DNA of 64,000 bases from a virus. The stretch spans positions 1 to 64,000 of the IMG/VR virus record IMGVR_UViG_3300034684_000096; one strand, 5' to 3'. Below are positions 1 through 64,000 of this stretch, in pieces. Numbering within the stretch: position 1 is the first letter of the stretch; each line of letters begins with the position of its first letter. The position numbers and the translations under genes were made by a program. The notes under the pieces were generated by a model that saw only the letters and a program-made list of their open reading frames with translations, had not been told where the DNA came from and did not search any database.

Positions 1-1
1 C

Positions 2-367
2 CATACCATACCATTGATAAACACAAGTAGTGGTACTGATTTCTCTTATATGTTCAACTATTGCTATTCACTCCAGACCATACCATTGATAAACATAAGT
101 AAGGGTACTAATTTCTCTTATATGTTCAACTATTGCTATTCACTCCAATTTATTGATGCTGGTATACCTACGGTGCATGTATACAATTATTCAGTTGATT
201 TTAGCTCTTCTAGTTTCTTATCAAAAGACAGTATCATAAATATATTCAACAACCTACCTACAAAGACAGGTCAAACTATAACTATTGATACACTTACAAA
301 TGCAAAACTAGACGACACAGACAGGGAGATAGTTACAAATAAGGGTTGGGCACTAGCTGTAGCATAA
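2..367 (+). CDS. DUF285/BspA-like repeat surface or virion protein, 5' partial
   Basis: Frame is open from the window edge; two 24-aa repeats TIPLIN.S.GT.FSYMFNYCYSLQ followed by the typical C-cap (LSKDSIINIFNNL...TNKGW). Confidence 0.75.
   Translation, partial: HTIPLINTSSGTDFSYMFNYCYSLQTIPLINISKGTNFSYMFNYCYSLQFIDAGIPTVHVYNYSVDFSSSSFLSKDSIINIFNNLPTKTGQTITIDTLTNAKLDDTDREIVTNKGWALAVA
6..147 (+). repeat. 72-bp tandem repeat (2 copies visible) encoding the DUF285-like units
   Basis: ccataccattgataaaca...tattcactcca starts at 6 and again at 78. Confidence 0.9.
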
Positions 368-378
368 AGGAGGGAACA

Positions 379-534
379 ATGAAAACATATATAGCAGATG
401 AAGGTAAGGTTTGGAAAAAGGGTGATGAGATTATAGGAGTTATTCTATACACATCAGATGATTTCAATGATAGTGATTTAGTACAAGTAGATGAAGTGGA
501 AGACGCAATAGATGGGGAAGAAGGAATTAGATAA
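379..534 (+). CDS. small hypothetical protein
   Basis: AAGGAGG RBS before ATG 379 (MKTYIADEGKVW). Confidence 0.7.
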   Translation: MKTYIADEGKVWKKGDEIIGVILYTSDDFNDSDLVQVDEVEDAIDGEEGIR

Positions 535-568
535 ATATCTGATTGCCGATGGTATGGGGGATTGAAAC

Positions 569-1168
569 ATGGATTATACAAGGCTATTTGATACACAGAA
601 TTGGCAAACAATAGGCGATGATACACAATACCAAATTATTGATAATACAGATGAATTTATAATTATATTTTGTGGTTCTAATTCATCTCAGGATTGGAAG
701 AATAATTTTAACTTTACTAAACAACCTTATAAGAATATGAATATTCCCTTTAAGGTTCATAGAGGATTTCTTAAAGTTTGGAAACTAATTAATGATTTCT
801 TTCTAGATGAGGTAAAAGATGTAACTAAGCCTATTACAATTGTTGGACATTCCTATGGAGGAGCAATAGCAACTCTATGTATGGAAGATATTTGGTTCCA
901 TTATCCAGAAAAAAGAGATACTTTAAAACTTATAACTTTTGGCTCTCCAAGAACTATTGGGTGGAAAAATTATAAAAAAGTTAAGAATCGTTGGGAGAAT
1001 TCAATTATCTATTGTAACCAGCTAGACTTGGTTTCGAATGTTCCTCCATTCTTATTGGGCTATCATCATGTTAAAAAAAGAACATTTATCAATAAAGAAA
1101 AAACAATAAAGCAATTTTTCAGATTTATCAATAACCATGAATTGCATAATTATAAGGAAATAACATGA
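569..1168 (+). CDS. class-3 lipase (alpha/beta hydrolase)
   Basis: GHSYGG nucleophile elbow, VHRGF, TFGSPR and DLVSNVPP motifs. Confidence 0.9.
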   Translation: MDYTRLFDTQNWQTIGDDTQYQIIDNTDEFIIIFCGSNSSQDWKNNFNFTKQPYKNMNIPFKVHRGFLKVWKLINDFFLDEVKDVTKPITIVGHSYGGAIATLCMEDIWFHYPEKRDTLKLITFGSPRTIGWKNYKKVKNRWENSIIYCNQLDLVSNVPPFLLGYHHVKKRTFINKEKTIKQFFRFINNHELHNYKEIT

Positions 1169-1400
1169 AACGAATACTATTATTTATAGAAAACACATTG
1201 ACAAAGTAGCATATTTTGCTATCACCTATGGCATTGTTTACACTTTAGCAGACAAATGGGAAATCAATGGGGCAATTGCTGTTGGTATCTTATTAGGTGT
1301 CATTAAAGAGATATGGGATAAATACACAGATGTCAAATTATCTATTACAGATTTGATTGTTGATATGTTAGGTATAGTACTTGCTTGCTTAATTTTCTAG
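1165..1400 (+). pseudogene. frameshifted small membrane protein (VanZ-like pattern)
   Basis: ATG 1165 with RBS stops after 14 codons; one extra A in the A-run at 1190-1193 gives a ~78-aa protein HIDKVAYF...KEIWDKY...DLIVDMLG ending at TAG 1400. Confidence 0.6.
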
Positions 1401-1403
1401 GAC

Positions 1404-1433
1404 TTGACAATGGCTTACCATCTATGATACTAT
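1404..1433 (+). promoter_or_regulatory. sigma70-type promoter upstream of the tail genes
   Basis: TTGACA, 18-nt spacer ending TGA, TACTAT. Confidence 0.7.
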
Positions 1434-1454
1434 ATTCTTACATAGGAGTAATGA

Positions 1455-3131
1455 ATGACTGTATATTTTGATAAATTAATCGATAACTACTTACCCACAG
1501 ACTCTGGATGGACATTTCATCCAGATAATATAGTTGAATTGCCCACTGTAGAATCTGACAATAAACTAGTTATTGATACTAATAATCCTTTACCTAATGC
1601 CTATTCACAGTTAATGTTCAGCACTACATCCAGTACTGGAAATGCCTATATCTATTATCTAAATCTCATTACTTCTACTAATGGTGAATTACCACAGATT
1701 ATACAAGACCCTAATGCTAGTAATGCAAAAGCCATTAAAATTGGTGCAAATACTAAGTTAATCTTTAAAACAAACTATCCATATAATAAAGATAGATTAA
1801 AGAAAGTAGTATGTAGGTGTAGGAAAGAGTCAAATGCTACCGCTTCATTACGTGTAGGAGTTATAAGTGTTAAAGATGGAGCATATCTTACTCCTTCAGG
1901 TTCTATTGGTACTGATGATTTCTACGATGTAACTATTAATTCCACTACTATGATAAAGGAAACATATGCTACATATATGGGTTATATATTAGATACTACA
2001 ACAAATGCATATGTAGCTTCAATACCTAGCGTAGATTATCCTGTAGCGTTATATGATGGCACCACTGATATTGCCTTAGTAATAGAAGTGACTGGTGGTA
2101 CAGGTAATTACTATATAGATAGCATTGAATTGCAAGATACTGAGAATAGTATTGCTGATTTGCCGAATGGTAGATTTGTAGTGGACAGTCTGGAAGGATT
2201 GACTGATGACAACAAATTGAGTCCGGTTGAGAAGACGTATATCAAAACCCTGATAACGGAGATTGATGCTGAATATACTGGCGTGCTGGCAGACGGAACA
2301 GCATCCGGTGTAAGTGGTACATTGTTGACCACACTGACGACCAAGTGGGACGCGTTACATGCAATTGTTGACCCATTGTTGGATAATATGGGTACTGCAA
2401 GTGACATTACGTCCGAGTTTGATGTTGCTTTTGCTGAATACTACGCTGCAGTGAATGCTCTTGAGGAACAGATATCCATCCACACTGCAGGTCTCATCGA
2501 AGGCCTTGACGACCGGAGCAGGTGGGAAATTCAAATCAGCGGAGGGCCAACTGTTCCTCTTGATTCCACACCAATAACACTGAGCGTTAAACTACTAAGA
2601 GATAGCGTCGATGTGACGAACGATTACGCAGAATCCGACTTCGATTGGCTCAGGATAACCAGTAACACACCGGCCGACTTCGCTTGGAGAGGGGGGGTGT
2701 CCCCTATAGGAAAAACCTTGACAATCACCAACGCTGACCTTGAAGCCGGGTATGCTACCTTCCTGTGCAAGTTCAAATACCTATATGGGGGGTCGAGTTA
2801 TTACTTCAAGACCGGCACGGTGGCAATCTCAGAGGAAGTCCCCGGTCCTCAGGGAGAGGCGTATGTGGTCGTGGTCTCATCATCGAACGGAGACAAATTT
2901 AAGCCCGGAGAATCTATGACTACGCAACTCAGAGCGCACGTATTTCTCAACGGAGAAGAGATTACTGCAGATATCCCTGACTCGTGGTTCAGGTGGAGAA
3001 GGAAGAGCTTCTATGAACCGAATGACGATGCGCTTTGGAACTCCAACCATATGGCTGGATATAGGACGATAGAGGTCACTGCGAATGACGTGCTTGCAAG
3101 AGCGACATTCTTTTGTGACATCGTGAGATAG
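1455..3131 (+). CDS. phage tail/host-specificity protein
   Basis: DNKLSPVEK helical segment and two C-terminal Ig-like modules (FxWxR...DxxW...ATFxC) seen in phage tail proteins; position upstream of fibre genes. Confidence 0.7.
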   Translation: MTVYFDKLIDNYLPTDSGWTFHPDNIVELPTVESDNKLVIDTNNPLPNAYSQLMFSTTSSTGNAYIYYLNLITSTNGELPQIIQDPNASNAKAIKIGANTKLIFKTNYPYNKDRLKKVVCRCRKESNATASLRVGVISVKDGAYLTPSGSIGTDDFYDVTINSTTMIKETYATYMGYILDTTTNAYVASIPSVDYPVALYDGTTDIALVIEVTGGTGNYYIDSIELQDTENSIADLPNGRFVVDSLEGLTDDNKLSPVEKTYIKTLITEIDAEYTGVLADGTASGVSGTLLTTLTTKWDALHAIVDPLLDNMGTASDITSEFDVAFAEYYAAVNALEEQISIHTAGLIEGLDDRSRWEIQISGGPTVPLDSTPITLSVKLLRDSVDVTNDYAESDFDWLRITSNTPADFAWRGGVSPIGKTLTITNADLEAGYATFLCKFKYLYGGSSYYFKTGTVAISEEVPGPQGEAYVVVVSSSNGDKFKPGESMTTQLRAHVFLNGEEITADIPDSWFRWRRKSFYEPNDDALWNSNHMAGYRTIEVTANDVLARATFFCDIVR

Positions 3132-3140
3132 GAGAAAAAA

Positions 3141-4475
3141 ATGGCAACATTAGTATCAACCGGTCAGTTTACGATTACCGACCACAATGATGCAGTAAGC
3201 ATCACAAGTTTCATCAATGCAAGCCGTGGTGTATCACAGGTATTTGCGAACAACGACGGCACCAACGTATATGTTCCGAGCTGGACCAGTGGCGGAAATC
3301 AGGTTCTGAAGGCCTATGTATATGCTGGTGCAGGAAACATCGCGGCAAGCCTTTCCAACAAGAAATGGTCTGCGGACACCCCGGAAGGCTCATCCATTGG
3401 AAGTAGCGATACTTACACCATCACTACAAACATACTGACCGAGGCGGCACCCACGAAGACTTATTACTTCCAAGGTGACTACATCGACTCTGTTACCGGC
3501 CTTTCCAGCCATGTGATTACGGCGGTAACCCTCACCCTCACCAAGAAAGGTGACGCCGCGGTATTCGCTCGCGTAGAGGGTATGACGGTCATCAATAAAT
3601 CCACAACCACAACTCAGGCGTCGTGCCAAGTACAGGGTAGCCTTTACCGTAACTCAGGTACCCGGGATACCACTAACGTTTCATACAAGTGGTACAAAAT
3701 TATTGCCGGGAGCCCTGTTGCTCTCGTATCCGGGCAGGCTGATGTCACTGCAGGGAATATCGTGTTCAAGAATGATGCAGGTGCTACCCAGAGCGCTCCT
3801 ACTGACTTTTCCACAACCTGTACGCAGATTGAAATCAAGGAGAACGCAGTCAATGATATTCAGCTGTTCAAGCTGGAAATCAAGGATACTACCGTCAATA
3901 TCACCTACGGTGAAACCTTTGCGGTGTACGACGTTTCAGACCCGTACGATGTGCAGATTGCATCCACCGGAGGTGACAAGTTTCAGAACGGGCAAGGGAC
4001 CACGAATCTTACCCCGATTGTGAAGAATGGAGCCGTTACCGTCAACGTCACCGGGTGGTCTTTCCTCTGGACGTTGTACGACAAGGACGGTGTGCGCTCC
4101 GGATTCGTTGATACCGACAAGACTCCTTCCGCAAAGACCGTGTCGGCCAACACAACCACGACCTTCACTATCTCCGCGGCACTTGCTGTTGCTCCTGTGA
4201 CAGGAAGCCTTATCAAGGTCACCAATGCCGCAGGTACCACCATCAGGGTGTATGAGGTCGCTTCAGCAACCACCACGACAATCACCATCAGGACCACAGG
4301 GCTCACCAATACTTGGGCATCGACTGTTGCTCCTACTGCATCTGAGTTCCAGAACGGTCAGCTGTTCTGCGTGCTACCGACCAGAACCACCTCCGGAGCG
4401 ACGCCAATTACCCTGACGGGCAATGACGTCGATGTGAAGGGGACTGTGTACTGCGAAGCTTCCAAGCCAATATAA
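3141..4475 (+). CDS. phage tail (fibre-associated) protein
   Basis: N-terminal STGQFTITDHND and DVSDPYDV...GDKFQNG motifs, Thr-rich beta composition. Confidence 0.7.
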   Translation: MATLVSTGQFTITDHNDAVSITSFINASRGVSQVFANNDGTNVYVPSWTSGGNQVLKAYVYAGAGNIAASLSNKKWSADTPEGSSIGSSDTYTITTNILTEAAPTKTYYFQGDYIDSVTGLSSHVITAVTLTLTKKGDAAVFARVEGMTVINKSTTTTQASCQVQGSLYRNSGTRDTTNVSYKWYKIIAGSPVALVSGQADVTAGNIVFKNDAGATQSAPTDFSTTCTQIEIKENAVNDIQLFKLEIKDTTVNITYGETFAVYDVSDPYDVQIASTGGDKFQNGQGTTNLTPIVKNGAVTVNVTGWSFLWTLYDKDGVRSGFVDTDKTPSAKTVSANTTTTFTISAALAVAPVTGSLIKVTNAAGTTIRVYEVASATTTTITIRTTGLTNTWASTVAPTASEFQNGQLFCVLPTRTTSGATPITLTGNDVDVKGTVYCEASKPI

Positions 4476-4485
4476 GGAGTTATTT

Positions 4486-7400
4486 ATGCCTACACCTGTA
4501 TCTACCGGTTCTTTGACTATAGCTGATTTGAATGACGGACTATACGCCCTGCTCTCTTCGGAGACAGGGCTGGTCCATTGTGATTCTGCAGGAACACCTA
4601 CCACCCCACTTACGACCACCCCGCTCACTACGATGATGACAGTATACAAAGGGAACTCAGTTCAGACGGGATTTTCTTTTACAAGGACTGCGAGTAGTGG
4701 GGTTACCTCTGCTGTAAACGCTTCCGGCGTTCTGTCTGTCACTGGCCTTACGGTGGGTGTGGATAGCGGGTGGGTTGATATTACAGCCTCCAAGTCTGGG
4801 GAGCCTTCGATTACCAAGCGCTATGTTATCTCTAAGGTTAAGCAGGGCATACAAGGTCCAGCCGGTACTTCAATAACCTCTGTAGATGTTGAATATGCAA
4901 TCAGCACATCAAATATCACAGCACCAACTACAGGTTGGTCCACTACTTCTCCAGCGTGGGAAGACGGTAAATACCTCTGGGCAAGGACGAAGACAACGTA
5001 TAGTGTGGGTGAACCGACTTACACAAATCCTGCTTGTATCACTGGAGGTAAGGGAGAAACTGGAGACCCGGGTCAGTTGCTTGGATTGAATGCTGACACC
5101 AATATTATTGGTGTACAGGTTCGTGGTAGTGAATTAATTACGCAACAGATTGTATTCACATTGTCAGGAAGAGATGTGGTGCTTTCTGATGTAGATTGGG
5201 TGCGTTCTGATTATGGTAATCCAGAAGAAGGATTTGAATATGTTTATGACGCGTTAGGTGAGATAGATTACACACAGAGATACATTGACTGTAGTACAGT
5301 ACTTAATGATAATATTAGTGTTTCTGTCAGTTATGTGTCTGGAACACAGGTTTTAACTTCTTCAGTGACCATATCCAAAATATTGGTTGGGACCGCACAG
5401 CCTATATACCTTGAAGCAACTGATACTATTCCTATAATAACTGAAGAAGGAGCATTAATAGAAGGTGATTTCTTCTTGTATGTCGGCCCATACTCTGGCC
5501 CGAATAGTGACCCCGGAGACCAAGGGCTTAATCCTGCTGTGGCTGAGACAAATGAATTTATCTATGGCCGTATTTATGAGTATAAAGGGAAGGACTCTGG
5601 AGGTGTTGACCAATGGGACGAATCCAGAAAGAGTGAACACTTTTCTGCTGCACAAAAGGACGCTCTTGAGATAGCAAAGAACTCAGGAGTTTATCTATAT
5701 GCTGCTGTGGTCGTGGCTCAGCTCGGCCTATTCATGGATTTGATTTTTTCAGGCTCTCTGATGAGCGCCGATTACATAGAATATACATCGGCCCAAATCG
5801 GTACTGTTGTTGATGGACACTTAGTGACTGAAGAAGATGTTGCATTAAAAAGACCGTACAAAGGCATCTATATGGATGGCAATAAGGGTTTGATAAAATT
5901 GCTATCTCTGATGGTTAAAGATATTGATGCTTTTGGCTTCCTTACATCCTCAGGGTTTAGGACGCTCCGGGGTGAGGATGGACAAACCATAGGGGTTTCT
6001 ACAGTCTCTCCCACTCTATGGAAACACTCCGAAATGGAAGCCTTGATTGCCAGTCAAGATACACTGGCTACGCTGTCAGGTACTATTGAAGGATATAGTT
6101 TTACAAGAGCTTCCAGACGGACAAATCAGCGGATATTATTGGCAAGCCATGGGTATGAGAGTGAAGAAATAAGTGCAGGGGAGGTCCATTATTTTACCAG
6201 ACTATACCCAAGTAAAGTTTTTTCTAATAGTACATTTTATTGTGAGTATAAAGGATATTATGATGGTTATGCTTCCGAGAGACTCTATTGTGGATATATA
6301 AGAGATGATGAACAGCAGATTGGTGAGCATCTTGGTGTTAGTTATACTGTAGCAAAAACATACAGTTTTGCCATTCCTAGAGATGGGCATCCTGTATATC
6401 CATCTTTTAGGATACTGCATAAATCTGCTGCCCTCTGGGGTAATCGTGGCTCTCATGTTGATTATCATAAAGTCTGGACAAACCAAGTTTTCTCTGGCCT
6501 TGTATTAGTGAATGGAGAAACATCATACGAAGTAATAGCTCCAGAGCCAAGTGCTTACTATCCCAATACCAAGACGTGGACAATCGGGTCGTACAACCAA
6601 AACAGCATTGATAACTATTGTTCGGGCACTGATTTCTACAACCTTTTCTCCGGCCTCGCAGTAGGCGCCGACGGCTTCTGCGATGGCGGTCAAATTCGGG
6701 TAAACGGGACACTGTATACAGTAACCCGTCTCACCAAGAATGCCAACTCGATTACCTTCTACACCTCTGGTGGTGTGGTCACAGTAGATAAATTCCAAGA
6801 AGGAACCAGCGTTGGCGTCTATACTTCTTTGGCAGTTACCCAAGCAATCAACTTCCAAGCTGTTGCAGGTGGTATCGAGACAAAGCACATATTCCCTTGG
6901 GGGACGCAAGCGGGTACTCCGGGGAGTTATGATATTGGAACGAATGATGAACGGTTTAATACAGCATATCTTAGCGGAGCAAATATAAAACCTGCTGGGC
7001 AATCAGTAGGCATGTCTCCTTTACTTACAAAAAGTCTCAATGGTTACCCAGGAATGGTGCATTCTGATGGAACCGATTCTAATTGGCTTAGGACACCTCT
7101 GAATGGCCTTATTCCTTATGCTTCTGGTGGAGCAAGCGCATTAGGAACGTCAAGTTGGCCTTTCAACAGCGGGTATTTCAAGAACCTTAATGTTACTGAG
7201 TCTATTTCAGTTTCTGTTACAGCAGGTACATATACAGTTTTTAGTCGCCTTGAGACACAGACTGTTGTACCGACAAGCTTTACTAAATATTTTGAATGTA
7301 GATTATGGTATAGTGGCACGATTAATGTAATGTTTACGATGAAAATTCCTAGCGGTTCCGGTTCAAGCTATTTTAGAGCTAGGGTATATGTTAATGGTGT

Positions 7401-7569
7401 TGCCGTTGGTACAGAAAGAATAATATCTAGTGGTTCTACTACATTCTCAAATACTATATCTATTGTTTCTGGTGATAAAGTTCAGGTATATGCGAGGAGA
7501 GTAGGTACTGCACTGACTTGTGAAATAAGTGGGATAAAGGTAAATACTGCACAGTATGGAGTTGAATAA
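4486..7569 (+). CDS. tail fibre / receptor-binding protein
   Basis: 1027 aa; GSLTIADLNDG start, collagen-like linkers, APTTGWSTT...YLWART module; followed directly by a fibre chaperone. Confidence 0.8.
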   Translation: MPTPVSTGSLTIADLNDGLYALLSSETGLVHCDSAGTPTTPLTTTPLTTMMTVYKGNSVQTGFSFTRTASSGVTSAVNASGVLSVTGLTVGVDSGWVDITASKSGEPSITKRYVISKVKQGIQGPAGTSITSVDVEYAISTSNITAPTTGWSTTSPAWEDGKYLWARTKTTYSVGEPTYTNPACITGGKGETGDPGQLLGLNADTNIIGVQVRGSELITQQIVFTLSGRDVVLSDVDWVRSDYGNPEEGFEYVYDALGEIDYTQRYIDCSTVLNDNISVSVSYVSGTQVLTSSVTISKILVGTAQPIYLEATDTIPIITEEGALIEGDFFLYVGPYSGPNSDPGDQGLNPAVAETNEFIYGRIYEYKGKDSGGVDQWDESRKSEHFSAAQKDALEIAKNSGVYLYAAVVVAQLGLFMDLIFSGSLMSADYIEYTSAQIGTVVDGHLVTEEDVALKRPYKGIYMDGNKGLIKLLSLMVKDIDAFGFLTSSGFRTLRGEDGQTIGVSTVSPTLWKHSEMEALIASQDTLATLSGTIEGYSFTRASRRTNQRILLASHGYESEEISAGEVHYFTRLYPSKVFSNSTFYCEYKGYYDGYASERLYCGYIRDDEQQIGEHLGVSYTVAKTYSFAIPRDGHPVYPSFRILHKSAALWGNRGSHVDYHKVWTNQVFSGLVLVNGETSYEVIAPEPSAYYPNTKTWTIGSYNQNSIDNYCSGTDFYNLFSGLAVGADGFCDGGQIRVNGTLYTVTRLTKNANSITFYTSGGVVTVDKFQEGTSVGVYTSLAVTQAINFQAVAGGIETKHIFPWGTQAGTPGSYDIGTNDERFNTAYLSGANIKPAGQSVGMSPLLTKSLNGYPGMVHSDGTDSNWLRTPLNGLIPYASGGASALGTSSWPFNSGYFKNLNVTESISVSVTAGTYTVFSRLETQTVVPTSFTKYFECRLWYSGTINVMFTMKIPSGSGSSYFRARVYVNGVAVGTERIISSGSTTFSNTISIVSGDKVQVYARRVGTALTCEISGIKVNTAQYGVE

Positions 7570-7865
7570 TGAAATATTGGAAACTAGGAAATGATGTTTT
7601 TGCAGGGGATTACATTGAGGGTGCTATAGAACTCACAGAAGAAGAATTTGGTATATATCAAGAAGAAAAAATTGGTATAGCCATTAGGGCACGCCGTAAC
7701 ACCCTCCTCAAGGAAGTTGTCGATTCAGTCAATCCCATGCGTTGGGAAGCCATGACAGATATACAGAAGGACGCTTGGAGAGCCTATAGGCAAGCTCTTC
7801 TGGACGTTCCCCAGCAGGAAGGCTTCCCTATGACAATAGTTTGGCCTATAGCACCGGAGGTGTGA
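7569..7865 (+). CDS. tail fibre assembly chaperone
   Basis: IRARRNTLL...WRAYRQALLDVPQQEGFP...WP motif. Confidence 0.85.
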   Translation: MKYWKLGNDVFAGDYIEGAIELTEEEFGIYQEEKIGIAIRARRNTLLKEVVDSVNPMRWEAMTDIQKDAWRAYRQALLDVPQQEGFPMTIVWPIAPEV

Positions 7866-7866
7866 T

Positions 7867-8106
7867 ATGGAAGACAAAAAACCGTTAGGATTTCTTAAAG
7901 ACAATTCAGGAGATAATAGTTCAAAACGTTTGGCTGCATTTATACTACTTGCACTTTTTATAGTAGTTTCAGTTTATGGCGTTATTGTTGATTCTGTAAT
8001 TGGAGCGAAATCAATAGAGTTTATAAAATATATATCCACAATATCTCTAGGTGGTGTTCTCACATTATTAGGATTCACACTACCAGAAGTATTGAGTAAG
8101 AAATAA
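7867..8106 (+). CDS. putative holin
   Basis: 79 aa, two hydrophobic helices, SSKRL motif, basic C-terminus, follows tail genes. Confidence 0.55.
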   Translation: MEDKKPLGFLKDNSGDNSSKRLAAFILLALFIVVSVYGVIVDSVIGAKSIEFIKYISTISLGGVLTLLGFTLPEVLSKK

Positions 8107-8118
8107 AAGGGGGACTAA

Positions 8119-8301
8119 ATGACGAACACAAAATTAGAGCAAATACGTTATTATCTAGAACGTTTATATAAGCGCACTAGCTATGGAAAATCTACTGATA
8201 CAAAACCTACTGATGCATCAATCGGAGATAAATTTATTGAAGTGGATACAAATAAGGAATATTATTTCTATGATGATTCATGGAATGAGATTACCATTTA
8301 G
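8119..8301 (+). CDS. small hypothetical protein
   Basis: GGGGG RBS; STDTKPT...G..FIEVDT.K.Y pattern common in phage structural regions. Confidence 0.7.
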   Translation: MTNTKLEQIRYYLERLYKRTSYGKSTDTKPTDASIGDKFIEVDTNKEYYFYDDSWNEITI

Positions 8302-8306
8302 GAGAT

Positions 8307-8855
8307 ATGATGTGTGGAAAAAGATTTGGGAATGGCTTAAGGAATATGGTGGCTACATTCTTGCTTTTATTGGCGGTATTGCATCCTATTTCTTCATTGA
8401 CCGTAGAGGAAACGCAAGAACTGACGAGTATATTGCAACCCTTAATGCAAGACTGGCAGAGTACGAAGACCTCGTTGAACGACTTGAGTATCACACTGGG
8501 GAACTTACAAGAAACATCAATTCTATGGAAGCAACCAGTGGAGAACTTAGAGCAGAGAACAACAAACTTAGAGATATCCTTGGGACAAGCAACCGAGATA
8601 TCTCAGAAGCAAGACACTCGCTTACAGAACTTCGAACTAGACTTGAGTCTGCTGAAGGGGACATCGACAGACTTGCAGAAATTGACAGGGAACTTGGAAA
8701 ACAATCAACAAGAATTGACGGAGGTTTCCAAAGACTTGCAGAGTTCATTGAAAAGTATGGAGCGACAGATAGCCCTATATAAAACAATAACAAAGGTGCT
8801 TATTGGTATTGTCATAGTAACAGGCACTATATCAGGAGTTTCAATATACCTATAA
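8307..8855 (+). CDS. exported coiled-coil protein with C-terminal membrane anchor (spanin-like candidate A)
   Basis: GGAG RBS at 8301; signal-like N-terminus, heptad repeats, hydrophobic C-terminal 19 aa; stop abuts terminator. Confidence 0.65.
   Translation: MMCGKRFGNGLRNMVATFLLLLAVLHPISSLTVEETQELTSILQPLMQDWQSTKTSLNDLSITLGNLQETSILWKQPVENLEQRTTNLEISLGQATEISQKQDTRLQNFELDLSLLKGTSTDLQKLTGNLENNQQELTEVSKDLQSSLKSMERQIALYKTITKVLIGIVIVTGTISGVSIYL
8312..8782 (+). CDS. N-terminally anchored coiled-coil protein (i-spanin-like candidate B), nested in another frame
   Basis: GTG 8312 shares the GGAG RBS; WKKIWEWLK then hydrophobic helix, then about 110 aa of heptads. Confidence 0.65.
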   Translation: MWKKIWEWLKEYGGYILAFIGGIASYFFIDRRGNARTDEYIATLNARLAEYEDLVERLEYHTGELTRNINSMEATSGELRAENNKLRDILGTSNRDISEARHSLTELRTRLESAEGDIDRLAEIDRELGKQSTRIDGGFQRLAEFIEKYGATDSPI

Positions 8856-8891
8856 AAATAACCCCGGAATTAACTTCCGGGGCTTTTCTTT
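8854..8891. terminator. bidirectional intrinsic terminator
   Basis: CCCCGGAA-ttaac-TTCCGGGG flanked by A- and T-runs between convergent genes. Confidence 0.9.
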
Positions 8892-9094
8892 TATCTAATG
8901 CCTGATATGTAATCCATATACCATTCAGACAAACTCTTTTCTTCTGATGGAGCTTCTGGAATGTCTATGGTTTCATCATCTTCCATAACTTCTGTAGTTT
9001 CCTCATCATCGTCTACAATAAAATCATCGATTCCATATACATCTTCACTCTCTTCAAAAAAATCATCGTAGGGCACTTTTACCTGCCTTCCCAT
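8891..9094 (-). CDS. small acidic hypothetical protein
   Basis: 67-aa D/E-rich ORF ending at the terminator. Confidence 0.65.
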   Translation of the reverse strand: MGRQVKVPYDDFFEESEDVYGIDDFIVDDDEETTEVMEDDETIDIPEAPSEEKSLSEWYMDYISGIR

Positions 9095-9788
9095 GAACTA
9101 CTTCATAGAATGTTTCCATATTCAGATACATAACTGGCACACCTCGCATTTCAGCCAACTTCTTTGCTGACTTCAATAACCCAGTTTCTTTACTATACAT
9201 AATAATCAATGTACTGTTTTTATCCAGTTGCCGTATCATATGGTCATAGGCGATATTCACTGCAGTTCTCCCGTTCCCCCAGTGAATTCTTTCTGGCTGG
9301 AAGGTACAATTCTTGCTATGGGCAAAGTTGCTTACCAGTGGTCCATTTGGACCCTGCATTACTGCATAATACTTCTTCTTATTAGGATATACTTTATCTC
9401 TCCATTCAGCCAATCTCAATACTAAATTAATCGTATACTTATTGTAAGCTTTCATGTCTGTAATAACCGCAATCTTTACAATATCATTTTCATTGGTAGG
9501 TGCTGGTTGTACTTTAATGCCTAGACGGTCAAAGTAGTTACTCTGGAAGAAAGTAAATCCTTTATCTTCTTCCTCTTCATCTACAGCGTCATCCAATACT
9601 TCTTTTTCGTCAACCTCTTCCTCACCCTCAATAAGCTCTTCTACAGTAGTTTCCTCTACTTCTTCAAGCAGTTCCTCATCTGGTAGTTCTACCTCAATGT
9701 CAGCCATTACTTCATCCTCTACTTTCTTTTCTACAGGTTCTACTACCTTCTTAGGTCTTCCTCTTTTCTTTCCAGTACTTGTTGCCAT
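9063..9788 (-). CDS. AT-hook/acidic protein with possible degenerate SLOG (YspA/DUF2493-like) domain
   Basis: KKRGRPKK, long Glu/Asp tract, C-terminal alpha/beta domain with a SLOG-like pattern. Confidence 0.55.
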   Translation of the reverse strand: MATSTGKKRGRPKKVVEPVEKKVEDEVMADIEVELPDEELLEEVEETTVEELIEGEEEVDEKEVLDDAVDEEEEDKGFTFFQSNYFDRLGIKVQPAPTNENDIVKIAVITDMKAYNKYTINLVLRLAEWRDKVYPNKKKYYAVMQGPNGPLVSNFAHSKNCTFQPERIHWGNGRTAVNIAYDHMIRQLDKNSTLIIMYSKETGLLKSAKKLAEMRGVPVMYLNMETFYEVVHGKAGKSALR

Positions 9789-9789
9789 G

Positions 9790-11205
9790 TTAATTTTCTC
9801 CTATATGTATCTTTGTTTTATCAATCCATCTACTATCCAATACCATCCTACTGATATCCAAACAGTTAAGACAAACAACTGTATCGGATTCATTGAATTG
9901 TTGGTTTCTCATAACTATTGGAGACAATCTCCAATACTTAGCCTGTTTCTCCTCATCAGTATAGTTCATTGCAAATGCTGATGTTACGGTAGCTAACTTA
10001 CGAATATCTTCTGATACCGTAGTAGCTGAATTTCCTTTCTTAAAGCTTTCCCTATTACCTTGTGATACAGTAATAATAGCACAACCTTTCTCTTGAGACA
10101 ATCCTCGTAATGATTTAAATATCTCATTCAATTTATGTCTTTCATCTAACCTACTATTTTCTGCTAATAGTAAATCAGCATAGTCTAGGATAATAACATC
10201 AAACACAATATTATGTTTTGTCTCATATTTATCCAACAGCATTCGAATATCACGTACACCCATACTATTTTGTGGTCTGGCTTCTACTACTAACCTTCCT
10301 CCCTTAGATTGCATTCTCAAATCAAAAGACTTCTCTACAATTTCTTCACCAGTAAGCAAATCTGGGGTATATTCTCTATACTCAATATCTCCCTCATTAG
10401 TGAAGTAAGGTATCATTATTGTTTTATTTCCCCTATAGTAGTTTGTTGGTTTACCGGTAAAAGAAGAGTAGTATCTATCCTTTACTTGTAATTCCAACAT
10501 TTCTAGTGATATATGAAGTACATTGAGATTAGCACCAATAGATGCCCATGTACCCATTTGTTGAAGAAGCATTGTTTTACCTGCTTTAGCCTTGGCTAAA
10601 AACATCATAAAATCACCTCTTCGTACAGGACCAGTCATTTCACCGAAATCTCCGGGTGGAGTGAATAATACTGTGTTTTCGCTCAACCCCATTATTCCTA
10701 GTTTATCTGTATCTCTGAACAAATCAATACCAGTACTTTCTTCTTTATCAAGTTTCATGTATTGAATAACTTGGTCTTCAGCACTCTCTACTTTACCACT
10801 CATTAAATCATTATTGATTCTTCCTACTAACTTCTCTAGCTTTCTACTTGAAAAGAATGTATATGCTTGGTCTAATTGGTATTCAACATTGAATGATTCA
10901 TTTGCTACGCTAGCACTTAATTCTCCAATCTTCGCCAATAGCCCTGCAATGTATGTTCTTTCTGTTTCTCCAATTTCTAACTCACTATATTCAAAAATAG
11001 TATTTAAGTTATTTGCCGGAGATTCGTTGTACCTTGTATAATAATCCTTACACCACTTTGCTACTGTTTTAGAAGCTTTACTTGAAAACAGAGAAATATC
11101 TAGTTTATCAAATATTCTTCCCATAAATTCAGAGGATACTATCATAGCCAACAATACCCTCTCTTCCCTTTTTGTATCCAGCTTCTCTACTTTTACATCA
11201 ACCAT
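9790..11205 (-). CDS. dnaB: replicative DnaB-like helicase
   Basis: Walker A AKAKAGKT, HISLEM, IILDYADLL, TVSQGNR. Confidence 0.9.
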   Translation of the reverse strand: MVDVKVEKLDTKREERVLLAMIVSSEFMGRIFDKLDISLFSSKASKTVAKWCKDYYTRYNESPANNLNTIFEYSELEIGETERTYIAGLLAKIGELSASVANESFNVEYQLDQAYTFFSSRKLEKLVGRINNDLMSGKVESAEDQVIQYMKLDKEESTGIDLFRDTDKLGIMGLSENTVLFTPPGDFGEMTGPVRRGDFMMFLAKAKAGKTMLLQQMGTWASIGANLNVLHISLEMLELQVKDRYYSSFTGKPTNYYRGNKTIMIPYFTNEGDIEYREYTPDLLTGEEIVEKSFDLRMQSKGGRLVVEARPQNSMGVRDIRMLLDKYETKHNIVFDVIILDYADLLLAENSRLDERHKLNEIFKSLRGLSQEKGCAIITVSQGNRESFKKGNSATTVSEDIRKLATVTSAFAMNYTDEEKQAKYWRLSPIVMRNQQFNESDTVVCLNCLDISRMVLDSRWIDKTKIHIGEN

Positions 11206-12096
11206 TTAGTATATTTTCCTTCTTAAATCATTCATCAACATAGTAGCATCATCGTTACTCAAATCATCTGGGTCACCTGATGGTAAGGTAATATTATACA
11301 CAGAACCACCACTGATATTGCTAATCATTATAGCAGCTTTCTTAGCTTTCTCTTGTGCAGGTACTTCACTATCATATAACATAAATATTCGTTTATACCT
11401 ACGCAGTAACAATAATTGTTCAGACATAAAACTTGTACCAAAAGATGCACAAACATCATACTTTCCTAATCGTAAAGCATCAAATACACCTTCCACCATA
11501 ACAACTATATCACTTGTGCAGTTATCTATATTATATAACAATGATTTATGGAATATTTTCTCCTCATCTGGGCTTGCAGTTAAGTAACGCAAATAAGCGT
11601 CTTTACTAATAGCACGCCCTTGGTATGAAACTATTTCATTATTGTACTCTATAGGAAAGTATATCCTTGAACTATCTTTCCCCGGAGGTGTTCCCTTAAC
11701 ATGGTATTCTCTTTCAATATACTCGGGGTCATATCTTCTTCCTTCTAAATATTGTTTATGATACCACTGCAGAGGATATCCCGGCACTATTACCTTTCTG
11801 TCAGGGTGCACCAATACTCTTTGTTCTTTAATAACTGTAGACGCACCATCATCATACCTATTTAATACTTCTTCTATATTTGGTAGAGAAGTAATTCTTC
11901 GCATAGTAGCAATTAAGGAATGGTTACCACATCTCCAACAAGAAAATGTATGTGCTCCATTTCTAGGTACACCTCCATGGTATGAAGTATCTCCACACCA
12001 TGGACACATAACACCTATATAATTGCTTCCTACGTTTGGACCTTCTAGTGCATAATCTACACCATAGTCATCAAAAAATGAAATATAGTCTAACAT
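11206..12096 (-). CDS. DNA primase (Zn finger plus TOPRIM)
   Basis: CPWC...CWRC, YQGR, VEGVFDAL, YDSE, GDPDD. Confidence 0.9.
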   Translation of the reverse strand: MLDYISFFDDYGVDYALEGPNVGSNYIGVMCPWCGDTSYHGGVPRNGAHTFSCWRCGNHSLIATMRRITSLPNIEEVLNRYDDGASTVIKEQRVLVHPDRKVIVPGYPLQWYHKQYLEGRRYDPEYIEREYHVKGTPPGKDSSRIYFPIEYNNEIVSYQGRAISKDAYLRYLTASPDEEKIFHKSLLYNIDNCTSDIVVMVEGVFDALRLGKYDVCASFGTSFMSEQLLLLRRYKRIFMLYDSEVPAQEKAKKAAIMISNISGGSVYNITLPSGDPDDLSNDDATMLMNDLRRKIY

Positions 12097-12278
12097 CACC
12101 ACTTTACCAATTGAATAAAGATGAAGAACAGGAGGCTAATTCCTGTACCTATAAAGAAGCCGAGCCACCCTTCTAATAGAATACCAGCAATAGGTATTAC
12201 TACACCGAAGAAATTCTGTGCCCACATACTAAATGCAAAGAATGCATCATTTACTACATCTACTTCATTCTCTTCCAT
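12096..12278 (-). CDS. small membrane protein
   Basis: 60 aa, two hydrophobic segments, GAGG RBS. Confidence 0.6.
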   Translation of the reverse strand: MEENEVDVVNDAFFAFSMWAQNFFGVVIPIAGILLEGWLGFFIGTGISLLFFIFIQLVKW

Positions 12279-12409
12279 TAAAACCTCACTTTTTGTTCTT
12301 CAATATATAGTTCTTCGTACTCGTCTTCCAAATAACCATACTCTTCTTCAATTCGTTCCTTCTCTTCCCGAATTCTTTCTTCCGCTTCATTGTAATCCGA
12401 AAATGTCAT
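12278..12409 (-). CDS. 43-aa acidic hypothetical protein (not in ORF track)
   Basis: AAGGAG RBS, MTFSDYNEAEERIREEK...; stop overlaps next start. Confidence 0.6.
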   Translation of the reverse strand: MTFSDYNEAEERIREEKERIEEEYGYLEDEYEELYIEEQKVRF

Positions 12410-12432
12410 TCTGTGTAATCTCCTTGATTATG

Positions 12433-12461
12433 AATATAGCATAAATATTAAAGATTGTCAA
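12433..12461 (-). promoter_or_regulatory. sigma70-type promoter for the primase/helicase operon
   Basis: TTGACA, 17 nt ending TGC, TATATT; -35 lies in the last codons of the SNF2 gene. Confidence 0.7.
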
Positions 12462-14130
12462 GTCCCTTTTCTTTCAAAATACTTTGAACTTGTCGAGTAA
12501 TATGCATAATATCTGTTTCATTGTCCATTACTGCTAAAATATCATTTTGCTTATTGACCAACATATCAATTACCTCTTCTTCAATAGTGGAAAGTAATAC
12601 AGGAAAGTATACATTAACTGTATCCCACTTACTCCCATCTCTTTCTAATCTTCCATTACATTGTTTAATAGTACTAGGCACATAAGGAAATTCAGCATAG
12701 AGAATAGTGTGTGCGACATATTGCCAGCCATCATTTCCAATACCTGCTGATTTAAATTGACCAAATAGTATTCTAATTTTAGGGTCATCAATGAAAGCAT
12801 TCTTTGCCTCATCCTTTTTCTTTCTACCAGATACTCTCCCATCGAGTTTTACTGATATTTTGGGAAACGCATTATATAAAGTATCAATCACACTATGGTG
12901 TTCAGTAAAGACAATAATTTTCTCGTCTGTGGACTTAATAAAGTCTTTGAGGAATGAGATAACAAAGTCTAATTTTGCATTAGCTGAAAACTCTTTTAGT
13001 TGCATTGCTCTTATTGCACTATTTGTAAGTTCTACATCACCTCTCGTGTACGTAGAGACGTCAGCACGGCCTTCCATAATATCGTCGTATTGTTTCTTAT
13101 CTTTCTCAGACAAATGCAGTGGGAGAACGTGAGGCACTGCTGTGGGCAGTCCTTCAATCGTTGCGTGATTCAATCTCCTGAACATTACATGTTTGGTCAG
13201 TAATGTGTATAATTCCTCTAAGTTTGAAGAACCCTTATCATCAAAATATTCTCTTTTTAACCATTTACCATTTTTCTTATAAGACATTGAAGCCATGTGT
13301 CCATTACAATATCTTAATGCAAAGTGTTTCTTATCATGCCATATATCTGGTCTCAATATATTCAATATATTAAAGAACTCAATTGGTTTGTTTTCAATTG
13401 GTGTTGCTGATAATGCTAGTATATTTGGTGTATCTTTGATAATGTATCTAATGCTATGGTTCCATAGTGTTGTTTCTTCTTTTAAATATTGGCATTCATC
13501 AAAAATTACTCCTTGAAAATGCATGTTCTTTAATTCTTCAACACCCGGACTATAATAGTATCTTTTTCCACGTTTTTCAGTATTGAGACTAAATAATTCA
13601 TAGTTAGCGATTATGACATCAGCGTCATATGCATGAATAGAATCTACTCCATCACATACTACTACTCTTTTACTATCAGTATCAAACCTAGTAAACTCTC
13701 TTTCCCATTGAGTTTTTGTAGATGCTTGGCATACAATAAGTAATGGATAATTAATCTTTGTGTATAGAAAGTAACTACTCGCGGTAATGGTTTTACCTAG
13801 CCCCACGTCATCAGCCAATAACATTCTTCCACCGTGCGCTATAGCATATTCTAATGGAGATACTTGATAGTCTCGTAAATGAGGAACTCTATACCGTTTT
13901 AATGGTCTAGTAGGATATTGCTTATTTACATAGGCATATTTATTAATAGCACCAATAGCATGAAGCTTTTTTATATTTTCATCATTGAATTGAAACTCAA
14001 CTTCAGATGTATTTCTATTATAATGCCCACCCATCTCCACAAGTTCTGCTACTTGTTCTCGTTTCTTCTTTGGACCCCTATCTTGAGGGGATATATAAAT
14101 AGTGTTATTGTCTACTCTTGTTTTATACAA
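12448..14130 (-). CDS. SNF2-family (SF2) helicase
   Basis: LLADDVGLGKT, DECQ, LSATPIEN, QCNGRLER. Confidence 0.9.
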   Translation of the reverse strand: MYKTRVDNNTIYISPQDRGPKKKREQVAELVEMGGHYNRNTSEVEFQFNDENIKKLHAIGAINKYAYVNKQYPTRPLKRYRVPHLRDYQVSPLEYAIAHGGRMLLADDVGLGKTITASSYFLYTKINYPLLIVCQASTKTQWEREFTRFDTDSKRVVVCDGVDSIHAYDADVIIANYELFSLNTEKRGKRYYYSPGVEELKNMHFQGVIFDECQYLKEETTLWNHSIRYIIKDTPNILALSATPIENKPIEFFNILNILRPDIWHDKKHFALRYCNGHMASMSYKKNGKWLKREYFDDKGSSNLEELYTLLTKHVMFRRLNHATIEGLPTAVPHVLPLHLSEKDKKQYDDIMEGRADVSTYTRGDVELTNSAIRAMQLKEFSANAKLDFVISFLKDFIKSTDEKIIVFTEHHSVIDTLYNAFPKISVKLDGRVSGRKKKDEAKNAFIDDPKIRILFGQFKSAGIGNDGWQYVAHTILYAEFPYVPSTIKQCNGRLERDGSKWDTVNVYFPVLLSTIEEEVIDMLVNKQNDILAVMDNETDIMHITRQVQSILKEKGLDNL

Positions 14131-14372
14131 TGCTTACTCCTTTCATTATCGTCATTTACAAAATTGGATGCATCTATAAGTGTTTCAAGTGCCTCTTCAC
14201 TACCAATTTGTCTTCCTTGTTTATCATATCTTCTTACATAATATGTTCCAGTCTTTTGGCTATAAGATATAGTGTAATTATATAATTCTCCAAAAGCATC
14301 ATAATGATTATAACTCGCAGTCAGTAAATGCCATGGAAGGATTTCTTTATTCAGTGAAACTTTATCATCCAT
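14112..14372 (-). CDS. hypothetical protein
   Basis: Overlapping operon packing. Confidence 0.6.
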   Translation of the reverse strand: MDDKVSLNKEILPWHLLTASYNHYDAFGELYNYTISYSQKTGTYYVRRYDKQGRQIGSEEALETLIDASNFVNDDNERSKHCIKQE

Positions 14373-14949
14373 CTATTTCTTTCTCCTCTTCTTCACCAGT
14401 CTCTCCAATATCGTAGTAATCTTCTTTTGATAGAAAATCATCCTTATTGTACGACCATTCTCCATTGCCTCCCATACCCCAAGAGACAGCTTTTCTCAAT
14501 AAAGCATATAAAGCCCAATACTCTAATTCATAGTTCATTTGAAAAGTATATCTACTTTCATCAACAGATTTTGTAAATTTTTTACCTTTAACAATTTCTA
14601 CTGAACCATCATTGTATACATAAATTAATCCCCATTTAGGAGGAACTTCTTCTGGTTGTATAACACCTTCCGGGCAAGCATAATATCTCCACTTACCTAT
14701 ACCTTCTTTTGGTCTTTTTCTAAATGGTTTTTTAGCATCAGCTAAGAAGTCTTTATGGCTTACTTTTACTTCTATCATATATGTACCTCGTCTATCAATA
14801 GCATATACATCAGGTACTTCTTTTAATTTACTTCGCATTTCTTTGCAGATAATTCTGATTCTTCCAGAAGCCATGAAATATGCTGTAATGATATCAGCTA
14901 CTTCCTTATGGGTAAATTTACGCCCTACTTCTTTTTTCTTTCTTCCCAA
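14365..14949 (-). CDS. PD-(D/E)XK nuclease-like protein (MmcB-like)
   Basis: EVPDV...IEVKVSHKDFLADAKK...RYYACPEG...WGL. Confidence 0.7.
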   Translation of the reverse strand: MGRKKKEVGRKFTHKEVADIITAYFMASGRIRIICKEMRSKLKEVPDVYAIDRRGTYMIEVKVSHKDFLADAKKPFRKRPKEGIGKWRYYACPEGVIQPEEVPPKWGLIYVYNDGSVEIVKGKKFTKSVDESRYTFQMNYELEYWALYALLRKAVSWGMGGNGEWSYNKDDFLSKEDYYDIGETGEEEEKEIDG

Positions 14950-15163
14950 CTTTAGCCTCCATTAGTCCATCCATAAATCTAGTTATCTCTTCTAAGCAAC
15001 GAGAATCATAAGTAGTATTTTCTAAAGGAAAGAATGTGTATTTTCTCCATTTAGCAAACCACTTTACTTGACCTAAACACATTGATTCATTGTACACATC
15101 AAATATATAAGTCTTTCTCCTATAATCCTCTAGTAACAGAAATGTTAAGCTTTGTTTACTCAT
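14918..15163 (-). CDS. hypothetical protein
   Basis: LGQVKWFAKWRKYTFFP pattern; operon packing. Confidence 0.7.
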   Translation of the reverse strand: MSKQSLTFLLLEDYRRKTYIFDVYNESMCLGQVKWFAKWRKYTFFPLENTTYDSRCLEEITRFMDGLMEAKVGKKEKRSRA

Positions 15164-15172
15164 TCTAACTCC

Positions 15173-16540
15173 TTACATACCAATACTAAGCATTGCTTCA
15201 ATCTCTTCTTTCGTAGCTGGTTTTGCTTTAATTGCAGGTTTAGTATATTTCGTAATAAACTGCTCATATTCTGAATCTTTCATACTGATATTAAAATTGT
15301 GCTCATTACGAATCCAAGCTTTAAAGTTATCAAAGGTGTACCCATATGGGGATACTTTTCTGATATCTGGGGTACCTGCATTTTCTCTTAAATAATCAAC
15401 AAATGTTTTAAGAAATATTGTTGGATTCTCATCACCGAAATATGACCTCCATGTAGTATTCTTAGCATAGTATTGCCCATAGCTTTCCCAAATCTTTTTA
15501 TGTTCTTCTATCAGTTTAGATATCTTTACTTTAAGTGATAGTTTTTGCAAATCACTGAGTGCAAAGTCGTACTCATCCCACCATTTTGCAAAGATTTCAT
15601 AATACTTGTCTTTATAATCCTCACTTACACTCTTTTCCAACATCACTTCTCTAGTTTTTGATGGTCCTTCATCAAGGCATTTCAAAAACCATGAAAATCC
15701 ATTTGTAGGGTTCATTAACCAAGCGTTAATGGTCTTTGGTAACTTGCTTTTATCTACAGGCCATACAGATATATCATTTTTCATTACTTCAAAAGCATCC
15801 AAAGCATCATACAAACATTGTTTGTAATTACTAGCAGATAGATTTTTACTTGTTAATCCATAGGTAGTAAGGAATGTACTGTCTTTCATCCTAAACATAT
15901 TCTGTATTGCATTCAATACTGTTTTAGTTACAGCTAATGGTGTTTCATCACCTACCTCTTTTGGCAGTCTATTATTAAACAGATTCTTTTCTTGAGCATA
16001 ATAAAAAACATCTTTGACTTCTTCCCATACTTCAGGCTGAATAAAATTTTCTTTTTGACCTCGCAAAGGCTTTGCCTCCTTAGAAGAATATTTATATTCT
16101 TCTTTCTTTTCTTTTATATTATCTGTATTACTATTATATAGGGGGATTTTACCTACACCCAAAAACTCGTTACCCGATAACCGGGGATGGTCTGCAGGGT
16201 ATACGGTTAATAATGAGATTTGTTTACCTGCAAAATGACCATTTGTGTCGCGTACATTTTCTGTTTTAATAAGCTTGTCTTCTTCTAATGTACGCAGACC
16301 TTTAGGCACCCAGTCTTTACTCAAGTGGGTGTATTCAATGAGGTCTTGTGTTGTAGTATAAAAGTCTGAACCAAAACTTTGAAATGATTTCATAGTTAGT
16401 GCTACATATAAGCTTATTAAATTCCTAGATTCTACTCCTGTATGCGTTTCATATAAAATACGCATAGCATCCATTTGTTGCCAACAGAAATATGCTTGTC
16501 TTGCATCTCTCAATTGGATGTTATCATTTACTTCCTGCAA
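15173..16540 (-). CDS. hypothetical protein, possible replication initiator (N-terminal winged helix)
   Basis: N-terminal segment resembling wHTH initiators; first gene of the leftward replication operon. Confidence 0.55.
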   Translation of the reverse strand: MQEVNDNIQLRDARQAYFCWQQMDAMRILYETHTGVESRNLISLYVALTMKSFQSFGSDFYTTTQDLIEYTHLSKDWVPKGLRTLEEDKLIKTENVRDTNGHFAGKQISLLTVYPADHPRLSGNEFLGVGKIPLYNSNTDNIKEKKEEYKYSSKEAKPLRGQKENFIQPEVWEEVKDVFYYAQEKNLFNNRLPKEVGDETPLAVTKTVLNAIQNMFRMKDSTFLTTYGLTSKNLSASNYKQCLYDALDAFEVMKNDISVWPVDKSKLPKTINAWLMNPTNGFSWFLKCLDEGPSKTREVMLEKSVSEDYKDKYYEIFAKWWDEYDFALSDLQKLSLKVKISKLIEEHKKIWESYGQYYAKNTTWRSYFGDENPTIFLKTFVDYLRENAGTPDIRKVSPYGYTFDNFKAWIRNEHNFNISMKDSEYEQFITKYTKPAIKAKPATKEEIEAMLSIGM

Positions 16541-16573
16541 TTTTTATTACTCCTTAATCCTTCGTTCAACCAC

Positions 16574-16680
16574 AGCATATCATATAATCATGCTTTTGTC
16601 AACTGCTCGCGAGAAAACTATAGCATATTTCATTTGCCACTGTCAAGCCTATTGACAAAAGTGTAGAAATATGCTAATAT
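16574..16680. promoter_or_regulatory. divergent promoter region (two leftward, one rightward)
   Basis: tgtcaa at 16597 and 16640 with TATGCT/TATAGT on minus; TTGACA at 16652 with TG-C-TAATAT on plus. Confidence 0.7.
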
Positions 16681-16705
16681 AGGCTCATCTATGGAGGATA
16701 AAAGA

Positions 16706-17659
16706 ATGAATGAATTAAGAATTGTAGAACCCAGTGTTGAACTGATTACCGAGCTACCTATGCTTGAACGTATTGAGAAAGCAGGTAGAATATGTTATAG
16801 GTCTGAGGAGAGAATTAAAGAAGGAAGTGCGTCAAAGTTTGTACGAATGATTGTGAATAAAGGACATTGGTCTGTATTAGGGCACTCACAACTGTATGTA
16901 GAAATTCCGTTTGAGGACTGGCTTTGTGTAGAGATTGAATTGCCGTTTAATCTTAAAGGACAATTTTATACTGTGTATTCAAAGACATCTGACGTAGTAT
17001 TAGTAGGTGCAGGAGTGGATGCATGGTTAGAGTTATTTACTACTGTGTATCATGATATGGGGTATTACTTTATACAAGAATTCCCAGATGTGTTCTTTAA
17101 ACTACTTGACCATGAATCATTTGGTGAAGCATATGGTAAAGAACAAGAAGATGCAGTAAAGCCAAACTTTTATACTAATAGTATTATTGAAATGAGCTTG
17201 AATGATGCTATGTGGATGTTGAAAGAGACTATGATACTTACATTGGACAGAGCGTCAGCTATGCAACTACGAACACACAGACTAGCTACTCATTCAGTAA
17301 TGAGTCAACGGTATATCAATTTTGAGAAATATGGTTTTCCTTATATCATTCCTGAAGAGGTAATGAATAAAGCAGGGGCATTACTTCAATGGTATGATTG
17401 TAAGTATGATGAAATAGAAAAGTACTCTCAGTGGATTAATTTAGGTTTTAAACCAGAGATTGCTCGTACATCATTAGGCTCAGATATTGAATCGACAATG
17501 GCAGTAACAGCAAGTCTATGGGAGTGGAAGCATATTTTTGAGATGCGACTAGACCCTCACGCTCAACCAGCTATTCAGAAGGTTATGAAAATGGCGTATG
17601 ATTTGTTGCTAGATAAATACTCTGGTACTGAATTAGAAAAGCTCTTGACAATTTCTTAA
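16706..17659 (+). CDS. thyX: FAD-dependent thymidylate synthase
   Basis: IEKAGRICY, GHWSVL, LRTHR..HSVMSQRY, EIAR, R...HAQ motifs; GGAGG RBS before ATG 16706. Confidence 0.88.
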   Translation: MNELRIVEPSVELITELPMLERIEKAGRICYRSEERIKEGSASKFVRMIVNKGHWSVLGHSQLYVEIPFEDWLCVEIELPFNLKGQFYTVYSKTSDVVLVGAGVDAWLELFTTVYHDMGYYFIQEFPDVFFKLLDHESFGEAYGKEQEDAVKPNFYTNSIIEMSLNDAMWMLKETMILTLDRASAMQLRTHRLATHSVMSQRYINFEKYGFPYIIPEEVMNKAGALLQWYDCKYDEIEKYSQWINLGFKPEIARTSLGSDIESTMAVTASLWEWKHIFEMRLDPHAQPAIQKVMKMAYDLLLDKYSGTELEKLLTIS

Positions 17660-17692
17660 ATTTATGCTATTGTATGTGACAAGGAGACACAC

Positions 17693-20473
17693 GTGACATT
17701 TACATTTGAAAAAGAACAGAAAGAAGTAGTTGACTTGTCACTACAGTTACAAGAGAACCCTTCAATAGCAAGTACTCCTATTTGTAATACTTGCCCTTTG
17801 GCTGACCATATGGATATGATGCCTGTACAAGGCGAGGGTAGAATGAGAATACTGGTTGTACTCTCTCATCCTACTAAAGGTGACTTTGACATGGGTGGCT
17901 ATATGGCTTCCCAACAATTTACCCACATGGCAAATTATCTTGATAAGTTTGGAGTAGATATCAATAGAGATTGTTGGATTACTTCAGCAGTTAGATGTAA
18001 AACCAAAGGGCAGGTTCCTGAGAAGAAAGTATTTGACTGTTGTAGACCTATGCTATATAGAACAGTACAACAAAAGAAACCTTTTGTAGTATTCATTGTT
18101 GGCAGAAATGCCATGTATGGTTGGAAAGGGCACCAATTCTCTATTCCACCAAGAGCACCGAACGGATACAATACCTATGGAAATGACTCTGATTATACCC
18201 GATGGGTGATGAATCAGATACCTGATGCTGAGTATGCTTTTGATTATAATGGATACCCTATTAGACCAGTGGTAATGCCATTGTTTAATCCTGCAGATGT
18301 TTCAAATGCCGAAAGAAGTAATATGAAGAGAAACCGTACTACTTCTGTGTTGCCTTCTAGACAAATGCGTATGATTGAAAATGGTATTAACTTAGCTGTG
18401 CAGATTAATAAAGACCCTATTGCTCATAGTAGAAACCAGCAGAGTCTTTATAGTAAGCATTCAAAAACTGTGGTTATTAAGTCTGAAGTAGAAGCTATTA
18501 AAGTATTGAAAGAACTTAATACTCGGAGAATGATTGCATTTGATTATGAAACGACAGGTATTAAACCATATAACAAAGCACATGCAATTAAGATGGTTGG
18601 TATTGCTGATGGAGAGTATTCTTATGCAATACCATTTTTCAATTCATCTGCGTTTCTTAACGCATATGAAGCATTAATGACTAATCCCTCAGTAAAGAAG
18701 ATTGCACATAACTTTAAATTTGAGTATGTGTGGACTAAGATTAAATTAGGGTTCGAAGTTACTCCTGTGTATTGGGATACTATGCTTGCTGCTCATATTA
18801 TTGATATGAGAGAAGGTGTTACAGGATTGAAAATGCAAGGGTATTTACAATTTGGGGATGCTGGTTATGAAAAGGTAACAAAGAAATTGCTTGGTCCAGT
18901 AGAAAAGCAGAAGAAGGGAAGGAAAAATACGAATGCGATAAACTGGCTTTCGTATCTCAATCCGTATAATCTGCACGAGAATGAAAAAACATGGGACTTG
19001 CTATTAAACTATGTAGCTGAAGATGCTTCATTAACCTTTGCTTTGTACCACAGACAGAAACAGTTGATGGCTAATCTAGATTTACCTCATTTGATGAAGG
19101 GAATGAAACTCTTTATGGAGAGTACAGTTACCTTAGCTGATATGGAGATGAATGGGTTTGTATTGGACATTGATGCACTTCATGCCAATAAGTTAGAAAT
19201 TAAGAAGCGTATGGATAGTCTTAAGCAAGAGATGTTTACTACTAAGGAGTATGGGGCTTGGATAGAGGCACATCCAGATAAAGACATTAATTTCAATAGT
19301 CCAAAGCAATTACAGGAATTCTTCTTTGAGTTGTTGAAATATAGGCCTACAAAGTTTACGAAGAGTGGATTGCCCTCTACCGATAAAGAAGCATTAACTG
19401 ATATTGGTTCTGAATTTGGTAATAAGTTGTTGGAGTATAACGTATTGGATAAGTTAGCCAATTCATTCCTTACTTCCTATGAGATGGAAATGAATGAAGA
19501 CGGGCATATACGTTCTATCTTCAATCTGAATAATGTTACTTCATATAGAACATCTGCTTCGAATATTAATGCCCAACAGGTGAGTCATCATTCTGTTGAG
19601 TCTAAATATGTGCTTAATTTACTGAAGCCACATTTTGGGCACAGGATGATGAACATGGACTTCAAATCACTGGAGGTTTATACTTCTGGTGCACATACTT
19701 GGATGGTGCATGATAAAGATAATAAATCACTTGAGGGGACATTAAAGAGGTATCTTGATGATTTAGCTACAGATATGCATAGAGATATTGCTTCTGAGAT
19801 ATTTATGGTAGCCCCAGAAGAGATAACTAAGGACCAACGAAATAGAGCAAAGAAGTTTACGTTTGGTACTACCTATGGTGCCGGAGTAAAGTCTCGTGCT
19901 CATAATCAGTGGAAAGATATGACTTCACAGGAGAAAGCACATCTTGCAGAAAATGGGATTAAGAACTATGATGATTTTGTCAATCATATTAAACAAATTG
20001 ATTATAATTTCTGGAATGTTCGTTTTAAGGAGTACGGTATTTGGAAACGTAGAATTTGGGAGTTCTATGTAAAATATGGGTACTTTGTAGGAATGACCGG
20101 ATTTTTATATACTGCTCCTGATTTGAATGAAAGAAATTGCTTGAACTTTGGTAGTCAGGGAGATAGTGCACATATCCTTTTGTCGATGGCAAATTTTGTG
20201 AATGCAGAATTAAAGAAGCATAAATTACAGTCTAGGCTAATCTGTCAAGTACATGATTCCTTAATGATTTCAGTTATCGATAGTGAAATTCCTTTTATAT
20301 TTAGTAAGGTATCAGAATTCTTGAAAAACTTATACAAAGTATATCCTTTTACTGAAGGTTTTAATTACATGATAGAATGTGAGTTATCTGATATTAACGG
20401 AAATTGGGGTGAAGTAAAAGAGGTAGCTAAGATTAATGGAGATGGAGTGATTTACCTTAACAAGGAGGAGTAA
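17693..20473 (+). CDS. polA: family-A DNA polymerase with N-terminal uracil-DNA-glycosylase-like and 3'-5' exonuclease domains
   Basis: CxxCPL...AVRC...CC N-terminus; DYETTG, AHNFKFE, YVAED; DFKSLE, RNRAKKFTFGTTYG, QVHDS. Confidence 0.92.
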   Translation: MTFTFEKEQKEVVDLSLQLQENPSIASTPICNTCPLADHMDMMPVQGEGRMRILVVLSHPTKGDFDMGGYMASQQFTHMANYLDKFGVDINRDCWITSAVRCKTKGQVPEKKVFDCCRPMLYRTVQQKKPFVVFIVGRNAMYGWKGHQFSIPPRAPNGYNTYGNDSDYTRWVMNQIPDAEYAFDYNGYPIRPVVMPLFNPADVSNAERSNMKRNRTTSVLPSRQMRMIENGINLAVQINKDPIAHSRNQQSLYSKHSKTVVIKSEVEAIKVLKELNTRRMIAFDYETTGIKPYNKAHAIKMVGIADGEYSYAIPFFNSSAFLNAYEALMTNPSVKKIAHNFKFEYVWTKIKLGFEVTPVYWDTMLAAHIIDMREGVTGLKMQGYLQFGDAGYEKVTKKLLGPVEKQKKGRKNTNAINWLSYLNPYNLHENEKTWDLLLNYVAEDASLTFALYHRQKQLMANLDLPHLMKGMKLFMESTVTLADMEMNGFVLDIDALHANKLEIKKRMDSLKQEMFTTKEYGAWIEAHPDKDINFNSPKQLQEFFFELLKYRPTKFTKSGLPSTDKEALTDIGSEFGNKLLEYNVLDKLANSFLTSYEMEMNEDGHIRSIFNLNNVTSYRTSASNINAQQVSHHSVESKYVLNLLKPHFGHRMMNMDFKSLEVYTSGAHTWMVHDKDNKSLEGTLKRYLDDLATDMHRDIASEIFMVAPEEITKDQRNRAKKFTFGTTYGAGVKSRAHNQWKDMTSQEKAHLAENGIKNYDDFVNHIKQIDYNFWNVRFKEYGIWKRRIWEFYVKYGYFVGMTGFLYTAPDLNERNCLNFGSQGDSAHILLSMANFVNAELKKHKLQSRLICQVHDSLMISVIDSEIPFIFSKVSEFLKNLYKVYPFTEGFNYMIECELSDINGNWGEVKEVAKINGDGVIYLNKEE

Positions 20474-20701
20474 ATGCCAACAGTAGATAATGGCTACACA
20501 GTATACGAATATAAGGGATACAAAATTTATCTTATACGAGATAATGATTATACTTCATACACAGTGTTTCGTATATGTGATGGGTATGAAGTAGATTCCG
20601 GGTATCTTTATGTATCAATGCCAAAGACATTAAAAGATATTAAAACATCTATTGATGATTTTGATTATGATTGTATAAGTGAAGATGATGATTATGAATA
20701 G
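20474..20701 (+). CDS. hypothetical protein
   Basis: GGAGG RBS, abuts polymerase stop. Confidence 0.65.
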   Translation: MPTVDNGYTVYEYKGYKIYLIRDNDYTSYTVFRICDGYEVDSGYLYVSMPKTLKDIKTSIDDFDYDCISEDDDYE

Positions 20702-20753
20702 GGGCTTGACAAAAGATTAAAAATATGATAGTATTAATCATGGAGGATTAAGA

Positions 20754-21014
20754 ATGGTAAAAGCGTTTGGTTTAGTGTATTTGACTGAAGAAGAGATGGA
20801 AAATGAGAAGTTGAGGAAGAAATATCCTGATGCGTTGTTAGCCCGTCCGTATACTATGTTGTATGGCACAGGAAAATTTACTCATGAGGTAACCTTTACT
20901 TCTTCTGGGTATAATCGTAAGGAAAGGCGTGCTTTGGCTAATAAGAGAAAGTATAATACCCGTGGATTTCCTTCTGGATATAATGCAAATACGGTACATA
21001 AGTATTGGGAGTAA
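20754..21014 (+). CDS. hypothetical protein
   Basis: Own promoter (TTGACA 20706) and GGAGG RBS. Confidence 0.65.
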   Translation: MVKAFGLVYLTEEEMENEKLRKKYPDALLARPYTMLYGTGKFTHEVTFTSSGYNRKERRALANKRKYNTRGFPSGYNANTVHKYWE

Positions 21015-21403
21015 GGCATCAATCCAAAGCCAATAGGCGTAGAAGAAAGAATAAATGCGCTCTATGTGGTAGAGGCAGAAATGATGGAGTAACTTTAACT
21101 ACTCATCATGTCTTTCACGGCAAGAAATTTAAAGGAGTGTCAGACAAAAACGGGTTTGTTTTGACACTATGCTGGGATTGTCATAAGAAACTTCATTCCT
21201 CTCGTGTCATAGATAAGAAAGTACAACAAATGATGCAGTATGAGTATGAAAAGACTCATACACGAGAAGAATTTATTGAGTTGATGAGTAAGAGTTGGCT
21301 TACTGAAGAAGATGAAAGAAGGATTGAAGAGGACAGAAGATTGGCAATGGCGGTTTCTGTTGCAATTAAAGAAATAGCCCTTGACAAAAGTAGAAAAGTA
21401 TGA
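21005..21403 (+). CDS. HNH-like zinc-binding protein
   Basis: CALC...THHVF...LCWDCH. Confidence 0.75.
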   Translation: MGVRHQSKANRRRRKNKCALCGRGRNDGVTLTTHHVFHGKKFKGVSDKNGFVLTLCWDCHKKLHSSRVIDKKVQQMMQYEYEKTHTREEFIELMSKSWLTEEDERRIEEDRRLAMAVSVAIKEIALDKSRKV

Positions 21404-21435
21404 TACTATATAGAAAGTATAGGACGGAGGAATAA

Positions 21436-21885
21436 ATGGAAATGGAACTATTGTCCTTAGAGACAATTAAAACAGTATTCTCACAAATAAATTTTAACAA
21501 AGAAGATGGTGTTGTTGTACGTTCTAATTTTAACTTAGAAGTAGATAGACAAGGCGGTCTAACTGTTGAATATGGGTATATCTGGGCACAGGCTGGAAAG
21601 ATGAAACTGAAAGCTGAGCGTCAGGTGAAAATGGTTCGGGCACAGGTAGAGTTAGAATATCGCTCTGGTGAACGAGGTAATCCAAATGAGAAGAAGACAG
21701 AAGCATCTATTAAAGCATTGGTAGAGACTGATGCAGATGTAGCTATGGCAGAGAAGATTCTTATTGAAGCCACTTACTGGTATAACATTGCCACGAATTA
21801 TGATAAGGCAATTAGTCAGAGAATGGATTTGATTAGAATTATTAGTAAAGATATGAATAAAGACACTACACAGTATAGCAATTAA
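21436..21885 (+). CDS. UvsY-like recombination mediator
   Basis: Helical protein with KKTEASIKALV..D motif, upstream of SSB and RecA. Confidence 0.6.
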   Translation: MEMELLSLETIKTVFSQINFNKEDGVVVRSNFNLEVDRQGGLTVEYGYIWAQAGKMKLKAERQVKMVRAQVELEYRSGERGNPNEKKTEASIKALVETDADVAMAEKILIEATYWYNIATNYDKAISQRMDLIRIISKDMNKDTTQYSN

Positions 21886-21936
21886 TCTACGTTGTAGATT
21901 GCGCAAAATTAGTAGTAACGTAATAGGAGAAACAAA

Positions 21937-23049
21937 ATGCAAACAATTCAGCAGTATTATTCAGAGAGCTATGAAGGAAGTTCAAGCTTGGGTAAGGGAG
22001 ATAAGGAATTCTCTCTTAAGTTTCCGGAAGATGTATCGGTATTCAAACTGAAACCCGATGTAACAAATGTGATTGATATTATCCCATTTAAGATTGTAGG
22101 GGACAAGCATCCACTTGTACACGCAAGAAAGATTCAGGGTGATGGTTCTGAATATGACGATATCTTCATGTACTATGAACACAGTTATATGAATGATAAT
22201 GGAGATAGTGTACTCTGTCCTAACAAGATGTACGGTGAACCATGTCCTATTTGCGAAGAGAGAAAGAGGATTGCAGAAATTTCACCAGATGGTTGGAAGG
22301 ATGAGCGAGTGAAGGCATTGAAGCCTAAAGCTAAGGTAGCTATGAATGTCATTGATTGGAAGGAACGTTCCAAAGGTATTCAGATTTGGACTGGTTCTGC
22401 TTTCAGGGATAGAAATGGTTTGCTTGACGGTTCTAAGTTGAATCGTGATGACCAGTTTGATACAAATGTTCAACTTGCAAAAGAAGGAGATACATTTAAG
22501 ATTGCGGTTAGGGATTGGAGAACAAAGCAGGTTATTGAAACTGAGCATATTTACTTCCAGTCACCTACCAATGGTTTCGGTGTAGCAATTCCTGCTAAGA
22601 GTGATACATTTGACGGGCATGAGTTTGTAAAGCCTGTATCGTTTAGCCTTAAGCCTCGTGAACAGCAGTACAAGAGAGATATCGTTGACAAGGCATACAA
22701 TATTCCAGAATTCTTGAATATTAAGACCTATGATGAAATTGCTTCCCTGTTCTTCGATGTTGATAAGCCAGATATGGACGACGATGGTGATTACTCCCCA
22801 AGTGCTCCAGCATTGGATGTAATGCCAACGAAGCCACAGGAAACTGTTACCGAAGAAGCTCCGATTAAGCCAGTGAGCGCAGTTGCTGAACCAGCAGAAG
22901 CTCCAGAGCTGAGTGGGAAACTTTGTTCTTACGGTAAGAAGTTTGGTCTTGATTATGAGAAGTGCTCTGAGTGTGATGACTGCTTGGAAAACAATGTGGC
23001 TCAATATTCAAAGTGTGCTAAAGCAAGTCAAGCATTGGCAAAGCTGTAA
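21937..23049 (+). CDS. single-stranded DNA-binding protein (gp32-like)
   Basis: H...CP.....CPIC zinc site, NVID, acidic/Pro-rich linker, C-terminal Cys cluster. Confidence 0.7.
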   Translation: MQTIQQYYSESYEGSSSLGKGDKEFSLKFPEDVSVFKLKPDVTNVIDIIPFKIVGDKHPLVHARKIQGDGSEYDDIFMYYEHSYMNDNGDSVLCPNKMYGEPCPICEERKRIAEISPDGWKDERVKALKPKAKVAMNVIDWKERSKGIQIWTGSAFRDRNGLLDGSKLNRDDQFDTNVQLAKEGDTFKIAVRDWRTKQVIETEHIYFQSPTNGFGVAIPAKSDTFDGHEFVKPVSFSLKPREQQYKRDIVDKAYNIPEFLNIKTYDEIASLFFDVDKPDMDDDGDYSPSAPALDVMPTKPQETVTEEAPIKPVSAVAEPAEAPELSGKLCSYGKKFGLDYEKCSECDDCLENNVAQYSKCAKASQALAKL

Positions 23050-23065
23050 GGCTAAGGAGTAGTGT

Positions 23066-24154
23066 GTGGAAGATAAAGACGTTAAAATTTTAAAAGAGTT
23101 TTATGAAATCGACCCTGACGCCCCGTATTATCCTACGGGCGTCACACTTCTCGACGAAGTGGCTGGTGGAGGTCTCGGAATGGGACTTCCCGGCGGTAAA
23201 TTCATAAATGTAGCAGGCGCGGAAGGTGGCGGCAAAACTTTTCTGGCTTGGCATATCATTGCAGCAAATGTATATTACTGGAAAAAGCGTGGAGTTAATT
23301 TCAAATGGATGTATGATGATGCAGAGCATGGCTCTACTCTAGATGTATATTCGTTGTATGGCATTGAAGATTATGAGGACCATATTGTTTCTTCTTCAAC
23401 GGTAGAAGAGTATCATTTGAATATGAATAAATTCTTAGATACGATTGAGGAAGGGGAGAGAGGTATTTATATCCTAGATTCTTTTGACCCACTGAAGACA
23501 GAGAATGATGTTAGTGAGGTTAATAAAGACTTGGATAAGATGGCTGATGGTAAGTTTGAGAAACGTGGCTCATATGATATGGCGAAACAAAAGTACATGT
23601 CGTCTCGATTCTTTCCTCAAATTACTACAAAGCTAGCTAACAAGCACGCTATTGGTATTGTGATATCACAGGTGAGATATAATGTCAGTGGCATGGGAGC
23701 GCAGTTTACTATCAGTGGTGGAAAAGCATTAGACCATGGATACAATACTCGCTTGATGCTTACGAAACAGAGACCTATCCAAATTACCTCTGAAGGGGAA
23801 ACACTAGATATTGGTGCCGGAGTAAAGATTAAATTGTTGAAGAATAAATGTCCTAGACCAAACAGAGAGTGCCAACTTGACATCTTCTTCACCAAAGGTG
23901 TTGATGATGTAGGAGCTTGTGTTGATTATCTCTATCAGTTGAAAACCACTACAGGTCAGGTTTCTAAGCGAGCAAGTATTGAGTGGGATGACCAAACATT
24001 CAAAACAAGAGAATCTTTTATTAAGTATATTTATGAAAATAAGTTAGTGAAAGAATTGAGGAAAAGGACTATTGAACGCTGGGAAAGGTTAGAAGAAGTA
24101 GCAAAAGAAAAAGCATCTTCTAGTATACCAGAACAGCAATTTGATTGGGATTAA
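23066..24154 (+). CDS. recA: RecA/UvsX-like recombinase
   Basis: PTG...LD...GG.G.P.G, GAEGGGKT, DAEH, ISQVR, SGGKAL, KNK. Confidence 0.92.
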   Translation: MEDKDVKILKEFYEIDPDAPYYPTGVTLLDEVAGGGLGMGLPGGKFINVAGAEGGGKTFLAWHIIAANVYYWKKRGVNFKWMYDDAEHGSTLDVYSLYGIEDYEDHIVSSSTVEEYHLNMNKFLDTIEEGERGIYILDSFDPLKTENDVSEVNKDLDKMADGKFEKRGSYDMAKQKYMSSRFFPQITTKLANKHAIGIVISQVRYNVSGMGAQFTISGGKALDHGYNTRLMLTKQRPIQITSEGETLDIGAGVKIKLLKNKCPRPNRECQLDIFFTKGVDDVGACVDYLYQLKTTTGQVSKRASIEWDDQTFKTRESFIKYIYENKLVKELRKRTIERWERLEEVAKEKASSSIPEQQFDWD

Positions 24155-24165
24155 AGGAGTAAATT

Positions 24166-24357
24166 ATGACATTGATGGCAAAAACAAAAACAACTGATGC
24201 GGTATTTACTGATGTCCGCTATTATGTCATAACTTCTCGTCCAGATGGAACCGTTGGGGCTAACATTAGCTTCAACGGTAGTCCACCCGGAACATCTGAA
24301 TTCCATCTTGAGTTAGATGATATGAAGGATTTGAGTGTAAGAAGTTATGATAAGTAG
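24166..24357 (+). CDS. hypothetical protein
   Basis: AAGGAG RBS. Confidence 0.65.
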   Translation: MTLMAKTKTTDAVFTDVRYYVITSRPDGTVGANISFNGSPPGTSEFHLELDDMKDLSVRSYDK

Positions 24358-24856
24358 GGATAAAGAGAAAGAGATTAGAGATTTATTTCAGCAAGTGGTA
24401 GAAGGTAAGCCAATAAGCAAGAAAGATGCTCAACGAATTCTCAATTACATGAATAAGAAGTTAAAACCCATTAAACCTAGAAGCGCTAAGAATAAAGGTG
24501 CGAGATTACAGAAGATTACTTGTGAGATGATTAGTAAATATACACATATTCCTTGGGGGAGTGGTGATGACTTTCTTATTCGTTCACGAGAGATGGGTCT
24601 TAATGGTGTGGATGTGGTATTGAGGGGGGAAGCAAGAAAAGCTTTTCCCTTCAGTATTGAATGTAAGAATACTGAGTCTTTCTCATTGGTTGCAACAATT
24701 AAACAAGCATCAGAGAATACAAAAGAAGGAGATGATTGGCTAATTGTGCATAATAGTTCTAAATTAGAAAAACCAATAGTTATATTGGATATGGAAGCAT
24801 TTTTCAAAGCATATTTTAAGGAGAACAGAAATGAATTGGAACAAGGCATTAGATAA
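24347..24856 (+). CDS. Holliday junction resolvase-like nuclease (T5 D14-like)
   Basis: SAKNKG.RLQ, MGLNGVDV, FPFSIECKN, QA. Confidence 0.8.
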   Translation: MISRDKEKEIRDLFQQVVEGKPISKKDAQRILNYMNKKLKPIKPRSAKNKGARLQKITCEMISKYTHIPWGSGDDFLIRSREMGLNGVDVVLRGEARKAFPFSIECKNTESFSLVATIKQASENTKEGDDWLIVHNSSKLEKPIVILDMEAFFKAYFKENRNELEQGIR

Positions 24857-25199
24857 AGCATTAACTGAATTCATGTCCACAATGATTTTTACTCAAGTAG
24901 ATTACAAAGTAAGCTGTGAAGTATGTGAAGAAAATGATAAATTTGCGTATGTAGTAATTCATGATAAGGACAGTAGTGCAAAAACTAAATTTTATGATGC
25001 CTCCTCCTTAGAAGATGTGCTTGTGTTTATACTAGGTGTTGTAGCTAAATATAAAGAAACTCATGTAGTAGATAATGATATGCTCATGAGTATTTGGATT
25101 TGGCAAGTAATTGCTAAAGAAACCCAAGATATGGATGTTTATACAGTAGCGTCCTTTGCTGAAAGTCTTATAGATACTGTAATGGATGGAGTAATGTAA
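24831..25199 (+). CDS. hypothetical protein
   Basis: AAGGAG RBS, operon packing. Confidence 0.65.
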   Translation: MNWNKALDKALTEFMSTMIFTQVDYKVSCEVCEENDKFAYVVIHDKDSSAKTKFYDASSLEDVLVFILGVVAKYKETHVVDNDMLMSIWIWQVIAKETQDMDVYTVASFAESLIDTVMDGVM

Positions 25200-25663
25200 T
25201 GGATAATAGAAAGATACAGGATAAAGAATTAATGGAAGGATACTCCGTATTGACAAATAATCTCTTTCCTATTAAATCAAAATATGTGTTCCAGTTAGAA
25301 ACACTAACTGAGAAGGATACCATGTATGATAATGATTTATATGCAAGGATTAGTGTATTTTATAAAAATGGTGAACATTATGGGTTTACTAAGTTTTATC
25401 GGAGAAAAGTTCTAGAATCTGCATTGTTAATCCTTCTTGGAATGTTTTCACCGGATAAAGATGAAAAACTGACTGATGCACAAAAAGTAACAGAAGAAGC
25501 TTTAATGGAATGGTTAGCCAACTGTTCATTAAGTTTTAAGCAACGAAGAATGTTTGGAGAAGGACGGGCATTATTTACTGATGAAGGTACACCTTACGTT
25601 TTAGCTTTTATTGATGCAATGGCAGAAAGTGTACAGAACGTTATGGGGGATGAATATGCTTGA
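25199..25663 (+). CDS. hypothetical protein
   Basis: Stop-start overlap. Confidence 0.65.
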   Translation: MDNRKIQDKELMEGYSVLTNNLFPIKSKYVFQLETLTEKDTMYDNDLYARISVFYKNGEHYGFTKFYRRKVLESALLILLGMFSPDKDEKLTDAQKVTEEALMEWLANCSLSFKQRRMFGEGRALFTDEGTPYVLAFIDAMAESVQNVMGDEYA

Positions 25664-26822
25664 GAAAGTAATAGTACGGGGGTTTCAATCACATATTGAC
25701 ACAGAAATTGAGTTTGATGTGGGTATGAACCTCGTGAGAGGAGATAATGCTTCAGGCAAATCAGCTTTACGAAGAGCTATCTTTTGGGTATTGAAGAACA
25801 AACCATCTGGTGCAAGTTTTATAAACTGGAACTATGATGACAATGAAGTATGTGAAGTTACTATTGTATATAATGGTAATACTATTACTCGGCGTAGGTC
25901 TAGGAATGGTAAGGTAAATGAGTATGTATTGAATGGTGAAGTACTTACTGGATTTGGAGTAAATGTACCAGAACCCATACAAGACTTGCTAGGTCTTGAT
26001 GATACTAATATTGAACTTCAACATTCATCATTATTTATGCTTACTGAATCACCACCAGAGATGGCTCGGAGATTGAATAAGTTGACTAACCTAGAGGATA
26101 TTGATAAGGCTTTTACTTCTATCAGGAGAAGAAAACTTGATAATTCTAGAGAGATAAAAAATGCTGAACAGAAACTTGAAGATTTAAATACTGAGTTAGC
26201 ATCTTATGCGTTTCTCGAAGAAGCTGGAAAAGTAATAGCTGAACTAGAAGAAAAACAGGCATTATTGAAAGGCATTGAACAGAAGTATAATACTATTAAT
26301 GCCTTGATTGAAGAGATTATTGAAGCAAAGAGTAAACTTACTGAAGAGGCTCCGGTTGATGTAAAAACATTAGATACGGCTGTCACGTTAGTAAAAACTC
26401 TGTATAAAGAGTATGATGAAATTGATACATTGCTTATGACTATCAATAAATTAACAGTACTTCCTGTTCCTCATCATATTAGTTTAGAGACAATCAGTAA
26501 TTCAAGAGATAATCTGGTAGCGTTGTCTATGGATATTAGGCAATTAAATATGTTGTTTAGTGATATTAGAGAAAATACTATACTTCCTCTTCCACCTGTA
26601 AGTCTTGATGAACTTAACTTAACAAATGTAAAGAAAGCGATTAATGAATACATGGAAGTACAGACATTGCTTAATCGATTGGATGAAACAAAAACTATGT
26701 TGGAAGCAGGTAAATTTAAACTTTCTCATTTAGAAGAAGAGTATGATAAGATAAAACCAGAGACTTGTCCACTGTGTGGAAGCCCATTTGGAGGAAACCA
26801 TGAAAGTAATCATGTTGGCTGA
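25656..26822 (+). CDS. sbcC: SbcC/Rad50-like ATPase, N-terminal half (Walker A, coiled coil, zinc hook)
   Basis: FQSH, GDNASGKS, Q-loop, terminal CPLCG; no Walker B. Confidence 0.85.
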   Translation: MLEKVIVRGFQSHIDTEIEFDVGMNLVRGDNASGKSALRRAIFWVLKNKPSGASFINWNYDDNEVCEVTIVYNGNTITRRRSRNGKVNEYVLNGEVLTGFGVNVPEPIQDLLGLDDTNIELQHSSLFMLTESPPEMARRLNKLTNLEDIDKAFTSIRRRKLDNSREIKNAEQKLEDLNTELASYAFLEEAGKVIAELEEKQALLKGIEQKYNTINALIEEIIEAKSKLTEEAPVDVKTLDTAVTLVKTLYKEYDEIDTLLMTINKLTVLPVPHHISLETISNSRDNLVALSMDIRQLNMLFSDIRENTILPLPPVSLDELNLTNVKKAINEYMEVQTLLNRLDETKTMLEAGKFKLSHLEEEYDKIKPETCPLCGSPFGGNHESNHVG

Positions 26823-27693
26823 TTTGCATTTTAAGACAGATAACCCTATTTGTAGAACAGATAACTATTTTGAGACAGCATTGAGGAAGTTCAGTTGGGT
26901 GAAAGAGCAAGCTGGAGAAGATGGTATTATTCTTATCGCTGGAGATATTTTTGATACAGGAAAGCCACAGTCTTATTTGAAGATGTATCACAGTATGAAT
27001 ACTCCCTTTTCAAAGAATGTAAAAACTATTGCCGGTAACCATGATATTAGTTATAAGTCAATGTCTTATGTGAATGAAACAGCATATGGTGCATTATCAG
27101 CAATTACTGGTATGCACATAGACAAGCCGTTCATTCTCAATGATGAGTATGAAGTACATGGTTTTAACTTTGGTGAAGAGATTGAACACAGGAAGCCAGT
27201 GTTTGGCAGAAAGATGATTGCAATGACTCATCAATTTGTATATACACAAAAACTTCCGTTCGATATTGGAATACATGCCTTAGACCTCTTGACAAATTAT
27301 CCAGAATATGATATTATATTAAGTGGTGATAACCATCAACATTTTATCTATAACTATGATGGAAGAACGTTAGTAAACCCCGGTTCATTGTTGCGTATGG
27401 ATGCTGACCAGATTGACTTCAAACCTCAGATGGTTGTATTGGAAGATGGAAAAATTTCTACGGTACCAATTCCTATTGAGGAAAATGCTGTAAGTAGAAA
27501 ACATTTGGATTTACGAGAATCTGCTAGTCTTGCTAGAGATAACATGATAGCATATTTGGAATTGGCAAAATCATCAGATAAAGAAACCTATGATTTTCTT
27601 TCTCTTTTACAGGAACGGATTCTTACTATTGATGATATGAAAACAAAAGAAATTCTCACAGATGTGTATGTAGAATTAAAAGACGCTAAATAA
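26800..27693 (+). CDS. sbcD: SbcD/Mre11-like metallophosphoesterase nuclease
   Basis: ADLH, AGDIFD, GNHD, GDNH, NPGS. Confidence 0.9.
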   Translation: MKVIMLADLHFKTDNPICRTDNYFETALRKFSWVKEQAGEDGIILIAGDIFDTGKPQSYLKMYHSMNTPFSKNVKTIAGNHDISYKSMSYVNETAYGALSAITGMHIDKPFILNDEYEVHGFNFGEEIEHRKPVFGRKMIAMTHQFVYTQKLPFDIGIHALDLLTNYPEYDIILSGDNHQHFIYNYDGRTLVNPGSLLRMDADQIDFKPQMVVLEDGKISTVPIPIEENAVSRKHLDLRESASLARDNMIAYLELAKSSDKETYDFLSLLQERILTIDDMKTKEILTDVYVELKDAK

Positions 27694-27698
27694 GGAGT

Positions 27699-27953
27699 AT
27701 GGATATGGAACATGATAATGAGATTAGACGACTAGAAGAATTTAAGAAGAAGATTGAAGAGCGTGTTGCTGAAAATCAAAGAACGGAAGCAAGACTTGAA
27801 ACATTGTTAGACCAAGCGAATTCTCGCTATGGTAAGAAGACTGTTGAAGAATTGGAAGCATATAGAGATGAAGTATATGCGAAGTATAATAAGGCCATGG
27901 AAGAGGTAAAGAGTCTTAATGCACAACTAAGCACATTCTTTGCAGGAGTATAA
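27699..27953 (+). CDS. small coiled-coil protein (possible middle piece of split SbcC)
   Basis: 84 aa heptad pattern between sbcD and the SbcC C-half. Confidence 0.7.
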   Translation: MDMEHDNEIRRLEEFKKKIEERVAENQRTEARLETLLDQANSRYGKKTVEELEAYRDEVYAKYNKAMEEVKSLNAQLSTFFAGV

Positions 27954-27955
27954 TA

Positions 27956-28576
27956 ATGAATATATTGGAAACTTTAGATGTAGGGCAAACAATTGCAAAG
28001 TACCATAAATTGGTAGGTATGCAAAGTATGTTAACTGCACAGAAAGAGAAGACAGAGCATGAGGTAGAAGCATTACGTGAACTCAGTTTAGCTATTGAAT
28101 CAGCAAGTACATTAATCCAAGATACTGCTAAAGAAACACAGGAAAAGATACGAGTTCATTTAAATAGTCTGGTTACTAAAGCATTGCAAGCGGTTTATCC
28201 AGAAGATATTCATTTCTTTGACTTGAAGTTTGTTTCCGAAAGAGGTCAAACAAGTATATATCCTACGTTAATTAAAGGTGAAAATGAGCTTGACCCACTA
28301 GATAATTCTGGAGGAATGGCGGAGATTATAGCATTTGCGTTACGTATTGCATTAATGACTATTGGTAAAAAAGCGAAGATATTAATTCTTGATGAACCTT
28401 TTACGGGAGTGTCTGCAATCCGAATTCCTTTAGTGCAAGATTTTCTTCAGGAGATATCTAAAGATTTAGGTATCCAAATATTAATTACTTCTCATATACC
28501 GGGGTTTACTTCAGATAATTGTAGGCTATTGGAAATTAGGAAAGAAGATGATGTGAGTGTAGTGACAATAAAGTAA
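27956..28576 (+). CDS. SbcC/Rad50-like ATPase, C-terminal half
   Basis: Coiled coil then NSGG signature, ILILDEP Walker B, ITSH H-loop. Confidence 0.85.
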   Translation: MNILETLDVGQTIAKYHKLVGMQSMLTAQKEKTEHEVEALRELSLAIESASTLIQDTAKETQEKIRVHLNSLVTKALQAVYPEDIHFFDLKFVSERGQTSIYPTLIKGENELDPLDNSGGMAEIIAFALRIALMTIGKKAKILILDEPFTGVSAIRIPLVQDFLQEISKDLGIQILITSHIPGFTSDNCRLLEIRKEDDVSVVTIK

Positions 28577-28585
28577 GAGGGGTAC

Positions 28586-29230
28586 ATGCAATATACGATT
28601 GAGCAATTAAGTAAACTACTGAATAGAAGACCACGTACATTATATCGTATGCATGTAGAACATGGTATTGGTACACTTGGAGAGGTCGCTGAAGGAAGAA
28701 GGTTAGTATTCACTGAAGAAGAATATGCATATTTGGCTGATTTGTTTGCTGATAAATCTAGAGATAGGTTGTTAACTAATCAGACCGTTGCAGAGGTAAT
28801 TGATGTGCTGATGCAAACACCAATGACCGTATATGATTTGGCAAGGAAACTAAAAGTAAAGAAGAGTAGTATGCAAACACTTATTACTACAATGACCATA
28901 GAGTTTGAAGAGCTGGTAGAGAACTATAAAGGCATACTCTATTGGAAAGGGGCTTCTATGCCTGACATGGATGAAGGTGCAAGAATACGCCACGTATATA
29001 AATCTTACATTTCTGATAAAGTCATTAGATGGTACACATACTCTAATGTAGGTATAGGAAATGACCCCGGATATTTATATATCGCCACAGACAAATGTTT
29101 ATATGAAGAAGATGTTACTGGTAGATTAGCATATGAGCATGACATTATTCTTATTGGTGATACTAAGATAGAAGCATATGAAGATATTGGTAGAGAATTT
29201 AAAATAATTGGAGATATTTATGGAGAATAA
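28586..29230 (+). CDS. helix-turn-helix DNA-binding protein
   Basis: MerR-like start (YTIEQLSKLL...TLY) and a second HTH (MTVYDLARKLKV). Confidence 0.65.
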   Translation: MQYTIEQLSKLLNRRPRTLYRMHVEHGIGTLGEVAEGRRLVFTEEEYAYLADLFADKSRDRLLTNQTVAEVIDVLMQTPMTVYDLARKLKVKKSSMQTLITTMTIEFEELVENYKGILYWKGASMPDMDEGARIRHVYKSYISDKVIRWYTYSNVGIGNDPGYLYIATDKCLYEEDVTGRLAYEHDIILIGDTKIEAYEDIGREFKIIGDIYGE

Positions 29231-29579
29231 ACAAATTCCAAAGAGACTGGCTGTAGATTTTGATAACACATTGTTCCATGCAGTGAGTTTCCCAGAGATT
29301 TATAGTGTTACATGGATGAATAAGTTAGTACATATGTATGTGAGGCACATGAAGAAAAAGGGCTGGTATATTATCCTTAATACCTGTAGAGATGAAACGA
29401 AAGGATTGGATATTGCAAAACGAGCATGTGAAGCACACAGCATCCCTATTGATGCATATAATGAACAAGAACCTACTGCAGTAGAAGTATGGGGTCCAAC
29501 GAATAAGATTGCATGTGATAGAAGTATTGATGATACACAGGTAGGTTTTATTGGCTATCTGCTTCGGAAGTTCGGGTGA
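29220..29579 (+). CDS. HAD-superfamily hydrolase-like protein
   Basis: AVDFDNTL, ILNTCR, KI..D..IDD. Confidence 0.8.
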   Translation: MENKQIPKRLAVDFDNTLFHAVSFPEIYSVTWMNKLVHMYVRHMKKKGWYIILNTCRDETKGLDIAKRACEAHSIPIDAYNEQEPTAVEVWGPTNKIACDRSIDDTQVGFIGYLLRKFG

Positions 29580-29947
29580 TAACTATGGAGTTGACAAAAG
29601 AGAATATTGTAGCATTAGTCAAGCAGATTAATGAACGGCTCCCAGATAATACATTTGGTGCTTCTAAAGTATTACTCAACCCATATTTTGATAATGAAGA
29701 AGAAGAGGCACGTAGACTGGCTATTGAAGAAGAGATAAAGTTTGATTACGAGTCTACGATTGCTGATTATAAAGGATGGCTGAAGCGCTGTAGGTTTAGA
29801 AATAAACAGTATAAGAAGATGGAAGCCTTGATTGACGAATTAAAGCAAGAAGGCTTAATTGTTTCAAGTTCACCTCGTAATGAAAACGGGGTGGTTATCG
29901 GACCTAGATATTTTTATAAGGATTATAGCATTGATACAGAAATTTGA
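29576..29947 (+). CDS. hypothetical protein
   Basis: Stop-start overlap. Confidence 0.6.
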   Translation: MITMELTKENIVALVKQINERLPDNTFGASKVLLNPYFDNEEEEARRLAIEEEIKFDYESTIADYKGWLKRCRFRNKQYKKMEALIDELKQEGLIVSSSPRNENGVVIGPRYFYKDYSIDTEI

Positions 29948-30536
29948 AGTTGGTAAATGGTACCGATATTTAGGTAAAAACGTTTGGGTATTAGGAAGTT
30001 TACAGGCACGGGTATTGGATAAAAAACCTAGACAGTGTGTTGCAGTAGCTAAGAAAGGTAAGTTTGTAGGTTTGTCTAACATGCCTAAAAATCGAAAGCA
30101 GAAGGATGGCTTATGGAGCTATGGAGATAACTTAGAAGGTTGGCAAGAAATACCAGCATCAGTTATTGATGATATCCTGATATTTGATTGCCCTATATGC
30201 GGGAAGAAACCTATTGTAACGGATACTGGTGATGTGGGGACATTTAGTTTAAAACGTACTGCGAGAAAACAAACCTATTCTTGTTGTACACTCTTTACTT
30301 CAGGAGAATACCCTACTGCCAGTGAAGCATGGAATCAGGCTGTATTAAGAGTATATGATAATAAACTAGAGGTAGAAGACTTTGCATTGTTCTTGAAACA
30401 AGAGATAGAGCTAATGGAAGACAAAGAGATTAAAATGAGATGGACAAAGCAATTAGGCAAAGTCAATACATATTTGAGAACACACTATAGTACAGGAGAT
30501 ATCTATGGCAATAAACAGAAAGTCTTACAAAGGTGA
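29931..30536 (+). CDS. hypothetical protein with CPICG zinc motif (Lar-like segment)
   Basis: AAGGA RBS before TTG 29931; CPICGKKP...CC...AWN. Confidence 0.6.
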   Translation: MIQKFEVGKWYRYLGKNVWVLGSLQARVLDKKPRQCVAVAKKGKFVGLSNMPKNRKQKDGLWSYGDNLEGWQEIPASVIDDILIFDCPICGKKPIVTDTGDVGTFSLKRTARKQTYSCCTLFTSGEYPTASEAWNQAVLRVYDNKLEVEDFALFLKQEIELMEDKEIKMRWTKQLGKVNTYLRTHYSTGDIYGNKQKVLQR

Positions 30537-30717
30537 AGTAGTATGCAAATGTGGAACTACCATGAAGGCTGTAGGCTGGTCTGAGCATGAAGGGCATATT
30601 TGGATTTGTTCCTCTTGTGGTAAGAAGAAGTTTGAATTCCATCCAAATAAGATAATCTATTCAGATACCAGTGCGCCACGAGGGAGGAAGAAACGTGCGA
30701 AAAAAGAAGCCATGTGA
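30505..30717 (+). CDS. small zinc-ribbon protein
   Basis: CKCG...CSSCG; AGGAG RBS. Confidence 0.7.
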   Translation: MAINRKSYKGEVVCKCGTTMKAVGWSEHEGHIWICSSCGKKKFEFHPNKIIYSDTSAPRGRKKRAKKEAM

Positions 30718-30931
30718 GTATTGTAAAGAATGGACTACTTATGATGACAGGAACTATCTACATGAGGATGAATATCTATCGGTATTTATAGACCATATGA
30801 AGAATTCGTTAACTATTATCTACGGAAGTAATGATATAGATGAGGATATTGAAATTAGTTACTGTCCAATGTGTGGAAGGAAACTAGAAGACAGCATAGA
30901 CGATAAAGCACAATTGATGCTTAATTTATAA
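30695..30931 (+). CDS. small zinc-binding protein
   Basis: CEYC...YCPMCGRKL. Confidence 0.7.
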   Translation: MRKKKPCEYCKEWTTYDDRNYLHEDEYLSVFIDHMKNSLTIIYGSNDIDEDIEISYCPMCGRKLEDSIDDKAQLMLNL

Positions 30932-30941
30932 GGAGAATTAT

Positions 30942-31238
30942 ATGAATGAATCAACGATAACCGGAAATATTACTACCGGAAATATTACTACCGGAAATAT
31001 TACTACTGGGTATACAAACAGAAAGCCAGAGCCGACAATTACTGTAGCTGGAAGAGTATTTACCTTTGATGAAGCTATTGAGCTATATGAGGCATTAAAG
31101 AAACTCTTTGCTCGTGGAACCCCTACGTATACATGGACTAGTACTTCATTACCGTATGACTATGAAGATTTACTGAAGATGGTCGATGATACAGGAACTA
31201 AAGACTGGGGGTTTACACAAAAGTATAATAAAGGTTAA
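30942..31238 (+). CDS. hypothetical protein with TGNIT repeats
   Basis: AAGGAG RBS. Confidence 0.65.
   Translation: MNESTITGNITTGNITTGNITTGYTNRKPEPTITVAGRVFTFDEAIELYEALKKLFARGTPTYTWTSTSLPYDYEDLLKMVDDTGTKDWGFTQKYNKG
30960..31004 (+). repeat. perfect 15-bp tandem repeat x3
   Basis: ACCGGAAATATTACT at 30960, 30975, 30990. Confidence 0.95.
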
Positions 31239-31247
31239 ATCCCGGAC

Positions 31248-31299
31248 TTGACAAAGGCTACTCCTTCATGCTATTATACACTATAATTATGGAGGAGTA
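31248..31299 (+). promoter_or_regulatory. promoter plus RBS-sequestering hairpin upstream of terminase small subunit
   Basis: TTGACA 31248, TG-C-TATTAT 31272; TACTCCTTCATG (31259-31270) can pair with TATGGAGGAGTA (31288-31299). Confidence 0.65.
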
Positions 31300-31304
31300 T
31301 TTTT

Positions 31305-32000
31305 ATGGCCGGAAATGACTTGATTAGTGTTGATGTAGAAGAATTAGCAGACTTAGAGTTAACTGGACAGGAGCTACGTTTTGTGATGGCTTATTTATCC
31401 CCACAGTGTAACTTTGATTCAAAGAAAGCTTTACGTGTTGTTACCCCTGATGATGAGTTTATGTCATTAAAGAAAGCTACATTCTATGCACGAGCTAGGG
31501 CAATGATGAATAAGCAACCTGTCAAAGATGCAATCAGTCGGTTGTTATCAAAAGAAGTTGAACAAAAGAAAAATGAAATAATGCCTGTATTGGTTGATAA
31601 TTTATTGTTAGCTGCAACGTATGACCCTGCAGAAATTATTGATGATGATGGTGATTTTAGGTACGGTGATTTAAAGTCTGTACCTCTGAAACTACGCCAG
31701 ACGGCAATAGAAGGTGTGAGTGTAAAGTACTGGGGTAAAGAATGTAATGTGAGGACAAGAGAAGTGAAATTGGCTTCAAAGTCCAAAGCACGTAGTGATT
31801 TATTAAATATCATGAAATTTTATGCTCAGTTGGATAATCAACAGGAAGAAGATAAGACACCACATTTTACATTAAATATTGGTAGTGCAAATATAGAAGG
31901 AATGCCTTCTGCTAAGGATTTATTTTCCATGGCAAATGATATGGAAAATGACGTAGAAGATATTATGGAGGAAGAGGAAGAAGATGATAGCGAAGTTTGA
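31305..32000 (+). CDS. terminase small subunit
   Basis: LT.QELRFVMAYL...A..MM....VKDAI, A.YDPAEIIDDDG...AIEG...EVKL.SK.KA pattern. Confidence 0.75.
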   Translation: MAGNDLISVDVEELADLELTGQELRFVMAYLSPQCNFDSKKALRVVTPDDEFMSLKKATFYARARAMMNKQPVKDAISRLLSKEVEQKKNEIMPVLVDNLLLAATYDPAEIIDDDGDFRYGDLKSVPLKLRQTAIEGVSVKYWGKECNVRTREVKLASKSKARSDLLNIMKFYAQLDNQQEEDKTPHFTLNIGSANIEGMPSAKDLFSMANDMENDVEDIMEEEEEDDSEV

Positions 32001-32268
32001 GGGTTATGATGAAGAAGGTAAACAAATTCAACATGGAGTTGATTCATTTACCAAGTATACTATCTATAGAAATATAGAGTTAGATGAAGTGGGAGATACA
32101 CCAGATATTATTTTATATAGTTCTAAATTAGCAAATGATGAATTATGTAATCTAGTGTATTTCGATGACAAAGATGATAATTTAATAGCATTGGTTCAAT
32201 CAAGTAGCGTATGTTACTTAATGGATGACAATGGGAAAACATTTGAAGTAGTGAGGATGAAGAAATGA
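31984..32268 (+). CDS. hypothetical protein
   Basis: C-terminal YLMDDNGKTFE motif. Confidence 0.7.
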   Translation: MIAKFEGYDEEGKQIQHGVDSFTKYTIYRNIELDEVGDTPDIILYSSKLANDELCNLVYFDDKDDNLIALVQSSSVCYLMDDNGKTFEVVRMKK

Positions 32269-32786
32269 AAGGAAAATTAATGATTATGTTACTTCTTATC
32301 GGAAGTATTCTATTTGGTGCTCCAGTAATACGGGATAGTAAATCTTTTAATATAGAACTTACTATAAACCCTGTACATGAAGTAAAGATATTGGAAGCAG
32401 TGCCTACTAATGTAGGAGCTTTTAATTTAGCTACCACTATTACTAACCATGGTTTTACAGAGTCAGCGACAACAGTTAGTACTTATTATATGGTAGTTAA
32501 AACAAATAATAAGAGTGCGGTTAATATTGATGTGGTAGTGGAGAATATGAAGAGTACTGGTATTGATACACAGATTGCCTATACAATCAGTGCTGGGGCT
32601 ATTGATATTACCTCTGCTGATACTGCGGTCACAGGGACTTTGTTTACGGAAGTAATACCTTTAGCTAGCAATGGTATGAGGATTGTCTCACAGCCTTTTA
32701 CGATAGCACTGGATGACTCTAATGTTAATGATGCAACCTCTGCTACGTATACAAGCGATATTATATTTAAACTGATGGCTCCTTGA
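32265..32786 (+). CDS. secreted beta-rich protein (host-like moron)
   Basis: Signal peptide MKGKLMIMLLLIGSILFGA; C-terminal ATYTSDIIFKL strand. Confidence 0.7.
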   Translation: MKGKLMIMLLLIGSILFGAPVIRDSKSFNIELTINPVHEVKILEAVPTNVGAFNLATTITNHGFTESATTVSTYYMVVKTNNKSAVNIDVVVENMKSTGIDTQIAYTISAGAIDITSADTAVTGTLFTEVIPLASNGMRIVSQPFTIALDDSNVNDATSATYTSDIIFKLMAP

Positions 32787-32800
32787 TACTATATAGATAC

Positions 32801-32838
32801 AAAAATAACCCACCTTGAAAAAGGTGGGTTTTCTTATT
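32801..32838. terminator. bidirectional intrinsic terminator
   Basis: AACCCACCTT-GAAA-AAGGTGGGTT between convergent arms. Confidence 0.9.
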
Positions 32839-33261
32839 TTACAATAGTTTTAAATCTTTTGTTATAGGGTCTATCCTCTCAGAAGCATCTGGACCAATTG
32901 CAATACAGGTAATGGTCTTTACTCCTCCAAATTCAGTCCATCCATTATCCTCAATCAACGCTACCGGAAGTCCAGCTTCTTCTGCTTTGCTTTTAATTTC
33001 CAATAGTTCCTCTAATGAATTAACCCCTAGCACAATTTTAGTAAAATCTCCCTCAATCCATTCTACCATTTCTTTCGTTACATTTTCTATCTCATAACTA
33101 ATGACTTCAGTAGTGTCATCTCCTATTGAAGAAAAAGGATAACTTACTGACTGCTTCATTCTATCAAAGAATATCTTCATGGAAGCGTGAGCTGACTGAG
33201 AACAGGCTTTTCCTTTTCTCATGTTTAAATCTTTTCTCATTACAATAACTTGTTTAATCAT
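32839..33261 (-). CDS. peptidyl-tRNA hydrolase Pth2 family
   Basis: KQVIVMRKDLNMRKGK.CSQ.AHAS, KIVL, D.G.TE, T.IAIGP, ID.IT..LKLL. Confidence 0.92.
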   Translation of the reverse strand: MIKQVIVMRKDLNMRKGKACSQSAHASMKIFFDRMKQSVSYPFSSIGDDTTEVISYEIENVTKEMVEWIEGDFTKIVLGVNSLEELLEIKSKAEEAGLPVALIEDNGWTEFGGVKTITCIAIGPDASERIDPITKDLKLL

Positions 33262-33271
33262 TTAATGCTCC

Positions 33272-33646
33272 TTATCGGTTATACCACAAAATATACTTTG
33301 CATTCTTTGGCTTTTCACCCTCATAATTTGAAGGATAGTACCTTCTCTTTATAATGTTGTACTTTTCATCAAGAATATCCCCATAGCCGTCATCATCAGT
33401 AAACCCTCCTCCGTCCACACATTTTACCCAAAATTCAAAAAGCATGAGACTCCCAATATCTCCATTTATTTTATGGTCTATCCAATTATCAGGGTAATTA
33501 TCTTCAATCCAAGCTTCTGCCTCTTCATTACAAGAGAATACCTTTTTAGTAGGGGAACCTTGCTTATACATGTAGTTGATAGTACACGTAAGGTCTTTCC
33601 TTATTTCAATTACAAAATATTCTACAACTAGGTTATTCTTTTCCAT
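33272..33646 (-). CDS. hypothetical protein
   Basis: GGFTDDDGYG...ILWYNR motif. Confidence 0.65.
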   Translation of the reverse strand: MEKNNLVVEYFVIEIRKDLTCTINYMYKQGSPTKKVFSCNEEAEAWIEDNYPDNWIDHKINGDIGSLMLFEFWVKCVDGGGFTDDDGYGDILDEKYNIIKRRYYPSNYEGEKPKNAKYILWYNR

Positions 33647-33986
33647 CTATAATCTCCCTCATAGTCTCATCTAACTCTTCACTATCCATATCCATAGCTT
33701 CCGCAGTTACTTGCTCACTGAAAGCTAACTGCAAATCTGGACTCTTCCTTACTTCATTTCTCACCTTAGCCCATACCTTCTTCCAGTAATCATTCCCTTC
33801 ATCTGTATTAGACCATTCAAACGAATACATCAGCAACCAATCTGGATTCAATGTATTCGTATCTGGAATAGCATAGTGAGCTTTTCTTGAATTATCTCCT
33901 ATTACTCTCTTATTTTTAAGAGCTGATGCATAGTGCGCCAACTCCTCCTCATCCAATATATCTAGTAGCATTTCAATATTTGTCAT
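33633..33986 (-). CDS. hypothetical protein
   Basis: FEW..TDEG..YW motif shared with 57703-58182. Confidence 0.7.
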   Translation of the reverse strand: MTNIEMLLDILDEEELAHYASALKNKRVIGDNSRKAHYAIPDTNTLNPDWLLMYSFEWSNTDEGNDYWKKVWAKVRNEVRKSPDLQLAFSEQVTAEAMDMDSEELDETMREIIDGKE

Positions 33987-33996
33987 TTATACTTCC

Positions 33997-34200
33997 TTAT
34001 ACTAAGTTAATAAAGTCTTCAACCCTCTTTTCTTCTATGTCATATTCAGTACTTACAATGTATTTAGAGATAAGTACTACTACATTCTCACCCACTACCT
34101 TGTGTTCATTATCATCATTACTAATTCCTAACCATGAACCATCAGTATAATCCACTCTCCAGAATTTACCAAATACTTTCACCATGTCATTCCGTTTCAT
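33997..34200 (-). CDS. hypothetical protein
   Basis: AAGGAG RBS. Confidence 0.6.
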   Translation of the reverse strand: MKRNDMVKVFGKFWRVDYTDGSWLGISNDDNEHKVVGENVVVLISKYIVSTEYDIEEKRVEDFINLV

Positions 34201-34489
34201 TTGTCACTCCTTTTTTCATTAATGGTACATACATCCAAGCAATTACGTCACACCTATGTACAAAATCAACCCACGCTTCTTGTGTACCAAGAAAATATGG
34301 ACTTGTTTCATCATATGTTTCTATCCTATTTTCGTTAATCCAGCATTTGTATAAAATCCATCCATTCTTCTTTGGCTTCTCACTCACTGGTTTCCACATA
34401 AGTTGGGATTTTAAATTACTGTTTTCTTTCTTAAGCTCTAGTAGTTTTCGATAAAGACCCCAATAAGCATGTTTGTTTAATTCTTTCAT
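34187..34489 (-). CDS. DUF551-like hypothetical protein
   Basis: WKPVSEKP...VIAWM.VP. Confidence 0.65.
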   Translation of the reverse strand: MKELNKHAYWGLYRKLLELKKENSNLKSQLMWKPVSEKPKKNGWILYKCWINENRIETYDETSPYFLGTQEAWVDFVHRCDVIAWMYVPLMKKGVTNETE

Positions 34490-34499
34490 AATTATTTCC

Positions 34500-34730
34500 C
34501 TACCAAATACTATAACCGCTATCATCAAACGCAGTATACAGTGTTATTACTAATGCACCAAGTAAAACCGGTATTGCGAGCACTGCTAACACTTTTGGGA
34601 ACAGTGCTCCTAAAAACCCCATACCACAAAGGATAAGTATCGTTATTATAGCTTTCACTAATGCAACTTTATTAATCATCCCAATTTCTCTACGAATCGC
34701 ATCCATTATTTTATGCTTATTGTCCATCAT
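34500..34730 (-). CDS. small membrane protein
   Basis: Two hydrophobic helices; GGAGG RBS. Confidence 0.65.
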   Translation of the reverse strand: MMDNKHKIMDAIRREIGMINKVALVKAIITILILCGMGFLGALFPKVLAVLAIPVLLGALVITLYTAFDDSGYSIW

Positions 34731-34737
34731 AACCTCC

Positions 34738-36069
34738 TTATGCAGTCACAAAATCCATTACATTATTTCTCATAAACTCTACCGCTTCATCATTTACTAC
34801 AATATCCCTATTAGTAATATTCCTCGATAGCCCAATGCCTTCTAAGGTAGTACACCGAGATAGAGCGAGATAGACTCCAGACTCTGGAACCCAGCTTGCC
34901 GTTAAATCAACGTATAATGCATCAAGGGTCAATCCCTGACTCTTATGAAAAGTCACAGCATATGCAGGTTTACAGGCAATTTGCGTGAATGTACCAATAA
35001 CCATGTGGTCTATTCTTCCACTGTTTTCATTGTAGGAAAAGGCGTATTCTTTCCATGTTGCTTTTCCAACACTTACATGAGTGTTATTCTTTGTTACAAT
35101 CTGTACAGAATCTTCCGACATGCTCTCTACTACACCAAGTGTACCATTCTGGTACCCACCGGACTTATTATTCGCTGTACACATAACCTGTTGCCCTACA
35201 GACAGAGATATATGTGACTCCAGATGTGGATATTTAGACAAATGGAATTCATCTTCAATACGTGCTCTATAATGTTTCTTCATCTTAAACTTAGGGTCAG
35301 AGCAATACTTCTCATTCAGACGATTAACCACAGCATTAGTAGAAGCTAGGTACAGAAGTACGGGGTGTTTCTCCATATGATTATCGGCTTTCAATACTCG
35401 TGTATTCACTAACTTTAAATCCCTTGAGGTTTGCATCCCAACTCTGATTCTGAACAATGCGTCCTTAAATGCTTCATCTTCCTGTCTATATACTTGGTCT
35501 AAGTGTATAGTTTTAAAGCCCATCTTTTTATACAGATTAGCATTGAAGAAGAAGTACTTGCCATTATACATACGTTCAAAATAAGCATGTTCTTCACTAT
35601 AGCGTTTAGGAGCTACAGGAGGAAGTTGAAAAATATCTCCAAATAGAATAAGTCTTGGTCTTCGTGTCTTAGGAGCATTGATAATGATGCTCAAGATATA
35701 ATCCATTAATGAAGCATTTACCATGGATACCTCATCAATAAGGATTACTTTCGCATTGAGTAACATAGCTCGTGTCTTACTTGTGACTTTCAACCCAGCA
35801 TAAATATCCAGTGGAGGTATCGTTAACGCCGAATGGATGGTAGTGGCTGGAATATCATCTTGTACCAAGTTTGATGCACTAATTCCCGTGCTACCCATTA
35901 CTAATACATTATCCAAATGGTCGTATGCCATTCTCAACATGATAGACTTCCCTACCCCACCCGGTCCCATGATAAACAAATTCTCATTCGTATTCAATAT
36001 CATATCTAATGCTTTCTCAAATATAGGGGAAGAGGTTTCTACCCAATCCCATTTCTCGTTTAATTCCAT
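34738..36069 (-). CDS. Pif1/RecD-like SF1B helicase
   Basis: GPGGVGKS, DEVSM, GDIFQLPPV, YRQ, AYAVTFHKSQGLT, YLALSR. Confidence 0.92.
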   Translation of the reverse strand: MELNEKWDWVETSSPIFEKALDMILNTNENLFIMGPGGVGKSIMLRMAYDHLDNVLVMGSTGISASNLVQDDIPATTIHSALTIPPLDIYAGLKVTSKTRAMLLNAKVILIDEVSMVNASLMDYILSIIINAPKTRRPRLILFGDIFQLPPVAPKRYSEEHAYFERMYNGKYFFFNANLYKKMGFKTIHLDQVYRQEDEAFKDALFRIRVGMQTSRDLKLVNTRVLKADNHMEKHPVLLYLASTNAVVNRLNEKYCSDPKFKMKKHYRARIEDEFHLSKYPHLESHISLSVGQQVMCTANNKSGGYQNGTLGVVESMSEDSVQIVTKNNTHVSVGKATWKEYAFSYNENSGRIDHMVIGTFTQIACKPAYAVTFHKSQGLTLDALYVDLTASWVPESGVYLALSRCTTLEGIGLSRNITNRDIVVNDEAVEFMRNNVMDFVTA

Positions 36070-36154
36070 TATTCTCTCCTCTATATGTATATCATATCAT
36101 GGAATACAAAAAATGTCAAGAACTATTGCTCTTAACATTTAATTTATTTCATAC

Positions 36155-36484
36155 TTATTCATATCCTTCTATATGCATAAACTTTCCTTTTTGTACACCA
36201 ATACCATAGGGTAGCTCCTTCGCATAATAGTGCAATTCTGTTTCAGCAATGCAATTAAATCTCTTTACTATCCCATCTTCATCAGTTACAGTAATAGGTG
36301 TATCAAACACCTCACCGTCATACACCGGACGGTCATACTCATTCCATTCTTCTGCATACCTCTCCACTACATCTTTAAAATCTTTCCCCCACATGACAGT
36401 TTCGTCTCCACCATCAGTAATAGTAAATTTTTCACATGTATGAAATTTAGTCATACACTTATAGCACCTAGGGCAATAATCCAT
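36155..36484 (-). CDS. hypothetical protein
   Basis: AAGGAG RBS before MDYCPRC. Confidence 0.65.
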   Translation of the reverse strand: MDYCPRCYKCMTKFHTCEKFTITDGGDETVMWGKDFKDVVERYAEEWNEYDRPVYDGEVFDTPITVTDEDGIVKRFNCIAETELHYYAKELPYGIGVQKGKFMHIEGYE

Positions 36485-36495
36485 ATCTTTCTCCT

Positions 36496-37284
36496 TTAAT
36501 TTACAAAATACACTGGGTATTCTGCTTGCCAAGTACCCGGAACTGGAATCATTCTATTCTTATTTATCACAACTTCCTTATACAACACTTCACGTTCCTC
36601 TAATTGATTCTCCAGTGAGGTTACAAGCTTCAGAGGGTCAAAATTAATATCTTTATAGCTTACTAGTACATGGAATCCAGATTTGGTAGATACAATCTTA
36701 TAATCAGTAATAGAGTAATCTAGCATAACACTATCAATACCTAATTCAGTAAACATGTTCACAGTGTTATTCTTGGTCACTAAGTCTATATCAATATCTA
36801 GATACAATCCTTTCGCATGTGCTTGCTGATAACATGTTAGTAAATTATTGTCAATCTTATTCAATCTACGAATGAAGTTTTCCCCATTACTTCCTCCAGT
36901 AGCTATTGCAATAGCTTCTGTCTGGTATTCTCCTATTAACTTCATAAACGCCTGTAGTGCTTTCGTAGTGCTTGACGGGTCAATATTTGAATAACACACC
37001 ATACACTTTTGTGGAATTTCTTCTCCGGTCCTTGTGGTGTATCCTCGTTCATCACATTCTAACCGTCTGATATGCTTAACAAACTCATCTTCACTATCGT
37101 GCCTTACAATAGTCTTAGCATACATTTCTGTTCTTCCTAAGTCATACTTCTTTCTCTCATCGTCATTCAGATATTTATTCCTTGCTGACATGGAAAGAAA
37201 ATATACTTCAGTAGGTTTTAGTCTAGGTAAACACTCTCTGTAAAATCTTCTTACCTGTTCTTCATCATGAATTATCTTATACAT
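36496..37284 (-). CDS. putative archaeo-eukaryotic primase/Prim-Pol-like protein
   Basis: LDIDID, STKSGFHVL, MIPVPGT match AEP motifs. Confidence 0.55.
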   Translation of the reverse strand: MYKIIHDEEQVRRFYRECLPRLKPTEVYFLSMSARNKYLNDDERKKYDLGRTEMYAKTIVRHDSEDEFVKHIRRLECDERGYTTRTGEEIPQKCMVCYSNIDPSSTTKALQAFMKLIGEYQTEAIAIATGGSNGENFIRRLNKIDNNLLTCYQQAHAKGLYLDIDIDLVTKNNTVNMFTELGIDSVMLDYSITDYKIVSTKSGFHVLVSYKDINFDPLKLVTSLENQLEEREVLYKEVVINKNRMIPVPGTWQAEYPVYFVN

Positions 37285-37288
37285 TATC

Positions 37289-37489
37289 CTAATTTACTCC
37301 TAAATAATCTACCAGTACTCCCCAAGACATGCCCATAGGGATTGTCTTGAACCCACACTGGTCTAACTGGCCACTAATCCATTCTGCTACTTGTTCATTT
37401 GTCTTATCTTTGAAAGAATCAGAATTGTTAGCTATTACAATACCAATCTCAAAACAAAGGTCTACCAATGCTTGTTCTCTCGTTCTCAT
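37289..37489 (-). CDS. hypothetical protein
   Basis: AAGGAG RBS. Confidence 0.65.
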   Translation of the reverse strand: MRTREQALVDLCFEIGIVIANNSDSFKDKTNEQVAEWISGQLDQCGFKTIPMGMSWGVLVDYLGVN

Positions 37490-37501
37490 ACTGTTGCTCC
37501 T

Positions 37502-37915
37502 TTAATCCCACCATGTAAGACTATGCTTTTTTATTATGTTTGTCAATAGCTCCAGATGAAATTTGTAACTATTTTCTGTAAATTCACGTAGTCGTTTATA
37601 ATCCTTATCATCAGTATCCAAATAATCTGGACCAAATACCACAATGTGTGCATTATCTTCAATATACCCATTAGATAATCGTTCACACACTTCAGAAGCA
37701 ATCAGCATCTCTCTAGCGGTTTTCTCGCTACGCATTAACGTACCATTCTTTTTGTGTTCTAAAGACGAATTATATAACCAGTTACCCATAAGTTCAAAAA
37801 AGAAGGTAAAGTCATACCATGGATATGCTTTCTTCATTACAAATAAGAAGATATGTTGCCATATCTTCCTTTTCATATTTTCTTTCCAAAATACATATTT
37901 CATATTAGCCCTCAA
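37502..37915 (-). CDS. hypothetical protein
   Basis: C-terminal WWD motif common in phage proteins. Confidence 0.65.
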   Translation of the reverse strand: MRANMKYVFWKENMKRKIWQHIFLFVMKKAYPWYDFTFFFELMGNWLYNSSLEHKKNGTLMRSEKTAREMLIASEVCERLSNGYIEDNAHIVVFGPDYLDTDDKDYKRLREFTENSYKFHLELLTNIIKKHSLTWWD

Positions 37916-38072
37916 ACAGATGGTAAAAATCCCTTTTTGTAATTTTCATCCACCATACTGCTACACTAGATGGTTCAGTACCGTCCTTATCATATTCGTA
38001 CTTCTCCGTATAGCTAAATAACTCTATCCACGACAGCCCTAACAGTAATGCAATAATTATAATTACCCACAT
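37905..38072 (-). CDS. small membrane protein (not in ORF track)
   Basis: 55 aa, MWVIIIIALLLGLSW. Confidence 0.5.
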   Translation of the reverse strand: MWVIIIIALLLGLSWIELFSYTEKYEYDKDGTEPSSVAVWWMKITKRDFYHLFEG

Positions 38073-38073
38073 A

Positions 38074-38532
38074 TTAGTTTATCTTTATCCCAAAAGGACG
38101 TGTATCTCCATATTCTCCGAGACAAAGTGTTTTAAATGCTTCAGAATATGAGAGGAAGCGATAATCCTTGGATTGTCCACTCATTGCCTCTGGATATCTA
38201 ACCATTACACCAGTCTTATAAATGCCACAATAACCCAAGCTTCTACCAGTCTTCTTGTCATATACTTTTTGACCAATGACAGTCAAAGCTTCAACTGCTG
38301 TTTTAAAAGGCCTGTAAGCTGGTGTTGGTTCAACAACACAAAGATATTTATTAAAATACACAGGTACTTTATATTCACCTGTATTACTGCAATATTCTTT
38401 TACTGCTGGTTCAGTATTAGTACTAATAAAACATTTAGTCCTATCTTTTGCTGTACCTAAATAATACCTTTCTTTCCATGTCTTTCTATCATCACTTACC
38501 CAAACTTTTGTACCAAATGCTATATATTCCAT
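38074..38532 (-). CDS. hypothetical protein (YRPF...PFG module)
   Basis: Own promoter and RBS; shares C-terminal module with 39736-40401. Confidence 0.7.
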   Translation of the reverse strand: MEYIAFGTKVWVSDDRKTWKERYYLGTAKDRTKCFISTNTEPAVKEYCSNTGEYKVPVYFNKYLCVVEPTPAYRPFKTAVEALTVIGQKVYDKKTGRSLGYCGIYKTGVMVRYPEAMSGQSKDYRFLSYSEAFKTLCLGEYGDTRPFGIKIN

Positions 38533-38622
38533 GTATTCCTTCCTTATGTTTTAATTCTACCACACCATTACTTATTTGTCAAGTATATACGAGAAAAAAG
38601 TTTCCATTATCAACTACATTAT

Positions 38623-38916
38623 TCATTCTTCCCCTCCCATGATTACTGCTTGGTCATAACCTGCTTCATATCCTTCTTTATAACCTTCCCCGTATCCCTC
38701 GTCGTAAGAAGTCTGTGAAGTATCTTCACATCCTTCCTCATAACCATCTCCATAACCTTCATGGTATCTATCATCTAATCCAACATCTAAGTTGTCTTCA
38801 ATCTCCCTAGCCAATTTTCGCAGAATAGCCCTAATATCGATTTCTGCCAATGCTTCATTACCTTTTGTATTATTCATACAATCCAGAATTTCTGCTACAT
38901 AATTTGCTACATTCAT
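38623..38916 (-). CDS. hypothetical protein with GYxEG repeats
   Basis: EGYGDGYEEG...EGYGEGYKEGYEAGY. Confidence 0.7.
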   Translation of the reverse strand: MNVANYVAEILDCMNNTKGNEALAEIDIRAILRKLAREIEDNLDVGLDDRYHEGYGDGYEEGCEDTSQTSYDEGYGEGYKEGYEAGYDQAVIMGGEE

Positions 38917-38926
38917 TTCTTACTCC

Positions 38927-39304
38927 TTATACTTTCGTAAGTAATACACTCTGTATATTACGTTCTTGAAGCACACCGTTTTTATCAAAATATGTTACCT
39001 GTACATAACCAGTTACTATAGTGTCTGGAACATTCCAGCTTACAGTCATGTATGTTGCACTTTCTGGTACATACTTGTCACTCTTTAATACTACTACATC
39101 TCCTACAGCAAATGAATTATCATTTCTATTGGTTTTTGTAATATCTACTTCTACACAATCAAATATACTAATAAGTCGCAACCTATCCTCTACTAATTCA
39201 TATTGGTTTTCATGTCTTTCACATGGTTTTACCTCATATACTTTTCCAATCTTATCACTGTACCAATATGATGGTAATTTACTTTTAATTATTCTTACGT
39301 ACAT
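38927..39304 (-). CDS. hypothetical protein with YodC/DUF2158-like C-terminus
   Basis: FAVGDVVVLKS...MTV. Confidence 0.65.
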   Translation of the reverse strand: MYVRIIKSKLPSYWYSDKIGKVYEVKPCERHENQYELVEDRLRLISIFDCVEVDITKTNRNDNSFAVGDVVVLKSDKYVPESATYMTVSWNVPDTIVTGYVQVTYFDKNGVLQERNIQSVLLTKV

Positions 39305-39307
39305 TGT

Positions 39308-39556
39308 TTACCTCTCACTCCATGTAATAGTCAGATGTTTAAATTCTGTATGACCAGCCATATACCCAGCATCTCTTAGCTCATCAATAAGAGAAAGTAC
39401 TATATCTTTAGGCCAATCAACAATATTCAATCGTGTACGTCCATATAGCACACAACTTTCTATAGTAGTAATAATTTTTTCCTTACATGCGTTATATGTA
39501 TATTCTCTCATTTTCTCCGCACTAAGAAACGTTTTTTCTTCTGCATTAAATTCCAT
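39308..39556 (-). CDS. hypothetical protein
   Basis: AGGAG RBS. Confidence 0.65.
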   Translation of the reverse strand: MEFNAEEKTFLSAEKMREYTYNACKEKIITTIESCVLYGRTRLNIVDWPKDIVLSLIDELRDAGYMAGHTEFKHLTITWSER

Positions 39557-39559
39557 AAC

Positions 39560-39736
39560 TTAACTCCTAAATATTGTATAAAACGTATCGAATATCCATG
39601 CGATACTATAGCCAATCAACACACTAATAAGTGTAACCAAAGATTCTAATGGAAAGTACCATGCTATAGTAATTAATCCACCGAATAATAAAACTACTAG
39701 TAATGTAGCCAGTACTGCTTTAATTACTGCTCCCAT
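39560..39736 (-). CDS. small membrane protein (not in ORF track)
   Basis: 58 aa, two hydrophobic helices, GGAGG RBS. Confidence 0.55.
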   Translation of the reverse strand: MGAVIKAVLATLLVVLLFGGLITIAWYFPLESLVTLISVLIGYSIAWIFDTFYTIFRS

Positions 39737-40401
39737 TATACTTCCTCCTTTATACCAAATGGTACTTCTTTCTCAAAATGATATCTTTCAAAAGCTGTAT
39801 CCCAATCCATAATTTCTTGGTCTATGATAATACCTTCTTCAGTGTACCCTTCATGCTTGAATGTTATGCCATTATAACAAATCCACTCATCTCTGTACGG
39901 TTTAAACTCTTCTGCATTCTTGAAAGCTCTGTATGGGTTATTAATGACTTCGAGCACTGTGAATGGGCATCTCCAATTTCCTACAGGTACTTCGACAATA
40001 ATACAATCATAATAAATACCAGTTACTCGCCCAATTTCCCCAACAATTTTTTTCTTCCCAACATTTTCTGTCCCAAAAATACAGTTTGAACCGTCTTCCT
40101 TAGGTGTAAAATCTCTCGTTACTCGTACTTTTGTACCTATGCATACCTTGTTCTTCACCACCCATTCCGTTTGACGTTCCTTGTATGTTGGTTCTGGTGC
40201 AGGGTAGAAATACCTATAACAGCTATTTTCTATTTTGAATGGATAATCAATTGCACTCTTGTCTCGTGTAACTAACTGTGGTTTTTCCTTTCTGACACTA
40301 TCCTCTAACCACTCCACATCATCATCTGCCCAACCAAGTTGTTCGCCTACAAATTGGTCTACGGTAATCGGGGTCAAAATTTTGTTCTTGTCAAATTTCA
40401 T
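39736..40401 (-). CDS. hypothetical protein (YRxF...PFG module)
   Basis: AAGGAG RBS; YRAFKNAEEF...PFG. Confidence 0.7.
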   Translation of the reverse strand: MKFDKNKILTPITVDQFVGEQLGWADDDVEWLEDSVRKEKPQLVTRDKSAIDYPFKIENSCYRYFYPAPEPTYKERQTEWVVKNKVCIGTKVRVTRDFTPKEDGSNCIFGTENVGKKKIVGEIGRVTGIYYDCIIVEVPVGNWRCPFTVLEVINNPYRAFKNAEEFKPYRDEWICYNGITFKHEGYTEEGIIIDQEIMDWDTAFERYHFEKEVPFGIKEEV

Positions 40402-40414
40402 TTTTAATTCTCCT

Positions 40415-41587
40415 TTACTCTGACGCCTTGTAATTCCATACAGGCTTTAACACTTCTACTACCTCTACCGTAGGACCAATCTGACTCAGAATAGCTTCCG
40501 GTGCTTTATAAGCAAAAGGTGCTTCATCGATAGTCAATTCACTAATACAAGTAGTATGGATACCTTCCATACTTCTTTTAAAATCTTCTAGAGAAATATT
40601 CTCTTTTGCTTGTGTCCTTGACATTACCCTACCAGCACCATGAGGAGCAGAGTAATTCCATTCTTCATTGCCTTTTCCTATTCCTATAATCATTCCATCT
40701 CTCATGTTCAATGGGATAACTACTTTCTCTCCCTCATATGCACTAATTGCTCCTTTCCTCAATATCATACTCTTCTGCTCAATGTAATTATGGGTAGAGG
40801 AAATATATTCAGTGTAATTAGCGCCACCTAATTCATGTAGAATATTATTAATAATCATGCATCGATTGATATGAGCAAACGCCGTTGCTACTTCAACACA
40901 AAAGATGTATTCCAACATATCCCTACCAGTTAAGTACTCTAACCCATTGGCTATTTCAATCTTTGGTAATTCAGCAATCTTCTTCCCTAACTCATAGCTC
41001 GTGTACTGTTCTTTCAACTTAGCAATTGCATCATTTCTCTCTTTCTTATGGTTAGTACGCTTAGCAATGTTCTGGAAATGCTTAGCAATCTTACCCCCAA
41101 AACTACGGGAACCAGTATGAACACATAGCCACTGATTACCTTCTTTATCCACATCTACCTCAACATAATGATTTCCTCCACCGAGTGTACCTAAGCCCCT
41201 AACCGCTTCCTCTGGACTCTGGTTAGTCATCTTACACACTTTATGAAAGGACATAGGAAGCTTATATTCAAGAGAAGGTCTGTAACCTGCATCAAATATT
41301 TTTTCAATAATCTCGTCCAATACATTTACGTCAATATTCTTCTCCAACTTTACAGCCAACACACCACACCCAATGTCTGGTCCAATAAGATTAGGTACCA
41401 CTTTTTTCGTAATCTTCATAGTATACCCAATTACACAATTAGCTCCAGCATGTACATCACTCATAATTCTTGTATGTGCATTTTCACTGATAGGCAAATC
41501 AACAATATGCTGTATTTGTTCCTTAGCAGTATCTTCAATTTCAGATGCAAAAATTACTGCTGTATCATACTTTCCTTCTATAATCAT
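40415..41587 (-). CDS. rtcB: RtcB-family RNA ligase
   Basis: MSDVHAG, G.DIGCG, LGTLGGGNHY, HTGSR, HN, RKGA, SAPHGAGR, DEAP.AYK. Confidence 0.95.
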   Translation of the reverse strand: MIIEGKYDTAVIFASEIEDTAKEQIQHIVDLPISENAHTRIMSDVHAGANCVIGYTMKITKKVVPNLIGPDIGCGVLAVKLEKNIDVNVLDEIIEKIFDAGYRPSLEYKLPMSFHKVCKMTNQSPEEAVRGLGTLGGGNHYVEVDVDKEGNQWLCVHTGSRSFGGKIAKHFQNIAKRTNHKKERNDAIAKLKEQYTSYELGKKIAELPKIEIANGLEYLTGRDMLEYIFCVEVATAFAHINRCMIINNILHELGGANYTEYISSTHNYIEQKSMILRKGAISAYEGEKVVIPLNMRDGMIIGIGKGNEEWNYSAPHGAGRVMSRTQAKENISLEDFKRSMEGIHTTCISELTIDEAPFAYKAPEAILSQIGPTVEVVEVLKPVWNYKASE

Positions 41588-41645
41588 CTTAATCTCCTTT
41601 ATCTAAATACAGTATATCATCTACTAATAATTTTGTCAATAGCTT

Positions 41646-41900
41646 TTATTCATCTTTTACATCATCTAATGTAATAACCAATTCATCATATGATGCATCT
41701 TCTACTTCTTCATCGGATAGTTCATCAATCAAGTCAAAAGAAACATCCCAATCATCGGCTGAACTAATGAGTGCATCAAAATCATATTTCCGCTCGTTCG
41801 TTGCCTTCTCAGCTATTGCCATTGCTTTCTCTTCATCTTCCGCCTGTACAATAATACTTGCATATTCATGAAGTACAACTCCTACTCTATAGTTTTTCAT
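41646..41900 (-). CDS. acidic hypothetical protein
   Basis: GGAGAGG RBS. Confidence 0.65.
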   Translation of the reverse strand: MKNYRVGVVLHEYASIIVQAEDEEKAMAIAEKATNERKYDFDALISSADDWDVSFDLIDELSDEEVEDASYDELVITLDDVKDE

Positions 41901-42184
41901 TCTTCCTCTCCTAACAATTCATTAAGTGTAAACTTATTTTTATTATCGACAGAATATGAAACTTCTCGTTCGAACCTTTCTTTCTCCGCTTCACTTACAT
42001 CTGACTTAATTGAGTGCAACACACGTGCTTCCTGCTCGATAGTATCAAGGGCAAACTCATATAAAAGCCCTTCAGAAAAAGCATCATCTACAGCATTCTC
42101 AATCTCAATCTTATCTGCGGTATCCTCGCTTTCTACCAATACTGTCATAGCCTGTGTAATTACTACATCTACTAATGTTTTCAT
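41897..42184 (-). CDS. acidic hypothetical protein
   Basis: Own promoter (TTGACA 42228-42233) and AAGGAG RBS. Confidence 0.65.
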   Translation of the reverse strand: MKTLVDVVITQAMTVLVESEDTADKIEIENAVDDAFSEGLLYEFALDTIEQEARVLHSIKSDVSEAEKERFEREVSYSVDNKNKFTLNELLGEEE

Positions 42185-42238
42185 TTTTTTCTCCTTACAC
42201 CCATAGTATATCATGTACTATGGGTGTTGTCAATAGTG

Positions 42239-42478
42239 TTAATCTACAAATTCCAAATCTTTTGCCGTCAGTCTTTCTACAGGAAGGCTACACTTTTCCC
42301 CCCAATAGATAGTTCCCGTACCATCTAATGCAATGTAGAGCTTATCTCCAGCAATCAATCTCACAGCATACACAACCATACCTTCATAGATACTATCATT
42401 TTGTATTACCCCATATTCTCCGATATTCAACTCATACATGGGAATAAACTCATTTTTGTCTTTACATCTAGCTCTCAT
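42239..42478 (-). CDS. hypothetical protein
   Basis: AAGGAG RBS before MRARCKD. Confidence 0.6.
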   Translation of the reverse strand: MRARCKDKNEFIPMYELNIGEYGVIQNDSIYEGMVVYAVRLIAGDKLYIALDGTGTIYWGEKCSLPVERLTAKDLEFVD

Positions 42479-42479
42479 A

Positions 42480-43586
42480 TTACAACGTCTCCTTATTTCC
42501 AGCAAACCATAGCTGGTAACTTCTACTCTTAGCTTTAAAACCAATACTCTGGTCAGTCATACTTCTCCACACCAAGCCTTCCCTAGGCACATCAGCCAAT
42601 ACACTTGTACCTTCGCAATCTTTCAATACTTCATCCAATGTATCAGGCAAGGTAACTCCTGTACCTACAAGCGGTACCATTAAAAGGTCGTGCTTAAAAC
42701 AGAATTGTTGCAACTCATTGAAATTAAATGCTTCCCCTGTATCAACATCTGTGACCTTATAGACAAACAACATAGGCATCTTCAACCCATAAATATTCTT
42801 CTGAACATCTGGACCGCAAACCTCACCCTGTATACAAAGATTACGTTTTTCGCTCCTAAGAATTCTCTCAAGTCCGTATATCTTACCGACTCTAGCCCAT
42901 AGGTTATTGTCGTTAGAATTACGAATTACATTGTGAGAAAACACTAGATACTTCCTTCGCTTTCCATAGAGTAGCCATGCTCCGGCACTTCCCTCACACT
43001 TTTCGGTCACATAAAAACGCTCATCTGGTCTCTGCTCTTTATATGCATTAAACAACTTCTCAATATTCGTTTCATCAGACTTCTGTACTGTTTCTGGGTA
43101 CTGCCTAATTTTCTTACCACGAATCTTTGCATACAGTTTTCTAAACCACTTGAACCGCATGAAAAACAGCATAATAGGGTTCTTATGTTTATTCTGAATC
43201 TGTTGCTTACCCTGTAGTTCCTCTGGGTCATATTTACGAATACCTAGTACCTCCGATACATCAGCACCCTCTTTAATTACAAAGTCTTCTGGAAGAATGT
43301 CCAAATTGAATGCAATGCCCGAAGAGTACATCCCACACATTTTCATGTTTCTAATTCTGAACCCATCATACAGTTTAGAATATGAATTTTTTCTTAAAAA
43401 CTCAAACTCTGGTTTAACAGGAAGCAAGGTGTCGTAAAAAATATAAACACACAAATCTCCTTCTTTAAACTGGTCTTTCTGTACAATAACCGGATAGTTT
43501 TCAATCGTTGCTTTCACAACCCTATCATACTTTGGAATAGGTTCAATCTTCTGAACCTTTGCTATAATTGCTAAATCTCTTGCCAT
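42480..43586 (-). CDS. ATP-dependent RNA ligase, Rnl2/DRB0094-like
   Basis: N-terminal OB-like domain; K.DE.NI, TEKCEGS (motif I), IQGE, REGLV, FK. Confidence 0.88.
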   Translation of the reverse strand: MARDLAIIAKVQKIEPIPKYDRVVKATIENYPVIVQKDQFKEGDLCVYIFYDTLLPVKPEFEFLRKNSYSKLYDGFRIRNMKMCGMYSSGIAFNLDILPEDFVIKEGADVSEVLGIRKYDPEELQGKQQIQNKHKNPIMLFFMRFKWFRKLYAKIRGKKIRQYPETVQKSDETNIEKLFNAYKEQRPDERFYVTEKCEGSAGAWLLYGKRRKYLVFSHNVIRNSNDNNLWARVGKIYGLERILRSEKRNLCIQGEVCGPDVQKNIYGLKMPMLFVYKVTDVDTGEAFNFNELQQFCFKHDLLMVPLVGTGVTLPDTLDEVLKDCEGTSVLADVPREGLVWRSMTDQSIGFKAKSRSYQLWFAGNKETL

Positions 43587-43662
43587 TGTATTACCTCTAT
43601 TATTTGTTTTATGAAATACGACTCAATATTTATAAAAATTCTTCACGTACATGCTACTTTTA

Positions 43663-43908
43663 TTAAATAATATTTCCACGAACGTCAATTTTCTTTCCTG
43701 TCTTTAGTGCTTCATATATCTCACCAATGCGCTCTGGTTTTGCAACAATATTATAGCAACGCTCAATGTGTTTATTTTTATTACTTCTTTCATACAAGCT
43801 ATGGTCACTTACTCTATATCTTCTACCCCTTATGGTAAAATAAAATGAGTTATTACATTTATTAATACGATTCTCCCAACAAAATTGTTCAATATCATAT
43901 TCATCCAT
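43663..43908 (-). CDS. hypothetical protein
   Basis: SFYFTI.G..YRVSDH motif. Confidence 0.65.
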   Translation of the reverse strand: MDEYDIEQFCWENRINKCNNSFYFTIRGRRYRVSDHSLYERSNKNKHIERCYNIVAKPERIGEIYEALKTGKKIDVRGNII

Positions 43909-43912
43909 TATT

Positions 43913-44128
43913 CTACAACTCCTCTGCCTTCTTCCTACTTATTTCATACTCATGTTTTTTATATTCTTCATGAAATGATTTATATGCATCTAATGATTCA
44001 CATGCATAGTCACCAGTTACTTTGCATCTATTACATTCACATCTATACCTAGGTATACCAAATCTTGTGTAGTCCCTACATAAGAATATCTTTCCTCCAC
44101 ACTTACACAACTCAATATATTTTCTCAT
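43913..44128 (-). CDS. small zinc-binding (Lar-like) protein
   Basis: CKCGG...CNRC. Confidence 0.6.
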   Translation of the reverse strand: MRKYIELCKCGGKIFLCRDYTRFGIPRYRCECNRCKVTGDYACESLDAYKSFHEEYKKHEYEISRKKAEEL

Positions 44129-44131
44129 AAT

Positions 44132-44359
44132 TTACCCCCATGAAGAAAATATCAAATTGACGTACAAAATATTCCCACAAATGATAATTAGCAAAAGTCC
44201 TACGGTAATTAATGTTGCAGTCAAAGTAAATCTTCGTACAAATTTTTTAATAGCATAGGTATCACTACGCTTACTTTCTTCATATACTTTTTGTATAAAA
44301 CCAATATACCAAGTAGAAAACACAAGAAGCAAAATTCCTAATACTAAACCAAATAGCAT
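44132..44359 (-). CDS. small membrane protein
   Basis: Two hydrophobic helices. Confidence 0.6.
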   Translation of the reverse strand: MLFGLVLGILLLVFSTWYIGFIQKVYEESKRSDTYAIKKFVRRFTLTATLITVGLLLIIICGNILYVNLIFSSWG

Positions 44360-44418
44360 ATATATCCCTCACATTAGGTACAGGCGTTTATTTTACACCT
44401 GTACCTTAGTACAAACAC

Positions 44419-44994
44419 TTAATTAAACACTTTTCCTAGTGGGTCACCGTACTTATCAACAAAGTAATACATACAATGTTCTGTGTTGTTAAATTGCAAC
44501 ATTTTATCAGCACCATCATTTCTTACAAAAGCCAAAGTAAATCCATTAATAGTATTAGCAAATGCAAGTCTATACTCTTCATCATCCAACCCATAAACTG
44601 GTGTGTTGAAATATTCTTTTACAAATTCTTCAATAGTATATGGGTGATATAGTGTTGCTGGTGCAAGAGTAAATGAATCTGGTTCAAATCCTTGCTTTAG
44701 CAATACCTTTGCTACCTTATTAATTTCAGTCAACATGAGTAATGTGGTATTACTAAACATGTTTCCATAATCCAAACTCGTAGATACCTCATTCGCAAGA
44801 AATGCATCAGCTCTCTTTTCTGCAATTTCACGACCTGTTTTTCTACTAAATCGTTTAAAATCTTGCGCAGAAAGTGTACTCCACCCTACTACATACCTAT
44901 TTGTTCCTTCTCTGAGTTTAAAGCACAGAGACCCGACCCACTGCCCATGATACTTCACATGTACAAATACTTTTCCATCTTTGTCAAATTTCAT
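44419..44994 (-). CDS. hypothetical protein
   Basis: D.F.RKTGREIA..RA motif; C-terminal YHPY...PLG module. Confidence 0.7.
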   Translation of the reverse strand: MKFDKDGKVFVHVKYHGQWVGSLCFKLREGTNRYVVGWSTLSAQDFKRFSRKTGREIAEKRADAFLANEVSTSLDYGNMFSNTTLLMLTEINKVAKVLLKQGFEPDSFTLAPATLYHPYTIEEFVKEYFNTPVYGLDDEEYRLAFANTINGFTLAFVRNDGADKMLQFNNTEHCMYYFVDKYGDPLGKVFN

Positions 44995-44998
44995 TTAC

Positions 44999-45520
44999 TT
45001 ACTCCTCATTCTCAAAATCATCTTCATTAAAACATTCTTCGAAACATTTGTCAAGCTCTGATTCATCAATACTCAACGCTTTTACAATCTTTTTCACTTG
45101 ATTCAAATCACTTTCTGTTGCCTTCTCGTACCCTTGTCTAAAGATATATGCTGTATACCTACATTCGTCAATGTATTCCCCACTATCAATATCCAGAACT
45201 AAGTCTTTTGTGTAATCAATTGGTTGCCCGTAGCTATCAATATATTCTATAGCCTTAATCCTTATTACATCTAGATTTACTTCTTCCCCTTTAATAGTAA
45301 ATGGAGCTTTAAACAAGGTGACTTCCCAGTTCTCTGGCTCAACTGAACAAATCAGTGAAAGTTTACCAACCACTTCATGCAACTCTTTTGTCTCATAACT
45401 ACTAGAGTTAAACAAAGGACTAGTCTTTACTTTCCTTCTATGTCGTTCGATAACCCCAATTTCATTCTCGGTATCCTCAATAAAGTAGATATCCATGTGC
45501 CCATTAATCAGATACTGCAT
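44999..45520 (-). CDS. hypothetical protein
   Basis: GAGG RBS, operon packing. Confidence 0.65.
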   Translation of the reverse strand: MQYLINGHMDIYFIEDTENEIGVIERHRRKVKTSPLFNSSSYETKELHEVVGKLSLICSVEPENWEVTLFKAPFTIKGEEVNLDVIRIKAIEYIDSYGQPIDYTKDLVLDIDSGEYIDECRYTAYIFRQGYEKATESDLNQVKKIVKALSIDESELDKCFEECFNEDDFENEE

Positions 45521-45523
45521 AAT

Positions 45524-46000
45524 TTACACCTCTTCTTCAGTAGTTTCTTCAACTTCTGGTTCTTCACCATTCATTTTTGCTAACGTTTCTAAATCCCACA
45601 CATCTCCCTCCTTCATTAAATCACCAAGAAACCTTGGTTGCAATGACTTTACTTCCAGTACTTCAAATTTCCAAAAAGCCTCAAGAATGAACAAGTCAAT
45701 TATTCCCTGTTCCCACTGGCTAATTGCTTTCTCATATAGTTTACCGAATACATCAGTAACTATAGTTGAAGCATACCACTGATTCTTCTTTTTGTCAATA
45801 GTTACTGTGTCTTTAAAACCAAATAAATCCAAATCATAAAGTATTGACTCAAAAGCTTTAGCCGAAGTATTTTTAGGGACCGAATCAAAGGTATGGTGTT
45901 CAATCAGTTCTCCTTTCTTGAGATTATCAATATCCTTCCCTAGTGCCTTGTACCCATAGAGATTTAGCACACATCTATATTGTTTCTTCATTCGCCCCAC
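45524..46000 (-). CDS. hypothetical protein
   Basis: Operon packing. Confidence 0.65.
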   Translation of the reverse strand: MGRMKKQYRCVLNLYGYKALGKDIDNLKKGELIEHHTFDSVPKNTSAKAFESILYDLDLFGFKDTVTIDKKKNQWYASTIVTDVFGKLYEKAISQWEQGIIDLFILEAFWKFEVLEVKSLQPRFLGDLMKEGDVWDLETLAKMNGEEPEVEETTEEEV

Positions 46001-46320
46001 TTCCTTGTTGATTCTTTTAGTTTGTACAGTCTTTTCTCTACGTCTGCTTTCCTTTCCCTAATTACGTCGTATTCTTCTTCTAATTCTTTAAGTTCAATAG
46101 GGAACTCTTTTACTTCACTGAACGTACTTACCATAAATTCTACTTGCTCAGTATATCCTTTAGCACTGCATCTAGCACAAAGGTATGGAAATGCTATTTC
46201 TTCCCCATGATACTTACACACTTTAGTGTCATCATAGGCGATAAACACCACTTCTTCCCAATCACTATCTTTTGCAATCCTAGCTAAAACTGGTTCGCCA
46301 AGTTTAAACTCACAACTCAT
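45988..46320 (-). CDS. hypothetical protein
   Basis: GAGG RBS before MSCEFKLG. Confidence 0.65.
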   Translation of the reverse strand: MSCEFKLGEPVLARIAKDSDWEEVVFIAYDDTKVCKYHGEEIAFPYLCARCSAKGYTEQVEFMVSTFSEVKEFPIELKELEEEYDVIRERKADVEKRLYKLKESTRKWGE

Positions 46321-46333
46321 ATTAATTACCTCT

Positions 46334-46516
46334 CTATTTTTCTTCAATAAATGTACCAGCATGGAATTTTATCACTTGTTCACGACTAGTGCCATTGGTC
46401 TTAGTACGAATATACGGAAACACCTCTTCTTCCCCGTGATTTATCTGTACTTTTATTCTACCACACGTAAAAGATGGGTTTTTATCTGACTGCCCTACTT
46501 TAAACTCACCGCTCAT
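46334..46516 (-). CDS. shortened paralog of the downstream gene
   Basis: MSGEFKVG / HGEEEVFPY versus MSCEFKLG / HGEEIAFPY; near-identical RBS region. Confidence 0.55.
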   Translation of the reverse strand: MSGEFKVGQSDKNPSFTCGRIKVQINHGEEEVFPYIRTKTNGTSREQVIKFHAGTFIEEK

Positions 46517-46630
46517 ATTGATTACCTCTCTATCTTACTCTCATTTGCATGAGGATTGTCTGTACTGTATCTTCTATATAAAGTTAATAAACTATTTAAC
46601 TTATTATAACAAATGCAGTACAGATTCATT

Positions 46631-47230
46631 TTACACTATTTCCCAGCTTACCAGAAAATCCTTCTCAACCTTTGATTTAATCCACAAAAACAATCCTTTC
46701 CCTACATACGGTTTTGTATGCATAGTACTGTATACTGGTATCTTATACCCATAGGGAATATCCCCAGTGAAGTTCAACCAGAAATTATACAATTTAAACT
46801 TCAAGTACTGCCCCCACTTTTCTACATTATTGGTAGGGAAATACCCACAGTAATGTATATACCAAGCCAACCTTTCATCATATTTAATAGGATACACAAC
46901 CTCTTTCATTGCTTCCTTCACTTGCCAATCTTGTATATCCTCAATAGGTCGGTCACTCCGGTACAACAACTGTGCTCTAGATGGTTTGAACTTATCGATA
47001 TTATTGAATGGCTGAGCAAACAACTGGAAATATCTCTTACCATCATCTTCTTCCACCATCCATAATCCAAACAGCCATCTCTTAAGACCCTTTACTTGAA
47101 AATGTATAACAGAATACTCGTCAAACGCGAAGACAAAATAGCTATTGTGAAAAACAATGTCTTTCATGACAAATTTATGATTTTTCATCATATCACAAAA
47201 CATGTCGAACAATTCTTTTCGTCTTTCCAT
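46631..47230 (-). CDS. hypothetical protein
   Basis: Own promoter; WLFGLW, IDKFKPSR motifs. Confidence 0.7.
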   Translation of the reverse strand: MERRKELFDMFCDMMKNHKFVMKDIVFHNSYFVFAFDEYSVIHFQVKGLKRWLFGLWMVEEDDGKRYFQLFAQPFNNIDKFKPSRAQLLYRSDRPIEDIQDWQVKEAMKEVVYPIKYDERLAWYIHYCGYFPTNNVEKWGQYLKFKLYNFWLNFTGDIPYGYKIPVYSTMHTKPYVGKGLFLWIKSKVEKDFLVSWEIV

Positions 47231-47283
47231 CTCTTATCTCCTTATATCTCCATTATACACCAGTGTTGTCTACTTGTCAAGAG

Positions 47284-47670
47284 TTATTCTTCAACTTTTT
47301 TAAAATCCAATGAAGGGATAAACCAATCGTCATCTATGATATGACCAATAGCATAGATTTTGTTCCAATCACTGTATATCCTCACTGTTTTACCCTTCAA
47401 ATCTTCCCATCTATCTACTCCTGCAATCTCCAATACTCGGTAAATAAAATGCCCAGCAAACGAATTTACATTATGGTAGGTATATTCTGGTGGTAGGTAT
47501 AATGACCATCCACCAAATGCTTGATAAAAGCCGTCCTCCACCTGTGTGCCAATGAAACACGAAAGTATTCCATGGTCCTCAATCTCCAGCATTACATTAT
47601 CGATAACTGCATTCTTAATAGTAGCTTTCTCAGTAACAGGCAAATCATTCTTTGTTGTCTTATATACCAT
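47284..47670 (-). CDS. conserved phage hypothetical protein
   Basis: EDHGIL, Q.FGG, GVDRWEDLKGK, IGHII.DDWF. Confidence 0.75.
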   Translation of the reverse strand: MVYKTTKNDLPVTEKATIKNAVIDNVMLEIEDHGILSCFIGTQVEDGFYQAFGGWSLYLPPEYTYHNVNSFAGHFIYRVLEIAGVDRWEDLKGKTVRIYSDWNKIYAIGHIIDDDWFIPSLDFKKVEE

Positions 47671-48220
47671 ATTGAACCTCCTTTATTGGTTCATACATTA
47701 ATCGGTACACATAATCTTCATGATTAGTTCCAACTTCCAAACCAGTATACAATGTAGCAATCTCTTTATCTACACTATATACTTTACGTACATGCATATA
47801 TGACTTAGCAAGAAACGGTTCATCTGACATGTATTGCTCAATGTAATCTGGTGATACACAATAATGAAACAACATACCTTCAACAACCGAAGCCCCTAGA
47901 TAAAACGTAGGTACCCAACTTTCACTATTTGATTCTCTACACATTACTACCTGTCCGTAATCATACTCATACGGTTCATCAATGATTTTTCTTTGCGTAC
48001 TTTTTAGTTTTACAAGGTCTTCCTTGTATTTATTCTGCGCTAGAATATCCACTAGTTCAGCAATTGTGTATGTTTTATTGTCACTACAATTCATAAACTG
48101 CTCTTGACATGATGAATCAGAAAATCCACCAAGTATACCAAACACTTTAATAAACTCTGGCATTGTCAATATTGCATACCTATTTTCACTTACTTTCAAT
48201 GAAACTGCTATTGTAGCCAT
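47660..48220 (-). CDS. hypothetical protein
   Basis: AAGGAG RBS. Confidence 0.65.
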   Translation of the reverse strand: MATIAVSLKVSENRYAILTMPEFIKVFGILGGFSDSSCQEQFMNCSDNKTYTIAELVDILAQNKYKEDLVKLKSTQRKIIDEPYEYDYGQVVMCRESNSESWVPTFYLGASVVEGMLFHYCVSPDYIEQYMSDEPFLAKSYMHVRKVYSVDKEIATLYTGLEVGTNHEDYVYRLMYEPIKEVQYGI

Positions 48221-48303
48221 CAATTACTCCTTATATTATGATTGTATCATTCCCATAAAAATATTCACTCTAACTATAATATGTAAAGAGAGTATATATT
48301 TTA

Positions 48304-48624
48304 TCAATTCTTTGGAAAAGAATCAATGATTCTTTTTGCAAGTTCTTTTGCGCTTCCCTTGTAAGCAATTTTATTTGCTTCCTTATCCCCCATGTCTGGA
48401 ACAAGTGCATCCCCTAGGGCAATATTGATATCCAACACGTAAGTAACAATATGAATTACTTTCAACAGCTTGATATAGTCATCTGGATAAAAATTGCTGT
48501 CCTCCGGTACTACATAGATATGGTCATCTGGACTGTCTATCCACTGCTCTTGATACTCCCCATTTCCCAAATTCTTCACATCGCTGGTTACAAATCTAAA
48601 CGCTTTTGTAATACTTACTTTCAC
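48304..48624 (-). CDS. hypothetical protein
   Basis: AAGGAG RBS before GTG. Confidence 0.6.
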   Translation of the reverse strand: MKVSITKAFRFVTSDVKNLGNGEYQEQWIDSPDDHIYVVPEDSNFYPDDYIKLLKVIHIVTYVLDINIALGDALVPDMGDKEANKIAYKGSAKELAKRIIDSFPKN

Positions 48625-48896
48625 ATAATACTCCTTATATGTTTTATATATGCATCATATATTTCATTAAAATACATATTTCTTTCTTCAGTGCTTTCAA
48701 ACACTCCCTTGTAGTTATCAGAAAATCGATGCTGGTATATTGATTCACCGCTTTCATCTGGATACCATGCACTTAATCCCCCATAGCGCAATCTTACATA
48801 TAGTACTTGCTTGCCTTTCCTATATATCTCGTATTGTTCTGGGCAACCACCACATGACATGGAAACATCAAACTCATTCAATTCAAAATTATTCAT
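48621..48896 (-). CDS. hypothetical protein
   Basis: C..CPEQY...YVRLRYG motif. Confidence 0.7.
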   Translation of the reverse strand: MNNFELNEFDVSMSCGGCPEQYEIYRKGKQVLYVRLRYGGLSAWYPDESGESIYQHRFSDNYKGVFESTEERNMYFNEIYDAYIKHIRSIM

Positions 48897-49530
48897 TTAC
48901 TTTCCTCTCATCTTTTACAATCTCTTGTTTAAAAACAAACCCTAGTTCATAGTTTCTGTTCTCTCCCTTTGGGTAAGGAAGAACAGGATAGCGCATTTGC
49001 TCTTTCCACAATCTCCTTAACTTCTTATCACTGGTGCAAAAATACACATACCGATGTTTTGGTGTCCGTACTTTCCTCAATCCTGTTTGCTTACTATGTT
49101 TATAGTGTCTGGAATGTTTGTTTCCTTCAGTGTACATATCAGTACGCTTTTTTGTTACTCCAGTATACATAAAATTAGTAGCTTGGTATATGTACCCATT
49201 ATGATTCATCCCTGTATCAGAAAATGAAACCACAATCCAATTCTTACTTCTCAATGAACGTAAGCATAGGCCAACAAACTTACTTAACGGTTCAGTCAAA
49301 TCCTCTTCTCTACATAATCTATTCAATTCATATACAGAAGCCTTAAACTCCTCACCCATAATTCCCCTACATAAAGAAGGGCTTGCTGGTTTGCCGAACG
49401 TACATACCGCCATCAACCTGTCTTGGTCGTACCATCCATATGCTACCGACACAACAGGCTTTCTTCCACTGTAGTGTCTCGGTAGCAAAAAGTCAATAGC
49501 GGTTGTATAATCAATCTCCTTGAATACCAT
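48889..49530 (-). CDS. Mom-like (GNAT-fold) DNA modification protein
   Basis: HYS, ELNRL, VSFSD...HNG.IYQATNF.YTG, KHRYVY motifs. Confidence 0.75.
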   Translation of the reverse strand: MVFKEIDYTTAIDFLLPRHYSGRKPVVSVAYGWYDQDRLMAVCTFGKPASPSLCRGIMGEEFKASVYELNRLCREEDLTEPLSKFVGLCLRSLRSKNWIVVSFSDTGMNHNGYIYQATNFMYTGVTKKRTDMYTEGNKHSRHYKHSKQTGLRKVRTPKHRYVYFCTSDKKLRRLWKEQMRYPVLPYPKGENRNYELGFVFKQEIVKDERKVNE

Positions 49531-49531
49531 A

Positions 49532-50638
49532 CTATGTAAGATACAGGTTACTGTTCTTGGTACTAGAGATACCACCACGAATGGCTACGTTCTTTCCAGC
49601 ATTGATACCAGAATCATAAGCACCTCTATCACTGACATTTACCTTACTTCTCGTAGTCCTAAAACCACTGAAGCCGTAGATATACTGTTTTGCCAATTTA
49701 CCATTTTCTTCTTGATATTCCACAACTTCAGTACCTGTAGCTTCAACCTCCTGTTTTTTAAATCTTTCATGCATGGACCTAGATACGCCAGCATAGAAAG
49801 AAGTCTTTGAACCATAAGAGAAGTTATTACTCTTCTTTGCTTCCTTGTAGTATCTTTCCAGTTCCTTTTGCAAGTAATCAAAGAGATAAGAGGCAACCTC
49901 ACATTCTGTTTTTGTTCCATGAGCGTATGCTACACTTGCTACCCCATCATTAGACAACAAGAGCCAACAACCGGAAATTTTACAAGCGATATTTGCAACC
50001 GTCTTCAATTCTTGTGTATACTTCTTATACCTCACCAATCCTATGCGATAGATATTTGACTCATTATTTGAAGTATCATGGATACCATACGACTGCATAA
50101 GTTCTTTCGCTTTCGCCCAAGCTAAAGAAGCTTCATTCACATTATCACTTTCGGATAGCGCAAGTAGTTTCTTCACTTTATTCAATACATGGGAAGTCTG
50201 TTCAACTTGGGTAATCTTATGGGTCAATGAAGCATTACTTTGTTCAATACCTATAGCTTCACAAATGTACTTGAATGAACCATCATGTCCCATATGGTGG
50301 TACAATTGCTCGTCAATGAAATGTGCTACCTCATGCTCTACAACTTCCTTGAACGTATCATAGGATACACTCTCTGACAGCAATTCATCAGAAAAGAAGA
50401 AATGGTTGTTGTTATATTCTGCATGATAGTAACCAAGGCACTTCTCGGAATTAGGGCTAACCAAATTTGGTGAAAAAGTCACATAGTTTCTGTTAAAGTT
50501 CTTAGACAGGTAATGTGAAAAGACCATTGGCTTATCTTCAAGATTATTCCACTTACCTATCGTTGCAAGAATGATATCATCGGCAACCTTAGCCATGAAT
50601 TTTGTTCTCTTTGAATACTGCTCAAGTTTAAAAGTCAT
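49532..50638 (-). CDS. SprT-like zinc metalloprotease fused to DUF2786
   Basis: HEVAH...GHD..F, then KVKKLLALSES.N.NEA..A..KA.ELM. Confidence 0.85.
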   Translation of the reverse strand: MTFKLEQYSKRTKFMAKVADDIILATIGKWNNLEDKPMVFSHYLSKNFNRNYVTFSPNLVSPNSEKCLGYYHAEYNNNHFFFSDELLSESVSYDTFKEVVEHEVAHFIDEQLYHHMGHDGSFKYICEAIGIEQSNASLTHKITQVEQTSHVLNKVKKLLALSESDNVNEASLAWAKAKELMQSYGIHDTSNNESNIYRIGLVRYKKYTQELKTVANIACKISGCWLLLSNDGVASVAYAHGTKTECEVASYLFDYLQKELERYYKEAKKSNNFSYGSKTSFYAGVSRSMHERFKKQEVEATGTEVVEYQEENGKLAKQYIYGFSGFRTTRSKVNVSDRGAYDSGINAGKNVAIRGGISSTKNSNLYLT

Positions 50639-50700
50639 TTGTTTCTCCTTATACCTTCATTCTACCATAGGTTAACTAGTCTGTCAAGAGATATGAAGAA

Positions 50701-50889
50701 TTATTCTTCATCATTACCAAGCACTTCCTCAATATATTCAATTACTAGACCGTTATTCCATAACAACTCATCCATGTAGGCAATGTCCGTTAATGCTTCA
50801 TTTTTATCTACTGGAATAGATAAATCCCCATAAGCAAATTTCGTTGCTTCTGACTCTCTGATAAAATCTAATGCTTCTTGTTTTGTCAT
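50701..50889 (-). CDS. hypothetical protein
   Basis: Own promoter and RBS. Confidence 0.6.
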   Translation of the reverse strand: MTKQEALDFIRESEATKFAYGDLSIPVDKNEALTDIAYMDELLWNNGLVIEYIEEVLGNDEE

Positions 50890-50934
50890 CTTCTCTTCCT
50901 TATATATACATTCTACCATGGGTAAGAGATATTG

Positions 50935-51552
50935 TCAATCCATTTTAATCGGATTTCTAAACGAATTTTTATCAAACCCATGAATAGATGCCTTTTCTTC
51001 ATCACTCATAGCTAAGGTTACATCCTTGTCATTGTTCAATGAGGAAATATAGGTTGATAGAGTTTTCCACAGTTCAAACTTATCAATCACTTTCGTAACA
51101 ATTGTATCCTTAAGAATAGGCAATGAAACAATTGTATGGTAAGACACACGTCTTCCCAATTCATCGGTAGAGGCCGGTACGCCGTACTTTCTTGTGAAGA
51201 TAGGAATATAGTTGTCCACCTGTGCTAACGCCATTACAGTGTCATTAAACAGCTTCTTGTGCTCTCTGTATACTCTTGCTAATTCAATATCAAAAGAAAC
51301 CTCTGTATAGTAGTCAGTCACTCCCTTGATATGATACAGTTTAAGCAAATATTGGGTATCCCCTACTTCCAACACTAGATACAAATCACGTGCTCTGGTT
51401 TCATTATAAAACCCACCATAATTAGCAATATTAAAGAGCATAGTATTAGTAAGATTGATTGAACCACGTCTATCAAACACCACTTTCTTGTCTACTCCAT
51501 AGATATGAGACAAATAATCATAATAGTCTTTGTTTTTATCAATAATATACAT
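50935..51552 (-). CDS. conserved phage hypothetical protein
   Basis: MYII...KDYYD start; HGFDKNSFR end. Confidence 0.75.
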   Translation of the reverse strand: MYIIDKNKDYYDYLSHIYGVDKKVVFDRRGSINLTNTMLFNIANYGGFYNETRARDLYLVLEVGDTQYLLKLYHIKGVTDYYTEVSFDIELARVYREHKKLFNDTVMALAQVDNYIPIFTRKYGVPASTDELGRRVSYHTIVSLPILKDTIVTKVIDKFELWKTLSTYISSLNNDKDVTLAMSDEEKASIHGFDKNSFRNPIKMD

Positions 51553-51563
51553 GTATTATGCTC

Positions 51564-51992
51564 CTAACCAGTTATAATGGTTACAAAAAAATCTTTAGAG
51601 AGAATGGTCATGGTGCCAAAGTCATAGCTAAATAGGATATCCTGTTCGAATGTTACAACCTTCCCAAAGTTAATTGGCGCACTTGTGTCAAACTTATCAA
51701 CTAAACTAATATCAACTAAACCAATGACACCAGCGTCTACAGGGAAGTCACAATCAAAATTTTCACCTCTCCCCCTATAATATCCATCTCCATATGCAGT
51801 AGACAATACAGCAAACTGTTTACCATCCACATCATACAAACCATCATCAAAAGAGAATTTCTTACCCCAATACTTTTGGTAAATGTCTTCATTCAATGCA
51901 TAGCAAATATCACCAATGTAATATGTACCAGCTTTTACTTTCAATAGACTAAATTGTCTTGACTCGGCTTTATCCAATTGCTTAACGTTCAT
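51564..51992 (-). CDS. DUF4241-like hypothetical protein
   Basis: YYIGD.CY, TAYGDG.Y, FPVDAG.IG. Confidence 0.7.
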   Translation of the reverse strand: MNVKQLDKAESRQFSLLKVKAGTYYIGDICYALNEDIYQKYWGKKFSFDDGLYDVDGKQFAVLSTAYGDGYYRGRGENFDCDFPVDAGVIGLVDISLVDKFDTSAPINFGKVVTFEQDILFSYDFGTMTILSKDFFVTIITG

Positions 51993-52033
51993 TTGTTTTC
52001 CTCTCTTATATATACAGTATATAGTATTTTATA

Positions 52034-52285
52034 TTACTTGTCAATAGGTAAAACATCAATATGATATTTTTTATCTTTATCAAAATCATGATGAAACTGC
52101 ATTATGTCATCATAATCAAATAAGTTAATGTATGTGAGAATAGTTGTCTTTTTATCATAAAAGTAGGCTATAAACTTACCTCCCCAATTGGTACAATCTT
52201 TTTTAGCATTCTTTAATGCTTTATTAAATGTAGGATTACCTAATGTTTCAACGACCTCAAATCCATGCTGATGTGTAATAATCAT
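52034..52285 (-). CDS. hypothetical protein
   Basis: GAGG RBS. Confidence 0.6.
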   Translation of the reverse strand: MIITHQHGFEVVETLGNPTFNKALKNAKKDCTNWGGKFIAYFYDKKTTILTYINLFDYDDIMQFHHDFDKDKKYHIDVLPIDK

Positions 52286-52294
52286 ATATAACCT

Positions 52295-52609
52295 CTAACT
52301 ATCTCTATTTGCAATGGTAAGCACTTTAGTTGCCACACTACCTAATACTCTATCACTCGGCATATAAGGTCTAAGCACCTCAACCAATTCTTCTACTGTC
52401 CAATCCTCAAACTTCCCTCTATTAACGATATCACCAGTGAGTGCAAACCACGCTCCAAAAGCAGTTACATCATCTTCATGTGCTTCTATTATTTTCGGGT
52501 TACCAACTTGTTTAATAATATATAAAGTCATCCCACCGATAGTAACAAACCCTATTTCATAAGCTCTGTCTTTTGCAATCAAATTAAAATCTAATTCTAT
52601 GTTATCCAT
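52295..52609 (-). CDS. hypothetical protein
   Basis: Operon packing. Confidence 0.6.
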   Translation of the reverse strand: MDNIELDFNLIAKDRAYEIGFVTIGGMTLYIIKQVGNPKIIEAHEDDVTAFGAWFALTGDIVNRGKFEDWTVEELVEVLRPYMPSDRVLGSVATKVLTIANRDS

Positions 52610-52621
52610 AATTATTACCCT

Positions 52622-52930
52622 TTATACAATCTGCTTTAGCATTGCTACCAATATACGAATAAATTTTGCGTCTACTGACCAGTCCGGTACTCCACCATGC
52701 AAATCCAATCCGTAACCGTCTTCAAAATCCACTAAGGTATTCGCAAAATAACAACTGACCATTTGTCCTAATCCATCATTATCATATGGTCCTTGATACC
52801 TTGCATCGTAGAAAGTAACCAATGGCATTTCTGGTTTATAATCAGATGAATAATCGCAAACCACATTCCATGGAATACCAGATGTAGTGTCTTTCATATT
52901 CAAGGTAAAAACAATATCCTTATGTTTCAT
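52622..52930 (-). CDS. hypothetical protein
   Basis: PLV.FYDARY...GQ.VS.Y...GLDLHGGVPDW motif; own promoter. Confidence 0.7.
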   Translation of the reverse strand: MKHKDIVFTLNMKDTTSGIPWNVVCDYSSDYKPEMPLVTFYDARYQGPYDNDGLGQMVSCYFANTLVDFEDGYGLDLHGGVPDWSVDAKFIRILVAMLKQIV

Positions 52931-53036
52931 AGTAACTCCTCTTTATGTATATATAATACCATGGATAAAAAAGCTTGTCAATACTATTTTAGAAAAAACT
53001 ATCTTTCCAGTAGTTTATAAATAAATTGTTCTGCGG

Positions 53037-53279
53037 TTAGCATGGTGCACTCCTTGGAAGGAAACAATCTTCAAGTATATACGTCTCGTGATTCAAATGA
53101 CGATTGATACCAAAAATATCATGAGCAAAATCAAACCACTCAAAATTTAGTAATTTCTGTAGGTCTAATGACTGCTTTTCCATACAGAAATGTAAATCCA
53201 TCATAGTTGTCAAGTAAGGCATCTGTAATTCTTTTTCAGCTCTTTTTGCAATCTTTTGCATTAAATCATCTTTATTCAT
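53037..53279 (-). CDS. hypothetical protein
   Basis: AAGGA RBS before MNKDD; F.HDIFGINRH...CFLPR motif; the longer start in the ORF track lies inside the RNA gene. Confidence 0.7.
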   Translation of the reverse strand: MNKDDLMQKIAKRAEKELQMPYLTTMMDLHFCMEKQSLDLQKLLNFEWFDFAHDIFGINRHLNHETYILEDCFLPRSAPC

Positions 53280-53294
53280 GTTATTTTCCTTTAT

Positions 53295-53400
53295 TGGAGG
53301 TAAGGGGAATTGAACCCCTGTCTTATTAACTCTAAGCTTTCGTAATGTAGGCATTTATCGTCGCTTCATGCAAGTTAACAATCGAACCCTGTATACCCCC
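53295..53400 (-). ncRNA. ssrA: miniature tmRNA-like RNA (alanine tRNA-like domain plus short candidate tag frame)
   Basis: Acceptor stem GGGGGUA/UACCUCC with G3:U70 and discriminator A; stemless D-loop ending GGGUUCGA; helix UUGUUAACU/AGUUAAUAA; GAC linker; T-arm AGGGG-UUCAAUU-CCCCU; internal GAUAAAU-GCC UAC AUU ACG AAA GCU UAG. Confidence 0.85.
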
Positions 53401-53409
53401 GTAATTCAT

Positions 53410-53643
53410 TTATGCATTCTGCAAGGTTACAGAACCATCGTAATCTTCAAACATGCCTATAGCCCACATATTTGAATAATGCCCAACATCAATAGCACCC
53501 CCCTTATACACCACAACCACACCAGCACCACAAGTACCATTAGAGGAATTCATGAGCACAATGTTACCACTACTGGTTGACTTCATCAATTTTGGAAAAT
53601 CACTCACATGTTCTCCCTTATCCTTCGCAATTGTTTTAATCAT
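53410..53643 (-). CDS. hypothetical protein
   Basis: Own promoter and AAGGAG RBS; FPKLM...W...F..Y.G.VTL.N. Confidence 0.7.
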   Translation of the reverse strand: MIKTIAKDKGEHVSDFPKLMKSTSSGNIVLMNSSNGTCGAGVVVVYKGGAIDVGHYSNMWAIGMFEDYDGSVTLQNA

Positions 53644-53701
53644 CTTTCTTTCTCCTTATATAGTAAGTATATACTATTTATTATTGTTTGTCAATAACTA
53701 T

Positions 53702-53884
53702 TTAATGCTTTTCTTTATAACCTTCTGATTCAAGGTTCCTAATCGCTTCATGCAATCTCTGCTTATTTCTAAACAACCGTATATCATATATAGGTGAACC
53801 ATCGTCATGTTTCTTCACCCCATCATGGAATGACAATGCATATTTACTTCTCCCAATATTATATTGTACATAATATTCTTTCAC
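53702..53884 (-). CDS. hypothetical protein
   Basis: QYNIGRSKY.LSFHDGVKKH.DGS..YDI motif. Confidence 0.65.
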   Translation of the reverse strand: MKEYYVQYNIGRSKYALSFHDGVKKHDDGSPIYDIRLFRNKQRLHEAIRNLESEGYKEKH

Positions 53885-53900
53885 CAGTACCACTTCCTTC

Positions 53901-54200
53901 TTAAAAATTTTGGATAATAAATCTACCATCATGCAACATAATTACTAACGTTTCGTCTTCGATATCCTCAATAGAAGCATATTCTTCGCCATACTCATTC
54001 TGGAATTCTTCCAATGATTCGTATTCAATAAAATCACAACAGATAGCAATTACATCCAGTTCCATTTCTTCACCAGTATCTTCCTCCAACTCTTCAAAAA
54101 ATTCGAAAAGTGCAACCAAACCATCTCTAGAGAAATTATTTCCTCTACCGTAGTCATAAAACGCATTAATAAAATCCTGTTCCGTAACTGTAGTTTTCAT
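53901..54200 (-). CDS. acidic conserved phage protein
   Basis: NFS.DGL.ALF...ELDVIAICCDF.EY; own promoter. Confidence 0.75.
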   Translation of the reverse strand: MKTTVTEQDFINAFYDYGRGNNFSRDGLVALFEFFEELEEDTGEEMELDVIAICCDFIEYESLEEFQNEYGEEYASIEDIEDETLVIMLHDGRFIIQNF

Positions 54201-54255
54201 TTGTTTTCCTTCTTATATATACAGTATATATTGTTATTTATTGTTTGTCAATAAA

Positions 54256-54525
54256 TTATGAATCAAAATCTACAAATTCCAATGCACATTTTACTTGTTT
54301 TTCCAACAAACTCTGACAATATGCCTTTGCTTCATCCACAGTCGGAAAATCTTTTTCCTCTTCTGGATAATCATTCAACATTAATGCTGCAGTATACTCA
54401 TCACCAAATCCATGATTCGATACACTAATTAAGAAACTACTAAATAAGAAACGACCTAAAAACCCATACGCTTCATATGTTTCTCCATCATCATACTCTT
54501 TCCATTGTAGTTGTTTAATTTTCAT
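54256..54525 (-). CDS. hypothetical protein
   Basis: IKQLQW...T.DEAKAYCQ. Confidence 0.65.
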   Translation of the reverse strand: MKIKQLQWKEYDDGETYEAYGFLGRFLFSSFLISVSNHGFGDEYTAALMLNDYPEEEKDFPTVDEAKAYCQSLLEKQVKCALEFVDFDS

Positions 54526-54527
54526 GA

Positions 54528-54713
54528 TTAGTCCTTTATTTTCAAATATAATTCTAATACTTCATCCACGTCTAAATAATTCATTTCTGCTGTTGGCTCA
54601 AAATAGCAACTGTCACAGTACCCGATAACTACTCCGGTGCTTTCCCTTATTACCACAGTAGGTAAATCAGAATCATAACCAGTATTGTCTTCAAATCTTA
54701 ATTCCATACTCAT
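54528..54713 (-). CDS. hypothetical protein
   Basis: AGGAG RBS. Confidence 0.6.
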   Translation of the reverse strand: MSMELRFEDNTGYDSDLPTVVIRESTGVVIGYCDSCYFEPTAEMNYLDVDEVLELYLKIKD

Positions 54714-54886
54714 TCTCCTAATGATAGTACTAATATATAGTATATAATAAATAATACACTACTCCCTAATATAATTATTGACTGTGTATTTCCTTGCAGA
54801 TAATAACTAGTAAACACACCTGTAAGTATTTGCAATACTATGCCAATGAAAACAAACAACACTCTCATTTTTAATACATCTTTCAT
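54710..54886 (-). CDS. small membrane protein (not in ORF track)
   Basis: 58 aa, two hydrophobic helices, ATGA overlaps at both ends. Confidence 0.55.
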   Translation of the reverse strand: MKDVLKMRVLFVFIGIVLQILTGVFTSYYLQGNTQSIIILGSSVLFIIYYILVLSLGE

Positions 54887-55050
54887 ACATAATCCCTTGG
54901 TGTCAATGTTCCTTCCCTTGGTTCCAAGAACCGTAATGCATAGGACTGCTCTACAGTAAAATGTGTTGCTTTCTTTTCATCAGTAGTCCAACCATCCACT
55001 GTTAGGTATAATTTCACACCATGAAATATTCTTGTATAAATATACTCCAT
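54883..55050 (-). CDS. small hypothetical protein (not in ORF track)
   Basis: 55 aa MEYIYTRIFHG...; GAGGAG RBS. Confidence 0.55.
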   Translation of the reverse strand: MEYIYTRIFHGVKLYLTVDGWTTDEKKATHFTVEQSYALRFLEPREGTLTPRDYV

Positions 55051-55053
55051 TAC

Positions 55054-55272
55054 TCACTCCTCAACAAAGAATGTTCGGTTTAAGCGTTCAACCTTAGGGT
55101 ACAGAAAGCTATCTGTTTCATATATAGAATAAGTTACATCCATGGTTAACACTCCATTAACCTTTTCCACCACTGTGCATTGAATAGTATCAGTAACCCC
55201 GATGGTTTTTTCATTCGCTTCCACAAATTCCATAATAGCTTTCAAATGGTCAATCGACAAACTGAATCGCAT
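55054..55272 (-). CDS. hypothetical protein
   Basis: GAGG RBS. Confidence 0.6.
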   Translation of the reverse strand: MRFSLSIDHLKAIMEFVEANEKTIGVTDTIQCTVVEKVNGVLTMDVTYSIYETDSFLYPKVERLNRTFFVEE

Positions 55273-55492
55273 AATGTACTTCCTCTTTATAATATTCTAC
55301 TCGGTACTCTTTGTAATACAAGTCTTCAGTAGCTTGCATTGCACGTACCACTGCATTTGCCTGTGCTTTCTTAAATGGCATTGCTTCTTTTTTATGACTA
55401 CAAAATCCTGTATCAGAAATAGCGGAAACATAAATACAAGATACTCCTCCCCCTACTGTTACTTTCCTCACCACTACATAGCGTTTACTCAT
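55250..55492 (-). CDS. hypothetical protein
   Basis: Own promoter and RBS. Confidence 0.6.
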   Translation of the reverse strand: MSKRYVVVRKVTVGGGVSCIYVSAISDTGFCSHKKEAMPFKKAQANAVVRAMQATEDLYYKEYRVEYYKEEVHYAIQFVD

Positions 55493-55535
55493 TTACTCTA
55501 TCTCCTTTATCTATATACAGTATAGCATGTTACAT

Positions 55536-55775
55536 TTATTCTGTCAAGAGCATTTGTAGATTTTTCTCTACATATTCCTTGTACGCTTTCACTGCATTGT
55601 TCTCTGCTTTCTCCCTATCCTTACATTTCCCTTTTTTCATCCTGTAATAATAATTATTCATTTCCCAATGCCAAGAATCATTAATTCTCTGGACTACCAA
55701 TTGCAAACCAAAGGGAACATTAACCACCCCATACTTTTCATCTGAATTATCAAACACAATAGCTTTCATGTCCAT
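55536..55775 (-). CDS. hypothetical protein (paralog of 55819-56049)
   Basis: PFGLQL...CKDREKAENNAVKAYKEYVEK. Confidence 0.7.
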   Translation of the reverse strand: MDMKAIVFDNSDEKYGVVNVPFGLQLVVQRINDSWHWEMNNYYYRMKKGKCKDREKAENNAVKAYKEYVEKNLQMLLTE

Positions 55776-55818
55776 TATTAACTCCTTATCTACTTACATT
55801 CTACACTATTACTTCTTA

Positions 55819-56049
55819 TTAGTCAATACCCAATAATGTATATTTTTCCATTTCTTTTTCCACATATTTCTTGTAAGCCCTTATTGCATTACTCTTTGCT
55901 CTCTCCATTGTCTTACATTCCCCGTCTTTAATCCAGTCTAATTCATTCCCTATATTCCACGCATATTTTCCATACCAATCAAATACTTGTAATTCAATAC
56001 CGAAAGGCATGTACAGTATATACCTACCATTTCTCACATACCATTCCAT
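55819..56049 (-). CDS. hypothetical protein (paralog of 55536-55775)
   Basis: PFGIEL...CKTMERAKSNAIRAYKKYVEK. Confidence 0.7.
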   Translation of the reverse strand: MEWYVRNGRYILYMPFGIELQVFDWYGKYAWNIGNELDWIKDGECKTMERAKSNAIRAYKKYVEKEMEKYTLLGID

Positions 56050-56079
56050 TATCAACCCCTTATCTACTTACATTCTACA

Positions 56080-56337
56080 CTATTTCCCTTTGTTAGTCAA
56101 TACTATTTTCCTAGCTATCGCAATATCTTTTTTCATCCTCTCCATGTACTCAATCTTATTATCCACAAAAACAATTTTCTCATATCCGGTATTTACATTT
56201 CTTACGAATACATACACTACCCTTTCCCCCCATTCGGTATTTACATTATACACAACACCATTATCTCTGGTATTCTTATTCAATGCATAATTCACTATTT
56301 TCAATATGTCCTCATGATTCAATTTCTCAATTATCAT
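56080..56337 (-). CDS. hypothetical protein
   Basis: AAGGAG RBS. Confidence 0.6.
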   Translation of the reverse strand: MIIEKLNHEDILKIVNYALNKNTRDNGVVYNVNTEWGERVVYVFVRNVNTGYEKIVFVDNKIEYMERMKKDIAIARKIVLTNKGK

Positions 56338-56353
56338 ATCAACTCCTTATATA

Positions 56354-56560
56354 CTACTTCTCTTTGTTAGTCAATACCTCTTTTACATATACATCTGAAT
56401 AATCACTTCTCTCTGATTCCAAACATGCAAAATTATCTACACATGCATTGTCACATAACATACAATACAAACATTTGTTATACCATGATTCTATAGCTTC
56501 AGTTATTACCCCATGCTTACCTCGATATCTGACTTTAGTTCCTATTGCTAAATCAACCAT
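56354..56560 (-). CDS. small Cys-rich hypothetical protein
   Basis: CLYC...C....C...ER.D...V; own promoter. Confidence 0.65.
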   Translation of the reverse strand: MVDLAIGTKVRYRGKHGVITEAIESWYNKCLYCMLCDNACVDNFACLESERSDYSDVYVKEVLTNKEK

Positions 56561-56609
56561 TGTTATCTCCTTATATGTACATTCTATACTAGTATTAGTT
56601 ATTAGTCAA

Positions 56610-57640
56610 GAGTAAATGAATAAATAGTTTAAATAGATAACATATAATAGATAGATAGGTATAGTGTATATACATTGTGTATACATTGCGTATTATATGG
56701 GTTGTACATTACGTATAAGCAGAAGAGGCCCCTTTTGTTGGAAAAACAACATTTTCTTGCCACATGATAGATAACACCTGTTATGTATAGGTTTTATACT
56801 ACCCTTTATAGGTCTTATATAGGGGAAATACTATGCTATTTTATACCTTTTAGGGGTTGCAATCGCGTCTCTCGGTACATTTTTGTAGCCCAAAGCCCCT
56901 ATATAGCCCACTGTAGCCTATGCTCCTTTCCCTACACGAGCCTTAGCTACCCTAGGCTGTATCCCTACCTTACTCTACCCCTAAAACGCCGTAGAAGCCC
57001 ATTTTAGAGCCTTAGAGAGCACCTAAAAACACCCATTTTACCCTTATTTTTAGCAACTTTAGCTCCATTTTACCCTTATTTTTAGCATGTTTGGTCCTAT
57101 CTGTAACACATATTGCACAAAATATATCTAAGGCACTATTAAATTGTGCGCAATATATCTATGGTGCTAGTGGTGTTTCAGATACTATCTTCTTATAGGG
57201 CTATGACTTATGACATATGTTTAATTCCTAGTAACATGGTGGGTTTTGACATATGACATATGACATTGTCAAGTCCGACTCTAGGCATATATCTTATTAC
57301 CCTGCGTATTGTATAGGTAAAACCCTATATATACCTTGCGTATTGGTCCAGCTACGTTTCCTCTATGGTGTTTTGTTCGTGTGAAGCATGATAGGCAAAT
57401 AGAGCTGTTATTTAGCTATCGGTTAGCTTTAGCTCATTTCCTCTATGGGGTTTTTTTAGAGTATTTTGTACCTTCATTTGAGAGCGTTATTTGAGGGTGT
57501 AAGATTTGCATAGGGGCAAAATATTTTTACCCCGTACAAAAAAGTAGAGATTTCGGGGTGTTGACCCTCAAATAAACGCTCTATTTACAGGTTGGCTGAA
57601 ATTCAAACAAAAGCAGCGGTACAAAAATGAAGATACAAAG
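56610..57640. other. about 1-kb non-coding, repeat-rich region
   Basis: No credible ORF; 23-bp direct repeat (57033, 57065), TATGACA heptamers (57202-57272), inverted repeat 57481-57498/57564-57582. Confidence 0.7.
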
Positions 57641-57682
57641 AAAGCCCCTCTACTGGAAATGACTAGAAACCAGTAGAGGGGC
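57637..57682 (-). terminator. intrinsic terminator
   Basis: 13-bp stem GCCCCTCTACTGG/CCAGTAGAGGGGC followed by TTTCTTT on the minus strand. Confidence 0.85.
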
Positions 57683-57702
57683 AAAGGGTATATAAAGAGA
57701 GA

Positions 57703-58182
57703 CTAGGTAATTTTAAGGTTTTGACGTTTCTTAGTAATGGCTTTACTAAGGCTGTGCCAATACTCACATCCTTCATCTGTAGTTTCCCATTCAAACAAAC
57801 AGTCGACGTTAGAAGATTCAAGAAGTATATTGAATACTTCAGCGTCTACATCATATTTGTATTCAGCATTACACACGTTTCTGATAATCTTATCCAGTAC
57901 CTCTTCAGTCAACCACTGTGTGTAATGTGCATAACCATTGATATCATCTTTGAAGTAGTTGATATAGTCATCATACTCTTCAATGGGTTTGGCTTCATAG
58001 GTGCCATACATGGAGTCTACTCCATTGAGTACTGAAGCAATGAATTCCGCATTCTTCATATCTGTGGTATAGAGATTAGATTTGTCTTTCGTCTTCTTTA
58101 CAAGCTCTCCATCATTGTCAAGTACAAACTTTTCACCTTGTAATGCACCACACGTTACTTCATGTTCGATATAATATTCCAT
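57703..58182 (-). CDS. hypothetical protein
   Basis: AAGGAG RBS; FEWETTDEGCEYW motif. Confidence 0.7.
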   Translation of the reverse strand: MEYYIEHEVTCGALQGEKFVLDNDGELVKKTKDKSNLYTTDMKNAEFIASVLNGVDSMYGTYEAKPIEEYDDYINYFKDDINGYAHYTQWLTEEVLDKIIRNVCNAEYKYDVDAEVFNILLESSNVDCLFEWETTDEGCEYWHSLSKAITKKRQNLKIT

Positions 58183-58195
58183 ACTGTTTACTCCT

Positions 58196-58492
58196 TTAGT
58201 CTTCAAACCAAAAGCTTAATCTTGTTTTAGCTTCATTTGTTTTATCTTGTAATTGGTCCTCAAATACCTTCTGTTCTTCCATGATGGTAGGAAGCTCAGA
58301 GATATGATGAAAAGTCAAGTATTCACCTAAAGAGTCAATGAACAAGTCAGAGAAAGCATGAGTGATACATAAGGCCATTTCTTCAGTGAATAGCATCGGT
58401 TCTGGTATACCATTGTAGTGGAAGTATTTATCCGTTTCCAGAATAGCTACACCAGTGTATGGATTGGTGTATACAATAAAGTATTGTTTCAT
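58196..58492 (-). CDS. hypothetical protein
   Basis: AAGGAG RBS; LFTEEMAL motif. Confidence 0.65.
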   Translation of the reverse strand: MKQYFIVYTNPYTGVAILETDKYFHYNGIPEPMLFTEEMALCITHAFSDLFIDSLGEYLTFHHISELPTIMEEQKVFEDQLQDKTNEAKTRLSFWFED

Positions 58493-58854
58493 AGTTTCTC
58501 CTTTACACCAAGTACCATATAATCATTACTAAAGGCTTTGGCAATGATTAGTGCTTGTTCTTCAGTGAATAGCAAAGGAGGTGTGTTGTATGTACTATGA
58601 AAACAACCATCAGTTCCTAAATACCTATCACCTAATGCTTTAGCGATACCAATGAATGAAGCAACAATCATATATTGAGTATCATCTACGTCTTTCAACC
58701 ATGCGTCAGAAATTCCATAACCCAATGCCCTACACTGTTCTACAGGCATACCGTCACATGCATGAGGCCAAAGGTACTCACGTCTTCTTTCTTTAGCTTC
58801 TGGATATAGACGGTTCATATCCTCTAGGTAAGTCTCTCTATCAAATACTTTCAT
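58489..58854 (-). CDS. hypothetical protein
   Basis: AAGGAG RBS; LFTEEQAL motif. Confidence 0.65.
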   Translation of the reverse strand: MKVFDRETYLEDMNRLYPEAKERRREYLWPHACDGMPVEQCRALGYGISDAWLKDVDDTQYMIVASFIGIAKALGDRYLGTDGCFHSTYNTPPLLFTEEQALIIAKAFSNDYMVLGVKEKL

Positions 58855-58864
58855 TTGTCTCTCC

Positions 58865-59062
58865 TTATACCTGTACTGCATTGTATAGGCATTCGTATGA
58901 AGCATCAACATATCTAAGTGCCATACAGATTGCTTCCGCCTGTTCCCTTGTCATGATGAACATGTCTGTTGCATGCTGGTATGTCTTGAACCCCTCATCC
59001 ATGCACAAGTAGAGGCATGGTTGCTCTTGGTCTGCTGGTGTAAGTTGTACTGTGTATCCCAT
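58865..59062 (-). CDS. hypothetical protein
   Basis: Palindromic promoter and RBS upstream. Confidence 0.6.
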   Translation of the reverse strand: MGYTVQLTPADQEQPCLYLCMDEGFKTYQHATDMFIMTREQAEAICMALRYVDASYECLYNAVQV

Positions 59063-59072
59063 ATTGTTTGTC

Positions 59073-59136
59073 TCTCCTTATAATTCAAGTATATCATAGG
59101 GTTGGTTGTTAGTCAACCCTATTTGTAGAAGTTTTT
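59073..59136 (-). promoter_or_regulatory. palindromic early promoter cassette (copies also near 60463, 60862, 62037, 63754)
   Basis: Minus strand: AAAAACTTCT-N-ATAGGG[TTGACT]AACAACCAACCCTATGA[TATACT]TGAATTAT[AAGGAG]. Confidence 0.85.
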
Positions 59137-59340
59137 CTAGTTTCTGTGCCGGAAATACAGTTCTTTGATTGGTGCATACATATCAAAATCTTCTATTTTC
59201 TGTATGACTTCATTCATTATCTGTCTTGTCTTCTTTTCCCCTACTTCATTGTACAGGGTTGGTACAATAGCTTCCATCATCATGCTTGACATCAGGGACA
59301 TACTCTCTTCAATCAATTGCAATACTTTTTCATCACTCAT
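59137..59340 (-). CDS. hypothetical protein
   Basis: Own promoter and RBS. Confidence 0.65.
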   Translation of the reverse strand: MSDEKVLQLIEESMSLMSSMMMEAIVPTLYNEVGEKKTRQIMNEVIQKIEDFDMYAPIKELYFRHRN

Positions 59341-59394
59341 GTTTGTCTCTCCTTATGGTTCTATAATACCATAGTTTATGAATACTGTCAATAC

Positions 59395-59601
59395 CTAAAG
59401 ATTGAACACTTTATTCAATCTTTCTACTAATAGAAGTACAGGACACGTTTCACAATGGTCATAGGCATTGTTATCTACCGGACAATTTAAACAGAATTCA
59501 TCCAACTCATTGATGACTTGTTTCGCTTCCTCTTCAGTAGTGGGTACTACGATGGAAGTGTTTCTTCCTTGCGCTTCTAGGTAAATAGTGTTTACGTTCA
59601 T
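59395..59601 (-). CDS. small zinc-binding hypothetical protein
   Basis: CLNCP...CETCP; own promoter. Confidence 0.65.
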   Translation of the reverse strand: MNVNTIYLEAQGRNTSIVVPTTEEEAKQVINELDEFCLNCPVDNNAYDHCETCPVLLLVERLNKVFNL

Positions 59602-59641
59602 AATTGCTCCTTATGTTTCTATAATACAATGGTTTAGGTGA

Positions 59642-60175
59642 TTAGTCAATAGGTAAACCGAAGATTTCCCTAACTATATTTCCCAATGGTTCAGTGTACT
59701 GGTCAATATCTACAGTTTCGTTAACAATACCTTGTAAGAATGCATTATACTCATAATCTGGCATTGTCTTGGAATTCTTAATCATACGGAAGGTAATGTA
59801 GTTTGTACCATCGTGGTGCATACCTTTGGCTTTGAATTCATTCCCCTCTAGGTAATACATACCATAGTCTTGGTGGTGGTTAGGGTGAATACAGTTGCTT
59901 AAGTTATAATCCAACAGACTGAAGCCTTGCTTCCTTCCATTCCATAATCCTAGGCTTGCGATAGCAATAATCCTACCTTCCAGTTCCTTATCCAAAGTAT
60001 ATTTCAATTCATCTAATTGGAATTCAAGGTCAGCTGCTATAAAGTTCCATGCCTCATAATCAGATACACTAGCAATAGTTTCTTCCACATCATCTGATAA
60101 GTCAAACAATTGCTCTTTTGCTTCCTGTACTGCTTCTTCACTATAAGCGTTTTCATTGCTCCATAAAATAATCAT
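59642..60175 (-). CDS. conserved phage hypothetical protein
   Basis: IIAIA.LGLWNGR..G, HHDGTNY..FR. Confidence 0.75.
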   Translation of the reverse strand: MIILWSNENAYSEEAVQEAKEQLFDLSDDVEETIASVSDYEAWNFIAADLEFQLDELKYTLDKELEGRIIAIASLGLWNGRKQGFSLLDYNLSNCIHPNHHQDYGMYYLEGNEFKAKGMHHDGTNYITFRMIKNSKTMPDYEYNAFLQGIVNETVDIDQYTEPLGNIVREIFGLPID

Positions 60176-60429
60176 TTGTTTCTCTCCTGTATGTTTTGCA
60201 TTCTCTTTCTATGAATACGGATACTTTCATTCAACTCTTCAATCATAGTTTCAATAGTACTATAGAAGCTATCCCATTCTAGAGTACGTGCAACCCCTAT
60301 GGTGGTTTCTGGACTGTAGAATTCAACTTCAAGGTTGTCTTGCTCATAACCGATAAATACTTTCATGGTATCAGTTTCTAGGTCCAAAAGCTCTGCAATC
60401 ATTCTCTTCACCTTGTCTTGGTAATTCAT
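60172..60429 (-). CDS. hypothetical protein
   Basis: Palindromic promoter upstream. Confidence 0.65.
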   Translation of the reverse strand: MNYQDKVKRMIAELLDLETDTMKVFIGYEQDNLEVEFYSPETTIGVARTLEWDSFYSTIETMIEELNESIRIHRKRMQNIQERNK

Positions 60430-60503
60430 TTGCTTTCCCTCTCTTTATAACTCTATTGTACCATAGGGGTTGGTTGTTGTCAACCCCTATTTCAGAAGTT
60501 TTT

Positions 60504-60830
60504 CTAAATAATCGCTAGAGCATAAGGTACATAGTTTCCACAGTTGTCACTAATCTCTAGGTTTGCATACAACTTGGCCAAAGCGTCAGTATAAGAGGTT
60601 GCATCGTGCACAATCTTCTTGCTTGCTTCAGAAACATGCAGAAGGTTTAAAGCATTCAACAACGCTTGTTGATAGTCATATTTTTGCCACGACCGATTAA
60701 CCCATGAATACGTTCCACGCACCGCATGTACCATTTCATAATCAGAATCAAACAATGAGATAGTTACAAACTCATAAGAATATGCTTTGGTGGTCTTGTC
60801 TCTCGTAGTGAAAATAATTGTGTTAGCCAT
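60504..60830 (-). CDS. hypothetical protein
   Basis: NRSWQKYDYQ motif; palindromic promoter upstream. Confidence 0.65.
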   Translation of the reverse strand: MANTIIFTTRDKTTKAYSYEFVTISLFDSDYEMVHAVRGTYSWVNRSWQKYDYQQALLNALNLLHVSEASKKIVHDATSYTDALAKLYANLEISDNCGNYVPYALAII

Positions 60831-60901
60831 TTGTTTTCCCTCTTTATAATTCAAGTATACCATAGGGGTTGGTTTAAGTCAACCCCTATTTGATAAGTTT
60901 T

Positions 60902-61216
60902 TTAGAAAAACATAGTAATGTTAGTCCCCAATGTATGATGAATTCGTACAAGGAATTCCCCTGCAAGTGAATTAGCATTCATGATACTGTTTACTTCACT
61001 GTACCATCTATTCATACAGAAGCCATCACCATAAAATTGGTAGGCATCATCATAGAACCTAATACCTCTTTGGGTAATTTCCCCGTCTTTGGTGAATTGT
61101 ACCCCATACAACTCACCTTCCTCACTGGTATTAGTGATATAGCCGAAAGTTGCTTTCTTTTCTTTTACCGCTTCCATTTCTGCAAGTACTCTAAATTTGA
61201 ATTCTTCTTTAGTCAT
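60902..61216 (-). CDS. hypothetical protein
   Basis: Own promoter and AAGGAG RBS. Confidence 0.65.
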   Translation of the reverse strand: MTKEEFKFRVLAEMEAVKEKKATFGYITNTSEEGELYGVQFTKDGEITQRGIRFYDDAYQFYGDGFCMNRWYSEVNSIMNANSLAGEFLVRIHHTLGTNITMFF

Positions 61217-61220
61217 TGTT

Positions 61221-61539
61221 GTTTCTCCTTGTTCTCTTTATACCTAATTCTACCATGTATAAGGTATGGTGTCAATAGTATTTGAAAAAATAAATAAAAA
61301 AGTTTTTTCTTTTTAGGTATTGACAACGGTGTGAAAGTATGATATACTGAACAAAAAAGACTTTATTTTTTCTTAAATTTGTATACAGATTAACGTATGA
61401 CTTATGTCATATGTCAGAAGTTCGGAAGTCATAAGTTCTGACATATGTCATAAGCTAACTTCTCACATAAAAAAGCCAACTTTTGACATATGTCATATGA
61501 CAAGCGCGAAGACCGATATATGATAATATATCGGTCTTC
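61221..61539. repeat. long imperfect direct repeat, copy 1 (divergent promoters, heptamer array, hairpin)
   Basis: Aligns by eye to 62394-62752. Confidence 0.85.
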
Positions 61540-61560
61540 AATTTAATTACACGCTATAAA

Positions 61561-61586
61561 ATAAGGGACTATCTCTAGTCCCTTAT
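61561..61586 (-). terminator. probable intrinsic terminator
   Basis: ATAAGGGACTA-tctc-TAGTCCCTTAT right after the stop of 61593-62006. Confidence 0.7.
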
Positions 61587-61592
61587 CAGTTG

Positions 61593-62006
61593 TCACCTCA
61601 TGTACAATTTAATTGGTTCTTTCTCTGATGGAATTTTTACCAAGAAGGTATTGACTCCAGTCTCTCTATCACAGTCAATTTCCATTTGCTCTATCAATTC
61701 CCATTTGTCGGAATATTCATCAGAATAAGCAATGAGCCTATCTGGTTGTTTCTTTGAACGTTTGATGTTCATAGTTATTCCGGAATCAGAAACCAAGAAT
61801 ACCCATGAATAATTACCATCATCATCTAATGAATAATCATTGATGACTACCATGTACAAGTATTCGCTTAAGTATTCATTCCATTCTCTATCGTCAACAA
61901 TCTTCTGGAAGTCTTCCATGGAAGGATTGAACAGCGTAATGTGAGTGTTATGTGCTCCTTCTGTGAAGTTTCCACCATTTTTCTTTTTCCAGTCTTGAAT
62001 AGTCAT
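61593..62006 (-). CDS. hypothetical protein
   Basis: Palindromic promoter and AAGGAG RBS. Confidence 0.7.
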   Translation of the reverse strand: MTIQDWKKKNGGNFTEGAHNTHITLFNPSMEDFQKIVDDREWNEYLSEYLYMVVINDYSLDDDGNYSWVFLVSDSGITMNIKRSKKQPDRLIAYSDEYSDKWELIEQMEIDCDRETGVNTFLVKIPSEKEPIKLYMR

Positions 62007-62075
62007 TGTTATCTCTCCTTATAATTCAAGTATAGCATAGGGTTGGTTGTTAGTCAACCCTATTTCATAAGTTTT

Positions 62076-62390
62076 TTAGATAAATTCTACTTTCATGTAT
62101 TGCTCACTAATCATGATACAATCTTGTTTGAGGATATTTTTCAATACTTGTGCTATGTTGTTAGCTTGGAAGTCATTGTCCATAACTTCCAATACATAGG
62201 AAGTCTCTTGTACACCATTCCAATAACCATCAGTGGTATACAGTGTATATCCTTCCCATTGGGTATTGTGTCTGTTGTACGCTTCCCTAGCTATTTCTAT
62301 AGCGTTTACAACTTCTTCTTTTGTGAAAGTCTGTTTGACTTCTGAATTGCTACCAGTCTGTGAACCAATGTAAAGTTTTGTTACTTTCAT
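62076..62390 (-). CDS. hypothetical protein (DUF3574-like pattern)
   Basis: KLYIG...GYTL....GYW.G..E.S...LKQDCI. Confidence 0.7.
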   Translation of the reverse strand: MKVTKLYIGSQTGSNSEVKQTFTKEEVVNAIEIAREAYNRHNTQWEGYTLYTTDGYWNGVQETSYVLEVMDNDFQANNIAQVLKNILKQDCIMISEQYMKVEFI

Positions 62391-62393
62391 GTA

Positions 62394-62752
62394 GTTTCTC
62401 CTTGCTCTCTTTATACTTAATATTACTATATATATAATATAGTGTCAATAGTATTTGAAAAAATAAGTAAAAAAGTTTTTTCTTTTTTAGTATTGACAAA
62501 GTAATAAACATATGATATACTATAAAGATATGGTTATTTTTATATCCTAGTGTCAGTGTAGACTATGACTTATGTCATATGTGTAGGGTATGACTTATGA
62601 CATCAGTATATGGTATGACATATGTCAGAAGTTCGGAATCCAGAAGTTGCACAGTTGTCATATGACATAAGTTTCCCATAAAAAGACCAACTTTTGACAC
62701 ATGTCATATGACAAGCGCGAAGACCAAAAATAATATATTATTTTTGGTCTTT
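62394..62752. repeat. long imperfect direct repeat, copy 2
   Basis: Same divergent promoter block and CCAACTTTTGACAyATGTCATATGACAAGCGCGAAGACC block as copy 1. Confidence 0.85.
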
Positions 62753-63262
62753 ATTAATCAATTCTCTAAATGAAGCATTATCAATGTATTCTTCTATATG
62801 CTTGCACGCGCTTACATAAATATTGTGTGCTTCCTCTTCAGTAGCATAACGACCCAAATGTATAACCTTTTTGCCTATCCGTATCTTTGCCTCGTACCTA
62901 CCCTTATGTTTATCAAAATAACAACCAACAAGTTTACCTTTCCTGTGTACTTTTCGATTTTGATTATTTCCCCTATCAGTAACCAATCTTAAGTTTTCAA
63001 ACCTATTGTCAATCCTATTTCCGTTAATATGGTCAATCTGCATTCCTTCTGGAATATCTTCACCTGTTGTTAATACCCAAACAATAGTATGATAGTATAT
63101 CCGCATACTATTGAACCTTACTTGACAATAACCATTATTAGTACCATTGTTCTTAACAAGAACCCATTTAGTACTTGGGTAACTTCTCAGCCTTTCCAAA
63201 GTACCATCCTTAAGCCTAAATACTTTCTTCAATTCCTCTACATCAATAGGTTTTCTTTTCAT
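62738..63262 (-). CDS. HNH homing endonuclease with AP2 domain
   Basis: IDHINGNRIDNRFENLR, N..N, HLG.Y.TEEEA..Y; AAGGAG RBS before ATG 63262. Confidence 0.92.
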   Translation of the reverse strand: MKRKPIDVEELKKVFRLKDGTLERLRSYPSTKWVLVKNNGTNNGYCQVRFNSMRIYYHTIVWVLTTGEDIPEGMQIDHINGNRIDNRFENLRLVTDRGNNQNRKVHRKGKLVGCYFDKHKGRYEAKIRIGKKVIHLGRYATEEEAHNIYVSACKHIEEYIDNASFRELINKDQK

Positions 63263-63274
63263 ATACACTCCTTG

Positions 63275-63390
63275 AAATAAAAACCCTATTATACTATCTC
63301 CCCCTTTCGGGTCAGCACGGAAACAGTATAATAGGGTAAGATTTTACTCAAGGAAACAAGAAAGTGCTGATGTCTCTTGTTTCCTCAAAC
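63275..63390 (-). promoter_or_regulatory. structured leader RNA (two hairpins with complementary loops, terminator-like U-tract)
   Basis: Hairpins 63350-63386 and 63283-63337; loops UCAGCAC/GUGCUGA; promoter TTGACA at 63424-63429. Confidence 0.7.
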
Positions 63391-63511
63391 CATATAAAGA
63401 GTGTATCACATTCCATATGACATTGTCAAGTCCTACTCTAGAAAAAAGTCAACTTATGATATACATATTTCCGGCTTTATAACTAAAGGGGAAGTTACTC
63501 CCCTTGTTGAT

Positions 63512-63724
63512 TTAAAGATAGGATACAATGTTCTGGATATCCGTAACTCTAAGACTGTCAGAACACCCGCTTTCCATGTACAACTTCAGTACGTCGATTG
63601 GTTTCATTTCGTCAATCTCATACGCTGGTACTCTACCCAATGCTCTGTACTCTGTAAGGTTTTGAATCCTTGAGTAAACGTTTGTGTAATACTTTTGTTT
63701 CATCATTTGTCTCTCCTTGTTCAT
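63512..63724 (-). CDS. hypothetical protein
   Basis: Palindromic promoter, two tandem RBS/start sites. Confidence 0.6.
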   Translation of the reverse strand: MNKERQMMKQKYYTNVYSRIQNLTEYRALGRVPAYEIDEMKPIDVLKLYMESGCSDSLRVTDIQNIVSYL

Positions 63725-63791
63725 CTTGCCTCTCCTTATAATTCAAGTATATCATAGGGTTAACTAATTGTCAACCCTATATCCAGAAGTT

Positions 63792-64000
63792 TTACAATGT
63801 TTTTATGAAGTTTTGAATACTTGTGATATCCTCATCAAGGTCGTTGTATGCCTGTTTAGCTCTTCCATATGTGTAATCTAGCAGAAGGTTTGGAAGTGCC
63901 TTCACAAGTGCCTCATGTACGCTTACCAGCTCAAGGAGCGTAATGTGTCCGTTATTATACTTTTGTTGGTATTCTGCAAGAGTATCCGCTTGGGTACGCA
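63792..64000 (-). CDS. hypothetical protein, 5' partial
   Basis: Frame open from the window edge to TAA at 63792-63794. Confidence 0.55.
   Translation of the reverse strand, partial: RTQADTLAEYQQKYNNGHITLLELVSVHEALVKALPNLLLDYTYGRAKQAYNDLDEDITSIQNFIKTL

What the first reader, a model, noticed from the sequence alone, without database searches (positions are those of the whole stretch)
53295..53400. 106-nt miniature tmRNA with an intact alanyl tRNA-like domain and a 6-codon candidate tag
Seen: the minus strand reads GGGGGUA UACAGGGUUCGA UUGUUAACU UGCAUGAAGCGACGAUAAAU GCC UAC AUU ACG AAA GCU UAG AGUUAAUAA GAC AGGGG UUCAAUU CCCCU UACCUCC A. It has a 7-bp acceptor stem with G3:U70 and discriminator A, no D-stem, a 9-bp helix in place of the anticodon arm, a 3-nt GAC linker and a canonical T-arm. 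CCA is not encoded. Established: G3:U70 is the AlaRS determinant; a stemless D-loop ending GGnUUCGA, the GAC linker, the UGCAUG after helix 2 and an AUARNY-GCN resume context are tmRNA hallmarks; normal tmRNAs are roughly 350 nt with several pseudoknots. Inference: this is a pseudoknot-free tmRNA about one third normal size. It may rescue ribosomes and append (A)AYITKA (53332-53352), whose KA end differs from the usual AA degron and might spare phage proteins. Alternatively it may be a decoy that titrates SmpB or a tRNA/tmRNA-cleaving defence nuclease. I recall reduced phage ssrA genes having been reported, so novelty rests mainly on the retained tag frame.
Basis: partly seen in the sequence, partly recalled or inferred. 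Interest (0 to 1): 0.95.

Follow-up and report, generated by a model that had tools for sequence, protein, structure and literature searches.

The report
Phage mini-tmRNA without conserved tag
An uncultured 120-kb phage carries a real, conserved 106-base miniature of the bacterial ribosome-rescue RNA (tmRNA) that keeps the alanine-accepting end and a small conserved hairpin, but its apparent six-codon tag is not kept in relatives, so it probably hijacks or blocks host ribosome rescue rather than tagging proteins.

Summary
Window 53295-53400 (minus strand) reads as described and is the window's only Rfam match at gathering score: tmRNA, 52.1 bits against a cut-off of 47, with 300 central model positions missing.

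It belongs to a family I call class A: 17 distinct sequences from viral and metagenome contigs. All four helices covary: 95.8% of cells are paired against 65% in shuffles, and 21 of 25 pairs change on both sides. G3:U70, discriminator A and the GAC linker are invariant, and no member encodes CCA.

The tag reading fails at family level. The GCN frame closes before the T arm in only 8 of 17 members. Stops are as frequent in all three frames as in shuffles. The block ACGAAAGC is conserved as nucleotides while its frame shifts.

The closest published thing is the TLD-only tmRNA of mycobacteriophage DS6A, which lacks this core. No phage SmpB was found in 12 records. A phage peptidyl-tRNA hydrolase (PTH2) is enriched in class A records but not obligatory.

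This scan has noted phage mini-tmRNAs before on other DNA. Verdict: a new variant of a known kind; function inferred, not shown.

The parts
53295..53400 (-). Mini-tmRNA gene (class A), 106 nt, 5' end at 53400, discriminator A at 53295; CCA not encoded
   Evidence: Sequence; Rfam RF00023 52.1 bits, GA 47; own model R1 105.4 bits
53394..53400 (-). Acceptor stem 5' strand GGGGGUA (pairs with 53296-53302, G3:U70)
   Evidence: 17 of 17 relatives paired at all 7 pairs; G1-C, G2-C and G3-U invariant; 4 pairs change on both sides
53382..53393 (-). Stemless D-loop analogue UACAGGGUUCGA
   Evidence: Aligned to the tmRNA consensus GGaUUCGAC; UCGA invariant in 17 of 17
53373..53381 (-). Helix 2, 5' strand UUGUUAACU (pairs with 53323-53331)
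   Evidence: 9 of 9 pairs change on both sides, 95.4% of cells paired
53367..53372 (-). Linker UGCAUG, variable in relatives
   Evidence: Alignment A6; G34>A in a diverged contig
53334..53366 (-). Conserved core hairpin: helix 3 (AAGC at 53363-53366 with GCUU at 53334-53337) enclosing GACGAUAAAU-GCC-UACAUU-ACGAAA
   Evidence: Helix 3: 4 of 4 pairs change on both sides, 83.8% paired. ACG, AA and CGAA invariant in 17 of 17. Positions after GACG and before CGAA co-vary: A/A x13, U/U x2, G/U, U/C
53332..53352 (-).
   Evidence: Present here; not conserved as a frame
53323..53331 (-). Helix 2, 3' strand AGUUAAUAA
53320..53322 (-). GAC linker
   Evidence: Invariant in 17 of 17, although four of the five patterns used did not require it
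53303..53319 (-). T arm AGGGG-UUCAAUU-CCCCU
   Evidence: 100% paired, 4 of 5 pairs change on both sides
53296..53302 (-). Acceptor stem 3' strand UACCUCC
53666..53694 (-). Promoter-like site TTGACA-17-TATACT (11 of 12), likely start of the unit ORF77 - RNA - DUF6874 gene
   Evidence: same form at 54223-54251 and 52953-52981. Consensus match only; the site count is not above shuffles
53410..53643 (-). Upstream 77-aa ORF; its stop lies 9 nt before the RNA 5' end
   Evidence: phrog_34898, unknown function
53037..53279 (-). Downstream 80-aa DUF6874 gene; RBS AAGGAAA and ATG 15 nt after the RNA 3' end
   Evidence: replaced by other DNA in one diverged contig that keeps the RNA
32839..33261 (-). Phage peptidyl-tRNA hydrolase PTH2, candidate partner (association, not shown to act on this RNA)
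   Evidence: PF01981 109.6 bits; TIGR00283 98.9 bits, cut-off 82; co-occurrence

Best explanation
This is a functional, tmRNA-derived small RNA gene of a lytic-type phage. It keeps only the tRNA-like domain, a 9-bp helix 2 and a conserved ~33-nt hairpin.

Inferred mechanism:
1. It is cut out of a polycistronic transcript like a tRNA, and host enzyme adds CCA.
2. Host AlaRS charges it with alanine through G3:U70.
3. It binds host SmpB and EF-Tu and enters stalled (non-stop) ribosomes in competition with host tmRNA.
4. It can accept the nascent chain, but it offers no conserved tag message and is too small to thread like tmRNA.

The net effect would be to divert stalled ribosomes and SmpB away from the host's tag-and-degrade pathway. 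The resulting peptidyl-RNA would be resolved by a peptidyl-tRNA hydrolase, phage PTH2 where present and otherwise the host's.

Shown here: the gene, its fold, its conservation, and the lack of a conserved reading frame. Inferred: charging, SmpB and EF-Tu binding, ribosome entry, and the role of PTH2.
For: Identity: Rfam tmRNA scores above the gathering cut-off.

Family: 17 distinct class A sequences were collected in four ways.
- 5'-anchored patterns.
- A core-anchored pattern that leaves both acceptor strands and the D-loop free.
- Neighbourhoods of PTH2 genes.
- Whole PTH2-bearing records.

Fold: 95.8% of cells are paired against 65.0% in shuffles. 21 of 25 pairs change on both sides. 0 of 500 shuffles reach the observed values, and slid registers give 42-53%.

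Selection for alanine identity: G3:U70 and discriminator A are present in 17 of 17. This includes L055 and L134, which escape the 5' patterns, and the long forms L136 and L137. That argues the RNA must be charged, which goes beyond passive SmpB binding.

No coding:
- The GCN frame is closed in 8 of 17.
- Stops occur in frames 0, 1 and 2 in 9, 8 and 7 of 15 sequences, against 8.0, 7.9 and 7.6 expected from shuffles.
- L013 has no stop in any frame.
- ACGAAAGC is read as T-K-A in some members and as N-E-S in others.

Conservation in near relatives: at least 4 substitutions are listed in the 106 nt in the diverged contigs of runs X7 and X9, none in a helix. The upstream ORF carries many substitutions and indels, and the downstream gene is swapped out in X9.

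Dependence on the host:
- No SmpB in 12 of 12 class A records.
- No CCA-adding enzyme in this phage.
- None of its 8 tRNA genes encodes CCA either.

Literature (passages read):
- A TLD-only tmRNA accepts peptide in vitro (Shimizu and Ueda 2006, as cited in PMC3895274).
- A DS6A-like molecule strongly inhibits tmRNA (Mao 2009, as cited in PMC4131195).
- The normal MLD-pseudoknot ring measures 81 x 97 to 96 x 128 Å around the 30S beak (PMC8363625). By my arithmetic, a 41-nt loop (at most about 270 Å fully stretched, less when folded) cannot reach around that.

PTH2: present in 5 of 10 class A viral records that were found without reference to PTH2, against 0 of 29 other contigs over the cut-off. 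Fisher one-sided p is about 4e-4 by my arithmetic. PTH2 lies 0.5-4.4 kb from the RNA in L055, L066, L016 and L013.
Against: - No expression, processing, charging or binding data exist.
- The conserved core (invariant ACG..AA..GCM..CGAA) is not needed for simple SmpB titration and is unexplained by this model. It includes an Ala codon with an A-rich upstream context like a resume site, which leaves room for some message-like step.
- In this particular sequence the frame is intact, with a textbook AUAAAU|GCC context. Two other members (L050, L144) also read xxTKA-stop.
- PTH2 is not obligatory: a 91%-complete class A record lacks it.
- PTH2 is mainly a companion of phage tRNA arrays. 47 of 79 PTH2 loci hold tRNAs, and only 3 of 79 hold a class A RNA within 10 kb.
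- The records are not phylogenetically independent, and many are fragments.
- The covariation alignment was fitted to the model's structure.
Confidence: 0.55

Rival explanations
1. Working minimal tagger. After alanine transfer the ribosome resumes on GCC and adds AAYITKA (or another short non-degron peptide in relatives), terminates at UAG and is released. This would be true trans-translation without pseudoknots.
For: This sequence has A at -4 and U at -5 before GCC. The same context appears in full-length phage tmRNAs (UAUAAAC|GCA and AAUAAUU|GCA) and in E. coli, where A86 is the key determinant (PMC2481249 passages). GCN is GCC or GCA in 17 of 17. The two diverged contigs keep it, with UAC changed to UUU. 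Tags of only 2 aa are reported in bacteria (PMC11915505).
Against: Only 8 of 17 close the frame, at different places and with unrelated C-termini. Stops are no more frequent than in other frames or in shuffles. The spacing varies by 1-2 nt while the nucleotides stay the same. The U of UAG is a paired base of helix 3, and NAG is GAG, AAG or CAG in 8 of 17. The -4 position co-varies with a partner base, as a structural contact would. The 41-nt loop is too short for the ring geometry of PMC8363625 (my inference).
Confidence: 0.12
2. Pure SmpB sponge. The RNA only binds and sequesters host SmpB, shutting down trans-translation without needing to be charged or to enter ribosomes.
For: [quoted passage not shown] No phage SmpB was found in 12 of 12 records. 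The SmpB-facing D-loop analogue and the GAC linker are invariant.
Against: The strict invariance of G3:U70, G1-C, G2-C and discriminator A in 17 of 17, and of an EF-Tu-type acceptor/T arm, is not needed for a sponge. The conserved core hairpin is unexplained.
Confidence: 0.15
3. tRNA-like punctuation. The element serves mainly as an RNase P/RNase Z cleavage signal that separates the upstream and downstream cistrons.
For: It is wedged 9 nt after one ORF and 15 nt before the next start, with the RBS left intact. No promoter-like or terminator-like site of its own lies next to it; the nearest promoter-like site lies upstream of ORF77.
Against: In other phages it sits in tRNA arrays or other contexts. 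Alanine identity and the core motif are conserved across phages that share almost no genes. One relative swaps the downstream gene but keeps the RNA.
Confidence: 0.05
4. Decoy for a host defence nuclease that cuts tRNA or tmRNA.
For: The phage carries RtcB and an RNA ligase, which suggests that its host attacks RNAs of the translation system. An RNA ligase homologue lies about 3 kb from the class A gene in L146.
Against: There is no anticodon loop to offer to anticodon nucleases. No nuclease partner was identified. Nothing tested here points to cleavage.
Confidence: 0.03

Closest known systems
TLD-only ('no CDS') tmRNA of Mycobacterium phage DS6A (JN698994, 28478-28557; PMC4131195, PMC11915505; Mao et al. 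2009, not readable here)
   Same: Phage-encoded. Keeps the acceptor stem with G3:U70, the D-loop analogue, a short helix 2 and the T arm. No pseudoknots and no conserved tag. Expected to act through host SmpB.
   Different: DS6A is about 80 nt with about 20 nt between the helix 2 strands. It scores 43.2 bits in Rfam (below GA 47) and 43.5 bits with my class A model, with the core positions deleted. Class A is 104-109 nt (124 in two long forms). It has a conserved helix 3 and the motif GACGxAA-GCM-N-CGAA. Ours scores 105 bits on the same model.
One-piece bacterial tmRNA (ssrA; Rfam RF00023), e.g. E. coli
   Same: tRNA-like domain, helix 2, GAC linker, alanine identity. An A-rich stretch followed by a GCN codon. 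The string GACGAAAA also occurs in the E. coli tag template as printed in a primer of PMC2481249; this is a resemblance only and was not tested.
   Different: 300 of 374 model positions are absent. There is no PK1-PK4 and no H5. No reading frame is conserved. CCA is not encoded.
Full-length phage tmRNAs inside tRNA arrays with a PTH2-like hydrolase (cluster C mycobacteriophages, PMC5966550 passages)
   Same: A rescue RNA co-occurs with a PTH2-family peptidyl-tRNA hydrolase and tRNA genes in one phage.
   Different: Those are complete tmRNAs with tags, which ARAGORN finds. Here the RNA is a third of that size and ARAGORN misses it.
CDS-less organellar tmRNAs (a CDS-less mitochondrial form; ~65-bp Mallomonadaceae plastid forms; PMC11915505 passage)
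   Same: Reduction to a chargeable tRNA-like domain without a stop-terminated message.
   Different: They belong to organelles with a nuclear SmpB, not phages. No class A core is reported for them; supplements were not visible to me.
Synthetic TLD-only tmRNA fragments used in vitro and in the T. thermophilus crystal structure (as cited in PMC3895274 and PMC8363625)
   Same: A truncated tmRNA with SmpB and EF-Tu binds the stalled ribosome's A site and takes part in peptidyl transfer. This is the step inferred for the phage RNA.
   Different: They are laboratory constructs, whereas this is a natural, conserved gene with an extra hairpin.

Membership tests
tmRNA (Rfam RF00023) | Covariance-model score at or above the curated gathering score | tested here: met
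   52.1 bits against 47, E 1.2e-17
tmRNA (Rfam RF00023) | tRNA-like domain: 7-bp acceptor stem with G3:U70, discriminator A, stemless D-loop analogue, GAC linker, T arm | tested here: met
   Sequence; alignment to the consensus; invariant or covarying in 17 relatives
tmRNA (Rfam RF00023) | mRNA-like domain with a resume codon and an in-frame stop that is conserved among relatives | tested here: not met
   A frame exists here, but only 8 of 17 relatives close it. Stops by frame are 9, 8 and 7 of 15 against 8.0, 7.9 and 7.6 in shuffles
tmRNA (Rfam RF00023) | Pseudoknots PK1-PK4 and helix 5 forming the ring | tested here: not met
   300 model positions deleted and 36 nt inserted. No covarying pairs outside the four helices
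tmRNA (Rfam RF00023) | Works with SmpB | not testable with these tools
   No SmpB gene in this phage or in 11 other class A records. Host unknown
tmRNA (Rfam RF00023) | Alanylation and entry into stalled ribosomes | not testable with these tools
   Only the identity elements can be read
TLD-only / CDS-less phage tmRNA (DS6A type) | tRNA-like domain kept, pseudoknot ring and conserved tag CDS absent | tested here: met
TLD-only / CDS-less phage tmRNA (DS6A type) | 'Little more than the TLD' between the helix 2 strands | tested here: not met
   Ours has a conserved 41-nt insert with helix 3. DS6A has about 20 nt and lacks the core
TLD-only / CDS-less phage tmRNA (DS6A type) | Inhibits host trans-translation | not testable with these tools
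   Known only from Mao 2009 as cited
tRNA-Ala gene | D stem and anticodon arm with an Ala anticodon | tested here: not met
   ARAGORN finds nothing here, with or without introns. The Rfam tRNA model loses to tmRNA
attP-type ssrA 3' fragment of temperate phages | Only the 3' part of ssrA, next to an integrase | tested here: not met
   Both halves are present and covary. No tyrosine integrase in the record. No class A in 185,579 species genomes by pattern

The most novel reading that the evidence does not exclude
Class A mini-tmRNAs are the RNA half of a phage-owned ribosome-rescue route. A 105-nt RNA with a resume-like Ala codon displayed on a conserved hairpin would carry out a shortened trans-translation on host ribosomes: accept the chain, eject the broken mRNA, and add at most a few residues. 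A phage PTH2 or GGQ-type hydrolase would then release the untagged product. That would show that rescue needs neither the pseudoknot ring nor a degron, and that phages rewire this pathway during infection.
Probability: 0.12. Interest if true: 0.85.

Novelty: new variant of a known kind. Interest (0 to 1): 0.6.

Why it matters
Published phage surveys that I read call tmRNA with ARAGORN (PMC9004378 and PMC7162821). ARAGORN missed every mini-tmRNA examined here, so this class is invisible in current annotation.

A conserved family shows selection for a chargeable molecule with an extra, unexplained function. It has an invariant alanine identity and an unexplained core hairpin, and it occurs in phages that otherwise share almost no genes.

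It offers a natural minimal substrate for asking which parts of tmRNA are needed for ribosome entry, mRNA swap and release. Together with PTH2, a GGQ protein, RtcB and an RNA ligase in the same phage, it points to phage control of host translation quality control.

Tried and rejected
Detectors. ARAGORN at default finds no gene at the locus. At a lowered threshold it gives 59 mostly spurious calls, none of them this RNA.

Cultured phages. blastn of the locus and of the RNA against 50,697 phage records gave nothing, or only 24-39-nt matches of the 3' part (mostly T arm and acceptor strand). No cultured relative was found.

Second viral pattern. Of 22 loci, 4 were the known class A. The other 18 were, by eye, mostly tandem tRNA genes or unrelated DNA, plus one CCA-type mini (L020) and normal tmRNA 3' ends.

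Species genomes. The pattern scan gave 1 hit, a pair of adjacent tRNAs, so a false hit.

Expression. No RNA holder was listed among 20 runs, so expression could not be examined.

Pseudoknot search. Mutual information over alignment A6 showed that all top pairs are the four helices. The only extra signal is the X/Y pair beside the invariant CG..CG.

Readings of the core considered by eye and dropped: a kink-turn (the strands do not fit the GA/AG consensus) and a Shine-Dalgarno mimic (absent in ours).

Coding rival. ORF 53037-53354 runs through the RNA's 3' half. However, the DUF6874 match covers residues 3-78 of the 80-aa short form, and a relative swaps that gene while keeping the RNA.

PTH2 as an obligatory partner: rejected (a 91%-complete record lacks it).

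GGQ/RF-1-domain protein as a partner: present in only 2 of 12 class A records.

Pth1: absent.

Limits on what I could read. Mao et al. 2009 is not in the library; I saw it only as cited. Supplementary tables of PMC11915505, PMC9004378 and PMC5966550 were not visible and may list similar phage forms.

Not-in-print claim. It rests on searches. I saw listings and the named passages only.
Full report
**1. The observation**

Its parts, in order, are:
- acceptor stem GGGGGUA/UACCUCC with G3:U70 and discriminator A;
- a 12-nt stemless D-loop analogue;
- a 9-bp helix (UUGUUAACU/AGUUAAUAA);
- a 41-nt insert;
- a GAC linker;
- T arm AGGGG-UUCAAUU-CCCCU.

CCA is not encoded; the flank is AUA.

Rfam's tmRNA model is the only family to reach its gathering score in the 64-kb window. 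It scores 52.1 bits against 47, E 1.2e-17, end to end over the model, with 300 central positions deleted and 36 nt inserted.

ARAGORN does not report it. Folding of the single sequence is only mildly better than shuffles (z -1.8), so the case rests on comparison with relatives.

**2. Setting**

The window is the first 64 kb of a 120,004-bp IMG/VR virus record, estimated 85% complete. Its DNA polymerase is at most 23% identical to that of any cultured phage.

The RNA sits in a long minus-strand gene block. It begins 9 nt after the stop of a 77-aa ORF and ends 15 nt before the start of a DUF6874 gene, whose RBS follows the discriminator base.

A promoter-like site TTGACA-17-TATACT lies upstream of the 77-aa ORF. 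The RNA would therefore be cut out of a polycistronic transcript.

The phage's eight tRNA genes lie 30 kb away, and none of them encodes CCA either. I found no CCA-adding enzyme, SmpB or integrase in the record.

**3. Relatives**

*How they were found.*
- A pattern for a tmRNA-type 5' end and T arm, 41-71 nt apart, found 17 viral contigs. Rfam calls tmRNA above cut-off in 13 of these 17. ARAGORN calls none of them. They fall into several sequence classes.
- Four of the 17 (L007, L009, L013, L016) share with our RNA a distinctive core. I call this group class A.
- A class A pattern that left the putative tag region free found 13 metagenome loci. All were class A, and 6 were new distinct sequences.
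- The same pattern found nothing real in one genome each of 185,579 prokaryote species.
- A core-anchored pattern that leaves both acceptor strands and the D-loop free added L142 and L144/L147. It also re-found the contigs of L055 and L134.
- Searching around phage PTH2 genes with my covariance model added L055, L134 and two 124-nt long forms, L136 and L137.

In all there are 17 distinct sequences.

*Shared gene content.* These phages share very few genes with ours. Within the loci held, only PTH2 matched for L013 and L016.

*Near relatives in sequencing runs.*
- One run (X3) holds the RNA unchanged.
- The diverged contigs of two runs (X7, X9) show at least four substitutions in the 106 nt, and none is in a helix. 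They fall in the variable loop (UAC to UUU), the linker and the D-loop. The table of differences was cut, so this is a minimum.
- In the same contigs the upstream ORF carries many substitutions and indels.
- In one contig the downstream gene is replaced by 371 other letters.

**4. Structure**

On the model-fitted alignment of 17 sequences:
- 95.8% of cells form standard pairs, against 65.0% in shuffles.
- 21 of 25 pairs change on both sides.
- 0 of 500 shuffles reach any observed measure.
- Slid registers give 42-53% paired.

By helix:

| Helix | Cells paired | Pairs changing on both sides |
|---|---|---|
| Acceptor | 100% | 4 of 7 |
| Helix 2 | 95.4% | 9 of 9 |
| Helix 3 (new, short; AAGC/GCUU in ours) | 83.8% | 4 of 4 |
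| T stem | 100% | 4 of 5 |

G1-C, G2-C, G3-U, the discriminator A and the GAC linker are invariant.

Inside helix 3 the motif is GACGxAA(R)(U)-GCM-N5-8-yCGAA. ACG, AA and CGAA are invariant. Positions x and y co-vary: A/A in 13 sequences, U/U in 2, G/U in 1 and U/C in 1. This suggests that two invariant C-G pairs and a non-canonical x·y pair close an apical loop that displays GCC or GCA.

No further covarying pairs, and therefore no pseudoknot, were seen.

Caveat: the alignment leans towards the model's structure. The earlier MAFFT-based RNAalifold run already found the same helices.

**5. The tag**

Its upstream context (U at -5, A at -4) matches E. coli's key determinant (PMC2481249 passages) and full-length phage tmRNAs.

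Across the family this does not hold.
- The distance from GCN to the NAG triplet is 18, 19 or 20 nt in the 11 sequences measured.
- NAG is UAG in 7 of 17, GAG in 6, AAG in 1, CAG in 1, and the triplet is not aligned in the two long forms.
- The GCN frame meets a stop before the T arm in 8 of 17, at different places. The peptides are unrelated: AYITKA, ALVTKA, AHITKA, ANLNES, AQSNES, AHWCRKAS, AYNIERTSSLK, ALDPKILVP.
- Anchored on GACG, stops occur in the three frames in 9, 8 and 7 of 15 sequences. Composition shuffles give 8.0, 7.9 and 7.6.
- L013 has no stop in any frame.
- The block ACGAAAGC is conserved as nucleotides whether it is read T-K-A or N-E-S. The U of our UAG is a paired base of helix 3.

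The constraint is therefore on the RNA, not on a peptide.

Geometry argues the same way. The normal message-and-pseudoknot ring is an ellipse of 81 x 97 to 96 x 128 Å around the 30S beak (PMC8363625 passage), a perimeter of roughly 280-350 Å. Forty-one nucleotides fully stretched reach about 270 Å at most. This is my arithmetic and inference.

**6. How it most likely works**

Established or cited:
- G3:U70 is the AlaRS determinant.
- SmpB binds the tRNA-like domain.
- A truncated, TLD-only tmRNA with SmpB and EF-Tu binds the stalled ribosome and takes part in peptidyl transfer (as cited in PMC3895274 and PMC8363625).
- A DS6A-like molecule strongly inhibits tmRNA in E. coli (Mao 2009, as cited in PMC4131195).

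Inferred here: the phage RNA is processed, CCA-tailed and alanylated by host enzymes. It takes host SmpB, since no phage SmpB was found in 12 of 12 records. It then competes with host tmRNA at stalled ribosomes without delivering a degradation tag.

The strict conservation of alanine identity argues that charging matters, so I prefer ribosome entry over a passive sponge.

The core hairpin is conserved for a reason I cannot name. A resume-site relic that helps SmpB or ribosome docking is the obvious candidate.

**7. PTH2**

The only ORF of our genome with a match in the L013 and L016 loci is a peptidyl-tRNA hydrolase of the PTH2 family, at window 32839-33261. It scores 109.6 bits on PF01981 and 98.9 bits on TIGR00283 against a cut-off of 82.

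*From the class A side.*
- Among 10 class A viral records found without reference to PTH2, 5 carry it: ours, and the records of L013, L016, L055 and L134.
- The five without it are 5%, 15%, 41%, 49% and 91% complete.
- None of 29 other contigs does over the cut-off. These are 14 contigs with other mini-tmRNAs and 15 from the tandem-tRNA scan.
- PTH2 lies 0.5, 0.9, 3.5 and 4.4 kb from the RNA in L055, L066, L016 and L013. It lies 20 kb away in ours and about 37 kb away in the record of L134.

*From the PTH2 side the link is loose.*
- IMG/VR holds 183 relatives.
- Of 79 loci examined, 47 hold tRNA genes, 3 hold a full tmRNA and 3 hold a class A RNA within 10 kb.
- 4 of 50 whole records hold a class A or long form.

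A published precedent exists: the tRNA arrays of cluster C mycobacteriophages contain both a tmRNA and a PTH2-like hydrolase (PMC5966550 passages).

I read PTH2 as part of a translation-rescue toolkit that could clear peptidyl-mini-tmRNA, not as a proven partner.

The same genome also encodes:
- a 122-aa GGQ (RF-1 domain) protein beside the tRNA array;
- RtcB and an RNA ligase.

**8. Comparison and novelty**

The closest published object is the TLD-only tmRNA of phage DS6A. I fetched it. It is about 80 nt and scores 43.2 bits in Rfam and 43.5 bits on my model, with the core positions deleted.

Our RNA is therefore of the same kind (a CDS-less phage tmRNA) but a distinct, conserved variant with an added hairpin.

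I found no paper describing it.

Earlier notes of this scan describe phage mini-tmRNAs on other DNA. They count as leads, not support. One of them gave me the DS6A coordinates, which I checked.

**9. Verdict**

The finding is a new variant of a known kind. I score interest at 0.6.

Noticed in passing
window 32839-33261 (-): Phage peptidyl-tRNA hydrolase of the archaeal/eukaryotic PTH2 type. IMG/VR holds 183 relatives, mostly in large contigs with tRNA arrays.
   Followed up: partly
window 40415-41587 (-) and 42480-43586 (-): RtcB-type tRNA-splicing ligase and an RNA ligase, which point to RNA repair during infection. A 54%-identical RNA ligase lies about 3 kb from the class A RNA in L146.
   Followed up: partly
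genome 89820-90188 (-), outside the window (L141:1342-1710): 122-aa protein with a GPGGQ motif and an RF-1 domain (PF00472, 37.8 bits, cut-off 35), next to the tRNA array. It looks like an ArfB/PrfH-like release factor fragment. Homologues sit beside PTH2 in L072 and in a few other loci.
   Followed up: partly
L003, L005, L010, L012, L017, L020; L006, L014, L018, L019; L004, L008, L011, L015: Other classes of 86-108-nt phage mini-tmRNAs. Some have an encoded CCA, and one group shares a CAUGUG-type hairpin. Most pass Rfam's tmRNA cut-off and ARAGORN calls none. L004 may carry a short frame (by eye, not checked).
   Followed up: partly
L136:1501-1624 (+) and L137:1501-1624 (-): 124-nt long forms of class A with an extra hairpin after the core. 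L136 has an aberrant T loop (GGCGGAU).
   Followed up: no
L019:13481-13542 (+): A Pistol ribozyme (Rfam, 50.8 bits, cut-off 34.5) lies about 200 nt upstream of a mini-tmRNA (13747-13836).
   Followed up: no
L016:6816-7000 (+): Group I intron (Rfam, 67.4 bits) inside the tRNA array that precedes the class A RNA.
   Followed up: no
window 54223-54251, 53666-53694, 52953-52981 (-): Three near-consensus promoter-like sites of one form (TTGACA-17-TATACT or TATTAT), about 600-700 bp apart in the small-gene block.
   Followed up: no
window 52981-53271: In one diverged metagenome contig the DUF6874 gene region is replaced by 371 other letters, while the RNA and the upstream genes remain.
   Followed up: no
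genome about 84-88 kb, outside the window: Earlier first-reader notes of this scan report a Ro60/TROVE-like gene with Y-RNA-like hairpins and a TnpB inside a tRNA gene in the same phage. I did not check them.
   Followed up: no
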